From a virus: a stretch of 64,000 bases of DNA. Location of the stretch: IMG/VR virus record IMGVR_UViG_3300017763_000003; one strand, given 5' to 3'. Positions within the stretch are counted from its first letter, which is position 1; each line of letters opens with the position of its first letter. This document shows positions 1 to 64,000 of the stretch, piece by piece. A program made the translations under genes and the position numbers. The notes beneath the pieces are model-generated. The model saw only the letters and a list, made by a program, of their open reading frames with translations, did no database searches and was not told the origin of the DNA.

Positions 1-130
1 TGGTGAAAGCTACACATATTAGAAAATAAAGTAGCCACTTCACTGAGTTGCTTATTTCATAAGTTTAACTCCTCTATCTGAGAGTCATGCGTTCGGTTTT
101 GGTAGTTTCCGAATTAACAAAAAACTACCA
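1..130 (+). ncRNA. Candidate structured RNA (possibly 5'-truncated by the window) ending in an H-type pseudoknot
   Basis: Stems 3-7/39-43, 9-13/31-35, 45-55/59-71, 72-75/81-84; pseudoknot S1 91-96/109-114 and S2 100-108/122-130. Confidence 0.5.
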
Positions 131-147
131 CTTGACTAACTTCCAAT

Positions 148-462
148 ATGAAAGGATACACAATGGAAGAATTGGTTTTTGAAATGGAAAGTGGCTTGGT
201 TAATTATATCATAATTCTTACTTTTTCACTTTTATTTTTTATACTAGGATGGGCAATGCCAAGAGGTAGTGCCTTAAAAAGACTCCAAGGTAAAATCTTC
301 AAAAGGTTTTATAATTGGACAGGAGCAGTAATGGTTAAGTTCCATAATTTCTTCGCTGATGAAGAATTTTATTTGGAGCATGTATGGCAAGATACTAAGG
401 ACTATGTGCGTAAAAAATATGGATACGAAAAGAAAAAAACTAAAACTACGAAAAAGAAATAA
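148..462 (+). CDS. Hypothetical membrane protein
   Basis: One hydrophobic segment, Lys-rich C-terminus, TAATG coupling to the next gene. Confidence 0.75.
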   Translation: MKGYTMEELVFEMESGLVNYIIILTFSLLFFILGWAMPRGSALKRLQGKIFKRFYNWTGAVMVKFHNFFADEEFYLEHVWQDTKDYVRKKYGYEKKKTKTTKKK

Positions 463-1250
463 TGTTTAGACCACCATATCATGTAGAGTTGAAGGATGTT
501 CCATTCCCATTGACTGAAGCAGAACTTGCTAAACAGATAGCAAGGTATGATAAAGAAAGTGGCGACTGGGCAAAACGCAGAGAAGATTTAATACCTGACC
601 AATGGTACACTGATAAATCTTCATACTCATACGCAGCATATGGTTTCGTAGCAAATCTATGGATTAAACATTTTAACTTCAATCCTGAGTTTCTAAAATG
701 GTTAGATAGAAATATGATGGCACCTGCTTTGGTGGGTACTATATTTGTATCTCCTCCAGGATATTCACTCAGACCACACATAGATTATGTCGATTATAAT
801 ATCAATTATTATTGGCGATTAAACTTCCCTGTAAATTTAGATGAAAACGCAGATAAAAGTATGGCATTCTGGGATCCTCGTGACTGTAATATGGAACGCA
901 GGAATAAAATCAGACACCCAAAGATGCCATATACTGAAATAAATTTAATAGAGTTTGATGACGAAACTAGACCTAAAGTAAAGAAACACTTTGATACCCA
1001 GATGGGTAAATGCTCACTTATATGTGTGGGTGGACCTGACTGTGCTCATAGTATGATTTATGATGGCGAAAAAGAATCCTATACTATTTCTATTGACTTT
1101 AGAGATAAACGAACTGGTTCAAGGATACATGATTGGAAAGCGATAGAAAAAAGAATGGGACATTTATTTGTAAAAGATGACAAACCATCTCCTATCTCAG
1201 CATGGGTAAAAGAAGATGGTGAGTTTGGATGGAGTAGAGATATAACATGA
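462..1250 (+). CDS. Cupin/Fe(II)-2OG-type oxygenase-like protein
   Basis: PPGYSLRPHID (HxD), RLNFP, distal AHSM, TISIDF; paralogous to the next ORF. Confidence 0.6.
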   Translation: MFRPPYHVELKDVPFPLTEAELAKQIARYDKESGDWAKRREDLIPDQWYTDKSSYSYAAYGFVANLWIKHFNFNPEFLKWLDRNMMAPALVGTIFVSPPGYSLRPHIDYVDYNINYYWRLNFPVNLDENADKSMAFWDPRDCNMERRNKIRHPKMPYTEINLIEFDDETRPKVKKHFDTQMGKCSLICVGGPDCAHSMIYDGEKESYTISIDFRDKRTGSRIHDWKAIEKRMGHLFVKDDKPSPISAWVKEDGEFGWSRDIT

Positions 1251-2275
1251 AACACGAACCTTACTACATGTCGTTGAAGGATACACTTGAACGACCTATT
1301 ACTAACGAAGACCTACATCAAATATTAGCACCACTAAGAGAAAATCCAGCACGAGGTAATATATGTGTAAGGAATAGTTGGTTTCGTATTGAGATGATGA
1401 AACAATGGAGAGACATGATGCTTATGCCATATGGCTGTAGTATATTTCGTGCTCATCCATATTATCGTATGTCTCCCCACTGCGATTCTCCAGCAAGACC
1501 GAACTGGGGAAGAGTGACTTGGGCATTCGAAGAGGTAAGTCCTGGAATATATGAACCATGGCGACCTGATGAAGAAGAAACTTCTATCATGACATACTGG
1601 GATGCGAGTGAAGCTGAACAGTGGGACTCTGATATGTGTAATGTATCAGGCGATCCTGAAAAAGATTTAACTTATATTATACCAAGAGAAAGAATACTTC
1701 CTGGATATCAAGGCAATCTAAAAGAAGAATTAAGTTTTCAAATGTCATATCCTGGATTAATTAATGTGGGACAACCACACTCAGTATGGCATAACTCTCC
1801 TAAAACTAGAATCGCAATATCTATTGAATTTATGAATAGAAAAGGTGAGTTTGAAGGATGGGATAAATTAGCTAAAACTTTAGATCGATTCGGTTATGCT
1901 GATATGGAAACTGATAATAGAACAGTAAAATATGGGTCACGATTACATAATGGTTTATTTTCGTGCCTATATAATAAAGAGACTAATGAAGATGTTCCCG
2001 AAACTGTATTTGATGGAGAGCAACTAAAAGATAAATTAGAAAAACATCTAGGCACTAATGCTAAAGGTATGTCTTGGGATGAAGCAGAAGATGTTTATCT
2101 ATCAAATCGATTACTTGGTAGAGGACAAGAGCAAGGAAAGATGTTGAAGGAACAAGGACTAGGTTATGATGACTTCTTAGAAAAACCTGGAGTTCCTTTT
2201 AAATTAGTATTCGGTAATGTAATGCAAAGTCTAATAAACATAGAGGATGAGTACAGAAAAAAATATCCTAAATGA
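1247..2275 (+). CDS. Cupin/Fe(II)-2OG-type oxygenase-like protein with C-terminal extension
   Basis: MSPHCD (HxD), NVGQPHSVWHNSPKTRIAISI (distal His and Arg). Confidence 0.65.
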   Translation: MKHEPYYMSLKDTLERPITNEDLHQILAPLRENPARGNICVRNSWFRIEMMKQWRDMMLMPYGCSIFRAHPYYRMSPHCDSPARPNWGRVTWAFEEVSPGIYEPWRPDEEETSIMTYWDASEAEQWDSDMCNVSGDPEKDLTYIIPRERILPGYQGNLKEELSFQMSYPGLINVGQPHSVWHNSPKTRIAISIEFMNRKGEFEGWDKLAKTLDRFGYADMETDNRTVKYGSRLHNGLFSCLYNKETNEDVPETVFDGEQLKDKLEKHLGTNAKGMSWDEAEDVYLSNRLLGRGQEQGKMLKEQGLGYDDFLEKPGVPFKLVFGNVMQSLINIEDEYRKKYPK

Positions 2276-2553
2276 AAACATTTATAATTTTGACAGCACT
2301 GTTATGGTATGAAGGCATTGGTACAGTACAAACTGACTTTACCTCTATATCATTTTCTAGTCATGAAGAGTGTCAAGAATATGTGTTTAATAACAAAGTA
2401 GATCTCATAGATGGATTATTAGAAAAGCATCGTATGAAAAATGATAAAGTATTCGGTATGGTAGAACTTAGAAGTTTCGAGTTATTTTGCGAGACTAAGT
2501 ATATACTAGAGGAAGAAGATAAAGAAGAATCTAAATATTTAATGGAGTTATAA
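2272..2553 (+). CDS. Hypothetical exported protein
   Basis: N-terminal hydrophobic signal, two Cys, ATGA overlap. Confidence 0.7.
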   Translation: MKTFIILTALLWYEGIGTVQTDFTSISFSSHEECQEYVFNNKVDLIDGLLEKHRMKNDKVFGMVELRSFELFCETKYILEEEDKEESKYLMEL

Positions 2554-2554
2554 T

Positions 2555-3757
2555 ATGAAACCTGTGCATGTAGTTGGTTATGGTATGAGCGATGCTCTCG
2601 GCATCACTCCCGAAGAATGTTTCACAAAAATGCTAGACGAGAATGATTACTCTCGTGAAATCCCTGGCATGGCAAAACAAGTAGAAGAAATTTTCCACTT
2701 AGTAATTCATCGTGGTGCTATGCATGATGAAGATCGTATAGTTATGCCTGAAGGGTTTGACAAAAAGATGTGGCGAAGTATGACCAATGCTCAAAAGATG
2801 ATGAGTAGTACTACTGAGTCAGCTATGCAGATGGCTGGTATAGAACGCAGTCCTAAAGTAGCAACCCTTGCCAGTACAGTTTCAAATGATACTGAAGGAA
2901 TCGATGTGTACTTTGAATATATTAAGTACATGAAACGAGGTAATGCTCGTAGAGCAGTAAATAGGATTCCTGATATGGGATGTATGCATATTACATCTTA
3001 CTATGGCTTCAAAGGTTTATCAACTGCTACATTCGCATCTTGTGCTACTGGTATGGTCAATATAGATTATGCTATGAGATTAGTAGATGAGTATGACTAT
3101 GTTATCTGTACTGCTGGTGACTGTGCTAACTTCCCTATGGGTATTAAATACTTTGCTTGTTTAGGAGCATTAGCAAACTGGTCAATGCCCTTTGATGATA
3201 GACGACAAGGTTTCTTGATGGGCGATGGTGGAGCATGTATGATTTTACAATCAGAAGAAAAGATGAAAGAGTTTGGAAGTAAATCATATGCTAAATTACA
3301 CAAAGCAGGTATGGCAAGTGACGCAGTAGATATGGTAAACCCAGAAGGAACTGGTACTCGTACTTCTATGCAAGATGCTTTAAGTCATGCTGGTTTAGAT
3401 AAAGTTGATTATGTATGTACTCATGGTACAAGTACTATCGCTGGTGACCCAATCGAATATGAAGCAGTCACTGAAATTATGCCAGGAACTAAAATGTGGG
3501 CACCGAAAAGTAAAATCGGTCATACACTTGCAGCATCTGGTATTCTTGAAGGATGTTATGCTATTGAAAGTATGAGACAAGGCTGGGTTCCACATATTCA
3601 AAATTTAGAACAATCAAGTATAGATGTACATGGTACTCTAGTTCGTGAGAATGAAATGTACTCAAACCAACTTCGTACTCGTACGATGCTAAATAATTCG
3701 TTTGGCTTTGGTGGTAAATGTATGTCGCAAGTAATAGAGGTGAACTTAGATGACTGA
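2555..3757 (+). CDS. fabF: Beta-ketoacyl-ACP synthase (FabF/FabB-type ketosynthase)
   Basis: Catalytic Cys ASCATG, PFDDRRQGFLMGDG, THGTST, KSKIGHTLAASG, NSFGFGG; Cys-His-His triad intact. Confidence 0.9.
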   Translation: MKPVHVVGYGMSDALGITPEECFTKMLDENDYSREIPGMAKQVEEIFHLVIHRGAMHDEDRIVMPEGFDKKMWRSMTNAQKMMSSTTESAMQMAGIERSPKVATLASTVSNDTEGIDVYFEYIKYMKRGNARRAVNRIPDMGCMHITSYYGFKGLSTATFASCATGMVNIDYAMRLVDEYDYVICTAGDCANFPMGIKYFACLGALANWSMPFDDRRQGFLMGDGGACMILQSEEKMKEFGSKSYAKLHKAGMASDAVDMVNPEGTGTRTSMQDALSHAGLDKVDYVCTHGTSTIAGDPIEYEAVTEIMPGTKMWAPKSKIGHTLAASGILEGCYAIESMRQGWVPHIQNLEQSSIDVHGTLVRENEMYSNQLRTRTMLNNSFGFGGKCMSQVIEVNLDD

Positions 3758-4040
3758 AGAACAAATGGATATGTTTGGCGATCCTACTGATAAGAAAAGG
3801 ATATTGGAACTTGAAGCAGAAGTAAAAAACTTGAGACAGGCATACGATGTATTGGCTCAAGAATATGAGAAACTATCAGACCAAGTACCAACTGCAATGA
3901 AAGATATACGAACTGAACCACTTTACACAAACGAAGTGGTTAATGCTGAAACTGGACAACGAAGAAGAGTCCCCACTAGAAAACTGGCAGACTGGGAAGA
4001 AGCTGGTGTACCAAAGGAGCAAATACATGGCTGGGATTGA
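3750..4040 (+). CDS. Hypothetical coiled-coil protein
   Basis: SD GAGG, overlap-coupled ORF, heptad pattern. Confidence 0.7.
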   Translation: MTEEQMDMFGDPTDKKRILELEAEVKNLRQAYDVLAQEYEKLSDQVPTAMKDIRTEPLYTNEVVNAETGQRRRVPTRKLADWEEAGVPKEQIHGWD

Positions 4041-4446
4041 TAACATGGCTGGAATAAGTAAATTATTTGAAAGTAAAAAACCATTTGATATGGTAAAGGA
4101 ATGGATGGAAATAGCAGGTCAACAAGCACCATCTGAAGAACTTGCCGATACTGGTTTTAATCAACAAGCAGAACTATATGCTAATCTAATTGATGAAGAA
4201 TTTAATGAATTCATGGCAGCATATGGAATGAAAGATGAAGTCGAACAGCTTGATGCTGTATGCGACTTAATCTGGGTTGCTGCTGGATATGCTCACTCGA
4301 AAGGGTGGGATTTAACTAAAGCATTCGCAGAAGTTGGTCGTTCCAACTACTCAAAAACACCCTTCACAAAGGATGAATCTACAGGAAAAGTGACTAAAAG
4401 TAAGAATTTTTCACCACCTAATCTTAAAAAGTTTATAAGTAATTGA
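4027..4446 (+). CDS. MazG-like / all-alpha NTP pyrophosphohydrolase
   Basis: LIDEEFNEF...EQLDAVCDLIWV...EVGRSNYSK...GKVTK; start placed at the ATG after SD AAGGAG. Confidence 0.85.
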   Translation: MAGIDNMAGISKLFESKKPFDMVKEWMEIAGQQAPSEELADTGFNQQAELYANLIDEEFNEFMAAYGMKDEVEQLDAVCDLIWVAAGYAHSKGWDLTKAFAEVGRSNYSKTPFTKDESTGKVTKSKNFSPPNLKKFISN

Positions 4447-4516
4447 TTTTTAATAACTTTTTAATCTAAAAAAATAGACGATTTTACTTGACATTTGTCT
4501 AAAAATGGAGTAGAAT
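4436..4516 (+). promoter_or_regulatory. Sigma70-type early promoter with upstream IHF-consensus site
   Basis: TAAGTAATTGATT 4436-4448; TTGACA 4488-4493, 17 bp, TAGAAT 4511-4516. Confidence 0.85.
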
Positions 4517-4522
4517 TACTGT

Positions 4523-5047
4523 ATGATTAAAGATAATAAAATAATATATGTCGATATGGATGGTGTATTAGCCAACTTTGACGACTATTACTTCAGAAAT
4601 GGAAGGCACTCTTTTATATATGAAGAGTTCCGTGATGAAGTTATGCAGAATAAACTATTTACCAAACTTCCTAGAATGGTAAACATGGATGAATTGATGG
4701 ATTCTACTAGACAGATTGCTGAAAAGCATGGTTATGAAATCCAAATTTTATCTAGTGTTCATACATTATATGATGACCAGTTTGCTGAAAGTTGCAAACA
4801 AAAAAGGTTATGGTTGTTAGAAAATGGTTTGGGTGACTTGGTCACTAATTTCGTGAAAGGTAGAACTGAAAAAGGAACTTTCGGTAAAGATGGTGACATC
4901 TTAATTGATGACCAACTTACTTGTGTTCATTACTTTAACGATAATGGTGGTGTTGGTATCGGTCATAAAAATGTACTTGATACTCTCACTTTATTACAAA
5001 AGGTTATCGCCGATAGACATTTACAAGAGGTGGCAGTTGCCAGTTAA
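4523..5047 (+). CDS. HAD-family 5'(3')-deoxyribonucleotidase-like protein
   Basis: IYVDMDGVLANF, ILSS, K, ILIDD motifs. Confidence 0.85.
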   Translation: MIKDNKIIYVDMDGVLANFDDYYFRNGRHSFIYEEFRDEVMQNKLFTKLPRMVNMDELMDSTRQIAEKHGYEIQILSSVHTLYDDQFAESCKQKRLWLLENGLGDLVTNFVKGRTEKGTFGKDGDILIDDQLTCVHYFNDNGGVGIGHKNVLDTLTLLQKVIADRHLQEVAVAS

Positions 5048-5585
5048 AAAGCACGACGGAAATTTGTTTAAAGGCATATTTTCCCCAAGAATAAATCTCG
5101 CTGGTACTTATGCGAAGAATGCTCATATTGGGCAAAAGAGAAAGTACACTGGCGAGCCATACATCACACATCCTACAGCAGTTGCTGAATTATTAAGAAT
5201 TAATTACAAAGATACTACTGAGGATATGTACATGGCAGCATTATTGCATGATGTAGTTGAAGATACACCTGCATCACATGAAGAAATAGCACGATTCTTT
5301 GGCGACAAAGTTAGCGAACTGGTTAGAGGTTTGACTGATGTATCAAAGCCAGAAGATGGGAATCGTGCTACTAGAAAAGCAATGGATCGTGACCATCTTG
5401 CTCAAGGTAGTAAGGAAGTACAAACGATAAAAGTTTTTGACCTTATACATAATACTGAGTCTATAAAAGAACACGATCCTGAATTCTACAAAGTGTTCAA
5501 GTTAGAGAAACAAGATTTACTTAATGTGATGACTAAAGTAGATCCAGAAATTAAACAACTCGGATGGGAGAGTATAACCCCATAG
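5037..5585 (+). CDS. Stand-alone HD domain, SpoT/Mesh1-like (p)ppGpp-hydrolase family
   Basis: AHIGQKRKYTGEPYITHP...AALLHDVVEDT...IKVFDLIHN; TTG start after GAGGT is inferred. Confidence 0.85.
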   Translation: MPVKKHDGNLFKGIFSPRINLAGTYAKNAHIGQKRKYTGEPYITHPTAVAELLRINYKDTTEDMYMAALLHDVVEDTPASHEEIARFFGDKVSELVRGLTDVSKPEDGNRATRKAMDRDHLAQGSKEVQTIKVFDLIHNTESIKEHDPEFYKVFKLEKQDLLNVMTKVDPEIKQLGWESITP

Positions 5586-5591
5586 GATAAA

Positions 5592-6029
5592 ATGAGAGAA
5601 GGAATAACTGCTTTCCTAGTCGGAAGTATAGGATTGTTTTGGATATTGAACTTAGCATACGCCAACGCAGATGTCAAAGGATATACTGATGTTCATGGAT
5701 GCCAAGGTGAGTGTCTTGAAGAATACCATAATAAGTTTGGTACATTTACTGAGCAACTTGAAGCAAAGCGAGTAGCGATGCAATCAGAAACACCAGCTGA
5801 TAGAGGTGCTAAGAAATATGTTAATTGTAATATGTGTCATGGTATGAATGGCGAGGGTGGTATTGGTCCAAAATTATCTGGATCTACATCGATTGTTAAG
5901 ATGCTAGAGCAATATAAAGCTGGGGAAACTAGAGGTGCCCAGTCAGCATTAATGTGGGGACAGGCAGCAAACCTGTCAACTCAGGATATGGAAGACTTAC
6001 AGGCATATATTGATGGATTTGACATTTAA
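5592..6029 (+). CDS. Class I c-type cytochrome (c553/c4-like), exported or membrane-anchored
   Basis: N-terminal signal/TM, CNMCH haem motif, GPKLSG, axial Met in ALMWGQAANLS. Confidence 0.9.
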   Translation: MREGITAFLVGSIGLFWILNLAYANADVKGYTDVHGCQGECLEEYHNKFGTFTEQLEAKRVAMQSETPADRGAKKYVNCNMCHGMNGEGGIGPKLSGSTSIVKMLEQYKAGETRGAQSALMWGQAANLSTQDMEDLQAYIDGFDI

Positions 6030-6047
6030 GTTTTTATTAATTAGAAT
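6019..6047 (+). promoter_or_regulatory. Sigma70-type promoter
   Basis: TTGACA 6019-6024, 17 bp, TAGAAT 6042-6047. Confidence 0.8.
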
Positions 6048-6053
6048 TATAAC

Positions 6054-6215
6054 ATGATTATGACTATATTAGATAGTTTAATAGTTATCGGATTGATTAC
6101 TATTTGTGGTGCTATCGCTTGGGTAGATGTTGAAATGCGTCTAGATAAACGAAAGAAACGCAAAGAAGCTAGAAAACAATTTGAAGAATCTATTGATATA
6201 TCTACAGATGAATAG
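6054..6215 (+). CDS. Small membrane protein (53 aa, not in ORF track)
   Basis: MIMTILDSLIVIGLITICGAIAWVDVEMRLDKRKKRKEAR...; TM followed by a basic tail; directly after the promoter. Confidence 0.65.
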   Translation: MIMTILDSLIVIGLITICGAIAWVDVEMRLDKRKKRKEARKQFEESIDISTDE

Positions 6216-6223
6216 GTGAAACT

Positions 6224-6436
6224 ATGAGTATTGAAGAAATACAAGGATATCTTGTAATACTAACCCCATTGGCTATGGCGATAGTTGCTATGAGCATTTT
6301 TACATTACAAGATAAAAGGATAAAAACTTATAGACTTGGTGAGATCGTAAAAGATAAAAACGCACCACCAAAAAAACAGAAAGGTGTGTTTGATATGCAG
6401 AAAACTGCGTCTTACACGGAAGGAGATAATACATGA
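6224..6436 (+). CDS. Small membrane protein
   Basis: TM helix, SD AGGTG, ATGA overlap with the next gene. Confidence 0.65.
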   Translation: MSIEEIQGYLVILTPLAMAIVAMSIFTLQDKRIKTYRLGEIVKDKNAPPKKQKGVFDMQKTASYTEGDNT

Positions 6437-7005
6437 ATATCTTTGCATTACATCAGCATCCTGTGGTTGCTGCGAAACAACATTGTGACAAACATGTTGT
6501 TAAAATGATACTAGAAACTGCCCAACTACTTTCTACTGCCCATCGTATGCTTGATGGCGAACTAACTAAACGACCATCGGTATCAGGTAAAACAGAAACT
6601 AAGTATTGGCTCATGGAAAATAGTAATATGGAAAATGTACTTTATCGTGCTACCATGATGAACCATCCTTGTGCTATATGGGTACGAGAAACTGATGCTA
6701 ATTATATGTGGGCATACAATTTATTTACTGCACTCTGCGATGAATATACGCATCGCTATGGTAGAGTACACAAAACTGATACACTACTGCGTGAAGCATT
6801 GATGTTTACACCCATAGCTATTAAACGACAGGGTCTAACACCATTTCCTCAAGCGATGCCTGAGGATGTGAAACATAATGATAGCATAGTTGCTTATCGT
6901 CAATACTATATTAAATACAAAGCAGACTTCGCTAAATGGACTAAGAGGGATGTTCCTACATGGTACGATGAAGTACACGGAACAAATGCTTGTTATGCCA
7001 GTTAA
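6433..7005 (+). CDS. Pyrimidine-dimer DNA glycosylase / endonuclease V-like
   Basis: MNIF...HCDKHVVKMILETAQLLSTAH, NHPCAIW, QAMP, AYRQYY, WTKR. Confidence 0.85.
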   Translation: MNIFALHQHPVVAAKQHCDKHVVKMILETAQLLSTAHRMLDGELTKRPSVSGKTETKYWLMENSNMENVLYRATMMNHPCAIWVRETDANYMWAYNLFTALCDEYTHRYGRVHKTDTLLREALMFTPIAIKRQGLTPFPQAMPEDVKHNDSIVAYRQYYIKYKADFAKWTKRDVPTWYDEVHGTNACYAS

Positions 7006-7642
7006 ATTAATATCATACTCGAAAGGACAAAATGGAGATTTATTACAGGAAGTTGCATATTGCGCAAGAGTATCTAATCCATCGAACCAAGCGAATGAAG
7101 AAACTTCTGAAAAGCTACTCAAATATTTGATGAAGCATAAACACTGGTCACCATTTGAAATGGTATCAGTATGTTTAGAAATTAAAACTACAAGAGATAT
7201 CGCTAGACAAATATTGAGACATAGAAGTTTTTCTTTCCAGGAATTTAGTCAAAGATATGCTGAAGCAAATGATTACACTACTCGTAAAGCTAGAGAGCAA
7301 GATAAAAAGAACAGACAAAACTCTACAGAGTTTGAAGATCGTGAGATTGTAGAATGGTTTAATATGCAACAGATGAAACTTATTAGAGGAGTAAAGGAAT
7401 TATATACAGAAGCACTCGGCAAAGGTATAGCCAAAGAACAAGCTAGAGCCATATTGCCTGAGGGTATGACTGAAAGTACCCTATATATGAATGGAACATT
7501 GCGTTCATGGATGCATTATATAGATCTAAGAACTGCAAATGGTACTCAAAAAGAACACATGGATATAGCTAGTGAATGTGCTGATGCTATTGAAGAAGTT
7601 TTTCCTATGATACAGGACTTTAATCATGATGAAGAAAATTAG
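6968..7642 (+). CDS. thyX: Flavin-dependent thymidylate synthase
   Basis: ARVS, HWSPFE, RQILRHRSFSFQEFSQRY, EQARAILP, LRSWMHYIDLR; start may be 6986 or 6995. Confidence 0.95.
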   Translation: MKYTEQMLVMPVKLISYSKGQNGDLLQEVAYCARVSNPSNQANEETSEKLLKYLMKHKHWSPFEMVSVCLEIKTTRDIARQILRHRSFSFQEFSQRYAEANDYTTRKAREQDKKNRQNSTEFEDREIVEWFNMQQMKLIRGVKELYTEALGKGIAKEQARAILPEGMTESTLYMNGTLRSWMHYIDLRTANGTQKEHMDIASECADAIEEVFPMIQDFNHDEEN

Positions 7643-7769
7643 TGAACAAATAGAAATATGTAAATGCCATTGGAAAACTATTTTTGTTGGTAGTTTTATC
7701 ATGCACTTTATGTTTGACTGGCTCATATTTGGATTTGGGGTATTACTAGGGATGCATATAGGACATTAA
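7626..7769 (+). CDS. Small His/Cys-containing membrane peptide (47 aa, not in ORF track)
   Basis: MMKKISEQIEICKCHWKTIFVGSFIMHFMFDWLIFGFGVLLGMHIGH; SD AGGA; fills the thyX-AOX gap. Confidence 0.65.
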   Translation: MMKKISEQIEICKCHWKTIFVGSFIMHFMFDWLIFGFGVLLGMHIGH

Positions 7770-7773
7770 ATGA

Positions 7774-8349
7774 ATGGGGGAAATAATTAAAGATAAGTTT
7801 GCGAAGAGCATGACTATGTTCTTTCGTTTCATAGCCGATACTTTTTTTGCTAAAAGGTATGGGCATCGTGCAGTCGTATTAGAAACTGTTGCTGCAGTTC
7901 CTGGAATGGTTGCTGGTGTTTGGCTACATATGAAATCTCTTCGTAAGATGAAGAGTGGCTTGGGTCCAAAGATTCGCGAGATGATGGATGAAGCTGAGAA
8001 TGAAAGAATGCATCTAATGATTTTTATTGATATCGCAAAACCATCATGGTTAGAACGATACATAGTTTTATTTGCTCAGTTTATTTTTATTATTTTTTAT
8101 TTACTACTATATATTTTCTTTCCTAAAACTGCTCATCGTATGACACATTATTTTGAAGAGGAAGCAGTAAAAAGTTATACACAATATTTACATATGGTAG
8201 AGTCTGGACAAACTGAAAATGTCGATGCACCACAGATAGCGATAGATTATTACAAATTAAAAAAGAGTGCGAAACTAACAGATGTAATTAAAAAGGTAAG
8301 GGCAGATGAAGAAAAACACTCGCAAGTCAATAAAAGATATTCGGAGTAG
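7774..8349 (+). CDS. aox: Alternative oxidase (ubiquinol oxidase, AOX)
   Basis: RYGHRAVVLETVAAVPGMV, EAENERMHL, YFEEEAVKSYT, RADEEKH: diiron ligands and conserved Tyr present. Confidence 0.95.
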   Translation: MGEIIKDKFAKSMTMFFRFIADTFFAKRYGHRAVVLETVAAVPGMVAGVWLHMKSLRKMKSGLGPKIREMMDEAENERMHLMIFIDIAKPSWLERYIVLFAQFIFIIFYLLLYIFFPKTAHRMTHYFEEEAVKSYTQYLHMVESGQTENVDAPQIAIDYYKLKKSAKLTDVIKKVRADEEKHSQVNKRYSE

Positions 8350-8443
8350 AGACCCTGTTGCCAAAGAACTACGCACACCCAAGTATAGAAGTCAGGTTGT
8401 GCCTAATAAAAAGAAACACTTACCACCGATAGAAGAGTTATAA
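8306..8443 (+). CDS. Small basic peptide with weak ArfA-like pattern (45 aa, not in ORF track)
   Basis: MKKNTRKSIKDIRSRDPVAKELRTPKYRSQVVPNKKKHLPPIEEL; SD AAGGG; overlaps the AOX end. Confidence 0.55.
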   Translation: MKKNTRKSIKDIRSRDPVAKELRTPKYRSQVVPNKKKHLPPIEEL

Positions 8444-8446
8444 ATA
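8439..8446 (+). promoter_or_regulatory. T4-type late promoter
   Basis: TATAAATA, 5 nt before ATG 8452. Confidence 0.75.
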
Positions 8447-8451
8447 TAGTA

Positions 8452-9531
8452 ATGAAAATTATAAAGACTACCACACCCAAAGAAGTTCGTGATTTCGATG
8501 GTGAATATCCAAAAAAACTAGAACCAACTGATGTTGTCGAGATATTTCAGACTCCACTGACTGGCTCATATAACTGGGATTATACAGTACAAGATAATCG
8601 CATTCGTAAGTTGTATGAATTAGGCAAGGAGTTAAACTGGAATGTAGAGGTTGATGTTGATTGGTCGCCAGAGTTTGAAGGTATCACTGATGAAGAGTTT
8701 GAGTTTGAAGATAATCAATGGACTGAACATGAAATGTATAAAGGCTGGGATACAAAGAAACGAAAAGCATTTTTACATGACCAAAACGCATGGGCACTTA
8801 GTCAGTTTTTACATGGTGAGCAAGGTGCTTTACTTGTAGCAAGTCAGTTAGCATCCTGTGCTCCAACATTCAACGCAAAGTTGTATGCAGCAAGTCAAAC
8901 CTTTGACGAAGCAAGACATGTAGAAGCATTTAACAAATATTTACAGACAAGAATTAAAACGAGTTGGCCAATAGGAACTGGTCTGAAAACTTTACTAGAT
9001 AAAATACTTACTGACCCAAGATGGGATTTAAAGTTTATCGGAATGCAAGTAATTATTGAAGGACTCGCACTCGCAGCATTTAATGCTTCAAAAGAATCAA
9101 GTCGTGACCCAGTATATAAAGAGATGATTGGATTAATTATTAGAGATGAAGCTAGGCATGTGACTTTTGGTATTAATTATTTACATGAGTTTGTTAAAAC
9201 TTTATCAGAAGAAGAAGTATTAGATCGTGCTAAGTTTGCACTTGAAGCATGTACAGTATCAAGAAATAGATTAAGACCTTTTGAAGTATGGAAAAAATAT
9301 GGATTAGATTTAGTAGCAACTGAAGAATATTCAAAAGAAAATTTATTTCAAACACAGTTTCAAGAAGTATTGTTCAGTAGAATAATGCCTAACCTGAAAA
9401 AAATTGGATTACTTCCTGAAGAAGTTATTCCTGGATATGAAAAACTAGGAGTGCTGAAATACAGTGAAAGTGATAGTGATTATGAATTAGACTGGGATGA
9501 ACTCAGTAAACCTTTAAAGGAAGCAGTATAA
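8452..9531 (+). CDS. Ferritin-like diiron protein (AurF-like oxygenase family)
   Basis: FLHGEQGA, DEARH, IIEGLA, second DEARH; YNWDY N-terminal motif. Confidence 0.8.
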   Translation: MKIIKTTTPKEVRDFDGEYPKKLEPTDVVEIFQTPLTGSYNWDYTVQDNRIRKLYELGKELNWNVEVDVDWSPEFEGITDEEFEFEDNQWTEHEMYKGWDTKKRKAFLHDQNAWALSQFLHGEQGALLVASQLASCAPTFNAKLYAASQTFDEARHVEAFNKYLQTRIKTSWPIGTGLKTLLDKILTDPRWDLKFIGMQVIIEGLALAAFNASKESSRDPVYKEMIGLIIRDEARHVTFGINYLHEFVKTLSEEEVLDRAKFALEACTVSRNRLRPFEVWKKYGLDLVATEEYSKENLFQTQFQEVLFSRIMPNLKKIGLLPEEVIPGYEKLGVLKYSESDSDYELDWDELSKPLKEAV

Positions 9532-9532
9532 T

Positions 9533-9781
9533 ATGCCTTTATATAATGTAAAAAATAAAAAGACTGGCGAAGTAAAAGAATTATTTTGTAGTTATGATGA
9601 CAAAGTAAAGTATTTAGAAACCAATAAAGATTGGGAATCTATGATATCTGCACCAAATATCGGAGAAGCAGGTATCCTAGCAGGAACAGATGCTAGAAAA
9701 AAAGCAACAGGATTTAGAGATGTACTTGAAAGAGTAAGAACTAAAAATCCTGGAAGTAAGATAAACACAGAAGTATTTTAA
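9533..9781 (+). CDS. FmdB-like small protein (degenerate zinc ribbon)
   Basis: MPLYNVKNKKTGE...GFRDVLERV...PGS; usual position before phoH in T4-like phages. Confidence 0.65.
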   Translation: MPLYNVKNKKTGEVKELFCSYDDKVKYLETNKDWESMISAPNIGEAGILAGTDARKKATGFRDVLERVRTKNPGSKINTEVF

Positions 9782-9782
9782 T

Positions 9783-10538
9783 ATGCCCAGAGCGAAAAAA
9801 GCAGATGCTCCATCTGCTAAAGCAAAGTTGAAGATCGCCGATCTCAAACGAGTCGATCCTCTCAACGATAGTCAGAAAAAGTTTTTTGACTTCTATAATG
9901 ATAAAAGTAAACAAATCATTATGGCTCATGGTGTAGCTGGTACAGGTAAAACTTATATTGCGATGTATAAAGCATTAGAGTCTGTACTGAATAAAGAGTT
10001 TGAGAAAGTTTTGATTATTCGATCTGCTGTACAAAGTAGAGAGATTGGTCATTTGCCAGGAGATCTAGAAGAAAAGCTAGAACAATATCAACTGCCATAT
10101 AAACATATAGCATCGGCATTGTTCGCTAAGAAAGTAGATAATCTGGTTTATCCTGACCCATACGATAGGTTGATGACGCAACACAATTTAGATTTTGCTT
10201 CAACATCTTTCGTCAGGGGATTAACATTTGATGACACTGTAGTAATAGTGGACGAATGTCAAAATCTAAACTGGGAGGAACTTGACACAATTATTACAAG
10301 GGTGGGCGACCATTCTCGTATTGTGTTTTGTGGCGACTATCGCCAAACTGATTTAAGAAAGGGCACCGAAAGGGAAGGTCTTTTTAATTTCATGGAGATA
10401 GTAAGGCATATGAATAGTTATGCTCGTGTCGAGTTTACAGTAAACGACATCGTCAGAAGTGACTTAGTAAAAGAATATATCATTGCTAAGATTAAATCTG
10501 AAGATGCTAAACCTAAACAAACAAGGAGTAAACGATAA
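9783..10538 (+). CDS. phoH: PhoH-family ATPase
   Basis: GVAGTGKT, IGHLPG, VRGLTF, IVDECQN, GDYRQTD, DIVRS. Confidence 0.95.
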   Translation: MPRAKKADAPSAKAKLKIADLKRVDPLNDSQKKFFDFYNDKSKQIIMAHGVAGTGKTYIAMYKALESVLNKEFEKVLIIRSAVQSREIGHLPGDLEEKLEQYQLPYKHIASALFAKKVDNLVYPDPYDRLMTQHNLDFASTSFVRGLTFDDTVVIVDECQNLNWEELDTIITRVGDHSRIVFCGDYRQTDLRKGTEREGLFNFMEIVRHMNSYARVEFTVNDIVRSDLVKEYIIAKIKSEDAKPKQTRSKR

Positions 10539-10663
10539 TGTTAGATATTCTATTCTGGATTGCAGTTGGTGCTTTCATCGGCTGGAATTTTCCACAACCC
10601 TTTTGGGCGAGTTGGATTGAAACAACTGTAAAAGGTTGGCTTTCAAAAATTAATACAAAATAA
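10538..10663 (+). CDS. Small membrane protein (41 aa, not in ORF track)
   Basis: MLDILFWIAVGAFIGWNFPQPFWASWIETTVKGWLSKINTK; SD AAGGAG; TAATG coupling. Confidence 0.75.
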   Translation: MLDILFWIAVGAFIGWNFPQPFWASWIETTVKGWLSKINTK

Positions 10664-10678
10664 CTAAAAGGAGATATT

Positions 10679-10909
10679 ATGCAAAAAGTTATTGATTGGT
10701 TGAAATGTGTAGGAGCAAAATTGTTTCCTGTTCTTGATACAAACAAAGATGGTGTTCTTGATAAAGAAGACTTTAAGTATCTTGAAAAGAAAACTAAAGA
10801 CGAGCTCGAAGCACTTGGTCGTAAGATTGGTGTTGAACTAGACAAAAGACAAACCAAAGCAAAGTTAATTGCTGCAATTAAAAAAGCAAAAAAGAAATTA
10901 AAGGTGTAA
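10679..10909 (+). CDS. EF-hand plus Rho-N/HeH-like small protein
   Basis: DTNKDGVLDKED 12-residue loop; TKDELEALGRKIGVELDKRQTKAKLI. Confidence 0.7.
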   Translation: MQKVIDWLKCVGAKLFPVLDTNKDGVLDKEDFKYLEKKTKDELEALGRKIGVELDKRQTKAKLIAAIKKAKKKLKV

Positions 10910-11005
10910 GTGGAGCAGTAAATGGTAAACAACCTCTTCGTTTTCGTAAGAGGAATGCTATTCGCAGGAATGCGAAAGTTGTACCATTTCATCCCTGGCA
11001 CCTTT
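10900..11005 (+). ncRNA. Candidate structured RNA (three-way junction) upstream of the endolysin
   Basis: Stems 10900-07/10998-11005, 10920-26/10983-89, 10929-33/10978-82, 10934-38/10948-52, 10961-66/10971-76 with a GGAA tetraloop. Confidence 0.55.
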
Positions 11006-11035
11006 ATAAAGATTTTACAACAAAGGAGTAAATCA

Positions 11036-11482
11036 ATGTCATTTGACAGAGAGAAACTAAGAGAAGAACTCATTCGCGATGAAGGAGTTAAATTCGAAAT
11101 ATACAACGACCATCTCGGTTATCCTACATTTGGTATCGGACACCTCGTCACAGAAGATGACGAAGAACATGGTAAAGCTGTAGGAACTGCTGTATCTGAA
11201 GATCGTTGCTGGGAAGTATTCGATACTGATGTAGAAAAGTTCGTCACGGAAGTGAAGAAAGTATATCCTGATATCGAAAGCTATCCTGATACTGTACAGA
11301 GAGTCCTAATCAACATGTGTTTTAACATGGGAGCACCAAGACTTGGTAAGTTCAAAAACATGAAAAAAGCAGTTGAAGCAGGTGACTGGAAACAGGCAGC
11401 AATTGAAGGAAGAGATAGTCGTTGGCACAAACAGGTACCAAATCGTGCTGAAAGACTTATGGTTGCACTTGAAGAAGTATAA
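11036..11482 (+). CDS. e: T4-type lysozyme / endolysin (GH24)
   Basis: DEGVKFEIYNDHLGYPTFGIGHL (E-x8-D-x5-T), NMCFNMG, SRWHKQVPNRA; SD AAGGAG fixes the start at 11036. Confidence 0.9.
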   Translation: MSFDREKLREELIRDEGVKFEIYNDHLGYPTFGIGHLVTEDDEEHGKAVGTAVSEDRCWEVFDTDVEKFVTEVKKVYPDIESYPDTVQRVLINMCFNMGAPRLGKFKNMKKAVEAGDWKQAAIEGRDSRWHKQVPNRAERLMVALEEV

Positions 11483-11605
11483 GGATTTGCTTTTTAAGAA
11501 AGTAAAGACTATCATATACAAATATCGACGAAACCAGTCCAAGTGGGATGATAGATTTCATAAGGACAAAAACGGAAAGCCGATTGATATTAAGAAGTAA
11601 ATATT

Positions 11606-12256
11606 ATGTTTAATCATGTACCAATTGAAGTGGGTAAACTGAAGCAGGTAAATGCTGAAGGTGGGAGATATTATGAAACTCCCACTGGTGCTAAGTATCC
11701 TTCAGTGACATCTATTACTAGACTACAAAACATGGAATCTATCCAAGCATGGAAAGATAAAGTGGGTGAAGTAGAAGCTAGTAAAATATCTAGACGAGCA
11801 CTCGCTCGTGGTAATAAGATACATCACTTAGCTGAGAAGTATTTACTCAACGAGGGTGATTTATCTGACGATTTCAGCAAACAAGATTTCGGTCAGATGA
11901 TACCATATCTCGATAAAATTAATAACATTCACTGTTTAGAAACTCAATTATATTCAGACCATCTTGAAACTGCAGGTACTGTAGATTGTATAGCTGAATA
12001 TGAAGGGAAACTAACAGTAATTGACTTCAAGACCTCTGCTAAAATGAAGAAGAGGGAATGGGTCAAAGATTATTTTATGCAGTGTTCAGCTTATGCTGTC
12101 ATGTATGAAGAAAGGACTGGCACTCCTATTGAAAGAATGCTACTAATCATTAATGTTGAAGACCAAGGCATACAATTACTAGATGCTAAAAGGGATGACT
12201 ACATTGAGGATTTTTTAGATCTAAGAAAAACTTATAGAAAAATGAAGGAGAACTAA
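11606..12256 (+). CDS. PD-(D/E)XK (Cas4-like) exonuclease
   Basis: YPSVTS, RGNKIH, AGTVDCI, IDFKTS, YFMQCSAYA. Confidence 0.9.
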   Translation: MFNHVPIEVGKLKQVNAEGGRYYETPTGAKYPSVTSITRLQNMESIQAWKDKVGEVEASKISRRALARGNKIHHLAEKYLLNEGDLSDDFSKQDFGQMIPYLDKINNIHCLETQLYSDHLETAGTVDCIAEYEGKLTVIDFKTSAKMKKREWVKDYFMQCSAYAVMYEERTGTPIERMLLIINVEDQGIQLLDAKRDDYIEDFLDLRKTYRKMKEN

Positions 12257-12257
12257 A

Positions 12258-12770
12258 ATGGAAGGAACTCGTTTAACCGACCAAGTGTTCTATATGCGTG
12301 AAGATAATGATTGGGTTTTGAAAAGAACTCAAGACTTGTTTAATGACAAGGATGTGGTAGTTTTTGGATTGCCTGGAGCATTTACACCTACATGTTCAGC
12401 TTTTCAGTTGCCAAAGTTTGAGGAGTTATATGATAACTTCAAGGACTTGGGTATGGATGAAGTTTATTGTACAGCTGTAAATGATTCTTTCGTAATGAAT
12501 GCGTGGTTTGACCAACAAGGGATTACCAAAGTAAAACCTTTGCCTGATGGCAATGCTGACTTTGCTAGAAGTACAGGTATGCTGAATGACTTTACTAATA
12601 GAGGATTCGGTGAAAGGTCTTGGCGATACAGTATGTATGTTAAGAATGGGGAGATTAAATTACGATATGCCGAGTGGGGATACCCAGAAGCATGTCCAAT
12701 TCAAGATCCTTTTGAAGTATCTGGTGCTGAAAAAATGCTTGAAGCACTTAAACATATAAAGGCAAATTAA
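12258..12770 (+). CDS. Peroxiredoxin (Prx5/redoxin type)
   Basis: LPGAFTPTCS, VNDSFVMNAW, PDGN, GFGERSWRYSM, DPFEVS. Confidence 0.95.
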   Translation: MEGTRLTDQVFYMREDNDWVLKRTQDLFNDKDVVVFGLPGAFTPTCSAFQLPKFEELYDNFKDLGMDEVYCTAVNDSFVMNAWFDQQGITKVKPLPDGNADFARSTGMLNDFTNRGFGERSWRYSMYVKNGEIKLRYAEWGYPEACPIQDPFEVSGAEKMLEALKHIKAN

Positions 12771-12771
12771 C

Positions 12772-12942
12772 ATGGAGTATGGATATTTACAAGCAGGTCT
12801 AGTTGACTTTGCTATGGTATTCCTAGTCCTTGTTTTTTTAATTAACACTGGCTGGTTTACCCTATGGGGATTATCAGGTGGACTTAAAAAATTCTTCTCT
12901 TTCAAAAAGAAGAACAAAGAAATGGATGATGGGGGATGGTAG
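12772..12942 (+). CDS. Small membrane protein (56 aa, not in ORF track)
   Basis: MEYGYLQAGLVDFAMVFLVLVFLINTGWFTLWGLSGGLKKFF...; fills the gap. Confidence 0.6.
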   Translation: MEYGYLQAGLVDFAMVFLVLVFLINTGWFTLWGLSGGLKKFFSFKKKNKEMDDGGW

Positions 12943-13454
12943 AAGATAACTGGAAACTCGGAGAAGAGGGCGATATTATTGACCAATTAAACAGTCCAGA
13001 ACATAAGATTGATGAATGGTTTATGAACTATTCGGTTGGTTGTCCACATTTTGCTGATGAAGTAAGAGAAGAACTAATCGCACTCAGGGATGAAGAAAGA
13101 TCGTTAAGGGATGTATATTGTTTGGCAGCAGCATTAACTATTAATGCTCGTGACCTCGTACATGATATCACTCAATCTATTATGGACTTTAATAAGTTAG
13201 GATTGAACGATGAACGAGATAATATACTAAAGCTGGTTCATAAAGCTATCAAAGACTTCACAGAGCATGGAGATGGTGACATGTATGGTGCACCAGAACT
13301 TAACTTAGTTAATGAAGGCAAGCACTTTATGGAGGGTGATGTGCGTCAAGCAGTCGCCATAGCTATGGGTGTACACCTAAATGACAGACATCCTGATATT
13401 GTAAGAATTAGAGAATTAGTGTCACTGATAAAGAGAGTGCATATTTTAATTTAA
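12936..13454 (+). CDS. Hypothetical protein, possibly degenerate AhpD/CMD-like
   Basis: PHFADEVREEL...YCLAAALTINARDLVHDI resembles the AhpD N-terminal helices; no CxxC. Confidence 0.4.
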   Translation: MVEDNWKLGEEGDIIDQLNSPEHKIDEWFMNYSVGCPHFADEVREELIALRDEERSLRDVYCLAAALTINARDLVHDITQSIMDFNKLGLNDERDNILKLVHKAIKDFTEHGDGDMYGAPELNLVNEGKHFMEGDVRQAVAIAMGVHLNDRHPDIVRIRELVSLIKRVHILI

Positions 13455-13487
13455 TAAATACTCTTTACATCACGAAAGGAGGTCACT

Positions 13488-14042
13488 ATGAAAGTAGCGA
13501 AACAAATCCTTATAATGATAACTCTGTTATTTATGGGAGTAGCAGTATCAATGGCAACTCAAGCATATGCCAGCTGGTCTTACCCCACAATAGTAAATAC
13601 AGATAAGAAGGCATTTATAGTTTCAATGTCTCTGTGTGTTGACAGTATATACAGGCAAGAACCCAATCATCGTCATTTCCCAAAAGAACTAATTATAGCA
13701 CAAGCCATACTAGAATCTGGTTATGGTACATCTCGCTTCGCACATGAAGCAAACAATCTATTTGGTATTCGTACATGGAATGAACAAACTCCTCATGTAA
13801 AACCAGTCACCCATCATAATGAATGGCATGGCTGGGGTGTCAAAGCATATCAGACTAAATGTCATAGTGCCTTTGACTTAGTAAGGATACTGAACGATTT
13901 ACACTTTTATGAAAAGCTGAGGGATGCTAGGGATCGAGGTGAGGATGCACATATACTGGTACACTATCTAGAATCATTCTCAACTAACCCAGCATATGGT
14001 AAGTTGCTTGAGTCTATTATTAAAAACGACCTGAAATCTTAA
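13488..14042 (+). CDS. GH73 glucosaminidase-like peptidoglycan hydrolase with signal/TM
   Basis: AQAILESGYGTSRFA, NNLFGIRTW, FSTNPAY; AATAAATA late-like box at 13453. Confidence 0.85.
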   Translation: MKVAKQILIMITLLFMGVAVSMATQAYASWSYPTIVNTDKKAFIVSMSLCVDSIYRQEPNHRHFPKELIIAQAILESGYGTSRFAHEANNLFGIRTWNEQTPHVKPVTHHNEWHGWGVKAYQTKCHSAFDLVRILNDLHFYEKLRDARDRGEDAHILVHYLESFSTNPAYGKLLESIIKNDLKS

Positions 14043-14046
14043 TAAC

Positions 14047-14107
14047 ACTAAATAGTTGTGTCGCAACTGAGAAATGGGTATATATCTCTTCTCAACTTAA
14101 CTAAATA
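14047..14107 (+). promoter_or_regulatory. Tandem late promoters
   Basis: ACTAAATA at 14047-14054 and 14100-14107. Confidence 0.65.
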
Positions 14108-14143
14108 ATAGTATCATAAACAAAGTAAACTAGGAGATACATA

Positions 14144-14761
14144 ATGGCTATAGAAGTCGAAAAGATGGGAGTAGATCCCAACGCAAATTTGAAGACTCAA
14201 ACTGCAGCAGAAGTAAGAATGCAGAAAGAGTTAGAAAGACAACTGAATAATGACGCAGGTCGAGCAAAAATAATTGAGACCTTTGCGGAAATCCAAGAAG
14301 CAGAAGCTAAAGGTGAAACTGTACCATCATGGGAAACAGATGAGAACCAAGAGGAATACAACTTTATCTTTAGAAATGGACAAGAATTTAATGTAATCGC
14401 ACCAACACTTGAGTTTGCTAAAAAGCAATGCGAGTTATGGCTACAAGATTTTAAACATGTCGGTGAAGACTGGGAAGTTTTTGATGTTGAGATTACAGAT
14501 CTAGAAGAAATAAAAGACAGATTTTACAAAGCACCAGTAATGAATGGTGGAAACTCTGAAACTGTTGTCGCTACTTTGCCGAATGAAAGTGAAGATTTCG
14601 TCAAGGCATTTGAAGCAGAAGATGAAGAGGATAAGAAACATTACTTCAAAATCTTAGAAGATAGTGAAGGCAATGTAATAGGCGAGGTTGAAGTCGATGC
14701 GCAAGGCAACGAATTAAAGGCAAAACCTGCTAAGAAAAAGGCAGCAAAAAAGTCTAAATAA
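14144..14761 (+). CDS. Acidic late protein with Lys/Ala-rich tail
   Basis: SD AGGAG, late promoters upstream, terminator downstream. Confidence 0.8.
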   Translation: MAIEVEKMGVDPNANLKTQTAAEVRMQKELERQLNNDAGRAKIIETFAEIQEAEAKGETVPSWETDENQEEYNFIFRNGQEFNVIAPTLEFAKKQCELWLQDFKHVGEDWEVFDVEITDLEEIKDRFYKAPVMNGGNSETVVATLPNESEDFVKAFEAEDEEDKKHYFKILEDSEGNVIGEVEVDAQGNELKAKPAKKKAAKKSK

Positions 14762-14783
14762 CACAAAAAAAGACCTAGTTTAC

Positions 14784-14814
14784 AAAGGGGAGTCCGCAAT
14801 GGCTCCCCTTTTTT
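14784..14814 (+). terminator. Rho-independent terminator
   Basis: AAAGGGGAGTC-loop-GGCTCCCCTTT followed by a T-tract. Confidence 0.9.
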
Positions 14815-14818
14815 GTTA

Positions 14819-14899
14819 TAAGTCATTGATTTCATATAACTAATTAATCTAAAAAAAGAGACGATTTTACTTGACTTTTGGAGTCAATTAGGATACAAT
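14819..14899 (+). promoter_or_regulatory. Sigma70-type early promoter with upstream IHF-consensus site
   Basis: TAAGTCATTGATT 14819-14831; TTGACT 14871-14876, 17 bp, TACAAT 14894-14899; near-copy of the 4436 promoter. Confidence 0.85.
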
Positions 14900-14929
14900 T
14901 GCTGTATAATTAAATAAAGAGGTAAATAT

Positions 14930-15205
14930 ATGACAATTAATATAACTAATAACTACGAATATTCAGGTGTAAATGCTGATGCGTGTGGGGATATTGAAAG
15001 AGTTTGTACTTTTAAACAAGGTATTAAACACTATGGTGTTCCAGGGTCTGCTTTTAAGGGTATGACTAAGGTTGCGTCTCTTATGAGAATGCGTGTGTCT
15101 GAGGATAAAGATGGTAAAGAGGTCAAAAGACCTACTTATTTCGCTGTTTTTGATGCTGATGAAATGCAGTCTAGAGCGAGAGCGTTTAAAAAGGGTGCTG
15201 CATAA
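14930..15205 (+). CDS. ArdC N-terminal-like (ssDNA-binding) early protein
   Basis: YSGVN...TFKQG...KG...YFAVFD follows the ArdC-N pattern YxGxN..TFxQ..KG..FxVFN. Confidence 0.5.
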   Translation: MTINITNNYEYSGVNADACGDIERVCTFKQGIKHYGVPGSAFKGMTKVASLMRMRVSEDKDGKEVKRPTYFAVFDADEMQSRARAFKKGAA

Positions 15206-15264
15206 GCACCCTCTAAGTGGTTGTATTCATTATGATAAATCTTCAAAAAAAAGTAAAAAAGTTC

Positions 15265-15293
15265 TTGACTTTTGGTCGTAAATGGAGTACAAT
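15265..15293 (+). promoter_or_regulatory. Sigma70-type early promoter with A-tract UP element
   Basis: TTGACT, 17 bp, TACAAT. Confidence 0.8.
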
Positions 15294-15327
15294 CAACTTA
15301 ATGATTAACAAAAAAAAGGAAAAAAAT

Positions 15328-15636
15328 ATGACTTTTAATTATGCTGAATATCGTGATATAATCGAAAATACTTGTGAAGCTGAAAATTCTGAAGGCGATC
15401 GATTCGACGCTTATGATAAACTGAGTGGTAAAACTGTATTTGACTTTGACCCAAAAGCTGGTCTTGGTCAATCTATATCTTTCTATAATGATGGTACTAA
15501 TACTTATTTTGAAATTGGTGGTGCTTATATGAATGCTGGATTGATGATACTTCATGATATGTTATTTGATAATGCTGAGTATAAAAGTATTGTTGATAAT
15601 ATGGTTCGCGAATCTATTGAAGGTCTTAACGATTAA
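15328..15636 (+). CDS. Early hypothetical protein
   Basis: SD AAGGA; start corrected to lie downstream of the promoter. Confidence 0.75.
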   Translation: MTFNYAEYRDIIENTCEAENSEGDRFDAYDKLSGKTVFDFDPKAGLGQSISFYNDGTNTYFEIGGAYMNAGLMILHDMLFDNAEYKSIVDNMVRESIEGLND

Positions 15637-15657
15637 TAATAATAAAGGAGAAAAATT

Positions 15658-15846
15658 ATGAGTAAAATGGGTAATTTATATTTAGAGCTGACTGAAAGAG
15701 CTCAGGACTTTATCGCTGATTATGCCGATAAAAAATATTTAACATTACTAGATGCTAAAGATGCATTCTTAAATGAAAAAGGTGAGGATGCTGCTGGTGT
15801 ATTTGATACTGAAGCTGAAGTTGCTTCTGAGTTAGGTATCATATAA
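15658..15846 (+). CDS. Early hypothetical protein
   Basis: SD AAGGAG. Confidence 0.75.
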   Translation: MSKMGNLYLELTERAQDFIADYADKKYLTLLDAKDAFLNEKGEDAAGVFDTEAEVASELGII

Positions 15847-15959
15847 TGTTAGAAGCAATTCTATACTGGTTGATATTTCCTACACTAGGATTTACAATCT
15901 ACTGTGCATGCGTGGCTTTATACCTGCATGCCAAAGAAACTTTCGGAGATAATATATGA
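15846..15959 (+). CDS. Small membrane peptide (37 aa); a further 25-aa TM ORF follows at 15956-16033
   Basis: TAATG and ATGA translational coupling, hydrophobic. Confidence 0.5.
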   Translation: MLEAILYWLIFPTLGFTIYCACVALYLHAKETFGDNI

Positions 15960-16034
15960 TGAAATATATCGTCACTATTGTTATCGTGTTAAGTTTCTTT
16001 TTATATCTAATGTCAAAAATCGGAGGTCTATAAG

Positions 16035-16460
16035 ATGGCAATATTAGTAATAACAACTCAATACATGGAGAACTATGATGTTGACGAGGTATCTGAAGAA
16101 GGATACTGGAAATATAAAGGTGGTCATGACTTCATTGTTAATGATGTTGATGTTAATAATATTGCGTCAGTGGTGGACGAGATTAGTCCTTTGATTACAT
16201 ATTCTAATAGCATGTCTAGAGAATATGTGATTGACTGGTCAGTAAAATCTGACGACTTCGTACCACAATATGAGAAATCACAAAAAGAATGGTATGATGG
16301 TACATTGTACCATGAGCCAAGACTCTTTAAGAATGAAGATGGTCATTGGATCAAGATCAGGAAATTTGATGGTGATCGTGGTGGATATGAATACCATGAT
16401 AACCTTAACACTGAAGAGGTTATTCACAAATATGAATATAAAAAGGAGAATGCTGCATGA
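16035..16460 (+). CDS. Phage hypothetical protein
   Basis: SD GGAGG; TQYMENY...YWKYKGG. Confidence 0.8.
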   Translation: MAILVITTQYMENYDVDEVSEEGYWKYKGGHDFIVNDVDVNNIASVVDEISPLITYSNSMSREYVIDWSVKSDDFVPQYEKSQKEWYDGTLYHEPRLFKNEDGHWIKIRKFDGDRGGYEYHDNLNTEEVIHKYEYKKENAA

Positions 16461-16702
16461 TTGATGTACTTGATGAAATAAGATTTTGTAAATCTTTGCT
16501 TGGGAAAGACACCCCAATTGATATAGCGAAAAAGCTAAAGGCAAGGATTGCCGAGAAGGAACTGGAAATCCTAGCATTTGAACAGGCTCACATGAGTGAA
16601 ATGGATGCTAAGATATTACTAGAATCTAAGAGGATATTCACTGATACAGTGATAAGGGACTTGGCACCAAGCAGGAAAAAAGTTGCTAAATTGGCAAATT
16701 AG
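16457..16702 (+). CDS. Hypothetical protein
   Basis: SD AAGGAG, ATGA overlap. Confidence 0.7.
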   Translation: MIDVLDEIRFCKSLLGKDTPIDIAKKLKARIAEKELEILAFEQAHMSEMDAKILLESKRIFTDTVIRDLAPSRKKVAKLAN

Positions 16703-16705
16703 TGC

Positions 16706-16734
16706 TTGACTTTTAACTTAAAATAGGATAGAAT
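16706..16734 (+). promoter_or_regulatory. Sigma70-type promoter
   Basis: TTGACT, 17 bp, TAGAAT. Confidence 0.8.
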
Positions 16735-16744
16735 CACTTATATT

Positions 16745-17134
16745 ATGGCATTATTACCAGCATTTTACACCACTACTCGCATGAGTGGTAAATCTAAAGT
16801 AAAGAAAAAACCAGGATGGAAACAGCGACAAGCCAAGCATGATGCTTGGTTGCGTGAAAATGGTGTTCATCCTGACCAGCTAAAAGCTAGGAAAAAGGAG
16901 TTTGTACCATTGAAGATATCACAGGCTGAACAGGAAAGAGCGAAAGCTAGGGAAGATTATGATAAGAAGTATCCTTCAGTTTCTAATGGTATGCGTGGTA
17001 ATACAGCTAAGAAAGAGCCAATGGTATATACAGGTACATTGGTGAAAGGTATTGCTCAGATGCATAAATCTAATGCTGTACCGATTATTAATAAGGAGCA
17101 GGCAATTGATGTTGCCAAGATGAGACGAGGATGA
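16745..17134 (+). CDS. Basic T4-like phage hypothetical protein
   Basis: YTGTLVKGIAQMHKSNAVPII C-terminal motif. Confidence 0.8.
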   Translation: MALLPAFYTTTRMSGKSKVKKKPGWKQRQAKHDAWLRENGVHPDQLKARKKEFVPLKISQAEQERAKAREDYDKKYPSVSNGMRGNTAKKEPMVYTGTLVKGIAQMHKSNAVPIINKEQAIDVAKMRRG

Positions 17135-17358
17135 ATACCGAAACTACAATATTACAGGTTCTATTGTATTCTGGGATATTATTATATCTTGGCTATACGA
17201 TGGGTAAACAAAACCACAGAGAGATTATCCGCAAAACAATTGATGGGTTAGCAAATAGTGGTTTTTTAAAATGGTATTGGAAGGATGGCGAAAAGGAGTT
17301 CGTAAAATGGAGGGATCCATATCCTGAAGATATGAAAATCGAGAATGAAAATGATTAA
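17131..17358 (+). CDS. Small membrane protein
   Basis: N-terminal TM, ATGA overlap. Confidence 0.65.
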   Translation: MNTETTILQVLLYSGILLYLGYTMGKQNHREIIRKTIDGLANSGFLKWYWKDGEKEFVKWRDPYPEDMKIENEND

Positions 17359-17554
17359 AAAGTTTTTCACAACACTATGGGGACAACCAGATAAAGGCAT
17401 ACATAACGAGCCAGATCCAGATCCAGCTGAATTGTCCATTGATAACGCATATAAAACAAGATGGATCTGGTATCATACTATTTTAGGAATTGAATTGTTT
17501 TTGGTAAATGTATTGCTGATTGCTATTCTTGTCGTATTGGCTGTTAAATTATAA
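17345..17554 (+). CDS. Small membrane protein
   Basis: YKTRWIWYHTIL followed by a long C-terminal TM. Confidence 0.7.
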   Translation: MKMIKKFFTTLWGQPDKGIHNEPDPDPAELSIDNAYKTRWIWYHTILGIELFLVNVLLIAILVVLAVKL

Positions 17555-17566
17555 AAGGAGTAAATT

Positions 17567-17890
17567 ATGGACCATGTTAAACTACAAAATCGTATCGCTC
17601 ACTGTGCTGTTCGTAGAGATATCGCAGGACTGAACGATGTTAAGCAGGATATGCTTACTGAACAAGAACGACTAGATCGTTGGTTCAACAAATATCTTCA
17701 TGTGGCAGGTGACCACTTGAATCCTGATAATCCAAATACCAAAGCATGGTCTTTGTATAATCTAAAAATGTCGGAGTATGGTAAGGTTGAGGATAGACTA
17801 ACAACTATCAACCATTATCTAAATAAATATAACAATAAAGAGAGAGTATATGAGCGAATCAGCAACGACGGATTTTCCTACTCTATTTGA
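17567..17890 (+). CDS. Hypothetical protein
   Basis: SD AAGGAG. Confidence 0.75.
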   Translation: MDHVKLQNRIAHCAVRRDIAGLNDVKQDMLTEQERLDRWFNKYLHVAGDHLNPDNPNTKAWSLYNLKMSEYGKVEDRLTTINHYLNKYNNKERVYERISNDGFSYSI

Positions 17891-18101
17891 GAATAGTAAA
17901 TCTTTCTCTATGTATATAGAGAAAATGGTAAAGGAGAAAGCTGGGATATCTCATCTTGATGCTATACTTGAATATTGTAGCAAAGCAGAGATTGACCCAA
18001 AAGAATTAAAAGGATTAATTAGAGGTGCACTCAAAGACAAGTTAGAAGCCAACTATCAGGATTTAAATTTCTTGCCTAGAACTGCAAAGTTGGATGTATA
18101 A
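17850..18101 (+). CDS. 33: Late transcription coactivator gp33
   Basis: FSMYIE...LDAILEYC...LKDKLEA...LNFLP; synteny 33-59-32. Confidence 0.85.
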   Translation: MSESATTDFPTLFENSKSFSMYIEKMVKEKAGISHLDAILEYCSKAEIDPKELKGLIRGALKDKLEANYQDLNFLPRTAKLDV

Positions 18102-18719
18102 ATGGATGGATATCGTGTATATAAATTGTACATGGCACTTAAACTACACTTCCACAATAAGAAGTATGATGTTTTTACAAACCATGGAAGCATTCGTGGG
18201 TCTCGTGAAAAGTTTTACACGAGGAATGATGTTAAATTATTTGAGAGGTTAGGAGATGCGTATAAATCCGATCGTGATATTGTTGACTATTTTGTTTCTA
18301 ATTTCAGTTATGGTCATGACGCAACTCTATATTCCCGAATCACATCTGATTCCTATTATACCAACTGGTGTAGAGTCCGTGAAGCATTACATAGTACATT
18401 CAAGTCCGACCTTGATACTATTACATTACATTTAGAAAAGGAAAAGATGTCGGAAAAAGATTTATATAATTTTAATGGGATTATTCCTGAGTTGATGAAG
18501 ATGGTTCTTGGTGAACATGTTCATGTACAAACAGTTTGTATCCTAGATAAATTTAAAGGATTCTTTGAGAACTGGCACGACAAAGCAGGAGTTGCTTTTG
18601 AAGAAGATGTTCTCAGGATAACGAAGACGAAAGGATTCGTTAAGTTTGAAAAAAACAGATTTGCTGAGACATATAAGTCTTTCAATGATGATTTAATTGA
18701 ACTAAATACTAATGCTTGA
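18102..18719 (+). CDS. 59: Helicase loader gp59
   Basis: YKLYMALKLHF...YD...R.D..LFERL...YFVSNF; synteny. Confidence 0.9.
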   Translation: MDGYRVYKLYMALKLHFHNKKYDVFTNHGSIRGSREKFYTRNDVKLFERLGDAYKSDRDIVDYFVSNFSYGHDATLYSRITSDSYYTNWCRVREALHSTFKSDLDTITLHLEKEKMSEKDLYNFNGIIPELMKMVLGEHVHVQTVCILDKFKGFFENWHDKAGVAFEEDVLRITKTKGFVKFEKNRFAETYKSFNDDLIELNTNA

Positions 18720-18793
18720 TTTTACTTTTAAGAAAATATCAAGTAATATTAAAACATACAACGCATATAAAGCATATTTAAGGAGTAAAAATT

Positions 18794-19717
18794 ATGGTTG
18801 ATTTAAACAGCTTGAAGTCGTCGTCTATGGCAGACTTCTCAAAAATATCTGGAGAGTTCGATAAAATCGCAAATCCCCAGACATCCCAAAAGCAAGGTCC
18901 AGATGAAAGATACTGGAAACTTGACCCAGATAAAGCAGGAAACGCAACAGCAGTTATTCGTTTTCTACCTCGTGTAGAAGGTGATGAGTTGCCTTGGATT
19001 CGTGTTTTTTCTCATGGCTTTCAGGGTCCAACTGGTAAATGGTATATTGAAAACAGTTTAACTACATTGGGTGAGAAAGACCCTGTGGGTGAATTGAATT
19101 CAAAGCTATGGAACAGTGGTTCTGAAGCTAATAAAGATATCGCTCGTAAACAAAAAAGACGATTGTCATATATTACTAATGTCTTGATTGTCAGCGATCC
19201 AAAACATCCCGAGAATGAAGGACAGGTCAGACTGTACAGGTTTGGTAAAAAAATCTTTGATAAAATCATGGAGAAAGCTAGACCTACATTTGAAGATGAA
19301 AAACCAGTAAATGTATTTGACTTATGGCAAGGAGCAGACTTCCGACTTCGTATGAAGAAAGTTGCTGGCTTCCCTAATTATGATGAAAGTCAATTTACTG
19401 ATGTGAAAGCAGTTCCAGGGTCTGATGAAGAGTTGGTTGGCATTGTTGAAAAACAGCATAAGCTATCTGAGTTCGTCGCACCAGACCAGTTCAAATCTTT
19501 TGAAGCACTTTCAAAAAGATTGATGGAAGTTCTTGAGGATGAAAACGCAGGATTGGGAACAGCAGAAGATGCAATTCTTGAAACTGTGGCAGCAGCACCT
19601 GCACCTAAGAGTGCTCCTGCACCTGAGCCAGTCGCAAAGGCTGAGCCAGCAGCACCTAGTGCTGAACAGGAAGAAGATGTAATGTCTTACTTCCAAAAAA
19701 TAGCAGACTCTGAGTAA
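18794..19717 (+). CDS. 32: Single-stranded DNA-binding protein gp32
   Basis: DERYWK, AVIRFLP, HGFQGPTGKWYIENSLTT, FGKKIFDKI, acidic tail. Confidence 0.97.
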   Translation: MVDLNSLKSSSMADFSKISGEFDKIANPQTSQKQGPDERYWKLDPDKAGNATAVIRFLPRVEGDELPWIRVFSHGFQGPTGKWYIENSLTTLGEKDPVGELNSKLWNSGSEANKDIARKQKRRLSYITNVLIVSDPKHPENEGQVRLYRFGKKIFDKIMEKARPTFEDEKPVNVFDLWQGADFRLRMKKVAGFPNYDESQFTDVKAVPGSDEELVGIVEKQHKLSEFVAPDQFKSFEALSKRLMEVLEDENAGLGTAEDAILETVAAAPAPKSAPAPEPVAKAEPAAPSAEQEEDVMSYFQKIADSE

Positions 19718-19734
19718 TACATTCAAAATCTGCG

Positions 19735-19768
19735 GAAAGGGGGACTTCGGTTCCCCTTTTCTTTTTTT
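19735..19768 (+). terminator. Rho-independent terminator with UUCG loop
   Basis: AAAGGGGGAC-TTCG-GTTCCCCTTT followed by a T-tract. Confidence 0.9.
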
Positions 19769-19782
19769 ATGAAAGGAAAAAT

Positions 19783-20058
19783 ATGAAAGAATGGTTTGAT
19801 GTAATTATGGATCCCACAAAGAATGCTCTATCAGGATTAAATTTTCAAGTTAAGTTTATGTCTATGCAGATATTAGCTTGGTTATGGTCAGCAGTGTTTG
19901 GTATCTATATAATAGAAAGCATATATGCCTTTGGTATATCTGCTGCAGCACACGCATTACTAATTACAGCGACTGTATTGACTGCAATTTATTTTAAAGA
20001 AGTAAATAAAGAAAGGTACAGTCAAAGTCTAAGAGGTAAAGGTGGAGAACATGAGTAA
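19783..20058 (+). CDS. Membrane protein
   Basis: Two TM segments, SD AAGGA, ends GGEHE. Confidence 0.75.
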   Translation: MKEWFDVIMDPTKNALSGLNFQVKFMSMQILAWLWSAVFGIYIIESIYAFGISAAAHALLITATVLTAIYFKEVNKERYSQSLRGKGGEHE

Positions 20059-20132
20059 GAAGGAAAGAATATTTTGGTTTATAATTGGACTCTTACCCTT
20101 TGTGGGTCTTTTTATAGCTTGGTACTTAGGAT

Positions 20133-20348
20133 ATGTCCCACTATAAAGACGACTTACATGTATTCACTGTATCTTTTATAGTGCTTCCTGATACTAAAAT
20201 GCAATACCAAGATGTTCATGAACATACTTATGGTGGTGCTGGAGAATTTATTAGAACACACTCAAAACAACACCAAGTAAAAAGTATTGCCTACAAAGAA
20301 TATTGGGGACCGAGTGGTTTGATTAATGGGGAGAGGAAGTTTCCTTAA
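20133..20348 (+). CDS. Hypothetical protein (a 31-aa TM ORF precedes it at 20051-20146)
   Basis: Coupled ORFs converging on the late block. Confidence 0.55.
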   Translation: MSHYKDDLHVFTVSFIVLPDTKMQYQDVHEHTYGGAGEFIRTHSKQHQVKSIAYKEYWGPSGLINGERKFP

Positions 20349-22048
20349 CTTGCGTATTTCTGTCCAAACTGATACAGGTTATCGCCATTCTTAGTACTCT
20401 TAGGAAATTGTAAGCCAGTACTATTAGAATTGGTATTATTTGATACATTAGTATTATTCACAACAGTAGTATTACCACCACCACCAGCTAATCCTTCAGG
20501 AGTTAAATCTAACAATGGTCTACCATCCAGTGCCATGTCATTCTCAATACCTTTCCCCATGTCTTCTATACTGACACCATTAACAGTACTAATAGGTGTG
20601 AAGTTTAGTGCATCTGCATTTCTCTCATCGAAATCTTTTATCTTCTGTTCTGCGGAAGTTCCTTCACCAGCTGGTGCACCTTCACCACCTTCTACTTCTG
20701 TTTCGCCATCTCTGAATGGGAAAAATCCACCAAAGGATACTTCTGTACCAATAATTGGAATCTTAAATGAGAAAGCAGGAATACCAAAATTATCCATGAT
20801 AGTATCAAAGAAACTGTAAACCTTTTCTTTCAAACCATCAAAGCCAAATAATCCAGCTACAGCATCAAGTATATTCAAGAAGAACTTCGGTATGATTAAT
20901 ATTAAATCAAAGAAGAAGTCAGATATATTTTTGAATAATCCTTCGCCATCGGTATTGGTAAATATATTCATTAATGAATTAAATAATTCTAGGATGGGTC
21001 GTATTGGTGCCATGATTATATTTGTCATAAACTCTACAATATGAGATATGAAACCTGCTATACCATCTATTAGTTTACTGAACATACTGGCGAATGAGAA
21101 ACTATTAAGCATCTCTGCTGCTTTATCAAACCCAAACATACCAAGTACCCAAGCAACTGCTCCTTTAAGCATATCAAGTGGACCAAATATTAATGAGTTG
21201 AATAAACCTTTAACAGCTCCAGCGATACCACCTATAATACCACCTTCAGCGAAACCTGCTAATGCTCCTTTGATTGTATCAAATAAAGTGATAATAATTA
21301 ATAGTGGTAAAAATACCTTTGAAGCAACTTTGGCTACAGCACCAATCGCCTTACCAAAGGTTGATATTGATGTCATGATACCTCTGAAGAAACCACTTAT
21401 TCTACCAAAGATACTTACACCTGTTGAAACTGATTTGATTGCTCCCTTTAACATCTTACCCAACGCAATAAATGGTTGGAATAAAATAGATAAACCTTTC
21501 ATAAAGTTTTTTAATGCCTGAGGAGTTTTTCCTAATGCACTTGCACCACCTGATGATTTGAATAACCCAGTTAGTGGTTTAAGTAAATTAGAAAAACCTG
21601 TTCGTATGGCTGTACCGAAACCTTTAACAGTTCCAGTTAAACCTCTGAATAATGCTCTTATTTGTACTTGAAGTCTTGCAGGTGTGAATGCTTTTGCGAA
21701 TAGACCAATAGTTTTAAGTTGAGCAGCAATAAGACCGATTAGTGAACCAATAACAACAGCAAGGACTTTACCAAACTTGCCTAATTTACTGAACGCAGAT
21801 TCTTCTCCACCACCACCACCATCATCTTTCTCGGCTTTACCTGCCAATATTTCTAGATAACCAGCCATAGCTGTAAAGACTTTCATCTGCTCGCCAGTTT
21901 CTTCTTTACTGGGCATCATCTCTGCTATTTTATCACCAATAAGATTAGCCAACTCCTCGTTCTTAGGAGTAGCTTTCCTTCTATCTGGTAATGCGTCCTT
22001 ATCGGATGGAGTCTTTTTTACTCCTTTATCTTCTTGTGGTAGTGCCAT
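20345..22048 (-). CDS. Tape measure / baseplate hub protein (gp29-like)
   Basis: 567 aa, amphipathic Gly/Phe-rich helices, Asn-rich C-terminus, follows gp26-gp51. Confidence 0.7.
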   Translation of the reverse strand: MALPQEDKGVKKTPSDKDALPDRRKATPKNEELANLIGDKIAEMMPSKEETGEQMKVFTAMAGYLEILAGKAEKDDGGGGGEESAFSKLGKFGKVLAVVIGSLIGLIAAQLKTIGLFAKAFTPARLQVQIRALFRGLTGTVKGFGTAIRTGFSNLLKPLTGLFKSSGGASALGKTPQALKNFMKGLSILFQPFIALGKMLKGAIKSVSTGVSIFGRISGFFRGIMTSISTFGKAIGAVAKVASKVFLPLLIIITLFDTIKGALAGFAEGGIIGGIAGAVKGLFNSLIFGPLDMLKGAVAWVLGMFGFDKAAEMLNSFSFASMFSKLIDGIAGFISHIVEFMTNIIMAPIRPILELFNSLMNIFTNTDGEGLFKNISDFFFDLILIIPKFFLNILDAVAGLFGFDGLKEKVYSFFDTIMDNFGIPAFSFKIPIIGTEVSFGGFFPFRDGETEVEGGEGAPAGEGTSAEQKIKDFDERNADALNFTPISTVNGVSIEDMGKGIENDMALDGRPLLDLTPEGLAGGGGNTTVVNNTNVSNNTNSNSTGLQFPKSTKNGDNLYQFGQKYAS

Positions 22049-22240
22049 CTAGTTTCTCATCTTTAACTTTTGTTGTTCGTGTTTAGCTTTTTCTTCCTCT
22101 AAGTGTTTATGAAGCATAGTCGTATATATCTCTCGCTCGAATGGATACATATTTTCCAGCTCAGTCAAGGAATATTTGTGATGTTGCATTAAAGCGAAGT
22201 TCGTCTTATAATGGTTCATCAACGACTCATGGCTGAGCAT
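22049..22240 (-). CDS. 51: Baseplate hub assembly protein gp51
   Basis: SLMNHYKTNFALMQHHKYSLTELENMYPFEREIY. Confidence 0.9.
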   Translation of the reverse strand: MLSHESLMNHYKTNFALMQHHKYSLTELENMYPFEREIYTTMLHKHLEEEKAKHEQQKLKMRN

Positions 22241-22974
22241 TATCCAAAAAAATTCTGTAAACCCTCCAAAGTTCTCTGATGAACTTTGCCACAATTAGGA
22301 CAAGTATATTCAATTTTATGAGTCATCTTTGGCATATGCTCAAAGAAATCTCTTATCTTAGAAAACTGGTCAGAAGTAAGATTGTTAATAAAATCATTTA
22401 CTTCTTCAACAGATTGTTCTTGAATATAATGGAGTTCGTCTCCTTCATAAATAACTTCCATTGAATCCATTATAATATCAAATACTTTATCAGGATCGCT
22501 ATCTTGATTTAATCCTTGATATTTAATAATAGTTTCCAATGTAGGATACTTCATTACAACTCCTACATCTCCCCATAAGTCTATTCTTTTATTGTGTCCT
22601 TCTGGGAAAGTGACAGGTATCGAGGTAATATCTACCGATAATTTTACTTGAGCTTTGGGGTTGTCAACACAACCAGCTTCTTCATTATCGCATTTACCGA
22701 TTATCTCAACTATCTCACCTACAGATTTTCCTCTCATCTGAGCGAAACAATATTCTAGGTCGAAAGTTGCTAATCGTTTAACTTCTATTTCTTCTTGTAC
22801 ACAATTAGTAATTAATTCACGCAAGGTATTAACCATTGTCGTTTCATTTTCTGATTGCATAGCAAGCATCAATGCCTTTTCGTCTTTAACAACGAATGGT
22901 CTAAATTTTACTTCTTGACCAGTAGAAGGAATTGTGAGTGGATGTAAAGCACTCGCATGTTTAGGTAAAGCCAT
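22240..22974 (-). CDS. 26: Baseplate hub subunit gp26
   Basis: MALP, IPSTG, FRPFVVKDEK, FDLEY, RGKSVGE, CPNCG, LEGLQNFF. Confidence 0.9.
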   Translation of the reverse strand: MALPKHASALHPLTIPSTGQEVKFRPFVVKDEKALMLAMQSENETTMVNTLRELITNCVQEEIEVKRLATFDLEYCFAQMRGKSVGEIVEIIGKCDNEEAGCVDNPKAQVKLSVDITSIPVTFPEGHNKRIDLWGDVGVVMKYPTLETIIKYQGLNQDSDPDKVFDIIMDSMEVIYEGDELHYIQEQSVEEVNDFINNLTSDQFSKIRDFFEHMPKMTHKIEYTCPNCGKVHQRTLEGLQNFFG

Positions 22975-23498
22975 TATTTGTCTCCTTCAATCGGGACATT
23001 CTTCATGTCCTTAATTAGTTTATTCAATTCAGTTGTTGAGCCAACATAGATAGAATTATTTTGAACTCCTGGAGCTCTCTCTTCTTTCTTGCCTTCTAAC
23101 TTCTGTTTTTGCTGATGTAAATCTAATAGCTGTTGATTTATGTCAGCTTGTTGTTTCATGAGATTGCCTACAACTTCAAACGCACGAGGGTGTTCTGATT
23201 GTTTAGCTATCTCTAATGCATGATTAAGTGCTTCTTGACCTTTGTTTAAAATCGTTAATAGATTTAAACGAGTAGTATCATAATCACTCTCAATCTTTGC
23301 TTCTTTCGGGTCATATCCCGACATTACATTTGCTGCATCATCTACAGCAGATGGTAATTCATTTGCCTTAGCAATTATATCTTGATGCCCAGGAAGTATA
23401 TCAGTTGGGCATGCTGCATCAGGATTATATACTGGTGTCCCATCAAATCCTGCTGGAAGGTCAAATACCTTGCCTAGTCCTTTATCAATTTTACTCAT
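22974..23498 (-). CDS. 16: Terminase small subunit gp16
   Basis: DYDTTRLNL...KGQEAL...SEHPRAFEV...NNSIYVGSTTEL. Confidence 0.85.
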   Translation of the reverse strand: MSKIDKGLGKVFDLPAGFDGTPVYNPDAACPTDILPGHQDIIAKANELPSAVDDAANVMSGYDPKEAKIESDYDTTRLNLLTILNKGQEALNHALEIAKQSEHPRAFEVVGNLMKQQADINQQLLDLHQQKQKLEGKKEERAPGVQNNSIYVGSTTELNKLIKDMKNVPIEGDK

Positions 23499-24238
23499 TA
23501 GTTCCTCTTACCAAATTTTCTTCGACCTCTGGCATTATTACCACCATAAGTCACATAGCCACCTGAATGGGTGACTGGGTTGCCTTTGCCATCTGTTACA
23601 ACATTTTGAGGTATATCCTCTTCAATTCTATCAATAATTCTTGGCTCTTGTCTAACACCTGTTGGTGGATCGCCAACTTCTGCTGGCAATTTACTCTTAG
23701 CATACTGAGCACCTCTCCAATATCTGTAGGAAAGTGAAACTCCAATCTTCATTGCATCTTTACCTTCAGCAGTTAGCTGTATAGGATTTAATGTTTTAGG
23801 ATATGCTTCATATAAAGTACATCCATAAATTTGTTTATCTGCTTTATCTAAAACAAATATAGTAATATCTTTTGTGTAGTTTTTATAATAGTTAAACTTT
23901 CTTGTGACTGGATCTATAATTTGTGATGTCCAGTTATCCCAATATGTTTTTACTTTCATTGGGCGATCTACATAAAACTCTAAGTTGATTGCTTCAAATA
24001 ATCTTTCATAAGGCATCTCTCTATATTCACCAAATGTTCTTGCTGGAGTGGTAGAGTTATTGATTCCTGGAAGTTGTGCTTGAGAGCAATACATTAATAA
24101 CATGCGTGACATGTCTGGACCTTCAAAATTAGGAAGGACAACAGCATATCTGTTTACTACAGCTAATCCCTCTTTCTTAACTTGAGAGGTAAAATCGTTG
24201 AGTGTAGTCTTTGGTGCTTCTTGAAAATTATCAGCCAT
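23498..24238 (-). CDS. 54: Tail tube initiator gp54-like (gp19 fold)
   Basis: NRY, CSQAQLPG, YWDNW, LYEAYP, SYRYW. Confidence 0.75.
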   Translation of the reverse strand: MADNFQEAPKTTLNDFTSQVKKEGLAVVNRYAVVLPNFEGPDMSRMLLMYCSQAQLPGINNSTTPARTFGEYREMPYERLFEAINLEFYVDRPMKVKTYWDNWTSQIIDPVTRKFNYYKNYTKDITIFVLDKADKQIYGCTLYEAYPKTLNPIQLTAEGKDAMKIGVSLSYRYWRGAQYAKSKLPAEVGDPPTGVRQEPRIIDRIEEDIPQNVVTDGKGNPVTHSGGYVTYGGNNARGRRKFGKRN

Positions 24239-24243
24239 ATAAC

Positions 24244-24251
24244 TATTTAGT
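24244..24251 (-). promoter_or_regulatory. Late promoter
   Basis: ACTAAATA on the minus strand, 5 nt before the gp54 ATG. Confidence 0.7.
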
Positions 24252-25000
24252 TAGATTCTTTTATATTCTATGTTGGGATCGCCAGTTATTTGCTCCATTT
24301 TATCGTAAGCAAGTCCTGGAGGGATGTCTAAATATCTCCTATCAAAGTCAATCAGGAGTATTAGTCGGTGTTCGAAGGAATAATTATGAGCAGAATGAGT
24401 ATATTGATTATTAAAACCGAAGCAATCAGACCAATCCACCTCTGAACCATTTACCTCTAAGAATATATCTCCCTTGGGTATATGTAGTGGTATATGTACT
24501 CTCAGGTGATGTCCACGACGATTCTCAGGTCCAGTATGCCTATGTATTACCGAATCCTTTACTAATATGCTATAATTAGCGATAGGAACGACTTCTTCAT
24601 ACTGCTTTAATATCTTATTTGCTGTAGGATACTGGGGTCTGGCTTTCTCTCCTTCTGTATCACGATATATTGTAGAGGGTGGTTGGTATTTTAAATATAC
24701 ATTTTGCCATGCGTCTAGCTTTGCTGGTTTCTTATCTTTACTACCTGAAGCATGACCCATACTATCCCTACTCATTACAGGCACAGCTTTATTATCTAAC
24801 ACCCATTGTAATTTTTTATCCATGCTCCACTTTTCATCTAAGTGACCAACGAGGTCATTTATTAGATTATCTTTCTGAGCAGATAACTCATCAAATATAT
24901 TATCTAACTTAGGATACTCTCCTCGTTTAAATATCTTTTGTTCTTGTATTTCTCGTAGTCTTTGTTTTGGTATTTCTGACCACCATGGCAAATTAATCAT
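24251..25000 (-). CDS. Aspartyl/asparaginyl beta-hydroxylase (AspH-like) domain protein
   Basis: RHTGPEN..LRVHIPLHIP...FNNQYTHSAHN...RLILLID. Confidence 0.85.
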   Translation of the reverse strand: MINLPWWSEIPKQRLREIQEQKIFKRGEYPKLDNIFDELSAQKDNLINDLVGHLDEKWSMDKKLQWVLDNKAVPVMSRDSMGHASGSKDKKPAKLDAWQNVYLKYQPPSTIYRDTEGEKARPQYPTANKILKQYEEVVPIANYSILVKDSVIHRHTGPENRRGHHLRVHIPLHIPKGDIFLEVNGSEVDWSDCFGFNNQYTHSAHNYSFEHRLILLIDFDRRYLDIPPGLAYDKMEQITGDPNIEYKRI

Positions 25001-25814
25001 TATCTATTGCTCCTGACTTCCAACTTGGATTTAATACTTCCCCATCTCGTTCGTAGTCAACCAGATATTTATCTGTACAACCAGTGAGGTCTTGTAGTTT
25101 AGTTATGTAATAAGATGTGGGTATGCCAAGGAATGGTCTATATAAATCTAGTATCATGACCAATCTATGTTTACCTGTTCTGTTGTGTGCTGAATGTACG
25201 ATTTGATTATTAAATGCGAAAGGTGCTTCGCTAAATTGTATCTCCTCGTCATTTACCTCTAGGAATATATCACCTTCAGGAATATGGAGAGGAAAGTGTA
25301 ATCTTAAATACTTACCATCTTTATTTTCATGACCAGTATGACGCAGTACAACTGAGTTTGGGGCAATCATTGAGTAAGTAATTACATTTATCCATTGTTC
25401 ATATTTTTCTAAAATAGATCTTAACACTGGTAATCTATCACGATTCTTTTTCATTCGCTTTTCCATTACACCTTTACCAGCTTCTCCTGGATTCCAAATT
25501 AAATTAAAAGCATGCCAACTATCGAGGTTTCTCTTACCTAACTGTTTATTTCCTACATTGGCTTCTTTCGCCACCTTATACCCAGCAGTTTCAAATACAG
25601 GTAAAGTATCCTCTTCATACATTTTATTTAATCGTTGTTGTATATTGTCTCCTTCATAGGGAAGTAATACTTCTTCTAGTAAGGCAGGGCAGAGGGGGAG
25701 TATGTGGTCAAAGACTTCATCTAACATAGGGTATTCGCCATGTCGGAATATTCCCTGTATTTTTGAGTTGTGTAATTTTTCTCTAGACCACTCTGCGTAT
25801 TCTGGCAGTTTCAT
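24993..25814 (-). CDS. AspH-like domain protein (paralogue)
   Basis: RHTGHEN..LRLHFPLHIP...FNNQIVHSAHN...RLVMILD. Confidence 0.85.
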   Translation of the reverse strand: MKLPEYAEWSREKLHNSKIQGIFRHGEYPMLDEVFDHILPLCPALLEEVLLPYEGDNIQQRLNKMYEEDTLPVFETAGYKVAKEANVGNKQLGKRNLDSWHAFNLIWNPGEAGKGVMEKRMKKNRDRLPVLRSILEKYEQWINVITYSMIAPNSVVLRHTGHENKDGKYLRLHFPLHIPEGDIFLEVNDEEIQFSEAPFAFNNQIVHSAHNRTGKHRLVMILDLYRPFLGIPTSYYITKLQDLTGCTDKYLVDYERDGEVLNPSWKSGAIDND

Positions 25815-25820
25815 ATAATA

Positions 25821-26408
25821 TTATCCTTGTGCTATTTCTAAACTTTCTCTCCAAACACGATCCCTAGTAGCACCTGAAAATCTTTCAACTGGTAGCATCA
25901 TAGCAGTATTCCAGTTGGCTGAGTTTACTTGTAAGAATTGTGATTTTACTTGTGTCTTTAAATATTTTTTTACAGCAGGTCTGCCGAGTGCTAACCTTGA
26001 CGATCCTCGTATAGTGTTCCATTGAAACTTCAATCGTGTAGTATCGTCCATCTTTTTGTTTGATGCGTATGTCATCAATCTATCTAACAATCTAATGCGT
26101 AATAGGTATGGTAGATAATGCATGTTTAAACCTAAGAAATACTCTGATTGTATTTCAAAAGGAAACACCAAAGGGAATCTATCAAAGTATGGTAATGTAT
26201 CAGCACCTTTGGCTTCATATTGAAACATATACATCCTGCCAGGAAGTAATCGTGTAGAACGACCTGCTTGTTTCATTATTGCCTTTGGCTGAGGTCGCAG
26301 TTGACGCAACCTTACAACTTCTTTATTAAACCATCCTCTGCTTTTCTTAGCAATGTCTGGGTCAGTTGCTGCCTTATCGAAAAAAGTTTGTGTTGGTGTT
26401 TTAGCCAC
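25821..26408 (-). CDS. 2: DNA end protector gp2
   Basis: GRMYMFQY, LPYFDRFPL, GLNMHYLP..R, LPVERF. Confidence 0.9.
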   Translation of the reverse strand: MAKTPTQTFFDKAATDPDIAKKSRGWFNKEVVRLRQLRPQPKAIMKQAGRSTRLLPGRMYMFQYEAKGADTLPYFDRFPLVFPFEIQSEYFLGLNMHYLPYLLRIRLLDRLMTYASNKKMDDTTRLKFQWNTIRGSSRLALGRPAVKKYLKTQVKSQFLQVNSANWNTAMMLPVERFSGATRDRVWRESLEIAQG

Positions 26409-26850
26409 TTATCTTTCCTAGTCGTTGAAGCATAAGTTTGTTTGCTTCATGTAGTTTTTCTATTGCTTCTTTTGACTGACCACGATATGGTACAGCCATA
26501 AACTCTTTAATCATTTGAGCATTGATAGACTTACCATCTATCCATACATCGCCAAGTATTCTACCGAACTTACCAGTCTCGTAATCCTTGTATGTTTTGA
26601 TTGAAAGATTCTTACCTTTTTTTAATGCTTCAGTCAAATATTTCTTAGCTAAAAGACCTCGGATCTTTTCTTCTTTATTTCTTGTTCTTGATTCGGGTGT
26701 ATCGATACCAAACATTCTCACTCTAGACTTATACATTATATCAAATCCTATATCAATAATAACATCAATGGTATCACCATCGACTATCTTTGTGACTTTA
26801 TGTATTCTGTATGAAAAATCAGTTGGATCTCCCAGTTTTGGTTGGGGCAT
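26401..26850 (-). CDS. Thermonuclease (SNase-like)
   Basis: IVDGDTID, RVRMFGIDTPESRT, GKFGRILG; ACTAAATA promoter at 26872-26879. Confidence 0.9.
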   Translation of the reverse strand: MPQPKLGDPTDFSYRIHKVTKIVDGDTIDVIIDIGFDIMYKSRVRMFGIDTPESRTRNKEEKIRGLLAKKYLTEALKKGKNLSIKTYKDYETGKFGRILGDVWIDGKSINAQMIKEFMAVPYRGQSKEAIEKLHEANKLMLQRLGKISG

Positions 26851-26870
26851 AATATCTCCTTTTTATTCTA

Positions 26871-27338
26871 CTATTTAGTCTTTTTATCTAGACCAGTCTT
26901 CCATGTAAGACCTAATTCATCTTCAGTCAATATAATGAACTTTTGACCACGATCTAATGCGTATTGTTCTGCTGCTTTCCACTTGGCTGCATTTACAGTA
27001 TATGCTTTTGACTCAGCCAAATACTTTTTTGTCCTTCTTCCAGTAAATTTAGGAGGTGAGCATTGTACTTTTGGTTTTATTTCAACTAAATAGGTGTGTA
27101 TCTGGTCATGTTTATTTTTGACTTTTATTGTAAAGTCTATAAAGTATCGATGCAATCGGTTATCTACTGGCGATCTATAAGGCACAACTGTTTCTTCAGA
27201 TCTCCATTTTAACACATGATTAGATCTATCGCACCAAGAAGCGAAACGAGTTTCCCAACTAGAACGCATAATAATGTTCGTTGGGTTTCCTTCGTACTTC
27301 TCGGGATTTAATGGGGTGTATTTTCTTTTGTGAAACAT
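26871..27338 (-). CDS. 4: Head completion nuclease gp4
   Basis: PLNPEKY, RSSWE, WRSEE..VPY, HRYFIDF, EIKP, AKWKAA, FIILTE. Confidence 0.92.
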   Translation of the reverse strand: MFHKRKYTPLNPEKYEGNPTNIIMRSSWETRFASWCDRSNHVLKWRSEETVVPYRSPVDNRLHRYFIDFTIKVKNKHDQIHTYLVEIKPKVQCSPPKFTGRRTKKYLAESKAYTVNAAKWKAAEQYALDRGQKFIILTEDELGLTWKTGLDKKTK

Positions 27339-27339
27339 A

Positions 27340-27371
27340 ACTAAATATATCCTATACAACTACTATTTAGG
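27340..27371. promoter_or_regulatory. Face-to-face late promoter pair at the strand switch
   Basis: ACTAAATA (+, 27340-47) and CCTAAATA (-, 27364-71). Confidence 0.75.
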
Positions 27372-27383
27372 GGTCAAATATAC

Positions 27384-28667
27384 ATGTCATCAGCAAGGGG
27401 TGCATCATTAAAAAACGCTGGGTCGGTCACGCACTCACATCACAGTTCCACATCATCAACAACTACTACTCGTACAAGTCAAGCAGTAGTATCTGATGAG
27501 GATCTAAATGATGCAGTAGAAGAAACGAATAAGAGTCCTTCTTATGCAGTCACGCACTTATCATATCCAGAAGATATACTAAATGTCCCAGATTATGGTG
27601 GCAATTATGTTATGTTCTTTATTAATGAAAGGCAAGAATCTAAGATAGCACAAGACACATCAAGAGTACTTGAGGATGTAGATCCAGGTGTTGGTCGTGC
27701 TATTAATGGTGCTGGCTTCAGTAATTTTGCTGCCATAGGAAGTAGTTTCCTAACAGGAGCAGGTGCTGGTGCTTTACTTGGTGGATTATTTTCAGGTGCT
27801 GCTGGTGGGATTTCAAAAGGTGCTGCTTCACTTGGAGCAGCAGGTGCTGTATCAACAGGAGCATTAGGAAACTTTGACAGTTTAAATCCTTCAGCACTCG
27901 GTAAGAAGTTTTCCAAACCACTAAAAAGAATGAAGCATGCTATCGCTTTACACATGCCTAACAACTTTGCTATTCGTTCTGGTGCTCAGTATGAAGAAGC
28001 AGAAACATTTATGACTCAAGCATTTATGCAAGGTGCTGATGTACTTGCTGCAGGTGCAACTGACTTGGTAAAAAACTTGTCAAGTAAAAAACCTGCATCA
28101 GAATCTATAGCAGGTCTAGTAAATGATTTAACAGCAGGATCTGCTGGTGTTGCTCAAGCAGCAGCATTACAAAATATTCCAGGAAGTGAAGCAATACAAG
28201 CCATGGCAGGTGTTGCTCCTAACCCGAAAAAAGAACAAATATTCAAGAACATGGACTTTCGTACCTTTCAGTATGACTACCAGTTCTTCCCTCGCTCTGG
28301 CGAAGAGTCAAACAATATACGAAATATTGTAAACACATTTAAATATCACATGCATCCTGAGTTTAAAGATGATGATGGTTTCTTATACCTATATCCAGGA
28401 GAGTTTGAGATATTCTACTATATTGGTGACTCTATAAACCCATATATACACAAACATACATCAGCTGTATTAAAAGAAGTGAATGTAAACTATACACCAC
28501 AGGGTCAGTTTACTTCGTTCGATAATGGAGCTCCTACACAAATTAACATGACATTATCCTTTCAAGAACTATCTATCCTTACTAAAGGGCATCTTGGGGC
28601 GATGGGTGAAACTCCTCCAAAAGAGCAAACCCCAGCAGATGGTGTTGAACCAGATATGAGTCAATAA
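27384..28667 (+). CDS. 48: Baseplate tail tube cap gp48
   Basis: IALHMP, NPKKEQIF...RTFQYDYQFFPRS, YPGEFEI, VNYTP, LSFQELSILTK. Confidence 0.9.
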   Translation: MSSARGASLKNAGSVTHSHHSSTSSTTTTRTSQAVVSDEDLNDAVEETNKSPSYAVTHLSYPEDILNVPDYGGNYVMFFINERQESKIAQDTSRVLEDVDPGVGRAINGAGFSNFAAIGSSFLTGAGAGALLGGLFSGAAGGISKGAASLGAAGAVSTGALGNFDSLNPSALGKKFSKPLKRMKHAIALHMPNNFAIRSGAQYEEAETFMTQAFMQGADVLAAGATDLVKNLSSKKPASESIAGLVNDLTAGSAGVAQAAALQNIPGSEAIQAMAGVAPNPKKEQIFKNMDFRTFQYDYQFFPRSGEESNNIRNIVNTFKYHMHPEFKDDDGFLYLYPGEFEIFYYIGDSINPYIHKHTSAVLKEVNVNYTPQGQFTSFDNGAPTQINMTLSFQELSILTKGHLGAMGETPPKEQTPADGVEPDMSQ

Positions 28668-29164
28668 TGGCTGATACATATTTCAAAAAATTCAACGAGA
28701 TATACTACATTACACGAGAAGGTAATGAAGAGAAGCTCAAAGTACTTACTGATATCACAACCAATGTAAGACTTAGGAAACAAATACTACAAAACATAAC
28801 TGCTTATGAGTTTTATGACATAAAGCAGTATGAAACAATCGAAAACTTAGCTGAGAGACTTTATGGGGATCCTAATTTACACTGGATCCTTATGCTCATC
28901 AATAATCGCTATGACTATGTAAATGACTTCCCACTGGAGCATGATGCTCTAACTGCTATGATAACTGCTAACTATGCATCGCCTGATACTGTCAAATGGT
29001 ATAAGAAAGATGGGTTGGTAGTTGATTCTTCAGTAGCAGGGTCGATTGGTCAAACACATCGTGAATATGAGATGGAAAGAAACGAAGCCAAGAGGAGAAT
29101 AAAGATCGTCACTCCCACACTAGCTATGCAGATAGTGCGTGAGTTTAAAAAAATGGAAATATAG
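28667..29164 (+). CDS. 53: Baseplate wedge gp53
   Basis: YFKKF, LAERLYGDPNLHWILMLIN, EYE..RNEAKRRIK. Confidence 0.9.
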   Translation: MADTYFKKFNEIYYITREGNEEKLKVLTDITTNVRLRKQILQNITAYEFYDIKQYETIENLAERLYGDPNLHWILMLINNRYDYVNDFPLEHDALTAMITANYASPDTVKWYKKDGLVVDSSVAGSIGQTHREYEMERNEAKRRIKIVTPTLAMQIVREFKKMEI

Positions 29165-29167
29165 ATT

Positions 29168-30424
29168 ATGGCACAGGCAGGAGTCGCATTCGCTGGTGAT
29201 GTAACAATTAATGCAATTGAGTTAGTCGCTGGTGGTTCAAAAATAGATATAAGAGAGCAGGTTCTAAGTATTGAGCTGTTCGAAGATATCTTTTCCCCAT
29301 TCATCACAGGTAAAGTAGCAATTACTGATTCGCAAGATCTAATCAATCGTATGCCACTTATCGGTCAAGAACTGATACAGATAGATATACAAACACCTGA
29401 GATGGATAAAAGTAAATTCAAAGGTACATTCTACATATTCAAACTGACTGAGAGAATAAGTCTTGGTGATACTGAGACTGGGTATGTGCTTCACTTCATT
29501 AACAGTGATGCCGTGAAAGATAGAAACAACAGTATCGATGCTGCCAAAAAAGGTTTCTGTAGCAATATCATACAGGACTTGGTAGCTGAAGATGCACAAG
29601 GATTAAAGAGTACGAAGCAACTGAACATGACACCGACTGTAAATGGTACTCGCTTTATATGTAATGGTTGGTCACCGACAAGAGCCATCGATTTCGTCAC
29701 GGAACGAGCAATAAATAAAGAAGGACACGCTGACTATATCTTCTTTGAAAATAGAGATGGCTATAACTTCCTTGGCTTATCAGAACTGTACAATGGACCA
29801 GTGATACAAGAATTTATTGAAGATAACCAGTCACCTGATGGGTCAGATGCGGATGAGTCTTACAAAAGAATCAGTAAGATGTTTATGCATGAAGGATTTA
29901 ATTTCTTTGAACGACTTCGACAGGGTGTGTTTATCAACAAACTGAGAAACTATGATATGACAACCAAAACCTATACCAAATCCAATTACAGCAGTTTGGC
30001 TCAGTTTAAAGAACGCAGTCATCTAAACAAATATCCACTGAGTACTCCTGATGTTATCGCCAACGAAAATGCATCCAGCTTTCAACTACTCACTCATGAG
30101 AATATGCATAAAGGTTTCGGTGATACATCGGTAGAGCGTTCACTCCTACAAAGAACATCAGCCATCGCCAATACTCGTGCTTTCGTACTGAATATCGAGG
30201 TTCCAGGCAGAATGGACTATACTGCTGGTCGAGTGGTGAATTTATCTACATTTAGAAAAGAAGCCACGGATAAGGATACTGATATGCTCGATCCTATGTT
30301 CTCAGGGAATTATCTCATTGGCAGTATCGGTCATGAAATCACTTCCAAAGCTCATACCTGCTCGATGGAGATCTTTAAAGACAGTATGCTAGTTGACCTA
30401 GCAAAACTGCGGGAGAGTGCTTAA
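29168..30424 (+). CDS. Baseplate hub protein (gp27-like)
   Basis: FEDIFSPFITG, LIGQE, FFENRDGYNF, VPG, SGNYLI; position between 53 and 5. Confidence 0.75.
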   Translation: MAQAGVAFAGDVTINAIELVAGGSKIDIREQVLSIELFEDIFSPFITGKVAITDSQDLINRMPLIGQELIQIDIQTPEMDKSKFKGTFYIFKLTERISLGDTETGYVLHFINSDAVKDRNNSIDAAKKGFCSNIIQDLVAEDAQGLKSTKQLNMTPTVNGTRFICNGWSPTRAIDFVTERAINKEGHADYIFFENRDGYNFLGLSELYNGPVIQEFIEDNQSPDGSDADESYKRISKMFMHEGFNFFERLRQGVFINKLRNYDMTTKTYTKSNYSSLAQFKERSHLNKYPLSTPDVIANENASSFQLLTHENMHKGFGDTSVERSLLQRTSAIANTRAFVLNIEVPGRMDYTAGRVVNLSTFRKEATDKDTDMLDPMFSGNYLIGSIGHEITSKAHTCSMEIFKDSMLVDLAKLRESA

Positions 30425-30425
30425 A

Positions 30426-33179
30426 ATGGCTAAAATGAGTCTTTATACAGGTGTTGTAGAGAATAGAAACGATCCTCTCAAGCTGGGTCGAGTCAAAGTA
30501 AGAGTCCACGGAGTACATAATACCGATATTGCTATACTGCCTACTGAAGATTTGCCGTGGGCGATCGTTATCCAGCCTACTTCCAGTGCTGGTATCTCTG
30601 GGGTTGGCTATAATCCTGGACTGGTTATCGGAAGTATTGTAGCAGTTTGTTTCACGGATCCAGATGAGCAAATGCCGATTGTACTCGGGAGTGTTCCTGG
30701 AGTACCGCAAGATCCAGTCGAAAAAGAGGGTCTCTCATATAAAAAGAACAGTAAAGCACTCGACTTCCTCAACAATATCACGGAGGGCGAAGATGGGGAA
30801 CTCGTAGAGAGCTCGGCACCCGAAGGTTCTAGCAATAGCGAAACCACACTCGAAGAAGCTCGTCCAGTCACGGCACATAAGGTCTCAACAGAGGGACTCG
30901 AAGAGGTTAAGAAGAATTATCCATTCAGTTCAGCTCCATATAAAGACTCAGATGGCAAGTTTACTATCGGTCATGGACAACAGACATGGAAAGGCAGTCC
31001 AGTCACATTAACTTATCCAGGAGCAGTATCTGCAACTGAAGCTGCATCTGAGCTCGAAAGACATATCAACGCACCCAGCGAACTCAAAGGATTACTCGCA
31101 AAGAATATTCGTAAACCTGTCACATCGTCTATGTATGACGCATTGGCTTCATTCGCACATAATCTCACTCCTGAACAGCTTCGTACTGCATCTCCCATAG
31201 CACAATTAAACAGTGGTAAATTCGAATCTGCAGCCAATTTATTGGCAAATTATAGTAAAAAATCGGGAGATTTAACTGGTATTTTGAACACTCGACGAGC
31301 ATCGGAAGCGACCAGTTTTCTTTCAAAAGGCATACCAACTAATCTCGGTATCAATAAGCTGAGTGACACCGCACTAAGTGTAGGTGATGCGAATATCGAC
31401 GGCAGTGTGTTTACAGGCAAAGCTGGAAACCTTTTGCAGTATAAGGGTTTCGGACTGGCTACGCAAAAATACAGTTATCCCAAATATACTAATGAGAGTG
31501 ACTTGAGTCGGCTGGTAAGAGCTGAAGAACTGGATAAGACCTCCGTGTATGTGAAGGAAGCGTCGCGATTTGTGGGGGTTCAAAAAGCAGTGTCTGCGTT
31601 GTTGTCTTCATCTGATGAAACAAATTCAAGCAGAGAGACTTGGGACACGACTGATGTGCCATATAATGCTGAGTATCCTTACAACAAGGTGCTACAATCA
31701 GAGACAGGTCACAGCATAGAACTCGACGATACTCCAGAAGCTGAGCGACTTTCGTTGTTCTCTGCTCCAGGATCCTTTCTTGAATACGACCATAATGGGA
31801 CACTCGTCGACCATGTAGTGGGCGATCGCTATATGCAGTCATCTAGGAATCTATACAGTATAGTGTCTGGAAACGAGACGCAGTATATAGGAGGGGATGC
31901 TAACCTGTATGTCAAGGCTGGTTCCACTGTCAATATCGAAGGCGAATGTAATGTGATAGTCAACAATAATGTAAACTTGACTATTGCGGGAAATTATAGT
32001 ACCATAGTAAAAGGCAATTACAATTTAGATGTGGTGGGAGACAAGTTTGAGCGAGTGGCTGGCAACAGCGATATCGAAATCAATGGCAACGAGACCTTTA
32101 ATGTAAATGGCTCAGGCATACACATTCGCAGAGGGTCGTATAGCGAGCACTTTGGAGGAAACTTCAGTCGCTGTGTCGATGGAACCACTGGCTACTACCT
32201 AACTGGGACTGCGGATTACTACTTTGGAGCTGGTCTGGTGGAGCAAATCACTGGACAGAGGTCTTCGTACAGTAGTGGGAACACACATATTGATGGTGCA
32301 CAAGTTCGATTTAACGATCCGAAGAATATTGCATCAGAACAACTACCCAAAACCCTACCTGAGACACCTCCTTTACCAGAGACACCAATAGAACTACTCA
32401 CTCCAGAGATCCCTGCATTGCCAGAGCTCGAGGTAAACAGTCGCAGTGCAAGATATACCAATAACTTCGAGTCTCTGGACGAAGGCGATGGTACAGCCTA
32501 TCGAACTATATTAATCAATAGAGGTATATACCGAGAAGAAAATCTAGACTTAGGCGAGGTGTCAGCTACTGCAACGCCAACTGTCAACCCTACTGCCAGC
32601 AAGTACATATACACCGACAAGATTATCGACAACATGCAGGAGTTCCCCACTGAGCTCCAACTGTCGTCTCGCTTCCAGCTATCAGCTTTCACCAAGGGTG
32701 GAGTGCGAGTGCTAAGGCGAGGTCGTATCAGCAAGCAACAGATAGTGAAGAATCTGAAGGCATTGGCAGAAGCAGTGTGTGAGCCCACCTATACACTGTA
32801 TCCCAACATGCAGATACTGGCTGGGTATAGGAACAGAGATGACATCGAGGACAGTAGCAACAAGAACTTGCATTATCTAGGACAAGCAGTTGATATAAGA
32901 TTTGATGGCTATACTCGAGAAGAAACCTACAACGCAGCACAAGAGTTAGTGTCGAATCTGCCACATGGCTTCGATACACTGGTACTTAACTACAATGGCA
33001 AGAAGTCATGTTGGATACATTTATCATTTAGACTTACAGGAAACAGAGAAGCCATCGCAACATATAGAGACCACATCAAGATGGGCGACAATCTACAGTA
33101 CATACCAGAGAATGGCAGTGTGTCTGAGTCGAGTGGCTCGTCTCGCTTGGGTGCATCAACCGAAGACATAATCAGATGA
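30426..33179 (+). CDS. 5: Baseplate central spike gp5 with OB fold, degenerate lysozyme, beta-helix and C-terminal M15-like peptidase
   Basis: GVVENRNDPLKLGRVKVRVHGVH, LPWA, YPYNKV..ETGH..ELDDTP, VxGN repeats, GYR...HYLGQAVD...WIHLS. Confidence 0.9.
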   Translation: MAKMSLYTGVVENRNDPLKLGRVKVRVHGVHNTDIAILPTEDLPWAIVIQPTSSAGISGVGYNPGLVIGSIVAVCFTDPDEQMPIVLGSVPGVPQDPVEKEGLSYKKNSKALDFLNNITEGEDGELVESSAPEGSSNSETTLEEARPVTAHKVSTEGLEEVKKNYPFSSAPYKDSDGKFTIGHGQQTWKGSPVTLTYPGAVSATEAASELERHINAPSELKGLLAKNIRKPVTSSMYDALASFAHNLTPEQLRTASPIAQLNSGKFESAANLLANYSKKSGDLTGILNTRRASEATSFLSKGIPTNLGINKLSDTALSVGDANIDGSVFTGKAGNLLQYKGFGLATQKYSYPKYTNESDLSRLVRAEELDKTSVYVKEASRFVGVQKAVSALLSSSDETNSSRETWDTTDVPYNAEYPYNKVLQSETGHSIELDDTPEAERLSLFSAPGSFLEYDHNGTLVDHVVGDRYMQSSRNLYSIVSGNETQYIGGDANLYVKAGSTVNIEGECNVIVNNNVNLTIAGNYSTIVKGNYNLDVVGDKFERVAGNSDIEINGNETFNVNGSGIHIRRGSYSEHFGGNFSRCVDGTTGYYLTGTADYYFGAGLVEQITGQRSSYSSGNTHIDGAQVRFNDPKNIASEQLPKTLPETPPLPETPIELLTPEIPALPELEVNSRSARYTNNFESLDEGDGTAYRTILINRGIYREENLDLGEVSATATPTVNPTASKYIYTDKIIDNMQEFPTELQLSSRFQLSAFTKGGVRVLRRGRISKQQIVKNLKALAEAVCEPTYTLYPNMQILAGYRNRDDIEDSSNKNLHYLGQAVDIRFDGYTREETYNAAQELVSNLPHGFDTLVLNYNGKKSCWIHLSFRLTGNREAIATYRDHIKMGDNLQYIPENGSVSESSGSSRLGASTEDIIR

Positions 33180-33279
33180 CCCCTATTATATTGACAGCAC
33201 GAGACATCGATCGAAAAGAGTCGGCTTTATTCGGCTGCATATTTTTTAGAGCTGGAAGTCGCAACACTGGGAGTCGCAC

Positions 33280-33771
33280 ATGCCAATAAGTCAACCACAC
33301 AACAAAAGAATATCCACATCAGTCAACTGGAAACACATACTGATATGTGGACTGCCAGGATCTGGCAAGACAACGCTGGCATCAGAGCTGGCATATTACT
33401 TTAAGGTTCCACACTATAATGCTGACACACTTCGAGAGTATTATATGGACTGGGACTTTAGTTATGAAGGACGCATTACTCAGGCAAGTAGAATGGCTCG
33501 TATGCCTTTTGGTATATTGGATTTTGTTTGTCCTACAAATGCTCTGCGAGGAGTAGTCAATGCGGACTATGTTATATGGATGAACACAAAGGAGTCTTCG
33601 AAGTACGAGGACACAAATAAACTGTGGCAGGATCCAGCCACTTACGATATTGAGGTATTACAATGGATAGAGCAAAACCAACTACGCAACTCCTTGGCAG
33701 GTTTCAACCCTGGCATGATGGGCATACAGAGTTATTTAAACGAGCACTTTCCAAAACTGGTCAAGTCGTAA
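33280..33771 (+). CDS. Adenylyl-sulfate kinase-like P-loop kinase
   Basis: ILICGLPGSGKTTLA, NAD..R, DWDFS..GR, DFVCPT, YEDTN. Confidence 0.75.
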   Translation: MPISQPHNKRISTSVNWKHILICGLPGSGKTTLASELAYYFKVPHYNADTLREYYMDWDFSYEGRITQASRMARMPFGILDFVCPTNALRGVVNADYVIWMNTKESSKYEDTNKLWQDPATYDIEVLQWIEQNQLRNSLAGFNPGMMGIQSYLNEHFPKLVKS

Positions 33772-34022
33772 TATTATTACGAGAGTCTGATGGGACTGAG
33801 AGTAATCCTTTAGGAATTAAGGATAGGATCGCTCGGCTACGAGGAGCACTTAGTTTGGCTGGGTATAAGTATGGTCGAGAATACGAGGTCATACCTGTGC
33901 CGAATATAGTACATATTACTTATGGTCGAGATGTAGGTTATAAGATCGAGGAAGAAGTATTAGACGCAGAGACGCAGGCAATTAGTGCCACTAAGATACG
34001 AGAACAATGGAGTAAAATATGA
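33663..34022 (+). CDS. HxGH nucleotidyltransferase (cytidylyltransferase/NadM-like), minimal
   Basis: LGRFQPWHDGH, NP, YGRDVGY, ISATKIR; own SD GAGGT. Confidence 0.8.
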   Translation: MDRAKPTTQLLGRFQPWHDGHTELFKRALSKTGQVVILLRESDGTESNPLGIKDRIARLRGALSLAGYKYGREYEVIPVPNIVHITYGRDVGYKIEEEVLDAETQAISATKIREQWSKI

Positions 34023-34234
34023 GCGAGTTTAGATTGAGCACCTTTAATAAGGTTAAGAGTCACTGGGCAAATCAACTAGGCAAGCCAGGAGATGTAAGTA
34101 CAGAGGATATGGAAAAGTTGATTGCTTTTTGGGAATCTGCTGATTATACGAAGGAGGGTAATCAATATCATAAGGAATGCCCAGAAAGTTATCGAGATGA
34201 ATTTGTTGCTTGGCTACGAGAGGAATATTTATGA
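34019..34234 (+). CDS. Hypothetical protein
   Basis: SD GGAG, ATGA overlap. Confidence 0.65.
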   Translation: MSEFRLSTFNKVKSHWANQLGKPGDVSTEDMEKLIAFWESADYTKEGNQYHKECPESYRDEFVAWLREEYL

Positions 34235-34443
34235 GAGGTCGCTTTGAAGTTATTACAGCTGAGAATCCGAAAGAGGTTAAGATCTTTGCGGACTACGATG
34301 ATATTCCGAATAACATTATAGAGATTATATTATTTAAACCCAGCGAGGAAGATGACGAGGGCAATCACAATCACGAGTACCTTGCCACCTTCCCGAGAAA
34401 ACTAGAGGAATTAAAACTACGATGCCAGCAGTCACAAGAATAG
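34231..34443 (+). CDS. Small hypothetical protein preceding PAAR
   Basis: ATGA overlap at 34231; YDDIP..I..II.FKP...H.H. Confidence 0.65.
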   Translation: MRGRFEVITAENPKEVKIFADYDDIPNNIIEIILFKPSEEDDEGNHNHEYLATFPRKLEELKLRCQQSQE

Positions 34444-36815
34444 GCGACGCAGATGTCACGCACTGCTCGGGAATGGAACGAGCACAGGGTAGCAGTGATG
34501 TCATAGCCAATGGTCAGGGTATTAGTAGAGAGGGCGATTTAAATACTGACCATCTACTTCCTGGATCTCCATGCCCAAGCCATAGTGTAGGCATTCAGTC
34601 TGGTGACCCAACTGTATTTGCGAATAAGAAAAGAATAGGACGAGTGGGCGATCCGACATGCACGCAAGTAGCCGAAGGCAGTCCGAATGTGTTTAGTAGT
34701 GGTGGTGGTGAAACAGCTGGAGTAGATACGAATCTACCAATCGGTGGAGTTATCTTTAATTACATACTCACGAGTTCAGTTGGTAATACTTGTAACGAGG
34801 GCGATGTTGCTACGATTACATTAGCTACTCAGAATCTAGCAGTGGGTACGAATGTACCTTATATCGTCACAGGTATTACGAATGCTGATATAGTACAGGC
34901 TGAGAGTTCTCCTCTAACTGGAAACTTTGTAGTTGGCTCTCAGGATACGAAAGCATTTAAGTTTGCGAATGACCAAGTCACAGAGGGCACAGAAAACTTT
35001 ACTATTAAAGTGACAACGCAAACTCCATTCTTAGGCAACGATACCCTTAGCATTGCTGTGGCTGATACTTCTAACAACCCAGTCTTTAGTTTGGTGGGTA
35101 CTACTACTTTGACACCACAGGAAAATACTGTAGGCAACTTTAAGCTGACTGTCGGCTCTGGTATTATTGGCGATACTTATCCCTTTACTATATCAGCAGG
35201 GCAAGGCAACTTTGATGAAATAGATTTAGATTACATAGCTGACCATAATGGTGTACAGACAACAATTAATCAGATTCCCTTTACTTCTAACTTTACTCTA
35301 AGAGATTTAGGAGGAGGAATAGCAGGTGATGCTTTTGATTTTAAAATAGCTGATGACTTCTCAAGAATAGAAGGTAGTGAAGTTATGACTGTAGCAGTAT
35401 CAGATGCAGGAAGTGTAGTGGCAACTCTTAACTTTACTTTAGCAGATTCGTCACTTAAATCGGAAAGTGCTTTAGTATATTCAAGGAATGTAATGCCAGC
35501 AGGAACTTATGGATTTGAAGATGTATCATTAAGTAATGGTGACCGAGCCAACGATCCTACTTATCCAAATGGTTATACTTCTAGCAATCTAGCCACTTAC
35601 CCTTATGCCTATGCTGGTACTTATGGCGACTTGCCTATGGGTTCTACAGTCACAGGTTCCATAGGAAGCAACCAATCATTTAGATTAAATGGAATGAATC
35701 TAGTTTATGTAGAGGGTATGGGTTATGTATTTGGATTTATTTCCGAGGAGATTAATAACTTAGTTGGTGCTAGTAATACTGTGGACTTACACTATAACCA
35801 CGAAAGGCAGATGATAGTAAACCAACTGAATACTGATAAACCAAACTTACAAGATAGTCAAGCAAGTCCTAATCATCAGTTTGATACTTTCAACTATAAC
35901 ACAGTGGCAACAGCTACCTTTCAAACTGCAAACTATCCAAATAATTCTACATCTTCTGCATCTGGGATATCACAAGTTGCTTTCCCACATGATTATAGTA
36001 CAACTCCTGCTACTGACTATTCATATCAATCTGCGACTGGTCCTTACCATTTATATGGAGCATATACTACAACTCCAGCAGTAAGTGGTGACGAAAACTT
36101 TAGCACCTATGGAAACAGACAACATATAAATGGACAACCTCGTGCCAGCAACTGTGGTTCTATCTGGCATATCTGGTTCTTCCGAGCAAAACTATCAAAC
36201 GGAAATCCTGACTTACGACCAGCCCAAACAAAAGACTTTACTTACTTTGGTTGGAATCCAAATGTAAATTCCTTTCGCTTTAGAACAACAGCATTCTTCA
36301 ACCACGATGTAAACTGGGGATCTCTCTGGGCACAAAATGATATTGGACCTGATGGTCAAGGAGATGGTGGTATAGATTTACAAACAGACTCACGAGTGAC
36401 ATTTGATACAGGAGTTGACCAAACTCTAGGTGGCTATGTGCATATTAAGATAGATTGTGGTACGAGTAGAAGTCAGTTAATTCCTGGAAACGCAGGAGGT
36501 GGCTTTATAAAAGATGGGGATTACTATGAGCAATATAATATAACAAGGACTGTCACAAAGTATGAAGGTCGGTACTTTAGTTTTAATCCTTTTAATTTTG
36601 GTTGGATATATTATGGAGAATATCAAGAAGAAGAAGTTATCGGACAAGAATATAGACAAAACGATGGTGGTGAACCTTATTTCACTAGCATGCCATTCGT
36701 AGCAGAGATAGAATTAATCTTTAAAATGTATGCTCCAGCCACCAATACCTTTGCGAGTAATAGCCAAGGAACTAATTTATGGGCAACTACACTTCCTGGA
36801 GGTGTTTCTGATTAA
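34422..36815 (+). CDS. PAAR (gp5.4-like) spike tip fused to Calx-beta/Ig-like domains and a unique C-terminal domain
   Basis: MPAVTRIGD..HCS...REGD..H...C..H...RVGD..C...GSPNVF; EGTENFTI and EGSEVMTV repeats. Confidence 0.85.
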   Translation: MPAVTRIGDADVTHCSGMERAQGSSDVIANGQGISREGDLNTDHLLPGSPCPSHSVGIQSGDPTVFANKKRIGRVGDPTCTQVAEGSPNVFSSGGGETAGVDTNLPIGGVIFNYILTSSVGNTCNEGDVATITLATQNLAVGTNVPYIVTGITNADIVQAESSPLTGNFVVGSQDTKAFKFANDQVTEGTENFTIKVTTQTPFLGNDTLSIAVADTSNNPVFSLVGTTTLTPQENTVGNFKLTVGSGIIGDTYPFTISAGQGNFDEIDLDYIADHNGVQTTINQIPFTSNFTLRDLGGGIAGDAFDFKIADDFSRIEGSEVMTVAVSDAGSVVATLNFTLADSSLKSESALVYSRNVMPAGTYGFEDVSLSNGDRANDPTYPNGYTSSNLATYPYAYAGTYGDLPMGSTVTGSIGSNQSFRLNGMNLVYVEGMGYVFGFISEEINNLVGASNTVDLHYNHERQMIVNQLNTDKPNLQDSQASPNHQFDTFNYNTVATATFQTANYPNNSTSSASGISQVAFPHDYSTTPATDYSYQSATGPYHLYGAYTTTPAVSGDENFSTYGNRQHINGQPRASNCGSIWHIWFFRAKLSNGNPDLRPAQTKDFTYFGWNPNVNSFRFRTTAFFNHDVNWGSLWAQNDIGPDGQGDGGIDLQTDSRVTFDTGVDQTLGGYVHIKIDCGTSRSQLIPGNAGGGFIKDGDYYEQYNITRTVTKYEGRYFSFNPFNFGWIYYGEYQEEEVIGQEYRQNDGGEPYFTSMPFVAEIELIFKMYAPATNTFASNSQGTNLWATTLPGGVSD

Positions 36816-36821
36816 ATCGGA

Positions 36822-36829
36822 ACTAAATA
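36822..36829 (+). promoter_or_regulatory. Late promoter
   Basis: ACTAAATA, 6 nt before the gp25 ATG. Confidence 0.7.
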
Positions 36830-36835
36830 GTTGTT

Positions 36836-37228
36836 ATGCCAAGTAATACAAGACAATTTACAGATCTCGATTTAAACTTTACACCACACCCAGTCACTGG
36901 AGATGTGGGGTTTAAGAATGATGCGAATGCTATAAAGCAGTCAGTAAAGAACTTGGTACTTACTCAAAACTTTGAGAGACCATTTCATTCTGAGATAGGT
37001 AGCTCTCTTCGTTCATTATTGTTCGAACCAGCTACACCTATGACGAAAGAAATACTTCGTAAGACTATCACCGATACAATTACGAACTTTGAACCTAGAG
37101 CAGATTTAATTGATGTTGTAATTAACTATACTCTAGATGATACTGCTGTAAATGTAAAAGTTATATTTAAAATACGAAATACATTTACACCTATTGATGT
37201 GAGTTTCACATTAGAACGAACTAGATAA
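36836..37228 (+). CDS. 25: Baseplate wedge gp25
   Basis: DLDLNF..HPVTGD, AIKQSVKNLVLT..ERPF, LLFE, FEPR, LERTR. Confidence 0.95.
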   Translation: MPSNTRQFTDLDLNFTPHPVTGDVGFKNDANAIKQSVKNLVLTQNFERPFHSEIGSSLRSLLFEPATPMTKEILRKTITDTITNFEPRADLIDVVINYTLDDTAVNVKVIFKIRNTFTPIDVSFTLERTR

Positions 37229-37246
37229 TTTTTTTGGAGTTATATT

Positions 37247-37405
37247 ATGGCAAAAATGTCAAAGAACTTTGTTCTTCATCAAGGAACAAAGAAATCCACT
37301 TCTCAAGGTAGAGGTGGTCGTGGTAGGAAAGTCAAAATAGGCACGAGCACCATGAACAAACACAAACGCAGATCCTTTAAGAAATATAGAGGACAAGGAA
37401 AATAA
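37247..37405 (+). CDS. Small highly basic peptide (52 aa, not in ORF track)
   Basis: MAKMSK...KKSTSQGRGGRGRK...MNKHKRRSFKKYRGQGK; SD GGAG. Confidence 0.8.
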   Translation: MAKMSKNFVLHQGTKKSTSQGRGGRGRKVKIGTSTMNKHKRRSFKKYRGQGK

Positions 37406-37414
37406 GGATTAAAG

Positions 37415-39262
37415 ATGGCAGAACAAAACAGAAGAATCAAACTAGCAGAGCTGGACTTTGATGGAATCAAAACCAATTTAAAAAACTATTTAAGGGGACA
37501 GTCTCAGTTTACTGATTTTGATTTTGAAGGAGCAGGTATATCTGTTCTCCTAGATTTACTGGCATACAATACACACTATAATGCTGTGTATCAAAACATG
37601 ACAGTAAATGAAATGTTTTTAGATTCTGCTGCTAAAAGAGAATCGGTAGTAAGTATTGCTAAGATGTTAGGTTATACTCCGAAGTCTGCGATATGTGCTA
37701 CTGCTACAATTCAAGTAGATGTGTCTGGTGTATCAGGAAATCCTGACACATTAACTTTACCAAAAGGTTCCACATTCACATCAACTGTTGACGGAACTGC
37801 TTATACTTTTCAAACAACAGGTGCTGCTACAGTAAGTAGATCTGATTCTAACACATATACATTCACGAACTTAGTTATTACTGAAGGATCTATGGTCACG
37901 AACACATATACTGTCGCAAGTAATACAAGATATTTGGTAGCCAACGCAAACTCAGATATGGTTTCTCTTGGCGTATCAGTACAAGAAGATCCAAATAATG
38001 CAGCATACTTAGGATATACTTTAATAGATAATATTGTAAATGCTGGACCACAGTCTAGAATATTCTTTACGAAAGAAGTTGAAGATGGTTTATATGAAGT
38101 AGAGTTCGGCGATGGTGCTGTAGGATTCAGCCCACCGAGTGGTGCTACTGTAAAATTAGAATACTGTGTATCATCACTTTCTGCTCCGAATGGTGCTAAG
38201 TTATTTACATACACTGGTGGAAGTTTAGGTTCTGCTTCTGTCACAATTACTACTACATCTGCAGCAGGTGGTGGTGTTGACCAAGAAACTATTGACTCAA
38301 TTAAATTTAATGCACCTAAAAGTTTCGCAGCACAAAACAGAGCAGTGACTGCTGATGATTATAAAGTTATATTGCCACAACTGTATGATAATGTAGAAGC
38401 CATATCGGTTTGGGGTGGAGAAGAAAACGATCCACCAGTTTTCGGTAAAGCATTTATTTCTATTAAGCCAAAGTCAGGAACAACACTTACCGAATCTACA
38501 AAATTAAATATAACAAATAATATAATTAAATCTAAAAACCTTGTGTCAGTAATTCCTGAAATAATAGATCCTGATACATTAGGAATACAAATAGATAGCA
38601 CAGTTTACTATAATAAAAATGCTACAAGTAAAGCATCCGATACTATCGCTTCGCAAGTAAGTGGTATAATTCAAAACTTTAATACAGCGAACTTAAATAA
38701 ATTTGACTCAGTGTTTAGATTTTCAGCATTAAGTAAAGAGATTGATAATAGCGATAGCTCTGTAGTTTCTAACTCTACTCAAGTAAATCTAAAAAAAGTT
38801 TTAACTCCTACATTAAATGTAGCAACAACTTATACACTACCAACAAACAACCCAATCTATAATGACGCAAAAAGTTTACGAGCATATATTGCTGTGTCTT
38901 CATCTGGGTTTACACTAAGTGGTTCAAATCTTACTTTCTTCTTAGAAGATGATGCCCTTGGAAATGTATTTACTTACTACTTAACAGGTGGTAATGAAAA
39001 AGTTTATAGTGCTCAATCTGTAGGAACAGTAAATTACACAACAGGATTAATAACATTAAACAATTTATCAATCAGTGGAACAACATTAGAAAGTGGTACT
39101 GTCAATATTTTAATTGAACCAGCTTCTTATGATGTAGTATCTGTACGAAACCAACTAGCAAGTATTGCTAATGAAGATATTGCTGTAACAGCGATAGCTG
39201 ATAAGGTTGCGTCAGGAGAATCTACTTCTTCTGCTGATTATGTACACACTCAAGTAAGGTAA
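37415..39262 (+). CDS. 6: Baseplate wedge gp6
   Basis: LDFDGIKTNLKNYL, LLDLLAYNTHY, EMFLDSA, LGYTP, FGDG, QNRAVTADDY, WGGEEN. Confidence 0.95.
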   Translation: MAEQNRRIKLAELDFDGIKTNLKNYLRGQSQFTDFDFEGAGISVLLDLLAYNTHYNAVYQNMTVNEMFLDSAAKRESVVSIAKMLGYTPKSAICATATIQVDVSGVSGNPDTLTLPKGSTFTSTVDGTAYTFQTTGAATVSRSDSNTYTFTNLVITEGSMVTNTYTVASNTRYLVANANSDMVSLGVSVQEDPNNAAYLGYTLIDNIVNAGPQSRIFFTKEVEDGLYEVEFGDGAVGFSPPSGATVKLEYCVSSLSAPNGAKLFTYTGGSLGSASVTITTTSAAGGGVDQETIDSIKFNAPKSFAAQNRAVTADDYKVILPQLYDNVEAISVWGGEENDPPVFGKAFISIKPKSGTTLTESTKLNITNNIIKSKNLVSVIPEIIDPDTLGIQIDSTVYYNKNATSKASDTIASQVSGIIQNFNTANLNKFDSVFRFSALSKEIDNSDSSVVSNSTQVNLKKVLTPTLNVATTYTLPTNNPIYNDAKSLRAYIAVSSSGFTLSGSNLTFFLEDDALGNVFTYYLTGGNEKVYSAQSVGTVNYTTGLITLNNLSISGTTLESGTVNILIEPASYDVVSVRNQLASIANEDIAVTAIADKVASGESTSSADYVHTQVR

Positions 39263-39268
39263 AAATAA

Positions 39269-41944
39269 ATGCCAAGTGCAGTAAAAGCAAAAGTCTCAAC
39301 TGTAGTAGGAAATCAGATACCTGATTTTATTACTGATGATTCTAATAATTTCAAACAGTTCTTAGAAGCATACTATGAGTGGATGCAAACTGTTTACCTG
39401 CCACAATCTCATCTAGAAAACATTCGTGATATTGATACGACAGTTGATATGTTCGTTGAGCATTTCAAAAATGATATTATGCAACCTATACCTGAGCAAG
39501 CACTTACTGATAAAAGATTACTTGCTAAAAGAATACAAGATATCTATAGATCTAAAGGTACAGAACAATCATATAAATTTTTATTTCGTATTTTATTTAA
39601 CGAAGACGCAGAATTATTTTTTCCAAAGACAGCATTACTACGACCATCTTCGGGAACTTGGTCAGCCAGAACTGTTATAAGAATTACAGACGCCACAGGT
39701 GGGGATCCTTTAGGATTAATTGGTCAAACTATTTCACAAACTCAAGCTGTAGGCGATGGTACATTTAGAACTGTCACAGGTTTCGTAGAAAACGCAGTAT
39801 CAACTCAGATAGGAAGTAAGACTGTCACTGACTTAACTATGGATGATGAGTCAATTACTTCAACTTTCGAAGCTGAAGATGAATTTAATATAAAGAGTAT
39901 TACAGCTACATCACTAACAACTGGTGCTACTATAACAGCCACAGTCGTTTCAATTATTACTGGCTTTAATATTACTGATGGTGGATCTTATTATGATATT
40001 GGTGATTTAATTACAATCGTATCACCAACAGGTAGCGAAGCTAGAGGAGAAATAACTGAGATTGACTCAGGTTCTGTTACTGGTGTCACTATCGAGAATG
40101 TTGGGGCAGGTTATAAAATAAATGATGAAATTATTTTTGATAATTTAGGAACAGGTGGACCAGGATCTAACGCAGCATTATCTGCTCGTGCTTCAGTCAC
40201 TAATATTGACCGAGACTCAGTATCGCTTGAGTCAGGAAACGCAGGTGGTGGAGGAACACTACTACAAGAAAATAATTTCGACATAGATTTACAAGAAGCT
40301 CCAGAAGAAGGAGCAATTAAACAAGTCACAGTTTTAACAGGTGGTGCATTTTATGACAGACTACCAACCCTTACACTACCAACAGGTGGGAACAGAACTG
40401 GTGGTAAAGTTGTAGCAACTTCTACTTCTATTGGTAAGTTAAGAAAAATAGAATTATCTAGATTTGGTATTGACTATAAAGTTCCACCTATTGCTTCTGT
40501 ACCAGCAATATCTATTTTACAAAATGTCACTGGCTCATTTAACGCAGGTGATACAGTCACACTTACAGCTCAATCATTTTCAGTAGAAGATGGCAGTGGT
40601 GGAGTGTTATTAGAAAGTGGCGATAATATGTTGGTAGAAAACCAGCAAGTATGTACAGGTACAGTAAGAGATTTTGATACAGTTAAACAAGTTTTAAAAG
40701 TAGATAACCCAAATGTATTTTTACCATTCGCACTTGAGGATGGTTCTGGTAGAATGACCACAGAAACTAGAGATACTTTTGTTCAAGAACAATCAGGTTT
40801 CTTCGCAGATAGTAATACTGTGACATCATCATCAGGTGGTAGTGGTAAAATTATTGACATTAACTACCCATCTATTACAACTTCGGTTGGTGCGACAGGT
40901 ACAGGGTTAGGAGGATACTTAACTGCTGATGGTTTTATTTCTGAGTCATCTAAAAAAATACAAGACTCTAGATTCTATCAAGACTTCTCATATGTAGTTC
41001 AAGTTGGTCAATCAATCGACCAATATAAAGATGCTGTTAAAAAATTACTACACCCAATCGGACTAGCATTATTTGGAGAAGTACAGATACAAACAATCCT
41101 AGCATCATTGATGGGCGATATAAATGATACAGAAAAGAAAAGATATCTGGTCGATTTATTATTACAAGTTATAATTGATGGTAAACTAAAAGCAGTCGGT
41201 AATTATAGACCTAATAGTGCAGCAGAACATAGACCAGATTTACCAAAACAAATTTTTAGTATTAACTTAGAAGCATTAGTTGATACTGTTCTTAATTTAA
41301 GAATACAAACTTCTGACTTTGTTAGTGAAATAGAGTTCCCTAACTTAACACCAGCAGAAGTAAATCTATTAGAACTATCTCCACTTAACATATCAGTAGA
41401 GGATAGAGTAGAAATAGCTAATAGAACTGCTTACGATTTACAAAAACCTGCTAGAAATCCTGTTGTAAGTTTACCACTAAGGAGTTCACAACCATTTGAT
41501 GGTTCGGTAAGACGAGCAGGGTTTAACTTAATAGACCTCGATAGGTATAAGTTCACATTTAAACCCTCTGTAGCAGGAACTAAATACTCTAATAGTGAAG
41601 GCACACCAGCTTTCACAACTAATGGACTTGAAGATGACCCACGATTGACATACCCTAATCCTAATTCTGGATATTATTCACAATATGGTAATACACAAAT
41701 TAAAGATTTTTCGGATGTTACTGTCGCAAGTATTATAAATAGTCCATATACGCAAGTTTCTTATGCGATTGAATCTGAAATTGGCATATTCAAACAGCCA
41801 GCATCAGGTTTGAGATTCTCTACACAGGATCCCGCATTCACTTTTGATGATATCGCATTTACATTCGATGCGGATAGTGTAGAATTTGATACAACTGCTT
41901 ATAATTTCGATTCGTCGAACTTAAAGTGGGATTTATTAACATAA
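39269..41944 (+). CDS. 7: Baseplate wedge initiator gp7-like
   Basis: QIPDFI..FLEAYYEW, YRSKGT, IQDSRFYQDFSYV, LLHPIG. Confidence 0.8.
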   Translation: MPSAVKAKVSTVVGNQIPDFITDDSNNFKQFLEAYYEWMQTVYLPQSHLENIRDIDTTVDMFVEHFKNDIMQPIPEQALTDKRLLAKRIQDIYRSKGTEQSYKFLFRILFNEDAELFFPKTALLRPSSGTWSARTVIRITDATGGDPLGLIGQTISQTQAVGDGTFRTVTGFVENAVSTQIGSKTVTDLTMDDESITSTFEAEDEFNIKSITATSLTTGATITATVVSIITGFNITDGGSYYDIGDLITIVSPTGSEARGEITEIDSGSVTGVTIENVGAGYKINDEIIFDNLGTGGPGSNAALSARASVTNIDRDSVSLESGNAGGGGTLLQENNFDIDLQEAPEEGAIKQVTVLTGGAFYDRLPTLTLPTGGNRTGGKVVATSTSIGKLRKIELSRFGIDYKVPPIASVPAISILQNVTGSFNAGDTVTLTAQSFSVEDGSGGVLLESGDNMLVENQQVCTGTVRDFDTVKQVLKVDNPNVFLPFALEDGSGRMTTETRDTFVQEQSGFFADSNTVTSSSGGSGKIIDINYPSITTSVGATGTGLGGYLTADGFISESSKKIQDSRFYQDFSYVVQVGQSIDQYKDAVKKLLHPIGLALFGEVQIQTILASLMGDINDTEKKRYLVDLLLQVIIDGKLKAVGNYRPNSAAEHRPDLPKQIFSINLEALVDTVLNLRIQTSDFVSEIEFPNLTPAEVNLLELSPLNISVEDRVEIANRTAYDLQKPARNPVVSLPLRSSQPFDGSVRRAGFNLIDLDRYKFTFKPSVAGTKYSNSEGTPAFTTNGLEDDPRLTYPNPNSGYYSQYGNTQIKDFSDVTVASIINSPYTQVSYAIESEIGIFKQPASGLRFSTQDPAFTFDDIAFTFDADSVEFDTTAYNFDSSNLKWDLLT

Positions 41945-41972
41945 ATTAAATTTAATCCAGGAGAATACAGCC

Positions 41973-43376
41973 ATGGCTGCAATTATAACAAGTAAATTTC
42001 GCATTCATAATGCGCAATCGTTTCAGGAAGGTTTTTCCGAATCTGCTGCAACGAACATCTACTTGGGGATAGGTCGTCCACAGGCATGGACTGATGACAA
42101 CTCCCCTGATACTCCGAAAGATACAGTCTCTGGCGAGTACTATCGTTGGGATGACATGATTGCTTTGAAAAGAGTTCAATCATCTGATGTCACTCTAGCG
42201 ATTCCTAGAAGAAACTGGACCTCGGGAAAATATTATGACATTTATAAAGATAATTATAATGGTGCAACAGCTGGAGTAAACATTGACAGTGGAGCAGGTA
42301 CGACACCTGCCACTCTTTTCAGTGCTAACTTCTTTGTTGTTACAGATGAATATAATGTTTATAAATGTTTAGACAATAACAATGGTGGGCAAAGCACTAC
42401 CAAACCAACAGGAACTGGTACAACTGTTATCAGTACAGCTGACTCATACAAGTGGAAATATATGTACACTGTATCACCAGCTGATGTGTTAAAGTTTGTA
42501 TCTACAGACTTTATTCCTGTTAAGAAAATTATAACCAACCCAGGATCTACCGATCCTTACTACAATCAATATCTAGTTGAGCAAGCTGCAGTTGATGGTA
42601 AGATTGAACATATCACTGTGACTAATAATGGTACATCTTATTCAGGTGCGCCAACTATCTCAATTACTGGTGATGGCACAGGTGCTGCTGCTGATGCAGT
42701 TTATGATAGTGGTACTAACACTGTCACTGGCGTGACTGTGACTAATGGTGGTTCAGGTTATACTTTTGCTGCGATATCTTTTTCAGGTGGTGGTGGTTCT
42801 GCTGCTGCTGCGACTGCAATCATTTCACCAAAAGGTGGACATGGTGCGAATGCTGAAGAAGAACTTGGTGCTTTTTATGCCATGATGAATGTTCGTTTAG
42901 AATACGCAGATGGTACAGGGGACTTCCCAGTAGATAACGATTACAGAAGAATTACATTAGTAAGAGATCCATTCAACTTTGGTGGAACTGTTGTTGCTTC
43001 AGCAACTACATTGAGCTCTACTAAATCTATGTCTTTCACATCACTAACAGGTGGTTCGTTGGTTGTAGATAGAACTTTCTCAGGTGGTACTTCTAGTGCT
43101 GTTGGTAGAATTATTTCTATCGATACAGGTACATCTACTATTAGATATATTCAAACTGCTAGTGACAACCCAACTGGTGTAAACTTCCAGTCGGCAGAAA
43201 CTGTCACTATGAATGATGCTGCTGGTTCGCCATCAGGTGTCACTTTCACTAGTGCTACTTTGAATAATCCAGAAGTTCAACCAGACTCTGGTGATATTAT
43301 GTATGTAGAAAACAGAAGACCAATTAACAGAGCAAGCGACCAAATCGAAGATATAAAAATTATCGTCGAAATGTAA
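41973..43376 (+). CDS. 8: Baseplate wedge gp8
   Basis: AIITSKFR, IPRRNW, VYKCLDN, YKWKYMY, PKGGHG, ENRRPI.R..DQIEDIK. Confidence 0.9.
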   Translation: MAAIITSKFRIHNAQSFQEGFSESAATNIYLGIGRPQAWTDDNSPDTPKDTVSGEYYRWDDMIALKRVQSSDVTLAIPRRNWTSGKYYDIYKDNYNGATAGVNIDSGAGTTPATLFSANFFVVTDEYNVYKCLDNNNGGQSTTKPTGTGTTVISTADSYKWKYMYTVSPADVLKFVSTDFIPVKKIITNPGSTDPYYNQYLVEQAAVDGKIEHITVTNNGTSYSGAPTISITGDGTGAAADAVYDSGTNTVTGVTVTNGGSGYTFAAISFSGGGGSAAAATAIISPKGGHGANAEEELGAFYAMMNVRLEYADGTGDFPVDNDYRRITLVRDPFNFGGTVVASATTLSSTKSMSFTSLTGGSLVVDRTFSGGTSSAVGRIISIDTGTSTIRYIQTASDNPTGVNFQSAETVTMNDAAGSPSGVTFTSATLNNPEVQPDSGDIMYVENRRPINRASDQIEDIKIIVEM

Positions 43377-43382
43377 TACTAA

Positions 43383-43400
43383 GTAGTGTATGTACACTAC
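43383..43400. repeat. Perfect 8-bp inverted repeat between gp8 and the next gene
   Basis: GTAGTGTA-TG-TACACTAC. Confidence 0.7.
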
Positions 43401-43428
43401 GAACTTGCAATAACAAGAGAAAAGATAG

Positions 43429-46400
43429 ATGACAATAAATTTTAATGTAAGTCCTTATTACGATGACTATGATGCAAGTAAAGATTTCCTGCGTGTATTG
43501 TTTCGTCCTGGATATTCAGTACAGGCAAGGGAATTAACTACTCTTCAAACGATCCTTCAAAATCAGGTCACTAGATTCGGAAACCATATATTCGAAAATG
43601 GATCTATGGTTATTCCAGGATCTGTAAATGTGAACAATGAAGTAAACTTCATGAAGTTGAACGACTTACAAGATGGAAATTCAGTCACAACCTATCTAAC
43701 TCAATTTAAAGATAAAGTAATTACTGGTTCAATCTCTGGTGCGAAAGCATTAGTAGAAGATACATCTGAATGTGATTGTATGGTTGCTGGTGACAGCACT
43801 ATACCATCGCTACACTTTACGATGATGGACTCAGGTACATCAGGGTCAACTAAAAAGTTTGTTGCTGGTGAAGAAATTACTGCACTTGCTGCTGATAATA
43901 GTACAACTACAAACTTCCGACTTACTGCTAATCAGGTTGGCGATTTAAAAGTCACCATTAAATCTTTTGGAGATACTGGTAATGTTGGTACAACTTATAC
44001 AAACAATGCTACTAGCGATGTATTGGGTAAATCATATAGAGTAGAAGTACGAGCAGGGATTTATTATATAGATGGTTTCTTTGTACAAAACTCAGAAATA
44101 CATTTATATATCTCAAGGTTTAATACTACACCATCTAACAGAGTAGGATTCCAAGTCACTGAAGATGTAGTGACACCAGAGGAAGATACTACTCTTAATG
44201 ATAATGCTCAAGGTACAAATAACTTTGCTGCACCTGGAGCACATAGATATAAAATATCTCTTGCCTTAAAAAGACTATCACTTAGTGGTACTGACTCAAT
44301 TAAATTTGTTGAGTTAATTAGAATTAAAGAAGGTATTGTTCAACAGAAAGTTGAAAAGGCAAGTTATGCTGAGTTAGAAAAAACTTTAGCAAGAAGAACT
44401 TTTGATGAGTCAGGTTCTTACGAAACAAACAAATTTAAAATATCACTTAAAGAACATTTAGATGATGGTACAGGTGCAGGAGTTTATCAAGCAAATCCTG
44501 GAAGTACATCATCTTCTTTCGACGCAAACGCCACTTATGGCGACGCAGATAAATACGCAATCGTTGTAGATCCAGGAAAAGCATATGTTGAAGGATTCGA
44601 AGTAGAATCTACACAAACAACTTATTATCCTGCAGTAAAATCTAGACCAACGACTGATTCTTCTGGAACTACAAGCGAAAATAATTCAGTAATTAGAGAT
44701 GCTGCTCAACCAGTAGGAACATCTATAGGAAACTTTGTAATAGCTAGAAATATTACAAGAGCTCCAGCTATCGATACTTTTGAAAAAGTATTTTTATTCG
44801 ACGCATCTGGTGCACCTTGGACAAGTTCAGGTGTGTCATCTTATACTGCCCCAACAACTCCTATATCAAGTTATAGTGGTGCAGTTGGTACAGCTTTTAT
44901 TAGAAGTTTCCAACTACATAATGGTTCATATTCTGCTCCTACATTTAAAGCAAGTTTATTTAATGTAGTAATGAATGATGGTAAATCATTTGCTAGAGAT
45001 GTCACTTGGTTCGCCAGTTCTAGTAATGGTCAAGTCACAGGTAATGCTGACTTCTATGCAGAGGTAGATCCTACTGCTGACTCAGAACAAATTAATTTAT
45101 CAGGTACTATGTCATTGCCAAACCAAACAGGTGGTTCTAATGTGACACTTACAGGTGTTGGTACTTCTTTTCAAAATCAATTAAAAGTTGGCGACGCATT
45201 AGTACACGATGGACAAACTGTAGGATTTGTCACAGCTATTGCTAATGGTATATCTGCTACAGTACAAAGACCAGCTAACTCTGACAATACATCACTAACA
45301 GGTGTAGCAATGACAGTTGGTCGTTCTCAACTAAAAGAAACACAATACAGTTCTCTATTATATTCTACTGGTTATAACTTTACGAAATCTATTAAAGGTT
45401 TTGATACAGGTTCAGGAACTGATACTCTAGAACAATCTACTCATACTGTAAGAAGAGTTAATACTAATACAACTACAGGTGGTGGGGACTTCGTTATGAC
45501 ATTAAGTAATGTCAACGAAACTTTCCTATCAGATACCGAACTATCAAACTATACATTAATTAGAAACGATACAGGAGCAGTGCTTAATATAACTGCTGCT
45601 GATATTTCTTTTGATGATGACGCAAATAGAAAAGAAGTGACAATCGCTTCTGGTGTAAACGCAACTTCGTGTACCTTGTACACTTCAGTTCTTCAAGTAA
45701 ATGCTGCAGCAACTGAGAAAACAAAAGTAAGAACTACAGCCAATGAAACATTTACTGGAAAAACTAATGTTGCTAAACCAGAGATAGAACTTAATAATGC
45801 TGATGGTATTGATATTACATCAGTTAAAATGGTTCCTGGAAACTTTACTACTTATACAGAAAATTTAGCAATTGATATTACAGAAAACTACGAATTAGAT
45901 TCAGGACAAAGATTAACGCACTACCAAAAAGCAAGATTAAAATTAAAAGCTGGTGCACCTTTACCAACTGGTGCTATAAAAGTCACATACAGACATTTCT
46001 CATATTCTGGTTCAGGAAACTTCTTCTCAGTTGATTCTTATTCAGGTATTAACTATGAAGATATTCCTTCATTCGAATATCAAGATGCTACTGGTCAAAA
46101 AGTCACAATCGACTTACATGATGTTGTAGATTATAGACCAGTAATTTCAGGTGCTAATACTTTTACACCAGAACTACCGAAGATTGGTACAGACTTAACA
46201 ACTCCTGTAGCATTTTATGTTGGTAGAAAAGATAAACTATCTATATCCTCTACAGGAAAAATTCAAATAGTAAGTGGGCAACCATCTGAATATCCGCAAG
46301 AGCCAGAAGATCCAAAACAAGGATTGGTGCTTGCTAGTATGGATATACCACCTTATACTAAAAATGTTTCTGATATAAAAATATTCCAAAGAGATAATAG

Positions 46401-49400
46401 AAGATATACCATGAGAGATATTGGTGGTCTTGAAAAAAGAATTAAGAATTTAGAATATTATACTTCTTTATCGCTACTAGAAAAAGACACTAAATCAACA
46501 GCAATTAAAGATGCTACTACTGGCTTAGATAGATTTAAAAATGGTTTTGTAGTTGATGACTTTACAGGTCATGGTGTAGGTAATGTTAAATCGCCTGACT
46601 ATAATGTTTCTGTTGATGCGAAAAACAGAACACTACGACCAGCACACTTTACAGATGTATTAACAGTTATAGAAAATATTTCAAACACTACTCAAAGAAC
46701 AACAAGAGGTTATACTAAAACTGGAGATTTAATCACACTACCTTATACTGAGTCAAGTTTAGTTAGCAATCCTAATGCTACTAGATCTCTTGATGTAAAC
46801 CCTTATAAGATTGGTGCTTATAAAGTAGAAGTACAATTATTCCCAGAGTCAAGTATCTGGAAAGATACAGATAGACGACCAGACTTAACAGTTCAAGATG
46901 ATAATAACACAGATGCGATTAGATTCTTAGCTGAGCAAACAGGAGTAGTAGGAACTGAATGGAATGAATGGGCAAACAACTGGACTGGTTCTTCTTCATC
47001 TACTACAACATCTTCTAGCAGAATTGGTAATACTATAAGTGTGTTTCAAAATACTGTCACCACTGAAACAGGAAACAGAACAAGAGGTGGTACAAGAACA
47101 TCTATAACCACATCAACCAACTCACAAAACTATGGTGATAAAGTTGTTGATATGACATACATCCCTTACATTAAGGATGAAGTTGTAAATATTGACGCAA
47201 GAAATGCTAAACCTAATTCACAATATTTTGTATTTATTGATGGTGAGCGAGTTGATACCAGTTATGTAAAACCTGCTGACATATTTAAAGTCACACAAGT
47301 TGCTGGTTCAACTACACCTATTTTAGATCCAGGACTTTTAGATGCTGGCTTACTAGCTGACGATCCATTTCGTGCTTACAATGGTAAAATTGTAAACGCA
47401 TTTAACTTCGGTGATGTAATTAAAAATGCTGACCACACTGCTACTAGGATTGATACAATAAATCATATTACTTCAGCAGATGGTGCAACAAGTTTCACTA
47501 TGACAGTTCAAGATGCTACTGGTTTAAATCCAGGACATCATGTTTTCTTATATAATTTAAATGCCACTAGAGGAACTGACGCAACTAACAACAGAGGTAT
47601 AGAACAAAATATTACTTCTACTATCCCAACTATTGGTACCAATCACTCAAAACAATTAAACAGAAAATATTTTAAGATTACTGCAGTTTCAGGAACTACT
47701 ATTACTCTATCAGCACTTGATGGTTCTAATATCGCAGCATTCGATTCTTATGCGAGAGCTTCAGCTTATACTGGAACTGATGGTGGTAAATTACAAAGAC
47801 TTACTGCTTCAGGAATTATATCTTATGCTGGTGTAAAAGATTCAGCTACAGTAAGAGATGTTCATATAACAAATATTAAAAATGGTTTTGCTATCGGTGA
47901 AAATGTCACTGGTACTGCCGATATTGGATTAGGTGCGAAAAATACACTTACTCTAACAGAAATAAATGGTTCTTCAATATCAACTGCTGCTCCAACAATG
48001 AAAGCTACAGGAGGAACTATTACTTCTGATAAAGAAGGATCTTTAAATGCTGTGCTTTATATTCCTGCTGGTAGATATAGAACTGGAGAAAGAAGCATAA
48101 AACTTTCTGATAATATTTCTAATACTGATGCTGACTTCGATTCGTTTGGTTCAGCATTATTTACTGCTAATGGTATGCAGTTAGCAAAAGAAAGAACTGT
48201 TGTCTCTTCAAGAAATTTAAGTTTCGTTGAAGATAGATTATTCCAATCACAACCTATTCGAAGATCTTCTGTTTCTAACAGATTAGTTCAACAATTTAAT
48301 GTTGGTGGTCACGATCCACTCGCTCAAACTTTCGTTGTTCAATCTGATGGTGGTGCATTTGTTACATCTGTTGACTTATACTTTAAGCAAGCAGGTGAAA
48401 GACCAGTCTATGTAGAAATTAGAACTACTGATAACGAAGTACCTTCTACAAAGATTGTTCCTTTCTCACAAGTTATATTACAACCAGCTGATATTAATAC
48501 CAGCACTAATGGATCTGTAGCAACAACTTTCACATTCCCATCACCAATTTATTTACAAGAGAATGAAACTTATGCTCTAGTTGTAAAAGTTGATGAGCCA
48601 GGATGTGAAGCATATATTTCTGAATTAGGTGGAACTGATTTACTTACTGAAAATATTGTAGGTATTCAACCACTAACTGGTTCACTATACTTATCGCAAA
48701 ACTCTAGAGAGTTTGAAATTAATCCACTGTTAGATCTTAAGTTTGATTTAAAACAAGCATCGTTTACTGAAAACACAAATGGTACAGTACAACTAAAAGC
48801 AAACCCTGCTGAAACTGTAAGACTTAACAAAGATCCTTTCCAGTTTACTACTAATTCTGAATTGGTAAGAGTACATCAAAAAAATCATGGTTTCGCTGCA
48901 GGCGATATCGTAATAATTGATGGAGTTGCTGATGGATTATATGGAGCAAACTCTATAACTAATGGTGCAAGTCAAGATTTATTAAATGGTGCTCACACTA
49001 TACAAACAAATGGACTACAAAAAGATTCTTATGTAATTGACTTAGAAACAGTTGATGCAAATAATAACGATATATTAGATGGAGCAACTACTGACTTTAT
49101 AACAGGTAATTATGGTGGCTCAACAGTAGATGCTTCAAGGCAACTTACTGCTGATGCTTTATATTTCAAAACTGAAGATTTAGATTTTGATGACACAGAA
49201 TTATCTTACACTATAAATTCTACAGACACTAGCGGAACTGCTAGTGGTAATAAAACTATTGTTCCTAATGCTACATATAATTTTGATAGTAGGAAAGTAA
49301 TTAAGTCTTTTGAAAACCAAACAACTGTTTCAACGACACCACTAATTAAAACTCCGACACTAACATTTGATGCTACCATAAGTACAACAAATAAAAATGT

Positions 49401-50706
49401 TTCACCTGTAATTGATTTACAAAAACTTGGTGGATATGCGATTACGAATTTAGTTGACCAGTCATCAACTGCTATAAATGTCCCAGAGATTGACCAGAAA
49501 AAATTAATTAATACTGGAGATATTGGTTTAGCATTATCAACTTCCTCGGGAACTGGTACTGTGAGTACAACTTCTGCTAGTCCTACTGTGACTGGTTCAG
49601 GAACTGCCTTTACAACCCAAGTCTCAGTTGGCGACACATTAACAACATCTGCTGGTGCATTAGGTAGAGTAAGAACTGTAGGAAGTGACACAAGTATAAC
49701 ACTATGTGATAACACTGCTCAAGTTTCTACTGGGGCAACTTTCCAAATTACTTCTGACCCAGTAATTACATTTAAACATGGAGCAAAAGCTGTAGAGTCA
49801 AATGTAGATGCGATTGATAATCTACTTGATAATGTTACAGCAGGAAGTCAGTTATACTTAACTAACATACACCCAGAATTAAATGGTGCTATCGATGTAG
49901 AGTCTGTTATTGTAAGCTCAAGCACACTACCATTCGGTGGTAATCAAGAGCTCGATAAAACTACTATAAATAAAACAGCGAACTTTAATTTTAATGAAAC
50001 TAACGATATCAAATTAGATGTCGCTCAAAACTTTACTGAGCAAAAAGCAGGATTTACTATTACATCACAAACAAGTTCAATTAATGTCACAGCTTCTGGT
50101 GCAGTTGATGGTAAATTAATTGCTGGTGATATATTAGTTATCGAAGATGCTGATGGTGTAGGGTCTCTTTCTACTGTTGGTGGTGTACAAGTATTTAATA
50201 AAACTATTCTTGGTACAGTCGCATCAGTAAATGGTACGAACATAGCATTGGCTGCAAACGCAACTGCTGCACTTACTGCTAAGAATGTAGTTATAAGAAA
50301 AGATATATCAGCTTCTACTTGGAACTTCTCTGCTATGGAAGAGTTTGTTGCTGATACTGCTCCAGTTGGTGCTACTAATTTAGCAAACTATATAACTAGA
50401 ACTCTAGAATTAACTAATCCAGCTGACGCATTAAATATTACATTCGATGCTAATGTACCGAAGTCAACAAATTTACAAGTTTTCTATAAAGCATTCTCTG
50501 GTGATACAAATCCTGATACTTTAAATTGGATAGATTCTGGATTTACTGTATCATCTAAAGATGCAGTTGATGTATTTACTGAAAGGAATATAACTGTAAG
50601 CGATATCCCTGAATTTACAAAGGTTGTTGTTAAGATTGTTATGAAATCTACTGATACAATCTCTGTACCAAAAGTTCAGGCATTCCGATTAATTTGTCAT
50701 AGCTAG
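43429..50706 (+). CDS. Large virion structural protein (DUF4815-like)
   Basis: NVSPYYDD..VLFRPG..VQARELT, APGAHR, LARRTFDESG, RRYTMRDIG, DRFKNGF.VD, DPLAQTF. Confidence 0.85.
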   Translation: MTINFNVSPYYDDYDASKDFLRVLFRPGYSVQARELTTLQTILQNQVTRFGNHIFENGSMVIPGSVNVNNEVNFMKLNDLQDGNSVTTYLTQFKDKVITGSISGAKALVEDTSECDCMVAGDSTIPSLHFTMMDSGTSGSTKKFVAGEEITALAADNSTTTNFRLTANQVGDLKVTIKSFGDTGNVGTTYTNNATSDVLGKSYRVEVRAGIYYIDGFFVQNSEIHLYISRFNTTPSNRVGFQVTEDVVTPEEDTTLNDNAQGTNNFAAPGAHRYKISLALKRLSLSGTDSIKFVELIRIKEGIVQQKVEKASYAELEKTLARRTFDESGSYETNKFKISLKEHLDDGTGAGVYQANPGSTSSSFDANATYGDADKYAIVVDPGKAYVEGFEVESTQTTYYPAVKSRPTTDSSGTTSENNSVIRDAAQPVGTSIGNFVIARNITRAPAIDTFEKVFLFDASGAPWTSSGVSSYTAPTTPISSYSGAVGTAFIRSFQLHNGSYSAPTFKASLFNVVMNDGKSFARDVTWFASSSNGQVTGNADFYAEVDPTADSEQINLSGTMSLPNQTGGSNVTLTGVGTSFQNQLKVGDALVHDGQTVGFVTAIANGISATVQRPANSDNTSLTGVAMTVGRSQLKETQYSSLLYSTGYNFTKSIKGFDTGSGTDTLEQSTHTVRRVNTNTTTGGGDFVMTLSNVNETFLSDTELSNYTLIRNDTGAVLNITAADISFDDDANRKEVTIASGVNATSCTLYTSVLQVNAAATEKTKVRTTANETFTGKTNVAKPEIELNNADGIDITSVKMVPGNFTTYTENLAIDITENYELDSGQRLTHYQKARLKLKAGAPLPTGAIKVTYRHFSYSGSGNFFSVDSYSGINYEDIPSFEYQDATGQKVTIDLHDVVDYRPVISGANTFTPELPKIGTDLTTPVAFYVGRKDKLSISSTGKIQIVSGQPSEYPQEPEDPKQGLVLASMDIPPYTKNVSDIKIFQRDNRRYTMRDIGGLEKRIKNLEYYTSLSLLEKDTKSTAIKDATTGLDRFKNGFVVDDFTGHGVGNVKSPDYNVSVDAKNRTLRPAHFTDVLTVIENISNTTQRTTRGYTKTGDLITLPYTESSLVSNPNATRSLDVNPYKIGAYKVEVQLFPESSIWKDTDRRPDLTVQDDNNTDAIRFLAEQTGVVGTEWNEWANNWTGSSSSTTTSSSRIGNTISVFQNTVTTETGNRTRGGTRTSITTSTNSQNYGDKVVDMTYIPYIKDEVVNIDARNAKPNSQYFVFIDGERVDTSYVKPADIFKVTQVAGSTTPILDPGLLDAGLLADDPFRAYNGKIVNAFNFGDVIKNADHTATRIDTINHITSADGATSFTMTVQDATGLNPGHHVFLYNLNATRGTDATNNRGIEQNITSTIPTIGTNHSKQLNRKYFKITAVSGTTITLSALDGSNIAAFDSYARASAYTGTDGGKLQRLTASGIISYAGVKDSATVRDVHITNIKNGFAIGENVTGTADIGLGAKNTLTLTEINGSSISTAAPTMKATGGTITSDKEGSLNAVLYIPAGRYRTGERSIKLSDNISNTDADFDSFGSALFTANGMQLAKERTVVSSRNLSFVEDRLFQSQPIRRSSVSNRLVQQFNVGGHDPLAQTFVVQSDGGAFVTSVDLYFKQAGERPVYVEIRTTDNEVPSTKIVPFSQVILQPADINTSTNGSVATTFTFPSPIYLQENETYALVVKVDEPGCEAYISELGGTDLLTENIVGIQPLTGSLYLSQNSREFEINPLLDLKFDLKQASFTENTNGTVQLKANPAETVRLNKDPFQFTTNSELVRVHQKNHGFAAGDIVIIDGVADGLYGANSITNGASQDLLNGAHTIQTNGLQKDSYVIDLETVDANNNDILDGATTDFITGNYGGSTVDASRQLTADALYFKTEDLDFDDTELSYTINSTDTSGTASGNKTIVPNATYNFDSRKVIKSFENQTTVSTTPLIKTPTLTFDATISTTNKNVSPVIDLQKLGGYAITNLVDQSSTAINVPEIDQKKLINTGDIGLALSTSSGTGTVSTTSASPTVTGSGTAFTTQVSVGDTLTTSAGALGRVRTVGSDTSITLCDNTAQVSTGATFQITSDPVITFKHGAKAVESNVDAIDNLLDNVTAGSQLYLTNIHPELNGAIDVESVIVSSSTLPFGGNQELDKTTINKTANFNFNETNDIKLDVAQNFTEQKAGFTITSQTSSINVTASGAVDGKLIAGDILVIEDADGVGSLSTVGGVQVFNKTILGTVASVNGTNIALAANATAALTAKNVVIRKDISASTWNFSAMEEFVADTAPVGATNLANYITRTLELTNPADALNITFDANVPKSTNLQVFYKAFSGDTNPDTLNWIDSGFTVSSKDAVDVFTERNITVSDIPEFTKVVVKIVMKSTDTISVPKVQAFRLICHS

Positions 50707-50714
50707 GAGTAATT

Positions 50715-50945
50715 ATGATTTGGGCAGGAACTAAAATTGAAGGCGAACCAGATTTAAGAAAAGATAACGATAGTAAAGCGATTATCAATACTAATACTGA
50801 TGCATACAAAAGATATAAACAACATCAATCTGGAAAAATAGCTGAGTTGGCGGAAAAAGAACGCATGAAAAAAGAAATAAATATACTTAAAGATGATGTT
50901 AAAGATATCAAAGATATGTTAATTAAACTCACGGAGAAACTATAA
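50715..50945 (+). CDS. Small coiled-coil protein
   Basis: LRKD..SKAIINT...LKDDVKDIKDML; SD AGGAG. Confidence 0.75.
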   Translation: MIWAGTKIEGEPDLRKDNDSKAIINTNTDAYKRYKQHQSGKIAELAEKERMKKEINILKDDVKDIKDMLIKLTEKL

Positions 50946-51154
50946 TGGCAAAGGAAGCTGCAGTCGCACAAGTAAGTCAGAGTGAAACCTTTGACCAGTG
51001 GCGAGTAAAAACGAATTTGAATATTACTAAGGGAAACAACCAAGAAGATAAACTTGGCGACTTAGCACTATTACAAAATGGAGAAGCTGATTTAACATCA
51101 GCTGTTAATAACGCAAGAGATTATTCAATAGCAATTAGTATTGCACTTGGTTAG
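50945..51154 (+). CDS. Small virion protein
   Basis: TFDQWRVKTN N-terminal motif; ends AISIALG. Confidence 0.7.
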   Translation: MAKEAAVAQVSQSETFDQWRVKTNLNITKGNNQEDKLGDLALLQNGEADLTSAVNNARDYSIAISIALG

Positions 51155-51176
51155 TCTTTAAGAAAAGGGAAAATAA

Positions 51177-51500
51177 ATGGCAAACGATTTTAAAAATGGA
51201 TTGGCGAAGGATGTTGGGTCTTCGGCAGTCACACTCTACACAACTCCCAGCTTAAAGCAATCCATCATTATCGAATGTGATGTATGCAATACAACTTCTG
51301 CTACTATAACCACTGATGTGTTTATAGCTTCTGGCGGACAAGACTTCCATATTGTGAAGAACGCACCAGTCCCAACAGGTGGTACTCTTCAAGTGGTTTC
51401 TAACCAGAAAATTATATTAGAAAGTGGCGAAGTTTTAAAAGTAAAAAGTAGTGCAGCATCATCTGCGGATGTTATTGCTTCAATACTTGAAGATGTATAG
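51177..51500 (+). CDS. Small beta-rich virion protein
   Basis: MANDFKN...YT.P...K.ILE.G...DVIASILE. Confidence 0.75.
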   Translation: MANDFKNGLAKDVGSSAVTLYTTPSLKQSIIIECDVCNTTSATITTDVFIASGGQDFHIVKNAPVPTGGTLQVVSNQKIILESGEVLKVKSSAASSADVIASILEDV

Positions 51501-51510
51501 GAAATAAAAT

Positions 51511-53760
51511 ATGGCATATATTGGTTCACAAACTATTAATGCGAGTACTACACTCACGCGACCTAGAGACGAGTTCGTATGTGATGGTAATACCAAAGCA
51601 TTTAAATTAAGTCAAGAAGTTCCTGGAGCATTTGAGTCAAATGTTCAGGTTGTACTTGGGAATATTATTCAAGAGCCAGTAAATGCTTACACTATACAGG
51701 ATGTTTATAGATTAACATACTCAAATTTATCATTAACAATTGGTGCTAACCAACCAGCTCGTGGCGATTTAATTACGCAAGGTGCAAATACATTCTTAGT
51801 CACAGAAGCTACTACAGGAATTTTAGATGTAATGGCTGCAACTGCTGGTGGACCAGTACCAACTACTGGGGCAGGTTTAACATTAAATGTACCTAATATA
51901 GATTTCGGTGTAGATACGCAAGTTAAACATGATGATAATACAATATCATATACTACTGGAACAATTACAGGAGTCAGTATTGTACAAAGTGGTGGCTCAG
52001 GATATGCTACTACTGATACAATTTTTATAGGTGCACCAAATATTGGTGGTAATGAAACAGCTACTGCTAGTGTATCAATTTCTGCTCAAGGAGCAGTTCA
52101 AGAAATTACTGTCACTAAAGCTGGTAAAGGTTATACATCTGCACCTGCTGTAAATATTACTTCTACAGGAAGTGGTACTAACGCAACTGCTACTGCTACT
52201 CTAGACTCTGATGGTGGTGTTGCTTCTATTGCTGTTGACTCAGGTGGGTCAGGTTATGACTCAACTACAACTACCATTACAATAGAAGATGCTACTACTG
52301 GTGGTGTTCAAGCAAAAGCAAGTATTACAAGTGTAGATGGTAGTGGTGCGATTACTGGTGTGACAATGACATCAGGTGGTTCTGGTTATACATCTAAACC
52401 AACTATATTTGTTTCAACTGGTGGTGCTACTACAACAAGTGGTACAGGTACTATAAGTGTTGCTGCCAATTCAGCTACTGTGACTGGTGTAGGATCTGCC
52501 TTTTCAAGTCAACTAACTGTAGGAAATACATTATTCGTTGGTCAAAGTGTTGTAGGTGTAATTGATGCTATCGCTAGTGATACTTCATTAACTATTAAAA
52601 CAGCAATTGGATCGACAGCTGTTAATAGTTCAGCATATAGTTTCGGTGTAAGAGCTGAATTAGATTTAACATTTACTGGTAATGAAGGAACACTTCAAGT
52701 TGATTCTGTAGAAACATTACAAAGAAGAGGTTTATATTTTAATGGTGTTCCTAGACCAGAAGAAAATTTATATATTAATCACTTAGGTGGGTCAAGTTTC
52801 CAAAATGTTCCTTCTGCTGGATCTGTGACAGAAGATACCTTAGCAACTAATTTAAAAACATTTACTGTAGATAAATTTACTTCTACAGCTTCACAGTCAG
52901 CATTTACTTTATCTAAAACTCCACCAAGTGGTAATTCTATTCTAGTAATTATTAATGGTTCAGTACAAACTGAAACTACACACTACTCAGTATCTGGTAC
53001 GACTTTAACATTAGTCACTCCATTATCTGCTGGTGTGACTGTCACAGTTGTTCATATGGGTTTCAGTACAGTATCTAGAAACGCATTCGTAGATGGTACA
53101 TTAACATCATCAGCATTTGCTGACTTAACATTAACTGGTAGCAAGATTGCTCAGAACACAATAGATAATACAAAACTTGCTACAAATACAGTTGTTAATC
53201 ATTTAGGATATACTCCTGTAGCATCTAATGCAGGTTCAGCTCAAAGTATTAATGCTCAGTTAGCAATAACTGGCGACTTAGATTTATCTGCTGCTACAGC
53301 AGGACAAATTAAATTCCCACCATCACAAAATTCTTCATCTAATGGTCAAACTTTAGATGACTACAGAGAAAGTTCATTAGCAACTTCTATGGGATTTGGT
53401 GGTGCTCAAGTTGGTTTACAAGCTGGAGCAACAGCTGTAAATACAACATACTTTACTAAAGTTGGGAATATAGTTATGCTGAATATGGAAATGACTATTA
53501 CTGCTAAAGGATCTTCTACAGGAAATGCAGCAATAGTATTACCAATCGTGGCTAATGCAGATGGCGATGCTATCATTCCTATCTGGTTTGAAGGAATGGC
53601 TTCTGGCGTGACAAGTATGATAGGTAGAATAGAAGGTGGATCTCAGTCTTTAAAATTATTTAAAAGAGATACTGATGGTGAATACACTACAGCAACCCAT
53701 GCTGATTTTACTGATGCTTCACATCTGATTGGTTCAGGTACATATAGAAGTGCAACATAA
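51511..53760 (+). CDS. Tail fibre / baseplate-associated protein
   Basis: MAYIG start, DG...F.L modules, repeated GGSGY..P.(V/I) units. Confidence 0.75.
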   Translation: MAYIGSQTINASTTLTRPRDEFVCDGNTKAFKLSQEVPGAFESNVQVVLGNIIQEPVNAYTIQDVYRLTYSNLSLTIGANQPARGDLITQGANTFLVTEATTGILDVMAATAGGPVPTTGAGLTLNVPNIDFGVDTQVKHDDNTISYTTGTITGVSIVQSGGSGYATTDTIFIGAPNIGGNETATASVSISAQGAVQEITVTKAGKGYTSAPAVNITSTGSGTNATATATLDSDGGVASIAVDSGGSGYDSTTTTITIEDATTGGVQAKASITSVDGSGAITGVTMTSGGSGYTSKPTIFVSTGGATTTSGTGTISVAANSATVTGVGSAFSSQLTVGNTLFVGQSVVGVIDAIASDTSLTIKTAIGSTAVNSSAYSFGVRAELDLTFTGNEGTLQVDSVETLQRRGLYFNGVPRPEENLYINHLGGSSFQNVPSAGSVTEDTLATNLKTFTVDKFTSTASQSAFTLSKTPPSGNSILVIINGSVQTETTHYSVSGTTLTLVTPLSAGVTVTVVHMGFSTVSRNAFVDGTLTSSAFADLTLTGSKIAQNTIDNTKLATNTVVNHLGYTPVASNAGSAQSINAQLAITGDLDLSAATAGQIKFPPSQNSSSNGQTLDDYRESSLATSMGFGGAQVGLQAGATAVNTTYFTKVGNIVMLNMEMTITAKGSSTGNAAIVLPIVANADGDAIIPIWFEGMASGVTSMIGRIEGGSQSLKLFKRDTDGEYTTATHADFTDASHLIGSGTYRSAT

Positions 53761-53787
53761 ACTAAATAGGGTATAAGAGGAAATAAA

Positions 53788-54018
53788 ATGCCAATATCAA
53801 GAGTAAAATCTAACAGTTTAACTAAGAATATAGAATTACAAGGAGAATCATTTAGATTCCCCATTGGTACACAGGCAAACCGACCTTCACCTGCTAAGAA
53901 GGGAGATCTAAGATATAATTCAGATCTCGATAAAACTGAAATTTACGATGGCTCAAAGTGGGATGTATATAATTCGCAGGCAGTATCACTAGCTTTGAGT
54001 GTTGCTTTAGGAGGATAA
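53788..54018 (+). CDS. Small virion protein
   Basis: PIGTQANRP...GDLRYN...EIYDG..W; ends LSVALGG; ACTAAATA at 53761. Confidence 0.75.
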   Translation: MPISRVKSNSLTKNIELQGESFRFPIGTQANRPSPAKKGDLRYNSDLDKTEIYDGSKWDVYNSQAVSLALSVALGG

Positions 54019-54021
54019 ATT

Positions 54022-54726
54022 ATGCACATTAATGTGCATGACGACGACCAGTGGAACTGGGAAATTATTGCTACTAGAGCAAAACAAAATTTCATGGTGA
54101 CTAAAGCTACTGGTAGAAAAGGTCAAACTGGTGTCATTGGGATACCGAATATTGAAAAGTGTACACTAACTTGCGTACACACTGGATTTATAGAGATACT
54201 TGATGAAGAAAAACAAGTATTGGGTACTATGGGTCCAGGAGCAAAGTTTCATTATGGGATACTTCAACAAGGTATTTCAGCAATGAAGCCAGAGTTGGGG
54301 AAAGTCGACTACTTAGGAAAGCCGATTCCCTCAGAAGAAGTTTGTAAGAGAGTGGCTAGTTATACTCATGTTCTTTTACGAACTGCTAGTGAAGAGAGTA
54401 TATTTTATTGTTGTTCCGATCCTAAGGATATGTTCATTTGGGAAGGTGACAATTATGCTTTTGGGAACTTTTCAAGTTTTGATACCGATTGGGATTTAGA
54501 ACTTGGTTCCGAGTTTGTTGTTGAACCAGAAATGGGTAAATACTTTTTTGGTTATTCTGACAATCTTGAAATAAATGGAAAAAAAGTACCTAAATATAAC
54601 AAGATAAACTCTTATGTATATGATGAACCCATGAGAATAAGAGGTGGTGAAGGTGATGCCTTCTCAATTTTTACTCAAGAGGGTATGTATAAAGAAACAA
54701 GTGGTAATAGAAGATACCAAATTTAA
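54022..54726 (+). CDS. Hypothetical non-structural-looking protein within the tail operon
   Basis: SD AGGAGG; globular charged/aromatic composition unlike its neighbours. Confidence 0.75.
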   Translation: MHINVHDDDQWNWEIIATRAKQNFMVTKATGRKGQTGVIGIPNIEKCTLTCVHTGFIEILDEEKQVLGTMGPGAKFHYGILQQGISAMKPELGKVDYLGKPIPSEEVCKRVASYTHVLLRTASEESIFYCCSDPKDMFIWEGDNYAFGNFSSFDTDWDLELGSEFVVEPEMGKYFFGYSDNLEINGKKVPKYNKINSYVYDEPMRIRGGEGDAFSIFTQEGMYKETSGNRRYQI

Positions 54727-54743
54727 TTTTATAGGAAATACTA

Positions 54744-57700
54744 ATGGCAAAAAAACTCATCGCAACTGGTTATACGATTAATGCAGCACAGAACCAGATT
54801 ACTGTTCCTGGCATTATTCAACCAGTAAGGTTGCTATTAATAACAGATATTAATAACAATACAATTTTATATAACTTCGCAGATCCAGCAACAGGTTTAG
54901 CCAATTTTGCTTACAACTATACTGCGGATACCACGACTTTCACTACTACACTTGACTTGAGTGCTAATGGTGTCGAAAACTCACACGGATTACAGATATT
55001 CTATGAAACAGACTTTTCTAGACAAGGGTTTGAAGAAGCGATGCTTGACCCTGTTAATAAGTTGCGTGTTTCAAACCCAGAGAACTTAATTGATACTGAC
55101 TTTGAGTATGGTCTTCAATCTTCTAAATGGGAAACTCTACAAACAGTTTTAAATATTCCTACAATTTATTCACAAGCAGGTGATGTACCTCTTGAGCAAT
55201 TAAGTTCAATTACAACTACTGCTAACTCTAAGCAAGTTAAAGTGACCACTACTGCCAACTCTGGTTTATCACTAGGGGATCCAGTTCTAGTACAAGGTAC
55301 GACACTAAATGCTGCAGATGGTTTCTTCTTAGTGTCTGGTTTAACTTCACAATTAGAATTCTTTTATGAAATGGATAATGCTGCAGAATCTACTGCAACT
55401 ATTTCAGGTTCATATACTTCAGTTATCCCTGCTAAATTCTTTGAGGGATCTAACTTAAATATAGATTTAACAAGTACTGCGATTGAAACTGATGGAGCAA
55501 ACCCATCTATAATGACAGTGACTACTGCTCAAACTCATGGACTTAAAGCTGGTACAAGAGTTTATTTAAGACAAACAGTTGGTCCGAAAAATTTAAGAAT
55601 CGCTGACCCAACTGCTAATGGTGGAAACGCACCTGATGGCGCACCATGGGTTGATACTCGTGCTACAATTACAACAACTACTACTGTAGATGCTACTACT
55701 GCTATCGGTGGTGGTGGTGCTCAAGAATTCCCTGTTGTCACTTGGGACTGGGAAGGTACATATAACTTGTATCTTGCTGCTTCAATGATTAATACAGGGT
55801 CAGATAGAATTACATGGACAAACCATGGATTTACTGATAATGCTTCACTAATATTTCAAACACAAATTAGAGGTCAAACGAATGGTGGTTTAGTAGATGG
55901 TACAGTTTACTATGTAAATGTTGTTGACGCAAACACAATCGAATTATATTCTGACTATGGTACTCTTGGTTCAAGAATGAATTTAACTTCTTTTGATTTT
56001 ACTAGAGGTCATCCTAGATTAACACTGGTATATAAAATCGAAGGAAATAATGGTACGCAAAGATTTACTGCTTTCTATAAAAGAAACCTAGTGACTGGTA
56101 GAGCTTTCCAAAACGCACAGGCAACTCAGAATACTACTAATACACAATCATTTAACTTTAGTATTACAACTTCAGGTTATACACCTATTAAAGCGACACT
56201 TACAAGAATCGCTTATGCTGGAAACTTAAACGATAGTGACGAAACAGTTGCTGTATCAATACAAGCTAGAAACTATCTAGGACTTGGATCTAATAACTAT
56301 GGTGTCACTGTTGGTGGTGTTGGTTCTTCAAACGGAAACCTTTACCCTAACGCAGATGTGACTCGTTGTATTTATCAACAAGGTTCTAACTTCTACTTAA
56401 CAACTTCATATACTCCAACTTCTTCAGTTATTGAAACTGATAAAGCTGGTTCTGTGACTACAGATTATCAATTAACTTTTTATGCAACTACTGACGAACT
56501 ACCAACTTCAATGAATACTGCACACTCTGGTGCTGACTTAGCATCTGGTAATAATAACTTCGGTCTTGGTGGTTCACAAGGTTCTAAATTATTTGCCTTT
56601 ACTGGCAGATCTTCTGGAGGATCTTCAGGTACTTCTGCTGATAACTATGCAAATAGTAATGACCCAGCTAGATTCGGTACAGGTATTCTAAGACAAACTG
56701 GTGCAGCAACTGCTTCATCAGTATCAGGTATTATTACAGTAAACCAATCAGATGCGAATGCTGAAGATTATTCTTCTAATAGTACGCATGTCTATTATGG
56801 TTTCGCAAACGAATTAACTTCTTATAGAAATACTATCTATGCTCAAGCACATAATTTTATTGATGGTAATTCTGCTGTTATTAATGTAAACTCATATTCT
56901 ACTACTAACAGATTTGAGTTCGTAGATTCTTCAGGAAATAATGTTCCTATTGCTCAAGCACAATTTAATGCTACGATTACTGTTATATCAGCTGACTATT
57001 TCAGATTACAAATTGCTCAGTCGCCAAATACTGATGATATATCGGCATTCCCTGAGTCATTTACAGTTGCTACAGCAACACCGAATACAACTTATAACTC
57101 AATTTATATTTCAAACCATAAATTAACAGGTGGTAATTTATCATCTTACTCTACTACAGGTACAGTAATTGGTGGTCTAACTGGTGGTGCTAACTACACA
57201 CTTCAGTACTTGAACGACTCCAGATTGATTATCAAGGATCCTAATTTATCCTCTGGAAGTGGTTCTGCTACTACAGGTGCATTTGGTAGTACTTCTAACA
57301 ATGCGTCTCAGTCGTTTACTGTAGATATCCAGACACCTCTTGGAATAACTCCATCAACTGCTACGATTACTCAAGTACAGTATAGAGGTGACTTTAGAAA
57401 TACAAACGAATATGTTGATTTAGCATTCTCTGATGGCGATACTTATAGGATTGGTTCAGAGGGTGGTCAGGATACTAACCAGTTCTTGATTGACTCAGCT
57501 TTCGGTTCTAAAAATATTTCAAACCTATTAACTGGTTCGCCTAAGTCTATTAATGTGACAGTAAGTCCATCCTCTCAGGTAAACTTCTCTGTACAAGGTA
57601 TGTCTAACTGGTGGGAAATAAGATTCGCAGTGACTGCTGCATCTGGTGATGTTATTCTATCATCTGCTGGTACAGGCGAACAATTATTTGAGTTGGCTGC

Positions 57701-60239
57701 AAACGAAGGTGCATACGATGGTGTGTATGGTATCGCTTCAGTTCCAAGTGCTACGACCTTTACTCTAAGTTCAGAGTTCCAGATTCCTAACAGGTTAATA
57801 ACATTTGATGGTTCTAGTAAAGTAAACAGTGGTACAGATAAAATTACACTAGGAACACAATCACCATTCCTTCCGCATAACTTATATCCTGGAGAGCAGG
57901 TCACTTATTCTAATGGTGGTAATACTGATATCGGTGTATTTACTGATGTATCTCAACTTTATGTTATAGCAAATAACTCTATTGATATTCAGTTAGCATC
58001 TTCTTATGCTTCTGCTATCGCAGGAACTGCTCTTAACTTAACAGCAACTTCTGGTACTCATACCCTTACATCTAACTCGCTAGTTAAGATGACAAAAGCT
58101 GATGGTAATGTAGATTTCGCTAATGGCGGAAATATGGTCACTGGTACGACTACTACATTCTTAAAAGATTATAAGAGATTCGATAAGATTTACATTATCG
58201 TGAATGACTTAATCAGAGCATTTACTGTTGACGCAGTTATGACTGATGAGAAAATGAGAATACAAGAAACATTCCCAGGAGCTGGTACTTCTGTTGAATA
58301 CTTTAAAATTACTCAGTTATCATTACGACCTGATGGATTCGCACTACATAAATCGTTTGATGGTGGTGTAGATATTACTGCGGGAACTTCGCCTAATAGT
58401 AAAATTGTTAGACAATCTCGTAAGTACTTTAGATATCAGTCTGGTAAAGGTATTCAAAACTCATTCGCGATTAACTTCTCGCCAGCAAAAGTTTTATCTT
58501 CACTAACTTATGCTTCAAGTGGTAATGTTGTTACAGCAATTACTCAGGAGCCACATAACTTAGTGGTCGGAGATAGGATTACTGTTGAAGGTGCAGAAGT
58601 GACACTAGGAGAAAACTTATATCTTGGTACATTCCAAGTAGCAAGTGTTCCTAACGCAACAACTTATACTTATGTTGCTGCTGGTACTATTACTCAAACA
58701 AAAGCTGCAGGATTCCCAGAATATTACAGAGAATCTTGGAACGACTCGTTCGTAAGAGCTGGTATGTTTGATGACCAGAATGGTTTCTTCTATGAGTACG
58801 ATGGTCAAAAACTATATTGTGTAAGACGATCTTCTACTCTACAGATTTCAGGTAAAGTAAACACTACTGCTAACTCTCAGGTTGTGACAGGTACGACTAC
58901 TTCGTTCACTACTCAGTTGGCTGCAGGCGACAAGTGTTCAATTAGGGGACAATCTTATCAGGTTGTTGCTGTTGACTCTGACCAAAGGATGATTATCCAA
59001 CCTGCATATAAAGGTATATCTTCTACCAATGTTAAAATTACTAAAACAGTGGATATTAAAGTAGCACAGGAAAACTGGAATGTTGACCCATGTGATGGAT
59101 TAGGTGATACAGGATTTAACTTGAATGTACATAAAATTCAAATGGGATATGCTGACTATTCTTGGTATGGTGCTGGTAAAATTAGATTTGGTTTCAAAGA
59201 TAGAAATGGTCATGTTCACTATAACCACGAATTTATTCACAATAACAGAATTAACGAATCATACTTCCGTTCAGGAAACTTGCCAGGACGATATGAGATT
59301 GAGAATGGAAACGCTCCATCCTCTGCTCCTACCTTGTTCCACTTTGGTACATCTATAATTATGGATGGTACTTTCGATGACGATAAGGCATACTTGTTCT
59401 CGGCTAATAGTAAACCAATGGTATTTAAAGCAGGTTCTACAACAACCTTTACTTCTGATGCAGTATCAACTTTCGATCTAGTGACTCTAGATAATAAGAG
59501 GGTATATGTTTATGCAGTACCTTGTTCAGAGTCTGAAGCACAAACAGTGACAGTGGGTCAGTTAATTAAAGACGCTGAAGGAAGAATACCTGCTGATGCT
59601 CTAGCTTATGTCACTCAGGTGATTGTAGATGGGTCTAACTCAAAAGTATTTACTTCTTATCCTGCTACTTCTAATGCACCAGAAACTGCTACTTATCCAA
59701 ACATAACATCTGGTGTCACTATGACAATTGGTGAGAATGCTTATGGTGGTGGCTCTGTTGATATGACAAGACCACACCCTCTAATCTCTATTAGATTGGC
59801 ACCTTCAGTTGACTCAGGTTTAACAGGTGCGATTGGTGAGAAAGAAGTTATCAACAGAATGATATTGTCACTAAACAACGCAGGTGTGACAACTAACAAA
59901 GACTTAACAGCATTCTTTATCTTGAATGGTTTACCATCTAAGCTAGATTATACTAATGTTCAAAACCCTGCTTTATCGCAACTTATCTCACATGATACAG
60001 GTGATATCGTTCAACAAGGTACAGTGGTGTTCTCACAAGCTGTGTCAACTGGTTCATTGAACATTGACTTGACTGCTTTGATTGATATGGGTAATAGTAT
60101 ATTGGGTGGTGACTCAGTATTCCCAGCTGGTCCAGACTTGATGACATTAGCAATACAGGCGAAGGATACTTCGACAATTACTGCTTCGTCACCATTTATC
60201 GTATCTGGTAAATTATCATGGAAAGAGTCGCAAACATAA
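54744..60239 (+). CDS. Large virion/fibre protein
   Basis: DPVNKLRVSNPENLIDTDFEYGLQ, RQSRKYFRYQSGKG, DYSWYGAG, ISIRLAPSVD; internal repeats. Confidence 0.8.
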   Translation: MAKKLIATGYTINAAQNQITVPGIIQPVRLLLITDINNNTILYNFADPATGLANFAYNYTADTTTFTTTLDLSANGVENSHGLQIFYETDFSRQGFEEAMLDPVNKLRVSNPENLIDTDFEYGLQSSKWETLQTVLNIPTIYSQAGDVPLEQLSSITTTANSKQVKVTTTANSGLSLGDPVLVQGTTLNAADGFFLVSGLTSQLEFFYEMDNAAESTATISGSYTSVIPAKFFEGSNLNIDLTSTAIETDGANPSIMTVTTAQTHGLKAGTRVYLRQTVGPKNLRIADPTANGGNAPDGAPWVDTRATITTTTTVDATTAIGGGGAQEFPVVTWDWEGTYNLYLAASMINTGSDRITWTNHGFTDNASLIFQTQIRGQTNGGLVDGTVYYVNVVDANTIELYSDYGTLGSRMNLTSFDFTRGHPRLTLVYKIEGNNGTQRFTAFYKRNLVTGRAFQNAQATQNTTNTQSFNFSITTSGYTPIKATLTRIAYAGNLNDSDETVAVSIQARNYLGLGSNNYGVTVGGVGSSNGNLYPNADVTRCIYQQGSNFYLTTSYTPTSSVIETDKAGSVTTDYQLTFYATTDELPTSMNTAHSGADLASGNNNFGLGGSQGSKLFAFTGRSSGGSSGTSADNYANSNDPARFGTGILRQTGAATASSVSGIITVNQSDANAEDYSSNSTHVYYGFANELTSYRNTIYAQAHNFIDGNSAVINVNSYSTTNRFEFVDSSGNNVPIAQAQFNATITVISADYFRLQIAQSPNTDDISAFPESFTVATATPNTTYNSIYISNHKLTGGNLSSYSTTGTVIGGLTGGANYTLQYLNDSRLIIKDPNLSSGSGSATTGAFGSTSNNASQSFTVDIQTPLGITPSTATITQVQYRGDFRNTNEYVDLAFSDGDTYRIGSEGGQDTNQFLIDSAFGSKNISNLLTGSPKSINVTVSPSSQVNFSVQGMSNWWEIRFAVTAASGDVILSSAGTGEQLFELAANEGAYDGVYGIASVPSATTFTLSSEFQIPNRLITFDGSSKVNSGTDKITLGTQSPFLPHNLYPGEQVTYSNGGNTDIGVFTDVSQLYVIANNSIDIQLASSYASAIAGTALNLTATSGTHTLTSNSLVKMTKADGNVDFANGGNMVTGTTTTFLKDYKRFDKIYIIVNDLIRAFTVDAVMTDEKMRIQETFPGAGTSVEYFKITQLSLRPDGFALHKSFDGGVDITAGTSPNSKIVRQSRKYFRYQSGKGIQNSFAINFSPAKVLSSLTYASSGNVVTAITQEPHNLVVGDRITVEGAEVTLGENLYLGTFQVASVPNATTYTYVAAGTITQTKAAGFPEYYRESWNDSFVRAGMFDDQNGFFYEYDGQKLYCVRRSSTLQISGKVNTTANSQVVTGTTTSFTTQLAAGDKCSIRGQSYQVVAVDSDQRMIIQPAYKGISSTNVKITKTVDIKVAQENWNVDPCDGLGDTGFNLNVHKIQMGYADYSWYGAGKIRFGFKDRNGHVHYNHEFIHNNRINESYFRSGNLPGRYEIENGNAPSSAPTLFHFGTSIIMDGTFDDDKAYLFSANSKPMVFKAGSTTTFTSDAVSTFDLVTLDNKRVYVYAVPCSESEAQTVTVGQLIKDAEGRIPADALAYVTQVIVDGSNSKVFTSYPATSNAPETATYPNITSGVTMTIGENAYGGGSVDMTRPHPLISIRLAPSVDSGLTGAIGEKEVINRMILSLNNAGVTTNKDLTAFFILNGLPSKLDYTNVQNPALSQLISHDTGDIVQQGTVVFSQAVSTGSLNIDLTALIDMGNSILGGDSVFPAGPDLMTLAIQAKDTSTITASSPFIVSGKLSWKESQT

Positions 60240-60251
60240 GAGGACTCTAAT

Positions 60252-60863
60252 ATGGCATATCTCGGCAGAGAAATACAGTTTGGCAGTTATGAGAAGCAAA
60301 CCTTTGCTACCAATGGGGCAGATACAAGTTTCACATTAAACTTCCCAGCACCTAGAGAAGAAGCACTTCTAGTAGTAAAAGATGGTGTGGTTCTAAAACC
60401 TGGAACTGGATATACTTTATCTAATGGTGGTGTTACAATTAATATTACAGGTGGAGCATTAGCATCTTCTGTAGATTTATATTGTGTATTCTTAGGAAAA
60501 GAACTTACCATACAAAATGTTGGTGACAATTCAGTCACCCATTCTAAACTTACTACACCTATACGACAGTCAGTAAAAACAGATTTTACTGTAATCAATA
60601 GTACTCAAACCCTTGTAGCTTCTAGGCATTATTTTGTTGACACTACAGCAGGTGTTGTGACTGTCACCTTTCCTGCATCTCCATCTCTTGGAGATACTGT
60701 ATATGTTTCTGATGCTTATGGGACTTGGGATACAAATAATTGTACTGTAAATCCTAATAACAATTCTATTAATGGCTCATCAGGAAACGCAACGCTCTCA
60801 TCAGAGTACGATTCAAAAGAATACATTTTTATTGGCGGAACAGCTGGTTGGCGAACTGTTTAA
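60252..60863 (+). CDS. Baseplate/fibre protein with gp9/gp10-like domain
   Basis: YFVDTTAGVVTVTFPASPSLGDTV..SD..GTW..NN.TV...GW. Confidence 0.7.
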   Translation: MAYLGREIQFGSYEKQTFATNGADTSFTLNFPAPREEALLVVKDGVVLKPGTGYTLSNGGVTINITGGALASSVDLYCVFLGKELTIQNVGDNSVTHSKLTTPIRQSVKTDFTVINSTQTLVASRHYFVDTTAGVVTVTFPASPSLGDTVYVSDAYGTWDTNNCTVNPNNNSINGSSGNATLSSEYDSKEYIFIGGTAGWRTV

Positions 60864-60892
60864 TTAACTAAATAGTCACTAAGGAGAACTTA

Positions 60893-61228
60893 ATGGCTGC
60901 AATTACAGATATATTCATTGACCAAGGAACTGACTTTACATTACAACTAAGTGTTGTAGATACAGTTGGTACTGCTAAGAATTTAACTGGGGCAACTATT
61001 ACAGCTCAAGCTAGGAAAGATTTCACTAGTGCAAATCCTACTGCTACATTTACTACTGCTGTGACTAACGCAATCGGTGGTGTATGTACTATAACTTTGC
61101 CAGCTGCAACTACTGCTGGCATAAAAGCAGGAAGATATGTTTACGATGTGAATGTATTAGATTCAACTAACACTACAACTAGAGCAGTCGAAGGATTAAT
61201 GACTGTAAGACCAGAGGTGACAAGATAA
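60893..61228 (+). CDS. Small Ig-like tail/baseplate protein
   Basis: IDQGTDF, AQARK, GRYVYDV, RAVEG...V.PEVT; ACTAAATA at 60867. Confidence 0.75.
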   Translation: MAAITDIFIDQGTDFTLQLSVVDTVGTAKNLTGATITAQARKDFTSANPTATFTTAVTNAIGGVCTITLPAATTAGIKAGRYVYDVNVLDSTNTTTRAVEGLMTVRPEVTR

Positions 61229-61527
61229 TGCCTGATGTAAAAAGTACGATAGCAACGCAAGAAGGAACTAATCCTACAGTTCCAAGTACAGGTACACAGA
61301 CTACAACTACTATTACTACTGGTACAAGTCAATCGGCTACTGTATCATCTGTAGGTGTTGCTGGAACAAGTGGTACTGCTGTAAATTTAGAGCAGGGTCA
61401 AAATGTAGATGCTACAACTGATGGTTTACAAAATGGATCTATCTTAGTATATAAAACAGCGACCTCCCAATGGCAGGTCACAAAATTAATGAACGAGGGT
61501 CAACAGCTCGATTCAGGAGAATTTTAA
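61228..61527 (+). CDS. Small Thr-rich virion protein
   Basis: NGSILVY....W, ends LDSGEF. Confidence 0.7.
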   Translation: MPDVKSTIATQEGTNPTVPSTGTQTTTTITTGTSQSATVSSVGVAGTSGTAVNLEQGQNVDATTDGLQNGSILVYKTATSQWQVTKLMNEGQQLDSGEF

Positions 61528-61539
61528 TAGGAGACAAAG

Positions 61540-63375
61540 ATGGCAGCAATTGTTAGAATAAAAAGATCGGCGACTTCGGGTAATCCCACCACACTTGGTG
61601 CAGGAGAACTCGCATATTCAGGTCTTACCGATAATGGATCCAATGGTGGTGATAGACTATATGTTGGATTCGGTACAGAAACTGCAGGTAATGCAGCAAA
61701 CCACTTCGTAATAGGTGGTAAATATTTTACAGATGAAGTAGATGCAGCAACGACTGCTAATACAGCAAGTACGATTGTAAAACGAAATGGAAGTGGAAAC
61801 TTCTCAGCAGGAACTATTACTGCTACACTAAGTGGTAATGCTACATCAGCAACTTCTGCTGCAGCTTGGACTACTGGAAGAACTATAACTATCGATGGCG
61901 ATGTAGATGGTTCTGCTTCAGGTGTTGATGGTTCAGGTGATGTTACAATTACTACTGCCTTAGATGCTACAGGAGTCTCCGCAGGATCTTATGGTAGTAC
62001 AACTGCTATCCCAATTATTACTGTTGATGCTAAGGGTCGTATTACTGCTGCAAGTACTGGCTCAATATCAACTTCATTTACACTAACTGATGGATCTAAT
62101 TCAGAAACTATCGCAGGTGGCAACACATTAACTGTCACAGCTGGTGAAGGTATTGATGCAGTAGTTGGTTCAACTGATACTCTAACTATTTCAGCAGAAG
62201 ATGCTACCTCTTCTAATAAAGGTATTGCTTCTTTCGGTGGAGACTTTAGTGTATCAAGTGGTGCTGTATCACTAGCTAATAACTCAGTCACAATCGGATC
62301 TGACGCAGTAGCACTAGGTGGTTCAAGAACAGATATAAATGGATTAACAAGTTTAGATGTAGATAATATGACATTAGATGCTAATGCTATTTCTACAACA
62401 GATACAAATGGAAATTTAGAACTATCGCCAAATGGTACTGGTACTGTTGTTGTTCCAGCTTCATACGAAGCTAGAGCAGGTTTCTCAAGTCAATCGCTAG
62501 TAAATAAATCATATGTTGATTCGGTCACTTCAGGTTTATCAGTTAAGTCGCCTGTTAAAGTGGCTACTACTGGCAACCTTGCTGCAACTTATAATAATGG
62601 AGCAGGTACATTAACAGCAAACTCTAACTTCGCATTATCAGTTGATGGTGTCACAGTTTCAGTAAACGATAGAGTATTAGTTAAAGACCAAAGTACTGCT
62701 GCTCAAAATGGTTTTTATAAAGTCACAGCTACTGGTTCAGGATCTGCTGCTTTCGTTTTAACCAGAACTCCTGACGCAGATGCTGCTTCAGAATTAGTTG
62801 CTGGTGCATTCGCTTTCGTTGAAGAAGGAACTGCTAACGCAGATAATGGTTATGTACTATCAACTGATGGAGCTGTCACACTAGGTACGACTGCTATTAA
62901 CTTTGAGCAGTTTTCAGGTGCTGGGCAAATTAGTGCTGGTGATGGTTTAGCAAAAACAGGAAACTCATTATCTTTAAATGTAGATAATAGTTCAATAGAA
63001 ATAAATGCTGATACTGCTAGAGTGAAAGCATTAGGTGTTACCAATGCTATGTTAGCAGGAAGTATTACCAATGCAAAATTATCAAACTCAAGTGTCACAA
63101 TTAATAGTAATTCGCTCGCATTAGGTGCTTCTTTAACACTAGATTCAGACGACATAGGCGAAGGATCTACAAACGAATACTTTACTAATACCAGAGCAAG
63201 AGGTGCACTAAGTGTGACATCTTCAACTGGTTTAACATATAATAATAGTACAGGTGTTCTAGCAGGTCTTGACGCAACAGCATCGGTGAAAGGTATAGCA
63301 TCTTTCGCTTCAGCAAACTTTACAGTCACAAGTGGAGCAGTAGCAATAACTGGTGTTGATGGCGGAACATACTAA
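61540..63375 (+). CDS. Tail fibre protein
   Basis: IVRIKRS...P..L.AGELAY, NKSYVD, RVLVKDQ..AQNG.Y, VEEGT, ends VDGGTY. Confidence 0.85.
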   Translation: MAAIVRIKRSATSGNPTTLGAGELAYSGLTDNGSNGGDRLYVGFGTETAGNAANHFVIGGKYFTDEVDAATTANTASTIVKRNGSGNFSAGTITATLSGNATSATSAAAWTTGRTITIDGDVDGSASGVDGSGDVTITTALDATGVSAGSYGSTTAIPIITVDAKGRITAASTGSISTSFTLTDGSNSETIAGGNTLTVTAGEGIDAVVGSTDTLTISAEDATSSNKGIASFGGDFSVSSGAVSLANNSVTIGSDAVALGGSRTDINGLTSLDVDNMTLDANAISTTDTNGNLELSPNGTGTVVVPASYEARAGFSSQSLVNKSYVDSVTSGLSVKSPVKVATTGNLAATYNNGAGTLTANSNFALSVDGVTVSVNDRVLVKDQSTAAQNGFYKVTATGSGSAAFVLTRTPDADAASELVAGAFAFVEEGTANADNGYVLSTDGAVTLGTTAINFEQFSGAGQISAGDGLAKTGNSLSLNVDNSSIEINADTARVKALGVTNAMLAGSITNAKLSNSSVTINSNSLALGASLTLDSDDIGEGSTNEYFTNTRARGALSVTSSTGLTYNNSTGVLAGLDATASVKGIASFASANFTVTSGAVAITGVDGGTY

Positions 63376-63425
63376 AAGTTATAAGAAATAGTTTTTTTAT
63401 AACTAATTTAATTTAGGAATGGTTT

Positions 63426-64000
63426 ATGTCCACTGTAATAAAAGTAAAAAGATCTGAAGTCGCATCAAGTGTTCCAAGCACTTCTGATTTAGCTGTCGGC
63501 GAAATTGCAGTAAATACCCAAGATAAAAAGATTTATGTTCGTGCTTCAGGTGGTGTAGTAGAAGTTGCGAATGTTGTAGCAGGTGGTGCTTCAGGAGATA
63601 TTACCGAAGTTCTTACTGCAACTGGTTCAGGTTTAACAGGTGGCTCTACTTCTGGTTCAGCAAATCTAGCAATTAATGTAGACGATTCTTCTCTACAAAT
63701 ATCAGGAAATACAGTACAAGTAAAAGCAAGTGGTGTCACGAATGCCATGCTTGCTAATTCAGGTGTGACTATAAACTCACAGTCATTATCATTAGGTGGT
63801 ACACTAACATTAGACTCAGATAATATTGGTGAAGGATCTACTAATCTTTACTACTCTAATGAACGAGTTGATGATAGAATATCAGCTCTAGTTCAAAATG
63901 GTACAGGTCTTTCTTGGACTTACGATGACAACGCAAACTCATTTACACCTGCTGTCACACTTTCGCCTTTTGATACTGATAATTTATCAGAAGGATCTAC
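63426..64000 (+). CDS. Tail fibre protein, truncated by window end (not in ORF track)
   Basis: MSTVIKVKRS..VPSTSDLAVGEIAVNT.DKKIY; open to the end; EGSTNLYY repeat. Confidence 0.85.
   Translation, partial: MSTVIKVKRSEVASSVPSTSDLAVGEIAVNTQDKKIYVRASGGVVEVANVVAGGASGDITEVLTATGSGLTGGSTSGSANLAINVDDSSLQISGNTVQVKASGVTNAMLANSGVTINSQSLSLGGTLTLDSDNIGEGSTNLYYSNERVDDRISALVQNGTGLSWTYDDNANSFTPAVTLSPFDTDNLSEGS

Follow-up and report, generated by a model that had tools for sequence, protein, structure and literature searches.

The 64,000-nucleotide stretch of viral DNA analysed here (the window, meaning the whole of that stretch) carries a run of overlapping plus-strand genes in which two paralogous proteins of the Fe(II)/2OG-oxygenase fold, oxA and oxB, precede a full-length FabF-like ketosynthase (KS) with an intact active site. 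Tentatively, we propose that these genes, from an uncultured marine phage that is T4-like and a relative of the pelagimyophages, may form a co-translated module for lipid tailoring, which would work on host acyl-ACP; we consider this quite possible. Should lipid tailoring prove to be its role, phages that infect very abundant bacteria of the sea and of fresh water would rewrite membrane acyl chains in the course of infection, lipid biomarkers and carbon flow would be affected, and the genes would provide new acyl-modifying enzymes as a compact set that can be expressed. The features of the run are:

148 to 462, plus strand: orf148, 104 aa, one predicted transmembrane helix and a Lys-rich tail; it opens the overlapping run.
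462 to 1250, plus strand: oxA, a 262-aa protein of the Fe(II)/2OG-oxygenase fold (double-stranded beta-helix).
1247 to 2275, plus strand: oxB, a 342-aa paralogue of oxA with a beta-helix core at about residues 1-225 and a C-terminal extension of about 120 aa.
2272 to 2553, plus strand: sm93, 93 aa, a short N-terminal hydrophobic stretch and two Cys; dispensable in relatives.
2531 to 2537, plus strand: CTAAATA box, 24 nt before the KS start, a candidate late-promoter core.
2555 to 3757, plus strand: KS, 400 aa, a FabF-like beta-ketoacyl-ACP synthase of the elongating type, from a clade that is mostly viral.
3750 to 4040, plus strand: p96, 96 aa, coiled-coil-like; its start overlaps the KS stop by 8 nt.

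The four open reading frames at the centre of this list (oxA, oxB, sm93 and KS) had been called from the letters alone, and all are present at the positions given. Genes of the plus strand overlap without a break across positions 148-4446, and from oxA to the KS successive starts and stops either overlap or sit 1 nt apart; genes for MazG, a nucleotidase and an HD hydrolase, unrelated to the rest, lie within the same run. The order oxA-oxB-KS is found in all seven marine relatives. In the same seven genomes orf148 lies directly before oxA (66-74% identity) and p96 is kept after the KS (43-56% identity). The transmembrane helix of orf148 is placed at residues 16-34 (KD(19)=2.24). Neither orf148 nor p96 has a significant match in Pfam or PHROG. 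The sequence-only reading had taken sm93 for a small exported protein, a proposal that holds up weakly: the protein does begin with a hydrophobic stretch (KD 1.22), but the gene, present as 50% identical copies in L001, L002 and L007, is missing from four of the seven close relatives (L003-L006). Megablast of positions 1-12000 of the window against deposited phages gave no match.

The KS matches both condensing-enzyme domains of Pfam (PF00109, 75.6 bits; PF02801, 78.1 bits), each above the gathering score (cut-off 20.8), and its best PDB match is E. coli FabF (2e-35). In its own numbering the triad is Cys163/His290/His323, and on alignment to E. coli FabF the Cys, both His, Lys335 and the NSFGFGG motif are all in place, as expected of the full-length condensing enzyme with a Cys-His-His triad that had been proposed. 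This conservation extends well beyond the triad. Eighteen catalytic and gating positions of FabF are invariant in 34 phage KS, that of the window included; by FabF alignment, they include C163, H303, H340, K335, T305, T307, D311 and E314, and also E349, F400, GFGG, D265 and P272. The KS shares with FabF (1KAS/2GFW; TIGR03150) the two-domain thiolase fold, as assigned by Pfam, the triad, Lys335 and Thr305/307, as well as Asp311/Glu314, Phe400, the GFGG gating loop and the Asp265/Pro272 loop. It differs from FabF in several respects: sequence identity is about 28% or less, the KS clade has Ser or Thr at FabF Ile108 in the acyl pocket, it has Cys at FabF Asn404 beside the gating loop, and the gene does not lie within a fab operon containing acpP, fabD or fabG. 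Scores against the equivalog models are below their cut-offs (TIGR03150, 183.5 bits against 493.75; NF005589, 181.3 against 387). A type II polyketide KS-alpha/CLF pair was also considered and rejected: the window and the first 83 loci each yielded a single KS match, with no KS-beta/CLF partner, and the polyketide model NF005490 gives 137 bits against a cut-off of 445.

By phylogeny, the KS is placed in a large, mostly viral sister clade of FabF. In a tree in which the cellular sample consisted of seven KS only, the viral clade is monophyletic with respect to the cellular KS sampled (support 100, branch length 0.91). The window's KS thus falls outside the sampled host FabF, in a clade of its own, and its neighbourhood is conserved in phage relatives, an outcome that agrees with the reading as a phage-borne ketosynthase. 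KS relatives are encoded by 279 IMG/VR stretches and by none of the deposited phage genomes. Members of the KS clade are also carried, in a cellular context, by 'Deinococcales' MAGs; the explanation that these contigs are misbinned T4-like phage was rejected since the genomes have no gp6 baseplate match and the neighbours of their KS are cellular genes.

The description of the locus as an undescribed system was too strong as far as the KS is concerned. Zaragoza-Solas et al. 2020 (PMC7029224) listed fabF and a stearoyl-CoA desaturase as genes unique to freshwater pelagimyophages, group PMP-D. The freshwater group found here (L008-L024), with a T4-like genome of 145 kb, resembles PMP-D in having KS, desaturase and AdoMet decarboxylase (speH/speD) side by side, and its KS is 57% identical to that of the window. 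Our results differ from that account in two ways. Firstly, the paper lists genes only and makes no mention of cupin arrays between the desaturase and fabF. Secondly, the lipid genes occur here in a marine lineage, together with FabI, AcpS and an ACP-domain protein, and so are not confined to freshwater. Viral fabF appears in metagenomic gene lists, and we found no study of a viral fabF. What emerges is that phage KS genes form a widespread, fully conserved clade of their own in aquatic T4-like phages and that, in several lineages, the KS is hard-wired to a desaturase and to arrays of an uncharacterised oxygenase family.

It is this oxygenase family, whose members we also refer to as cupins, to which oxA and oxB belong. 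The two proteins are weak paralogues (23% identity, E=3e-6). Modelling places oxA and the core of oxB in the Fe(II)/2OG-type double-stranded beta-helix fold. The AF2 model of oxA (pLDDT 80, pTM 0.82) retrieves Fe/2OG oxygenases as nearly all of its top 50 VIA matches (Z 9.3-6.5), and Foldseek matches it to FIH at 5e-4. For oxB, AF2 gives a confident core and a C-terminus with pLDDT below 50, so that the extension has no confident fold; its Foldseek matches include 2OG oxygenases and other cupins, and a word search finds homologues only at identities of at least 71%. The earlier proposal that the two proteins upstream of the KS are paralogous H-x-D...H oxygenase-like proteins is therefore borne out by AF2, VIA and Foldseek. 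Among the motifs said to be shared by the pair, PY..LKD, IF...P.Y....H.D, M.[FY]WD, HS and ISI[DE]F are all present, but the remaining one is spaced P.T...L rather than P.T..L.

The metal triad is formed by H106/D108/H196 in oxA and H78/D80/H178 in oxB, and these H/D/H columns are invariant across 35-36 aligned family members. Retention of the carboxylate ligand (H-x-D) led us to reject a halogenase reading. Nearly all of the family members sampled have an Arg (in one case a Lys) 9-11 residues after the second His, R188 in oxB; the exception is the oxA orthologues, all of which have Ser or Thr there (Ser206 in oxA). The Arg would be expected to bind the C5 carboxylate of 2OG, a part that another residue might play in oxA.

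The family has no Pfam entry, comprises 914 clusters at 50% identity, is distantly AspH-like and has so far turned up exclusively in sequence of viral or metagenomic origin. PF05118, the AspH family, includes the lipid hydroxylases LpxO and OlsC. Neither oxA nor oxB matches PF05118 at E 0.01 or better, and two of 35 family relatives reach it (best, 1.3e-5); in the freshwater group, a paralogue lying 2 kb downstream of the KS passes the cut-off (24.4 bits; cut-off 22.6), and in the nearest ESM Atlas cluster with Pfam labels 27% of the members carry PF05118. Likeness to AspH/PF05118 lies in the double-stranded beta-helix, the placement of the metal ligands and the Arg about 10 residues after the distal His, corresponding to AspH R735, a position at which oxA differs in having Ser; most relatives in the family, unlike PF05118 proteins, are soluble, about 190 aa long, and viral or metagenomic. 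Other searches returned no match: PHROGs for any of 35 cupin-family members, NCBIfam for oxA or oxB, IMG/VR for two single cupin representatives, and tblastn of four family proteins (oxB, one small representative, two copies from fresh water) against 50,697 deposited phage records. The multi-copy 2OG-Fe(II) oxygenases/phytanoyl-CoA dioxygenases of T4-like cyanophages are comparable, being likewise small, of the Fe/2OG fold and encoded several times over in marine T4-like phages. Models of cyanophage 'phytanoyl-CoA dioxygenases' are weak structural matches to the family, which nonetheless has no detectable sequence similarity to them. Structurally the family comes closest to uncharacterised proteins encoded by uncultured phages from fresh water.

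The window contains only two cupin genes, both adjoining the KS, and in whole records nearly all cupin genes do so. Across 32 KS groups, cupin arrays of 2-6 genes abut the KS in five, distributed over two separate KS subclades; besides the marine relatives, these are the freshwater group, L057, L026 and L027, with arrays of 3-6 genes. Co-occurrence across phage contigs, which the sequence-only reading had put forward for checking, is thus found in the seven marine relatives and in four further KS groups. Motif scans recovered 28 loci with true family members, in 25 of which the array abuts the KS and in three of which the read DNA ends first. A single clade for the cupin-linked KS is rejected by the AU test (p=1.6e-4), and hence the linkage either arose on two occasions or persisted here while being lost in other groups. 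Gene order is, however, conserved among T4-like genomes in any case, and a small number of lineages make up the cupin-linked groups.

The same distribution can be read differently. KS and oxygenases may be neighbours and not partners. The KS alone would then supplement or redirect host fatty-acid elongation, and oxA and oxB would be separate auxiliary genes that chance to share its hyperplastic early/middle region and that hydroxylate small metabolites, nucleic acids or proteins (Asp, Asn, Pro or ribosomal targets). We regard this as somewhat unlikely, although several observations fit it. In 27 of the 32 KS groups no cupin match was found in the flanks examined (up to 8 kb a side), and other cupin subfamilies lie 27 kb from a KS or in records without one, so that the KS and cupin families are not obligate partners. 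The closest named sequence relatives of the cupins are Asp/Asn beta-hydroxylases, and their fold relatives include proline hydroxylases, FIH and AspH, all enzymes with amino-acid or protein substrates; overall, the fold matches of oxA and oxB are amino-acid, protein and natural-product oxygenases as much as acyl hydroxylases. An Asp/Asn beta-hydroxylase is, moreover, reported to be core to pelagimyophages irrespective of fabF (PMC7029224), and the overlapping run is shared with the unrelated MazG, nucleotidase and HD hydrolase genes. Against mere proximity stand the translational coupling to the KS, which is retained in two KS subclades, the clustering at the KS of nearly all cupin copies in cupin-linked genomes, and the fact that every one of the 25 judgeable arrays found by motif abuts a KS.

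Further fatty-acid genes give context to the lipid-tailoring module. Every cupin-linked lineage has a desaturase gene upstream, in the same orientation (read in relatives), and a desaturase co-occurs with the KS in 12 of 30 records. Relatives whose KS is 89-91% identical to that of the window encode FabI, AcpS and a 323-aa ACP-domain protein with a DSLD motif, the gene for the last lying about 34 kb from the KS; AcpS and the ACP-domain protein occur together only in the window's lineage. These genes strengthen the lipid theme first suggested by the locus itself. In the window, tblastn detects no ACP, in agreement with what had been reported from the letters, nor FabD, FabG, FabH, FabI or AcpS. 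The suggested search beyond the window for ACP, PPTase, acyltransferase and FabG/FabZ, made in relatives, was productive in part: AcpS and the ACP-domain protein turned up, but FabG, FabZ and PlsC did not. FabD, FabG and FabZ were not found in close relatives, nor were MaoC dehydratase, FabA/Z, PlsC and FabD in G001, G002, G003, G007 and G008. Neither ACP nor AcpS is present in the complete freshwater genome or in the L026/L027 lineages, which retain cupin-KS arrays.

Together with the conserved active site, this gene content suggests how the module might operate. The KS is predicted, from its sequence, to be an active, decarboxylating, elongating beta-ketoacyl-ACP synthase, and it most likely condenses host malonyl-ACP with acyl-ACP; because the phage lineage is without FabD, FabG and FabZ, the KS must both feed into and draw on the host type II fatty-acid synthase. 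Alongside the upstream desaturase and FabI, it would alter the length and the degree of unsaturation of the acyl chains in the membrane of the infected cell. For oxA and oxB the prediction is of soluble oxygenases that bind Fe(II) and have a distant relationship to the AspH/LpxO family, oxB with a full 2OG-type site and oxA without the conserved Arg. From the gene linkage, we infer a lipid or acyl substrate for them: they would oxidise, and most likely hydroxylate, an acyl chain or acyl-carrier intermediate handled by the KS. The direction of the lipid effect and a physical coupling of the enzymes are likewise put forward as suggestions. A more specific and rather doubtful version is that tandem small Fe(II) oxygenases, translationally coupled to a KS of the mostly viral clade, were recruited with it into a phage pathway making oxygenated (hydroxy/oxo) acyl chains on host or phage ACP. 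Were this true, viruses would tailor lipids in a new way, one capable of changing membranes, signals or parts of the virion in aquatic bacteria that are abundant, and oxA, without its Arg, would serve as a specialised partner subunit or as an oxygenase that does not use 2OG.

Fe/2OG enzymes tailor carrier-bound intermediates in polyketide and non-ribosomal pathways. The locus could by analogy encode a carrier-dependent small-molecule pathway, in which the KS builds a thioester, either short beta-ketoacyl or extended acyl, on the AcpS-activated phage ACP-domain protein and the oxygenases tailor it to yield a signal, a toxin-like lipid or an acyl group attached to the virion. Diversified oxygenases encoded in tandem are a usual feature of tailoring pathways, the fold matches include the carrier-dependent CurA halogenase and SyrB2, and the pairing of AcpS with the ACP-domain protein suits such a scheme in the window's lineage. 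We nevertheless judge it improbable: the ACP-domain gene is distant from the KS, the freshwater and L026/L027 lineages keep their arrays without either carrier gene, no chain-length factor, acyltransferase, thioesterase or FabD was found, and the KS scores higher with FabF than with polyketide KS models (183 vs 137 bits). Least probable of all is that the KS throttles host lipid synthesis or drains malonyl-ACP instead of building lipids: over-production of a FabF-type enzyme reportedly blocks fatty-acid synthesis in E. coli (Subrahmanyam and Cronan 1998), the KS is the sole elongation-cycle enzyme in most phage lineages carrying it, and its fully conserved active site would permit malonyl-ACP decarboxylation, but the co-occurrence of the desaturase, and of FabI in the window's lineage, fits the making of modified lipids better than the stopping of synthesis.

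Lastly, the CTAAATA box had been proposed as a late promoter for the KS. The heptamer is indeed present at 2531-2537, but it is not conserved before the KS in relatives L001, L003, L005 and L007, and a conserved KS-specific late promoter was rejected on that ground. In the window as a whole CTAAATA occurs 20 times against a chance expectation of 19.4, and 10 of the 20 copies precede a start on their own strand by no more than 70 nt, compared with a background of 3.9%.

Judged from its predicted proteins, the window comes from a T4-like myovirus: it encodes gp32, the protein that binds single-stranded DNA, a tape-measure-like protein and, from the baseplate, gp5, gp6 and gp25-like and gp48-like proteins. 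The gp6 sequence shares 44% identity with its counterpart in Pelagibacter phage HTVC008M and 43% with the one in Methylophilales phage Melnitz; no DNA-level resemblance to deposited phage genomes was found. The FabF-like ketosynthase (KS) and the two oxygenase-like genes, oxA and oxB, were described in the sequence-only reading as tightly packed, and they do lie in an unbroken plus-strand run at 148-4446, in which neighbouring stops and starts touch or overlap:

148-462, plus strand, orf148, one transmembrane helix (KD 2.24)
462-1250, plus strand, oxA, oxygenase-like
1247-2275, plus strand, oxB, oxygenase-like
2272-2553, plus strand, sm93, small protein
2555-3757, plus strand, KS, with both KS Pfam domains
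3750-4040, plus strand, p96, directly after KS and overlapping its stop
3943-4446, plus strand, MazG-like pyrophosphohydrolase (family match)

The 2020 survey of pelagimyophages stated that mazG is absent from them (PMC7029224). As the window carries a MazG-like gene although its structural genes are closest to those of pelagimyophages, its host or group assignment may differ. An HD-domain (SpoT-like) open reading frame at 4905-5585, called from the first TTG, overlaps the 5'-nucleotidase gene (4523-5047) by about 140 nucleotides, and its true start is probably further downstream.

The late-promoter box proposed to precede KS, CTAAATA, is present at 2531-2537. It occurs 20 times in the window, against 19.4 expected by chance, and 10 of the 20 copies lie at most 70 nucleotides upstream of a same-strand start (background 3.9%), a placement that makes it a plausible late-promoter core for this phage. 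Sites include 14101, 17819, 27341, 36823, 53762 and 60868, and many precede structural genes. The copy before KS is not conserved in four relatives and so does not establish a dedicated KS promoter.

KS finds its best PDB match in E. coli FabF (2e-35). We compared 34 phage KS in one alignment with five bacterial enzymes, two of them E. coli FabF and FabB. All the catalytic and gating residues inspected are invariant in the phage proteins, namely C163, H303, H340 and K335 (FabF numbering) together with T305, T307, D311, E314, E349, N396, F400, G401-G402, D265, P272 and F202; G399 is kept in 33 of the 34. The full-length enzyme with an intact Cys-His-His triad claimed earlier is therefore there, both domains and all catalytic residues being in place, and the invariant positions look as they would if purifying selection maintained an active KS that decarboxylates and elongates. 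Against the fabF equivalog model, KS scores 183.5 bits and does not reach the cut-off of 493.75; by its sequence, it is not an ordinary FabF. Within the phage clade, the acyl-pocket residue Ile108 of FabF is replaced by Ser or Thr, and Asn404, beside the gating loop, by Cys in most members.

With an E-value limit of 1e-10, a word-indexed search with KS returned 1420 relatives; the top 120 are 44-99% identical, about 390 residues long and almost all metagenomic, several of them on contigs of 120-330 kb. IMG/VR holds 279 stretches encoding a relative. In a phylogeny of the kind the sequence-only reading had proposed, thin in its cellular sampling, all phage KS group together (clade support 100, stem 0.91) and stand apart from E. 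coli FabF/FabB and from the KS of Pseudomonas, Enterococcus, Acinetobacter, Xanthomonas and Saccharibacteria. This clade is absent from 50,697 deposited phage genome records, where the best matches reach at most about 33% identity and are mostly bacterial FabF/FabB-looking proteins in 'UNVERIFIED' or assembly-derived records. Among one genome each of 185,579 species, its signature peptides occur at only 14 loci, 11 of them in Deinococcales-labelled MAGs, in which the KS adjoins an MFS transporter and a subtilase. No T4-like baseplate gene was found in the Deinococcales-labelled genomes carrying the clade KS; given this and the cellular neighbours, the clade is mostly, not wholly, viral, and these loci suggest exchange of KS between phage and bacterium, in either direction. 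One such KS (L088:5992-7164, 44% identity), on a 112-kb contig of a 'Deinococcales bacterium' MAG, is accompanied by an MFS transporter, a subtilase and three phage-tail-collar-domain proteins.

We then considered the oxygenases. As claimed, oxA and oxB are paralogous, weakly but significantly so (23% identity, E=3e-6), and all the motifs quoted for them are present in both. Neither matched Pfam, PHROGs or NCBIfam. A family profile that combined the two proteins with paralogues encoded by a freshwater phage matched 914 representative clusters among 1.84 billion proteins, most of 170-200 residues; the ten clusters looked up are all metagenomic and unnamed. Across 35 aligned members the H-x-D and distal His are invariant, and an Arg lies 9-11 residues past the distal His in nearly every one (Lys in one), with Ser or Thr at this position in oxA orthologues. 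AlphaFold models oxA with confidence (pLDDT 80, pTM 0.82). In an all-against-representatives structural search, its 50 best chains are nearly all Fe(II)/2OG oxygenases (among them proline 3-hydroxylase, Z 9.3; AsqJ, 8.2; AspH and FIH, both 7.6; and, lower, CurA halogenase, 7.3, and PhyH, 6.6), middling values that we take as superfamily membership and nothing finer; Foldseek gave FIH and ThoJ, both at about 5e-4. The core of oxB is predicted to share this fold, its C-terminal 120 residues being modelled without confidence. The Asp/Asn beta-hydroxylase family PF05118 is reached by only 2 of 35 relatives, and in the nearest Pfam-labelled ESM Atlas cluster 27% of members carry it. Among viral models, the best structural matches are uncharacterised proteins of about 185 residues from uncultured freshwater Caudovirales. 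Thus, oxB very probably belongs to the Fe(II)/2OG oxygenases, in a family that has no Pfam entry and is distantly AspH-like. We conclude that oxA is predicted to bind metal; its use of 2OG may be different or absent, or it may act as a partner subunit.

The association of these proteins, hereafter cupins, with KS is strong within some lineages and partial overall. Seven marine IMG/VR contigs (KS 88-91% identical) keep the order orf148-oxA-oxB-(sm93)-KS-p96. When the KS of the first 83 loci and the window were clustered at 80% identity, cupin genes adjoined KS in 5 of 32 groups: two genes in the window's group, three to six in the freshwater group (L008-L024), five each in the groups of L057 and L026 and four in that of L027. 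In many cases the stop of the last cupin runs into the KS start. Across whole records, almost every copy lies in the KS-side array: 2 of 2 in each of two marine relatives, all in the L026, L027 and L057 records and 3 of 5 in a complete 145-kb freshwater genome; oxA and oxB are the only members in the 64-kb window. Starting from the cupin side, a scan for the peptide motif PSLVN[VI]GxPH, in a sample dominated by few related lineages, gave 28 loci with true family members, 16 of them viral and 12 metagenomic; in 25 the array adjoins KS, and the DNA fetched for the remaining three stops before any KS. On the KS tree, cupin-linked enzymes form two separate subclades whose union is rejected by an AU test (p=1.6e-4), on a group set by an independent trait but run after the tree was seen. 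No cupin match was found in the fetched flanks (up to 8 kb per side) of the remaining 27 groups. A second motif, PS.VQVGxPHN, marks other cupin subfamilies on five viral contigs, in none of which KS is adjacent; two of these records encode, about 27 kb off, a KS that is more distant, and one 200-kb record has none. On L157 and L160, large phage contigs of IMG/VR (229 and 164 kb), a more distant 412-residue KS (239 bits to the clade profile) stands about 27 kb from three small cupin genes, which are of another subfamily. Because of the 27 groups without nearby cupins and the subfamilies with no adjacent KS, the link is not obligate; the proposed co-occurrence holds for the five groups.

Next, we examined the surrounding lipid genes. 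In relatives with KS 89-91% identical, the genes immediately upstream of orf148 encode, in order, a FabI-type enoyl-ACP reductase, two small uncharacterised proteins, an AcpS-type phosphopantetheinyl transferase and, nearest orf148, a fatty-acid desaturase; the window begins just past the desaturase position. Every cupin-linked lineage has a same-strand desaturase upstream; among 30 KS-bearing records, 12 have one. AcpS occurs in only two of the 30, both long marine ones, and a PP-binding domain in three (these two and one other). The sequence-only reading had seen no ACP in the window, and indeed no ACP, FabD, FabG, FabH, FabI or AcpS was found there. Its proposed search for partners elsewhere yielded an ACP domain and AcpS in the two marine relatives; five records, one of them the complete freshwater genome, showed no MaoC, FabA/Z, FabD or PlsC-type acyltransferase. 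KS therefore has to rely on the malonyl-ACP, reductase and dehydratase of the host. The ACP domain (residues ~158-238, DSLD motif) is internal to a very acidic 323-residue protein (L017:1210-2181, minus strand, in relative G001), flanked by Lys/Arg-rich proteins. A 359-residue protein of the window (8452-9531), kept in L005 and absent from L001, L002 and L007, weakly matches models of R2-like ligand-binding oxidases (E=8e-7, falling far short of the cut-off); the ligands of R2lox proteins are fatty acids.

Together, these observations are best accommodated, tentatively and at somewhat under even chances, by a lipid-tailoring module of KS, desaturase and oxygenases. KS would add two-carbon units to acyl-ACP, the desaturase, with FabI in the window's lineage, would shape unsaturation and flux, and the oxygenases would oxidise the acyl chain or a carrier-bound intermediate. 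KS elongation alone among these steps has direct sequence evidence; the oxygenase substrate is suggested by the KS linkage and by acyl-chain hydroxylation in some family relatives, such as LpxO, OlsC and PhyH. The oxygenases could instead be unrelated neighbours acting on proteins or other molecules, the main alternative, appreciable but unlikely, which is supported by the partial co-occurrence and by folds that resemble hydroxylases of proteins and amino acids. It is improbable that the phage ACP-domain protein is the basis of a carrier-dependent small-molecule pathway; that protein, about 34 kb from KS in the two long marine records with FabI and AcpS, occurs together with AcpS only in the window's marine lineage. 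Host shut-off through KS over-production is less probable still. The original observation is confirmed and the lipid-tailoring interpretation partly supported. KS adds a new member to a known kind of enzyme; the coupled oxygenase family and the putative module are a new variation that merits bench testing.

In the literature, searched across part of the journals, we found no paper studying a viral KS, defining a viral clade or noting oxygenase arrays. fabF is listed in virome surveys (PMC10653327), and Zaragoza-Solas et al. 2020 reported fabF, stearoyl-CoA desaturase and speH as restricted to freshwater pelagimyophages and called Asp/Asn beta-hydroxylase core to pelagimyophages (PMC7029224). 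Our freshwater group, with KS followed by AdoMet decarboxylase, fits those phages. In one such genome (L013:9303-12295), KS is followed directly by AdoMet decarboxylase, a 161-residue protein, a 360-residue protein that ends in GGVHC and recalls enzymes modifying guanidino groups, and an Asp/Asn hydroxylase-like protein of PF05118; together these genes may form a polyamine-related set.

Follow-up and report, generated by a model that had tools for sequence, protein, structure and literature searches.

We found genes for a monohaem cytochrome c and an alternative oxidase (AOX) in a T4-type marine phage, and we consider it reasonably probable (roughly 60%) that they are two AMGs acting on the aerobic respiratory chain of the host downstream of the quinol pool. 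Both genes reside in phages, retain intact catalytic residues, are under purifying selection, occur widely and are physically linked in phage genomes. The DNA analysed, hereafter the window, is the whole 64,000-nt stretch IMGVR_UViG_3300017763_000003. An earlier note on it had placed a cytochrome c and an AOX at positions 5592-9531, interleaved with a DenV-like gene and thyX, and profile matches, at scores where chance plays no part, confirmed this arrangement.

Gene content of the region

The features of the region and its surroundings are as follows.

4488-4516, + strand: candidate early promoter of sigma-70 type (TTGACA-17-TAGAAT), preceding the NT5C-like/HD hydrolase/cytochrome c run
5592-6029, + strand: monohaem class I cytochrome c (c4-half/c552/c5-like), 145 aa, identified by Pfam Cytochrom_C, PDB sequence matches, family alignment and model
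6019-6047, + strand: promoter candidate of sigma-70 type, identical to the first and preceding the small ORFs, the DenV-like gene, thyX and AOX
6054-6215, + strand: 53-aa single-pass membrane ORF, kept in syntenic relatives
6224-6436, + strand: 70-aa single-pass membrane ORF whose C-terminal tail (...Y-T-E-G-D-N-T) is conserved
6433-7005, + strand: DenV-like/phrog_624 gene, a phage core gene (Pfam Pyr_excise at cut-off; phrog_624, 8.9e-59)
6890-7642, + strand: thyX, flavin-dependent thymidylate synthase (Pfam Thy1, 1.5e-43; phrog_85)
7774-8349, + strand: AOX, diiron ubiquinol oxidase of the short bacterial-type form, 191 aa, identified by Pfam AOX, TAO alignment, model and tree
8439-8446, + strand: TATAAATA box, T4 late-promoter consensus, read from the sequence, 5 nt upstream of the diiron gene
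8452-9531, + strand: putative AurF-type (PF11583) ferritin-like diiron oxygenase
12258-12770: peroxiredoxin, 4 kb downstream, retained in relatives

Within the window, matches to the sigma-70-type promoter at 11 of 12 positions did not exceed chance (4 seen, 3.8 expected), and HTAAATA boxes were not enriched as a class. The 53-aa ORF was 42-57% identical to counterparts in two other loci (L119 and L123) and matched no family in Pfam and PHROG profile searches. The 70-aa ORF was 40% identical to L141:12909-13139 and has relatives near AOX in other phage lineages. Relatives of thyX are 215-233 aa long, and translation of the gene probably begins at an internal ATG near 6950. The gene at 8452-9531 lies inside the range covered by the earlier note, which did not name it. 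It contains two DEARH motifs, scored 26.4 bits against Pfam AurF (below the cut-off of 29.6), gave weak matches to R2lox and aldehyde-deformylating oxygenase, had AurF-annotated clusters as atlas neighbours at 0.98, and showed a dN/dS of 0.10-0.12; it is an accessory neighbour of the respiratory genes.

Identity of the oxidase and the cytochrome

Judged by HMM, ligands, predicted fold and grouping, 7774-8349 encodes a true AOX. The protein matched Pfam AOX (PF01786) at 2.2e-68 (230.6 bits against a cut-off of 22.7) over profile positions 19-214 of 216. Alignment with TAO paired residues E37, E77, H80, E128, E179, H182 and Y135 with TAO E123, E162, H165, E213, E266, H269 and Y220, recovering the complete set of diiron ligands that the earlier note had read: all six (four Glu, two His) are present, in LET, NERMHL, EEEA and RADExxH motifs, together with the catalytic Tyr. 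The ligand residues are conserved in 117 or 118 of 118 relatives. All 14 structural matches of the AlphaFold model (pLDDT 71) at E <= 0.001 were TAO chains, with TM scores of 0.81-0.84 among the ten matches listed, and the next match was COQ7 at E 0.075. The dN/dS of AOX was 0.07-0.16, compared with 0.10-0.18 for thyX.

We also considered PTOX as the identity of the oxidase and rejected it. Identity to the PTOX of cyanophage S-CAM9 was 24% (tblastn, E=3), as against 57-74% to bacterial AOX and a match of 2.6e-33 to trypanosome AOX, and phrog_4235 (PTOX) scored only 9.5e-4. In the AOX-versus-PTOX phylogeny that the earlier note had proposed, which we built without plant or cyanobacterial PTOX and without eukaryotic AOX, the window protein grouped with AOX while PTOX occupied a branch of length 10, and the AOX-type assignment made in that note thus stands. 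The window AOX fell into a clade of metagenome and viral-contig sequences only, separated by a 99% branch from all sampled cellular AOX. Its nearest cellular relatives came from SAR86/Porticoccaceae (66-71% identity), with SAR11 lower, at 56-58%.

The product of 5592-6029 is, on sequence and model, a cytochrome c of gammaproteobacterial type. It matched Pfam Cytochrom_C at 8.4e-7 (30.7 bits, cut-off 21.3), scored 24.8 bits against Cytochrome_CBB3, under that profile's cut-off of 27, and had cytochromes c4, c552 and c554 as PDB sequence matches. A single haem motif, C79-N-M-C82-H83 (CNMCH), is followed by the distal Met121, the counterpart in alignments of the haem Met in cytochrome c4, 8yts and other c-type cytochromes; these haem residues are conserved in 106 to 109 of 109 relatives. 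In the model, the haem domain was nearest to gammaproteobacterial c-type cytochromes, and the structural neighbours included the cytochrome c4 of the P. aeruginosa bc1-cbb3 supercomplex. The family is further marked by an invariant N-terminal CxGEC motif (C37, C41), which is common to some uncultured gammaproteobacterial homologues (P0233 type) and not to SAR86-order ones. Cellular homologues with 43-58% identity lie beside a dihaem cytochrome c4 gene and dsbA, adjoining engB and polA, in a SAR86-order genome. We take this to be the classical gammaproteobacterial cc4/c5 locus. The family was not found in 201 SAR11 genomes, matched no PHROG family and was found in no isolate phage.

The N-terminus of the cytochrome, M-R-E followed by hydrophobic residues 5-21 and A-Y-A|N, with a model helix at 2-25, agrees with the export-type class I cytochrome c described earlier. 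Since the A-Y-A|N cleavage motif is not conserved in relatives, the segment may instead be a membrane anchor; export to the periplasm, a precondition for haem attachment, is predicted from sequence and model. The dN/dS of the gene was 0.13-0.27, rising to 0.5 for the least diverged pair. With ligands conserved in more than 100 relatives and these dN/dS values, neither the oxidase nor the cytochrome looks inactive.

Phage residence and linkage of the two genes

The window is DNA of a pelagimyophage-like T4-type marine phage and no chimera. It carries T4-type baseplate genes (gp5/6/7/8) at 27-43 kb, and the nearest isolates are HTVC008M, Melnitz and Mosig. The host is probably a heterotroph, for which SAR11, SAR86 and OM43 are indistinguishable as candidates. 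The data refuted an artefact, in which the genes would come from an assembly chimera or host contamination or be decayed, and we regard it as practically excluded. GC content is uniform (0.34-0.38) over the first 30 kb, and the same gene order recurs in many independent Tara, ENA, JGI and IMG/VR assemblies, on contigs that also bear T4-type structural genes. The 99% branch described above, the conserved catalytic residues and the low dN/dS argue in the same direction, and nothing was found in favour of an artefact. Viral and cellular AOX loci share AOX alone or with one neighbouring gene, which, together with the synteny, bears out the earlier view that the genes are phage resident rather than host contamination. 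That note had named a chimera, grouping with PTOX and inactive proteins as outcomes that would tell against it; synteny, grouping with AOX, and intact ligands with low dN/dS speak otherwise. We thus treat both genes as AMGs on the basis of phage-contig synteny, T4-type structural genes and purifying selection.

An AOX relative was present on 417 IMG/VR contigs and a cytochrome c relative on 279. In the co-occurrence survey of viral databases suggested by the earlier note, the two genes lay within 1.5 kb of each other in 30 of the 46 viral loci that had both, and abutted or overlapped, in either order, in 14 of these. The cytochrome c family was the neighbour that occurred most often within 2.5 kb of AOX (28 of 84 viral loci), whereas no such cytochrome was seen near AOX in 90 cellular AOX loci; because these counts take in many closely related contigs, they do not represent independent events. 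Linkage is also no proof of cooperation, since in the respiratory chain AOX and cytochrome c lie on alternative branches. The gene for the cytochrome is accessory: it is missing from AOX-bearing close relatives (L005-L007, G407), lies 50 kb from AOX in one viral record, and is absent from several phage lineages with AOX.

Around the cytochrome, the genes of ribonucleotide reductase (RNR) were far more frequent partners than AOX. Among 80 cytochrome-centred viral loci, nrdA adjoined it in 50, nrdB in 42 and AOX in 13, and the gene often lies inside RNR operons. Other lineages showed the orders nrdA-nrdB-cytochrome c-Grx-...-AOX and nrdB-...-cytochrome c-AOX-Grx, and in a phage group with T7-like replication the cytochrome sits between nrdA and nrdB. 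Abutting in either order was also seen where the cytochromes share no more than 35-70% identity with that of the window. These patterns allow the doubtful, though not far-fetched, reading that a phage-only respiratory module, repeatedly assembled, is made up of AOX, the CxGEC-type cytochrome and one or two small membrane proteins; it would reoxidize quinone within an RNR/glutaredoxin/thyX cluster to serve nucleotide synthesis, with quinone-dependent dihydroorotate dehydrogenase (DHODH) as one possible route. On this reading the cytochrome has also spread across unrelated phage groups (T4-like, T7-like replication), which would suggest strong selection.

A related conjecture, which we judge improbable, is that the pair reoxidizes quinone chiefly for the host's quinone-dependent DHODH and other dehydrogenases; the genes would be embedded in nucleotide-metabolism clusters because quinone regeneration serves pyrimidine/dNTP synthesis. 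The nrdA/nrdB/Grx orders fit this proposal, as does the interleaving in the window with thyX, the NT5C-like gene, the HD hydrolase and PhoH, and in eukaryotic cells lacking respiration AOX restores DHODH-driven pyrimidine synthesis. However, nucleotide genes and AMGs are intermingled anyway in the early regions of T4-like marine phages, so that shared timing or a permissive insertion site may alone account for the neighbourhood.

Proposed role and known systems

Returning to the reading that we prefer, two AMGs acting downstream of the quinol pool, we infer localization, activity, timing and benefit as follows. AOX would sit at the cytoplasmic face of the inner membrane and pass electrons from ubiquinol directly to O2, forming water, with no proton pumping and no need for haem or copper. 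For the cytochrome, export by Sec and maturation by the host Ccm system would yield a carrier on the periplasmic side that, like its c4/c5-type gammaproteobacterial homologues, takes electrons from the bc1 complex and hands them to a haem-copper oxidase. Together they could keep the quinone pool oxidized and sustain electron flow after host gene expression is shut off, allowing quinone- and NAD-dependent dehydrogenases to continue supplying energy and precursors for phage replication. The pair would then be the heterotroph parallel of cyanophage PTOX and plastocyanin.

It is also possible, though unlikely, that the genes chiefly relieve stress, with AOX acting as a safety valve that limits the ROS arising from an over-reduced chain in the infected cell, alongside the peroxiredoxin at 12258-12770 and the cytochrome feeding a periplasmic peroxidase or similar rather than a terminal oxidase. 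Retention of that peroxiredoxin in relatives and the glutaredoxin genes abutting AOX or cytochrome c in other lineages are consistent with this, but we saw no gene for a cytochrome c peroxidase close to the cytochrome, either in phage loci or in cellular ones. The idea also overlaps our main explanation, and sequence cannot separate the two. It agrees with the only discussion of phage AOX in the literature searched (PMC12801897), which places it under oxidative-stress alleviation and groups it with peroxiredoxin, thioredoxin and glutaredoxin.

Very unlikely, in our view, is that AOX provides inhibitor-resistant or low-metal respiration in infected cells, while haem-copper oxidases are blocked (by NO, sulfide or cyanide) or iron and copper are in short supply, and that the cytochrome is an unrelated, independently selected AMG. 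AOX requires two iron atoms, neither haem nor copper, and the phage lineages with AOX and no cytochrome c fit such independence, but this leaves unexplained why the two genes abut repeatedly in phages. Dunn 2018, as cited in PMC12801897, speaks for a bypass: in Vibrio fischeri, NO stress is relieved by the bacterium's AOX.

The presence of both genes in pelagimyophages was already known, and its novelty is low. Zaragoza-Solas et al. (2020, mSystems, Table S5; PMC7029224) include "Cytochrome C" and "Alternative oxidase AOX" among the AMGs of pelagimyophages and show both as absent from cyanomyophages, for which petE and PtoX are listed. The contrast with cyanophages drawn in the earlier note was thus already in print, and its novelty was overstated. 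The only other mention of phage AOX or cytochrome c in the literature searched is the annotation in 2025 of an AOX in cyanomyovirus S-SCSM2R (BMC Biol; PMC12801897). Our analysis adds the placement of the AOX clade, the CxGEC gammaproteobacterial-type cytochrome, the IMG/VR counts, the linkage in phages and the position in RNR operons; the phage-only AOX/cytochrome c pairing and the cytochrome inside RNR operons are concrete, testable leads. A large part of the respiration in the ocean is due to heterotrophic bacteria such as SAR11, SAR86 and OM43, of which a considerable fraction carries an infection at any given moment. Should phages divert the electron chain through an oxidase that pumps no protons, infected cells would gain less energy from the carbon that they respire, and estimates of surface-ocean oxygen use and growth efficiency would change.

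The 26 pelagimyophage genomes of PMC7029224 resemble the window phage in being T4-like, with HTVC008M, Mosig and Melnitz as nearest isolates, and in sharing fabF, peroxiredoxin, PhoH and Asp/Asn hydroxylases; the report differs in being a supplementary-table listing, without phylogeny, residue analysis, linkage or function. An AOX-type oxidase also occurs in two other T4-like marine phages: S-SCSM2R, known here by annotation only, and C48C1 (OQ984149), whose unannotated AOX, 58% identical to that of the window, was probably acquired separately, since it groups with a different gammaproteobacterial branch. Compared with TAO (PDB 3VV9), the phage AOX is 38-39% identical, has a model that matches at TM 0.82-0.84 and conserves all six iron ligands and Tyr220, but lacks the N-terminal extension of about 90 residues. 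Marine proteobacterial AOX (SAR86, Porticoccaceae, Limnobacter, OM43, SAR11) is 57-71% identical, has the same ligands and is likewise short, with no N-terminal arm of the eukaryotic kind, whereas the cellular genes are not beside cytochrome c and the window AOX forms a separate clade; studied bacterial examples are those of Vibrio fischeri and Novosphingobium. The cytochrome shares CxxCH, the distal Met, the haem-domain fold and the N-terminal export or anchor segment with gammaproteobacterial monohaem c4/c5/c552/c554 cytochromes, and differs in its extra conserved N-terminal region with C-x-G-E-C. Cyanophage PTOX and plastocyanin (petE) likewise combine a PF01786 diiron quinol oxidase with a small soluble outer-side electron carrier, both as phage AMGs, and the role presumed for both pairs is to relieve an over-reduced quinone pool through an additional outlet. 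Yet the oxidases are only 24% identical, the ligand motifs and predicted fold of the phage AOX being those of mitochondrial/bacterial AOX; the carrier is a haem protein in the window and a copper protein in petE; and the target chain is photosynthetic in cyanophage hosts, whereas that of the window pair would be respiratory.

Gene context and identity of the two products

The cytochrome and oxidase genes lie in a single, densely packed gene run on the + strand of the window (about 4.5 to 12.8 kb), composed as follows.

4523-5047, +, NT5C-like gene
ends at 5585, +, HD hydrolase gene
5592-6029, +, cytochrome c gene
6054-6215 and 6224-6436, +, two small membrane ORFs
6433-7005, +, DenV-like/phrog_624 gene
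ends at 7642, +, thyX
7774-8349, +, alternative oxidase (AOX) gene
8452-9531, +, ferritin-like diiron gene
after the diiron gene, +, phrog_385 gene, then genes for PhoH, lysozyme, a PD-(D/E)XK nuclease and a peroxiredoxin

On sequence grounds we assign the window to a pelagimyophage-like T4-type phage, because T4-type baseplate and tail genes (tail tube cap, gp5 hub-lysozyme and the gp6, gp7 and gp8 wedge proteins) are found downstream and because its gp6 homologue is nearest to those of Pelagibacter phage HTVC008M (44%), OM43 phage Melnitz (43%) and Pelagibacter phage Mosig (40%), cyanomyophages ranking lower (36-38%). The GC content is even across the first 30 kb (0.34-0.38), positions 1-25000 gave no megablast match to isolate phages, and no tRNA was found within the 64 kb. 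The window's FabF is about 35% identical to proteins of the SAR86 and SAR11 orders alike and thus does not separate these hosts. Two identical TTGACA-17-TAGAAT sites were discarded as early promoters, since 11/12 matches are as common in random sequence, and HTAAATA boxes were not enriched in the window.

Assemblies made independently of one another (Tara, ENA, JGI and IMG/VR; 10-152 kb) show an identical gene order around AOX, which excludes the host contamination that the earlier note had argued against; by this comparison, the presence of the two genes in a phage is not an artefact. Pairwise dN/dS values were 0.07-0.16 for AOX, 0.13-0.27 for the cytochrome (0.5 in one hardly diverged pair), 0.10-0.12 for the diiron gene and 0.10-0.18 for thyX. 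The suspicion that some IMG/VR AOX contigs are mislabelled cellular DNA was rejected by nucleotide comparison with cellular loci, with which they have in common AOX alone or, in some, AOX and a neighbouring membrane-protein gene. Synonymous distances indicate a mosaic history within the window's own lineage, since compared with the related locus L123 the cytochrome has a dS of 0.11 but AOX a dS of 1.0 (range for AOX and thyX, 0.7-1.0).

The oxidase is assigned by sequence to the AOX type rather than to plastoquinol terminal oxidase (PTOX), as had been proposed from its motifs. It matched Pfam AOX at 2.2e-68 and the trypanosome alternative oxidase (TAO) alignment at 2.6e-33, whereas cyanophage PTOX showed merely 24% identity (E=3). 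All six iron ligands (E37, E77, H80, E128, E179 and H182) and the catalytic tyrosine Y135 align with TAO and are kept in 117-118 of 118 close relatives. For the AlphaFold model (pLDDT 71), all 14 matches at E <= 0.001 were TAO chains, with a TMq of 0.81-0.84 among the ten matches listed. In isolate phages the sole real match, at 58%, was to a gene of phage C48C1 that lacks annotation. In this phage, the one in the isolate collection with an AOX relative, the gene (L001:8025-8576, OQ984149.1; labelled "hypothetical protein") directly follows a tRNA-Thr and lies between sliding-clamp and clamp-loader genes.

The other product had been described as an exported class I cytochrome c. Its class stands: it scored above the Pfam Cytochrom_C cut-off (second match, Cytochrome_CBB3), and it has a haem site (C79-x-x-C82-H83) and a Met121 aligned with the haem methionine of cytochromes c4, c552 and c554, the haem residues being kept in 106-108 of 109 relatives. 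Export is less clear-cut, since the N-terminal hydrophobic helix of the model is followed in the window phage by a cleavage motif (A-Y-A|N) that is not kept among aligned relatives, and the segment may therefore be a membrane anchor instead of a cleaved signal. In this family an invariant C-x-G-E-C motif (C37/C41 in the window protein) precedes the haem domain; a CuA- or Sco-like metal site was dropped as its explanation because no conserved His follows the second Cys. Model confidence was modest (pLDDT 68), Foldseek returned no match at E <= 0.001, and no relatives were found in isolate phages by tblastn or in the PHROGs scan.

The gene at 8452-9531 encodes a ferritin-like diiron protein in which DEARH occurs twice; the protein scores slightly under the Pfam AurF cut-off, and its neighbours in the atlas are AurF-like clusters. 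No signal peptide is present, and a box of the T4 late-promoter consensus, TATAAATA (8439..8446, +), lies 5 nt upstream of the gene's start. Co-variation of the cytochrome with this AurF-like gene (loci L002-4 versus L005-7) was rejected because L123 has the cytochrome without the diiron gene. We treat it, from its sequence, as a neighbouring accessory oxygenase for which no respiratory tie was found.

Smaller features accompany these genes. The two small ORFs between the cytochrome and DenV-like genes are predicted to be single-pass membrane proteins and are kept in relatives. Between thyX and AOX is a gap of 130 bp, missing from relatives in which these genes overlap, that contains a hydrophobic micro-ORF of 22 codons (MHFMFDWLIFGFGVLLGMHIGH, 7701-7769). 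The peroxiredoxin (AhpC-TSA/Redoxin, 12258-12770), 4 kb downstream of AOX, is conserved in all syntenic relatives and is an already listed pelagimyophage auxiliary metabolic gene (AMG).

Cellular relatives and origin

Across 185,579 species genomes, the cellular AOX proteins nearest to the window's were those of SAR86 (66-71%) and of Porticoccaceae and Limnobacter (about 69%), followed by OM43/Methylophilaceae and one freshwater Pelagibacteraceae (64-66%). AOX was common in Pelagibacterales (70 of 201 sampled genomes), a statement that does not hinge on the one unpublished genome among the 70 (G315), and these proteins were only 56-58% identical to the phage AOX. A quick maximum-likelihood analysis of 129 sequences was used for its unrooted splits only: a 99% branch separated the window and 27 metagenome sequences from all cellular sequences, and the SAR11 clade lay deep within alphaproteobacterial AOX, several supported branches away from the window clade. 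Rooting by the single cyanophage PTOX was unreliable, this sequence having a branch length of 10 and attaching within the phage clade.

Other viral AOX lineages fell among gammaproteobacterial sequences, which makes several separate acquisitions of AOX by phages probable. The C48C1 protein grouped on another gammaproteobacterial branch. In viral contigs L174, L177 and L178, the DNA of AOX matched that of an uncultured Porticoccus (L019) at 89% identity over 598 bp, which suggests that the gene was exchanged recently and that Porticoccus may be linked to the host.

Homologues of the cytochrome, of similar size, occurred in 16 of 201 SAR86-order genomes (43-58% identity to the window in six examined), one of which showed the order polA - (one ORF) - engB / cytochrome c4 - dsbA - small cytochrome c. 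Full-length homologues bearing CxGEC were found in a gammaproteobacterium, and the family profile gave nothing above 28 bits in 201 Pelagibacterales genomes. Judged by these cellular relatives, both AOX and the cytochrome look gammaproteobacterial in type.

SAR86 and Porticoccus genomes have, at a distance of 0.65-4.4 kb from AOX, a gene for a multi-pass membrane protein (about 135 aa, motif RYNPL..DPS.Q.YF) that belongs to no Pfam family (L013:4960-5352, L034:1239-1643, L053:7520-7924 and L018:7307-7687). This gene adjoins AOX, or cytochrome c and AOX, in several viral contigs (viral copies at L161:11100-11507, L166:8323-8724 and L189:6393-6839), with up to 81% identity between viral and SAR86 copies. 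It may form with AOX a cassette common to gammaproteobacteria and their phages; the window is without it. The tail of the window's second small ORF (...FDKQR..Y.(E/D)GDNT) recurs near AOX in other lineages (L141:12909-13139, L189:6393-6839), in some of which the ORF bearing it is fused to the 135-aa protein.

Pairing in phages, possible role and prior record

AOX relatives were found in 417 IMG/VR contigs and cytochrome relatives in 279; three long AOX-bearing records carry T4-type gp6. The cytochrome family was the commonest neighbour within 2.5 kb of AOX (28 of 84 viral loci). The earlier note had called for a survey of co-occurrence: of 46 viral loci with both genes, these abutted or overlapped in 14 and lay at most 1.5 kb apart in 16 more, but numerous contigs in these counts are related to one another, and the counts do not stand for independent events. 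The stop of the cytochrome overlaps the start of AOX in L124, AOX precedes the cytochrome in L148, and cytochromes in such arrangements were merely 35-70% identical to the window's. None of 90 cellular AOX loci had such a cytochrome nearby. The apparent exception, a 15.6-kb contig (L008, NYUU01000108.1, "MAG: Synechococcus sp. CPC35") with the order nrdA-x-nrdB-cytochrome c-...-AOX, is 96% identical to IMG/VR phage contigs L126 and L127 over 8.3 kb and probably represents phage sequence assigned to a Synechococcus MAG during binning. The pairing is not strict: AOX occurs without the cytochrome in close relatives of the window and in another AOX record, and in one record the two lie 50 kb apart.

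Around the best 80 cytochrome-centred viral loci, nrdA was found in 50, nrdB in 42, glutaredoxin in 18 and AOX in 13. In one T4-like group the genes run nrdA-nrdB-cytochrome-Grx-...-AOX. In an abundant phage group with a T7-like primase/helicase, PolA and a Cas4-like nuclease, the cytochrome lies between nrdA and nrdB (L226:7365-11286, L098:3109-6423 and many of L203-L255). The cytochromes of this group are 64-77% identical to the window's, closer than some from T4-like lineages, and sequence comparison thus indicates transfer of the gene from one phage group to another, unrelated one. The primase/helicase is 48% identical to that of pelagipodophages and 45% to that of Aeromonas/Vibrio phages, which does not fix the host.

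Both genes encode intact members of their families, whose known biochemistry suggests how they might act. AOX would oxidise ubiquinol at the inner membrane face without pumping protons, and on the outer face electrons would pass from bc1 to a haem-copper oxidase by way of the cytochrome. Both would widen the outlet of the quinol pool, which after shutdown of host gene expression would keep NADH- and quinone-linked dehydrogenases turning over; we give this general reading a probability of about 0.6. It has three refinements that sequence data cannot tell apart: stress relief, a bypass that resists inhibitors or spares metals, and a supply of nucleotides through quinone-dependent dehydrogenases. 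The nucleotide version, though unlikely, is worth testing because phages have repeatedly paired the two genes and placed them among RNR, Grx and thyX genes.

The observation of a cytochrome c and an AOX in a phage was thus correct and its respiratory reading sensible, and the core finding has been on record, unstudied, since 2020. A 2025 paper (PMC12801897) annotates the AOX of cyanomyovirus S-SCSM2R as an oxidative-stress gene, and no further papers in the literature searched tie AOX to phage AMGs. In Williamson et al. (2012), reads of a "viral cbb3-type cytochrome c oxidase" were reported alongside numerous host predictions for SAR86; as a speculation, these reads might be the window-type cytochrome, whose second Pfam match is Cytochrome_CBB3. 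What is added here is the origin of both genes, their breadth among marine viruses and their phage-only pairing. The main text of Zaragoza-Solas et al. (2020; PMC7029224) makes no mention of either gene, but its Table S5 lists "Cytochrome C - Electron transport" and "Alternative oxidase AOX" as AMGs in pelagimyophages only, and petE and PtoX as AMGs in cyanomyophages only.
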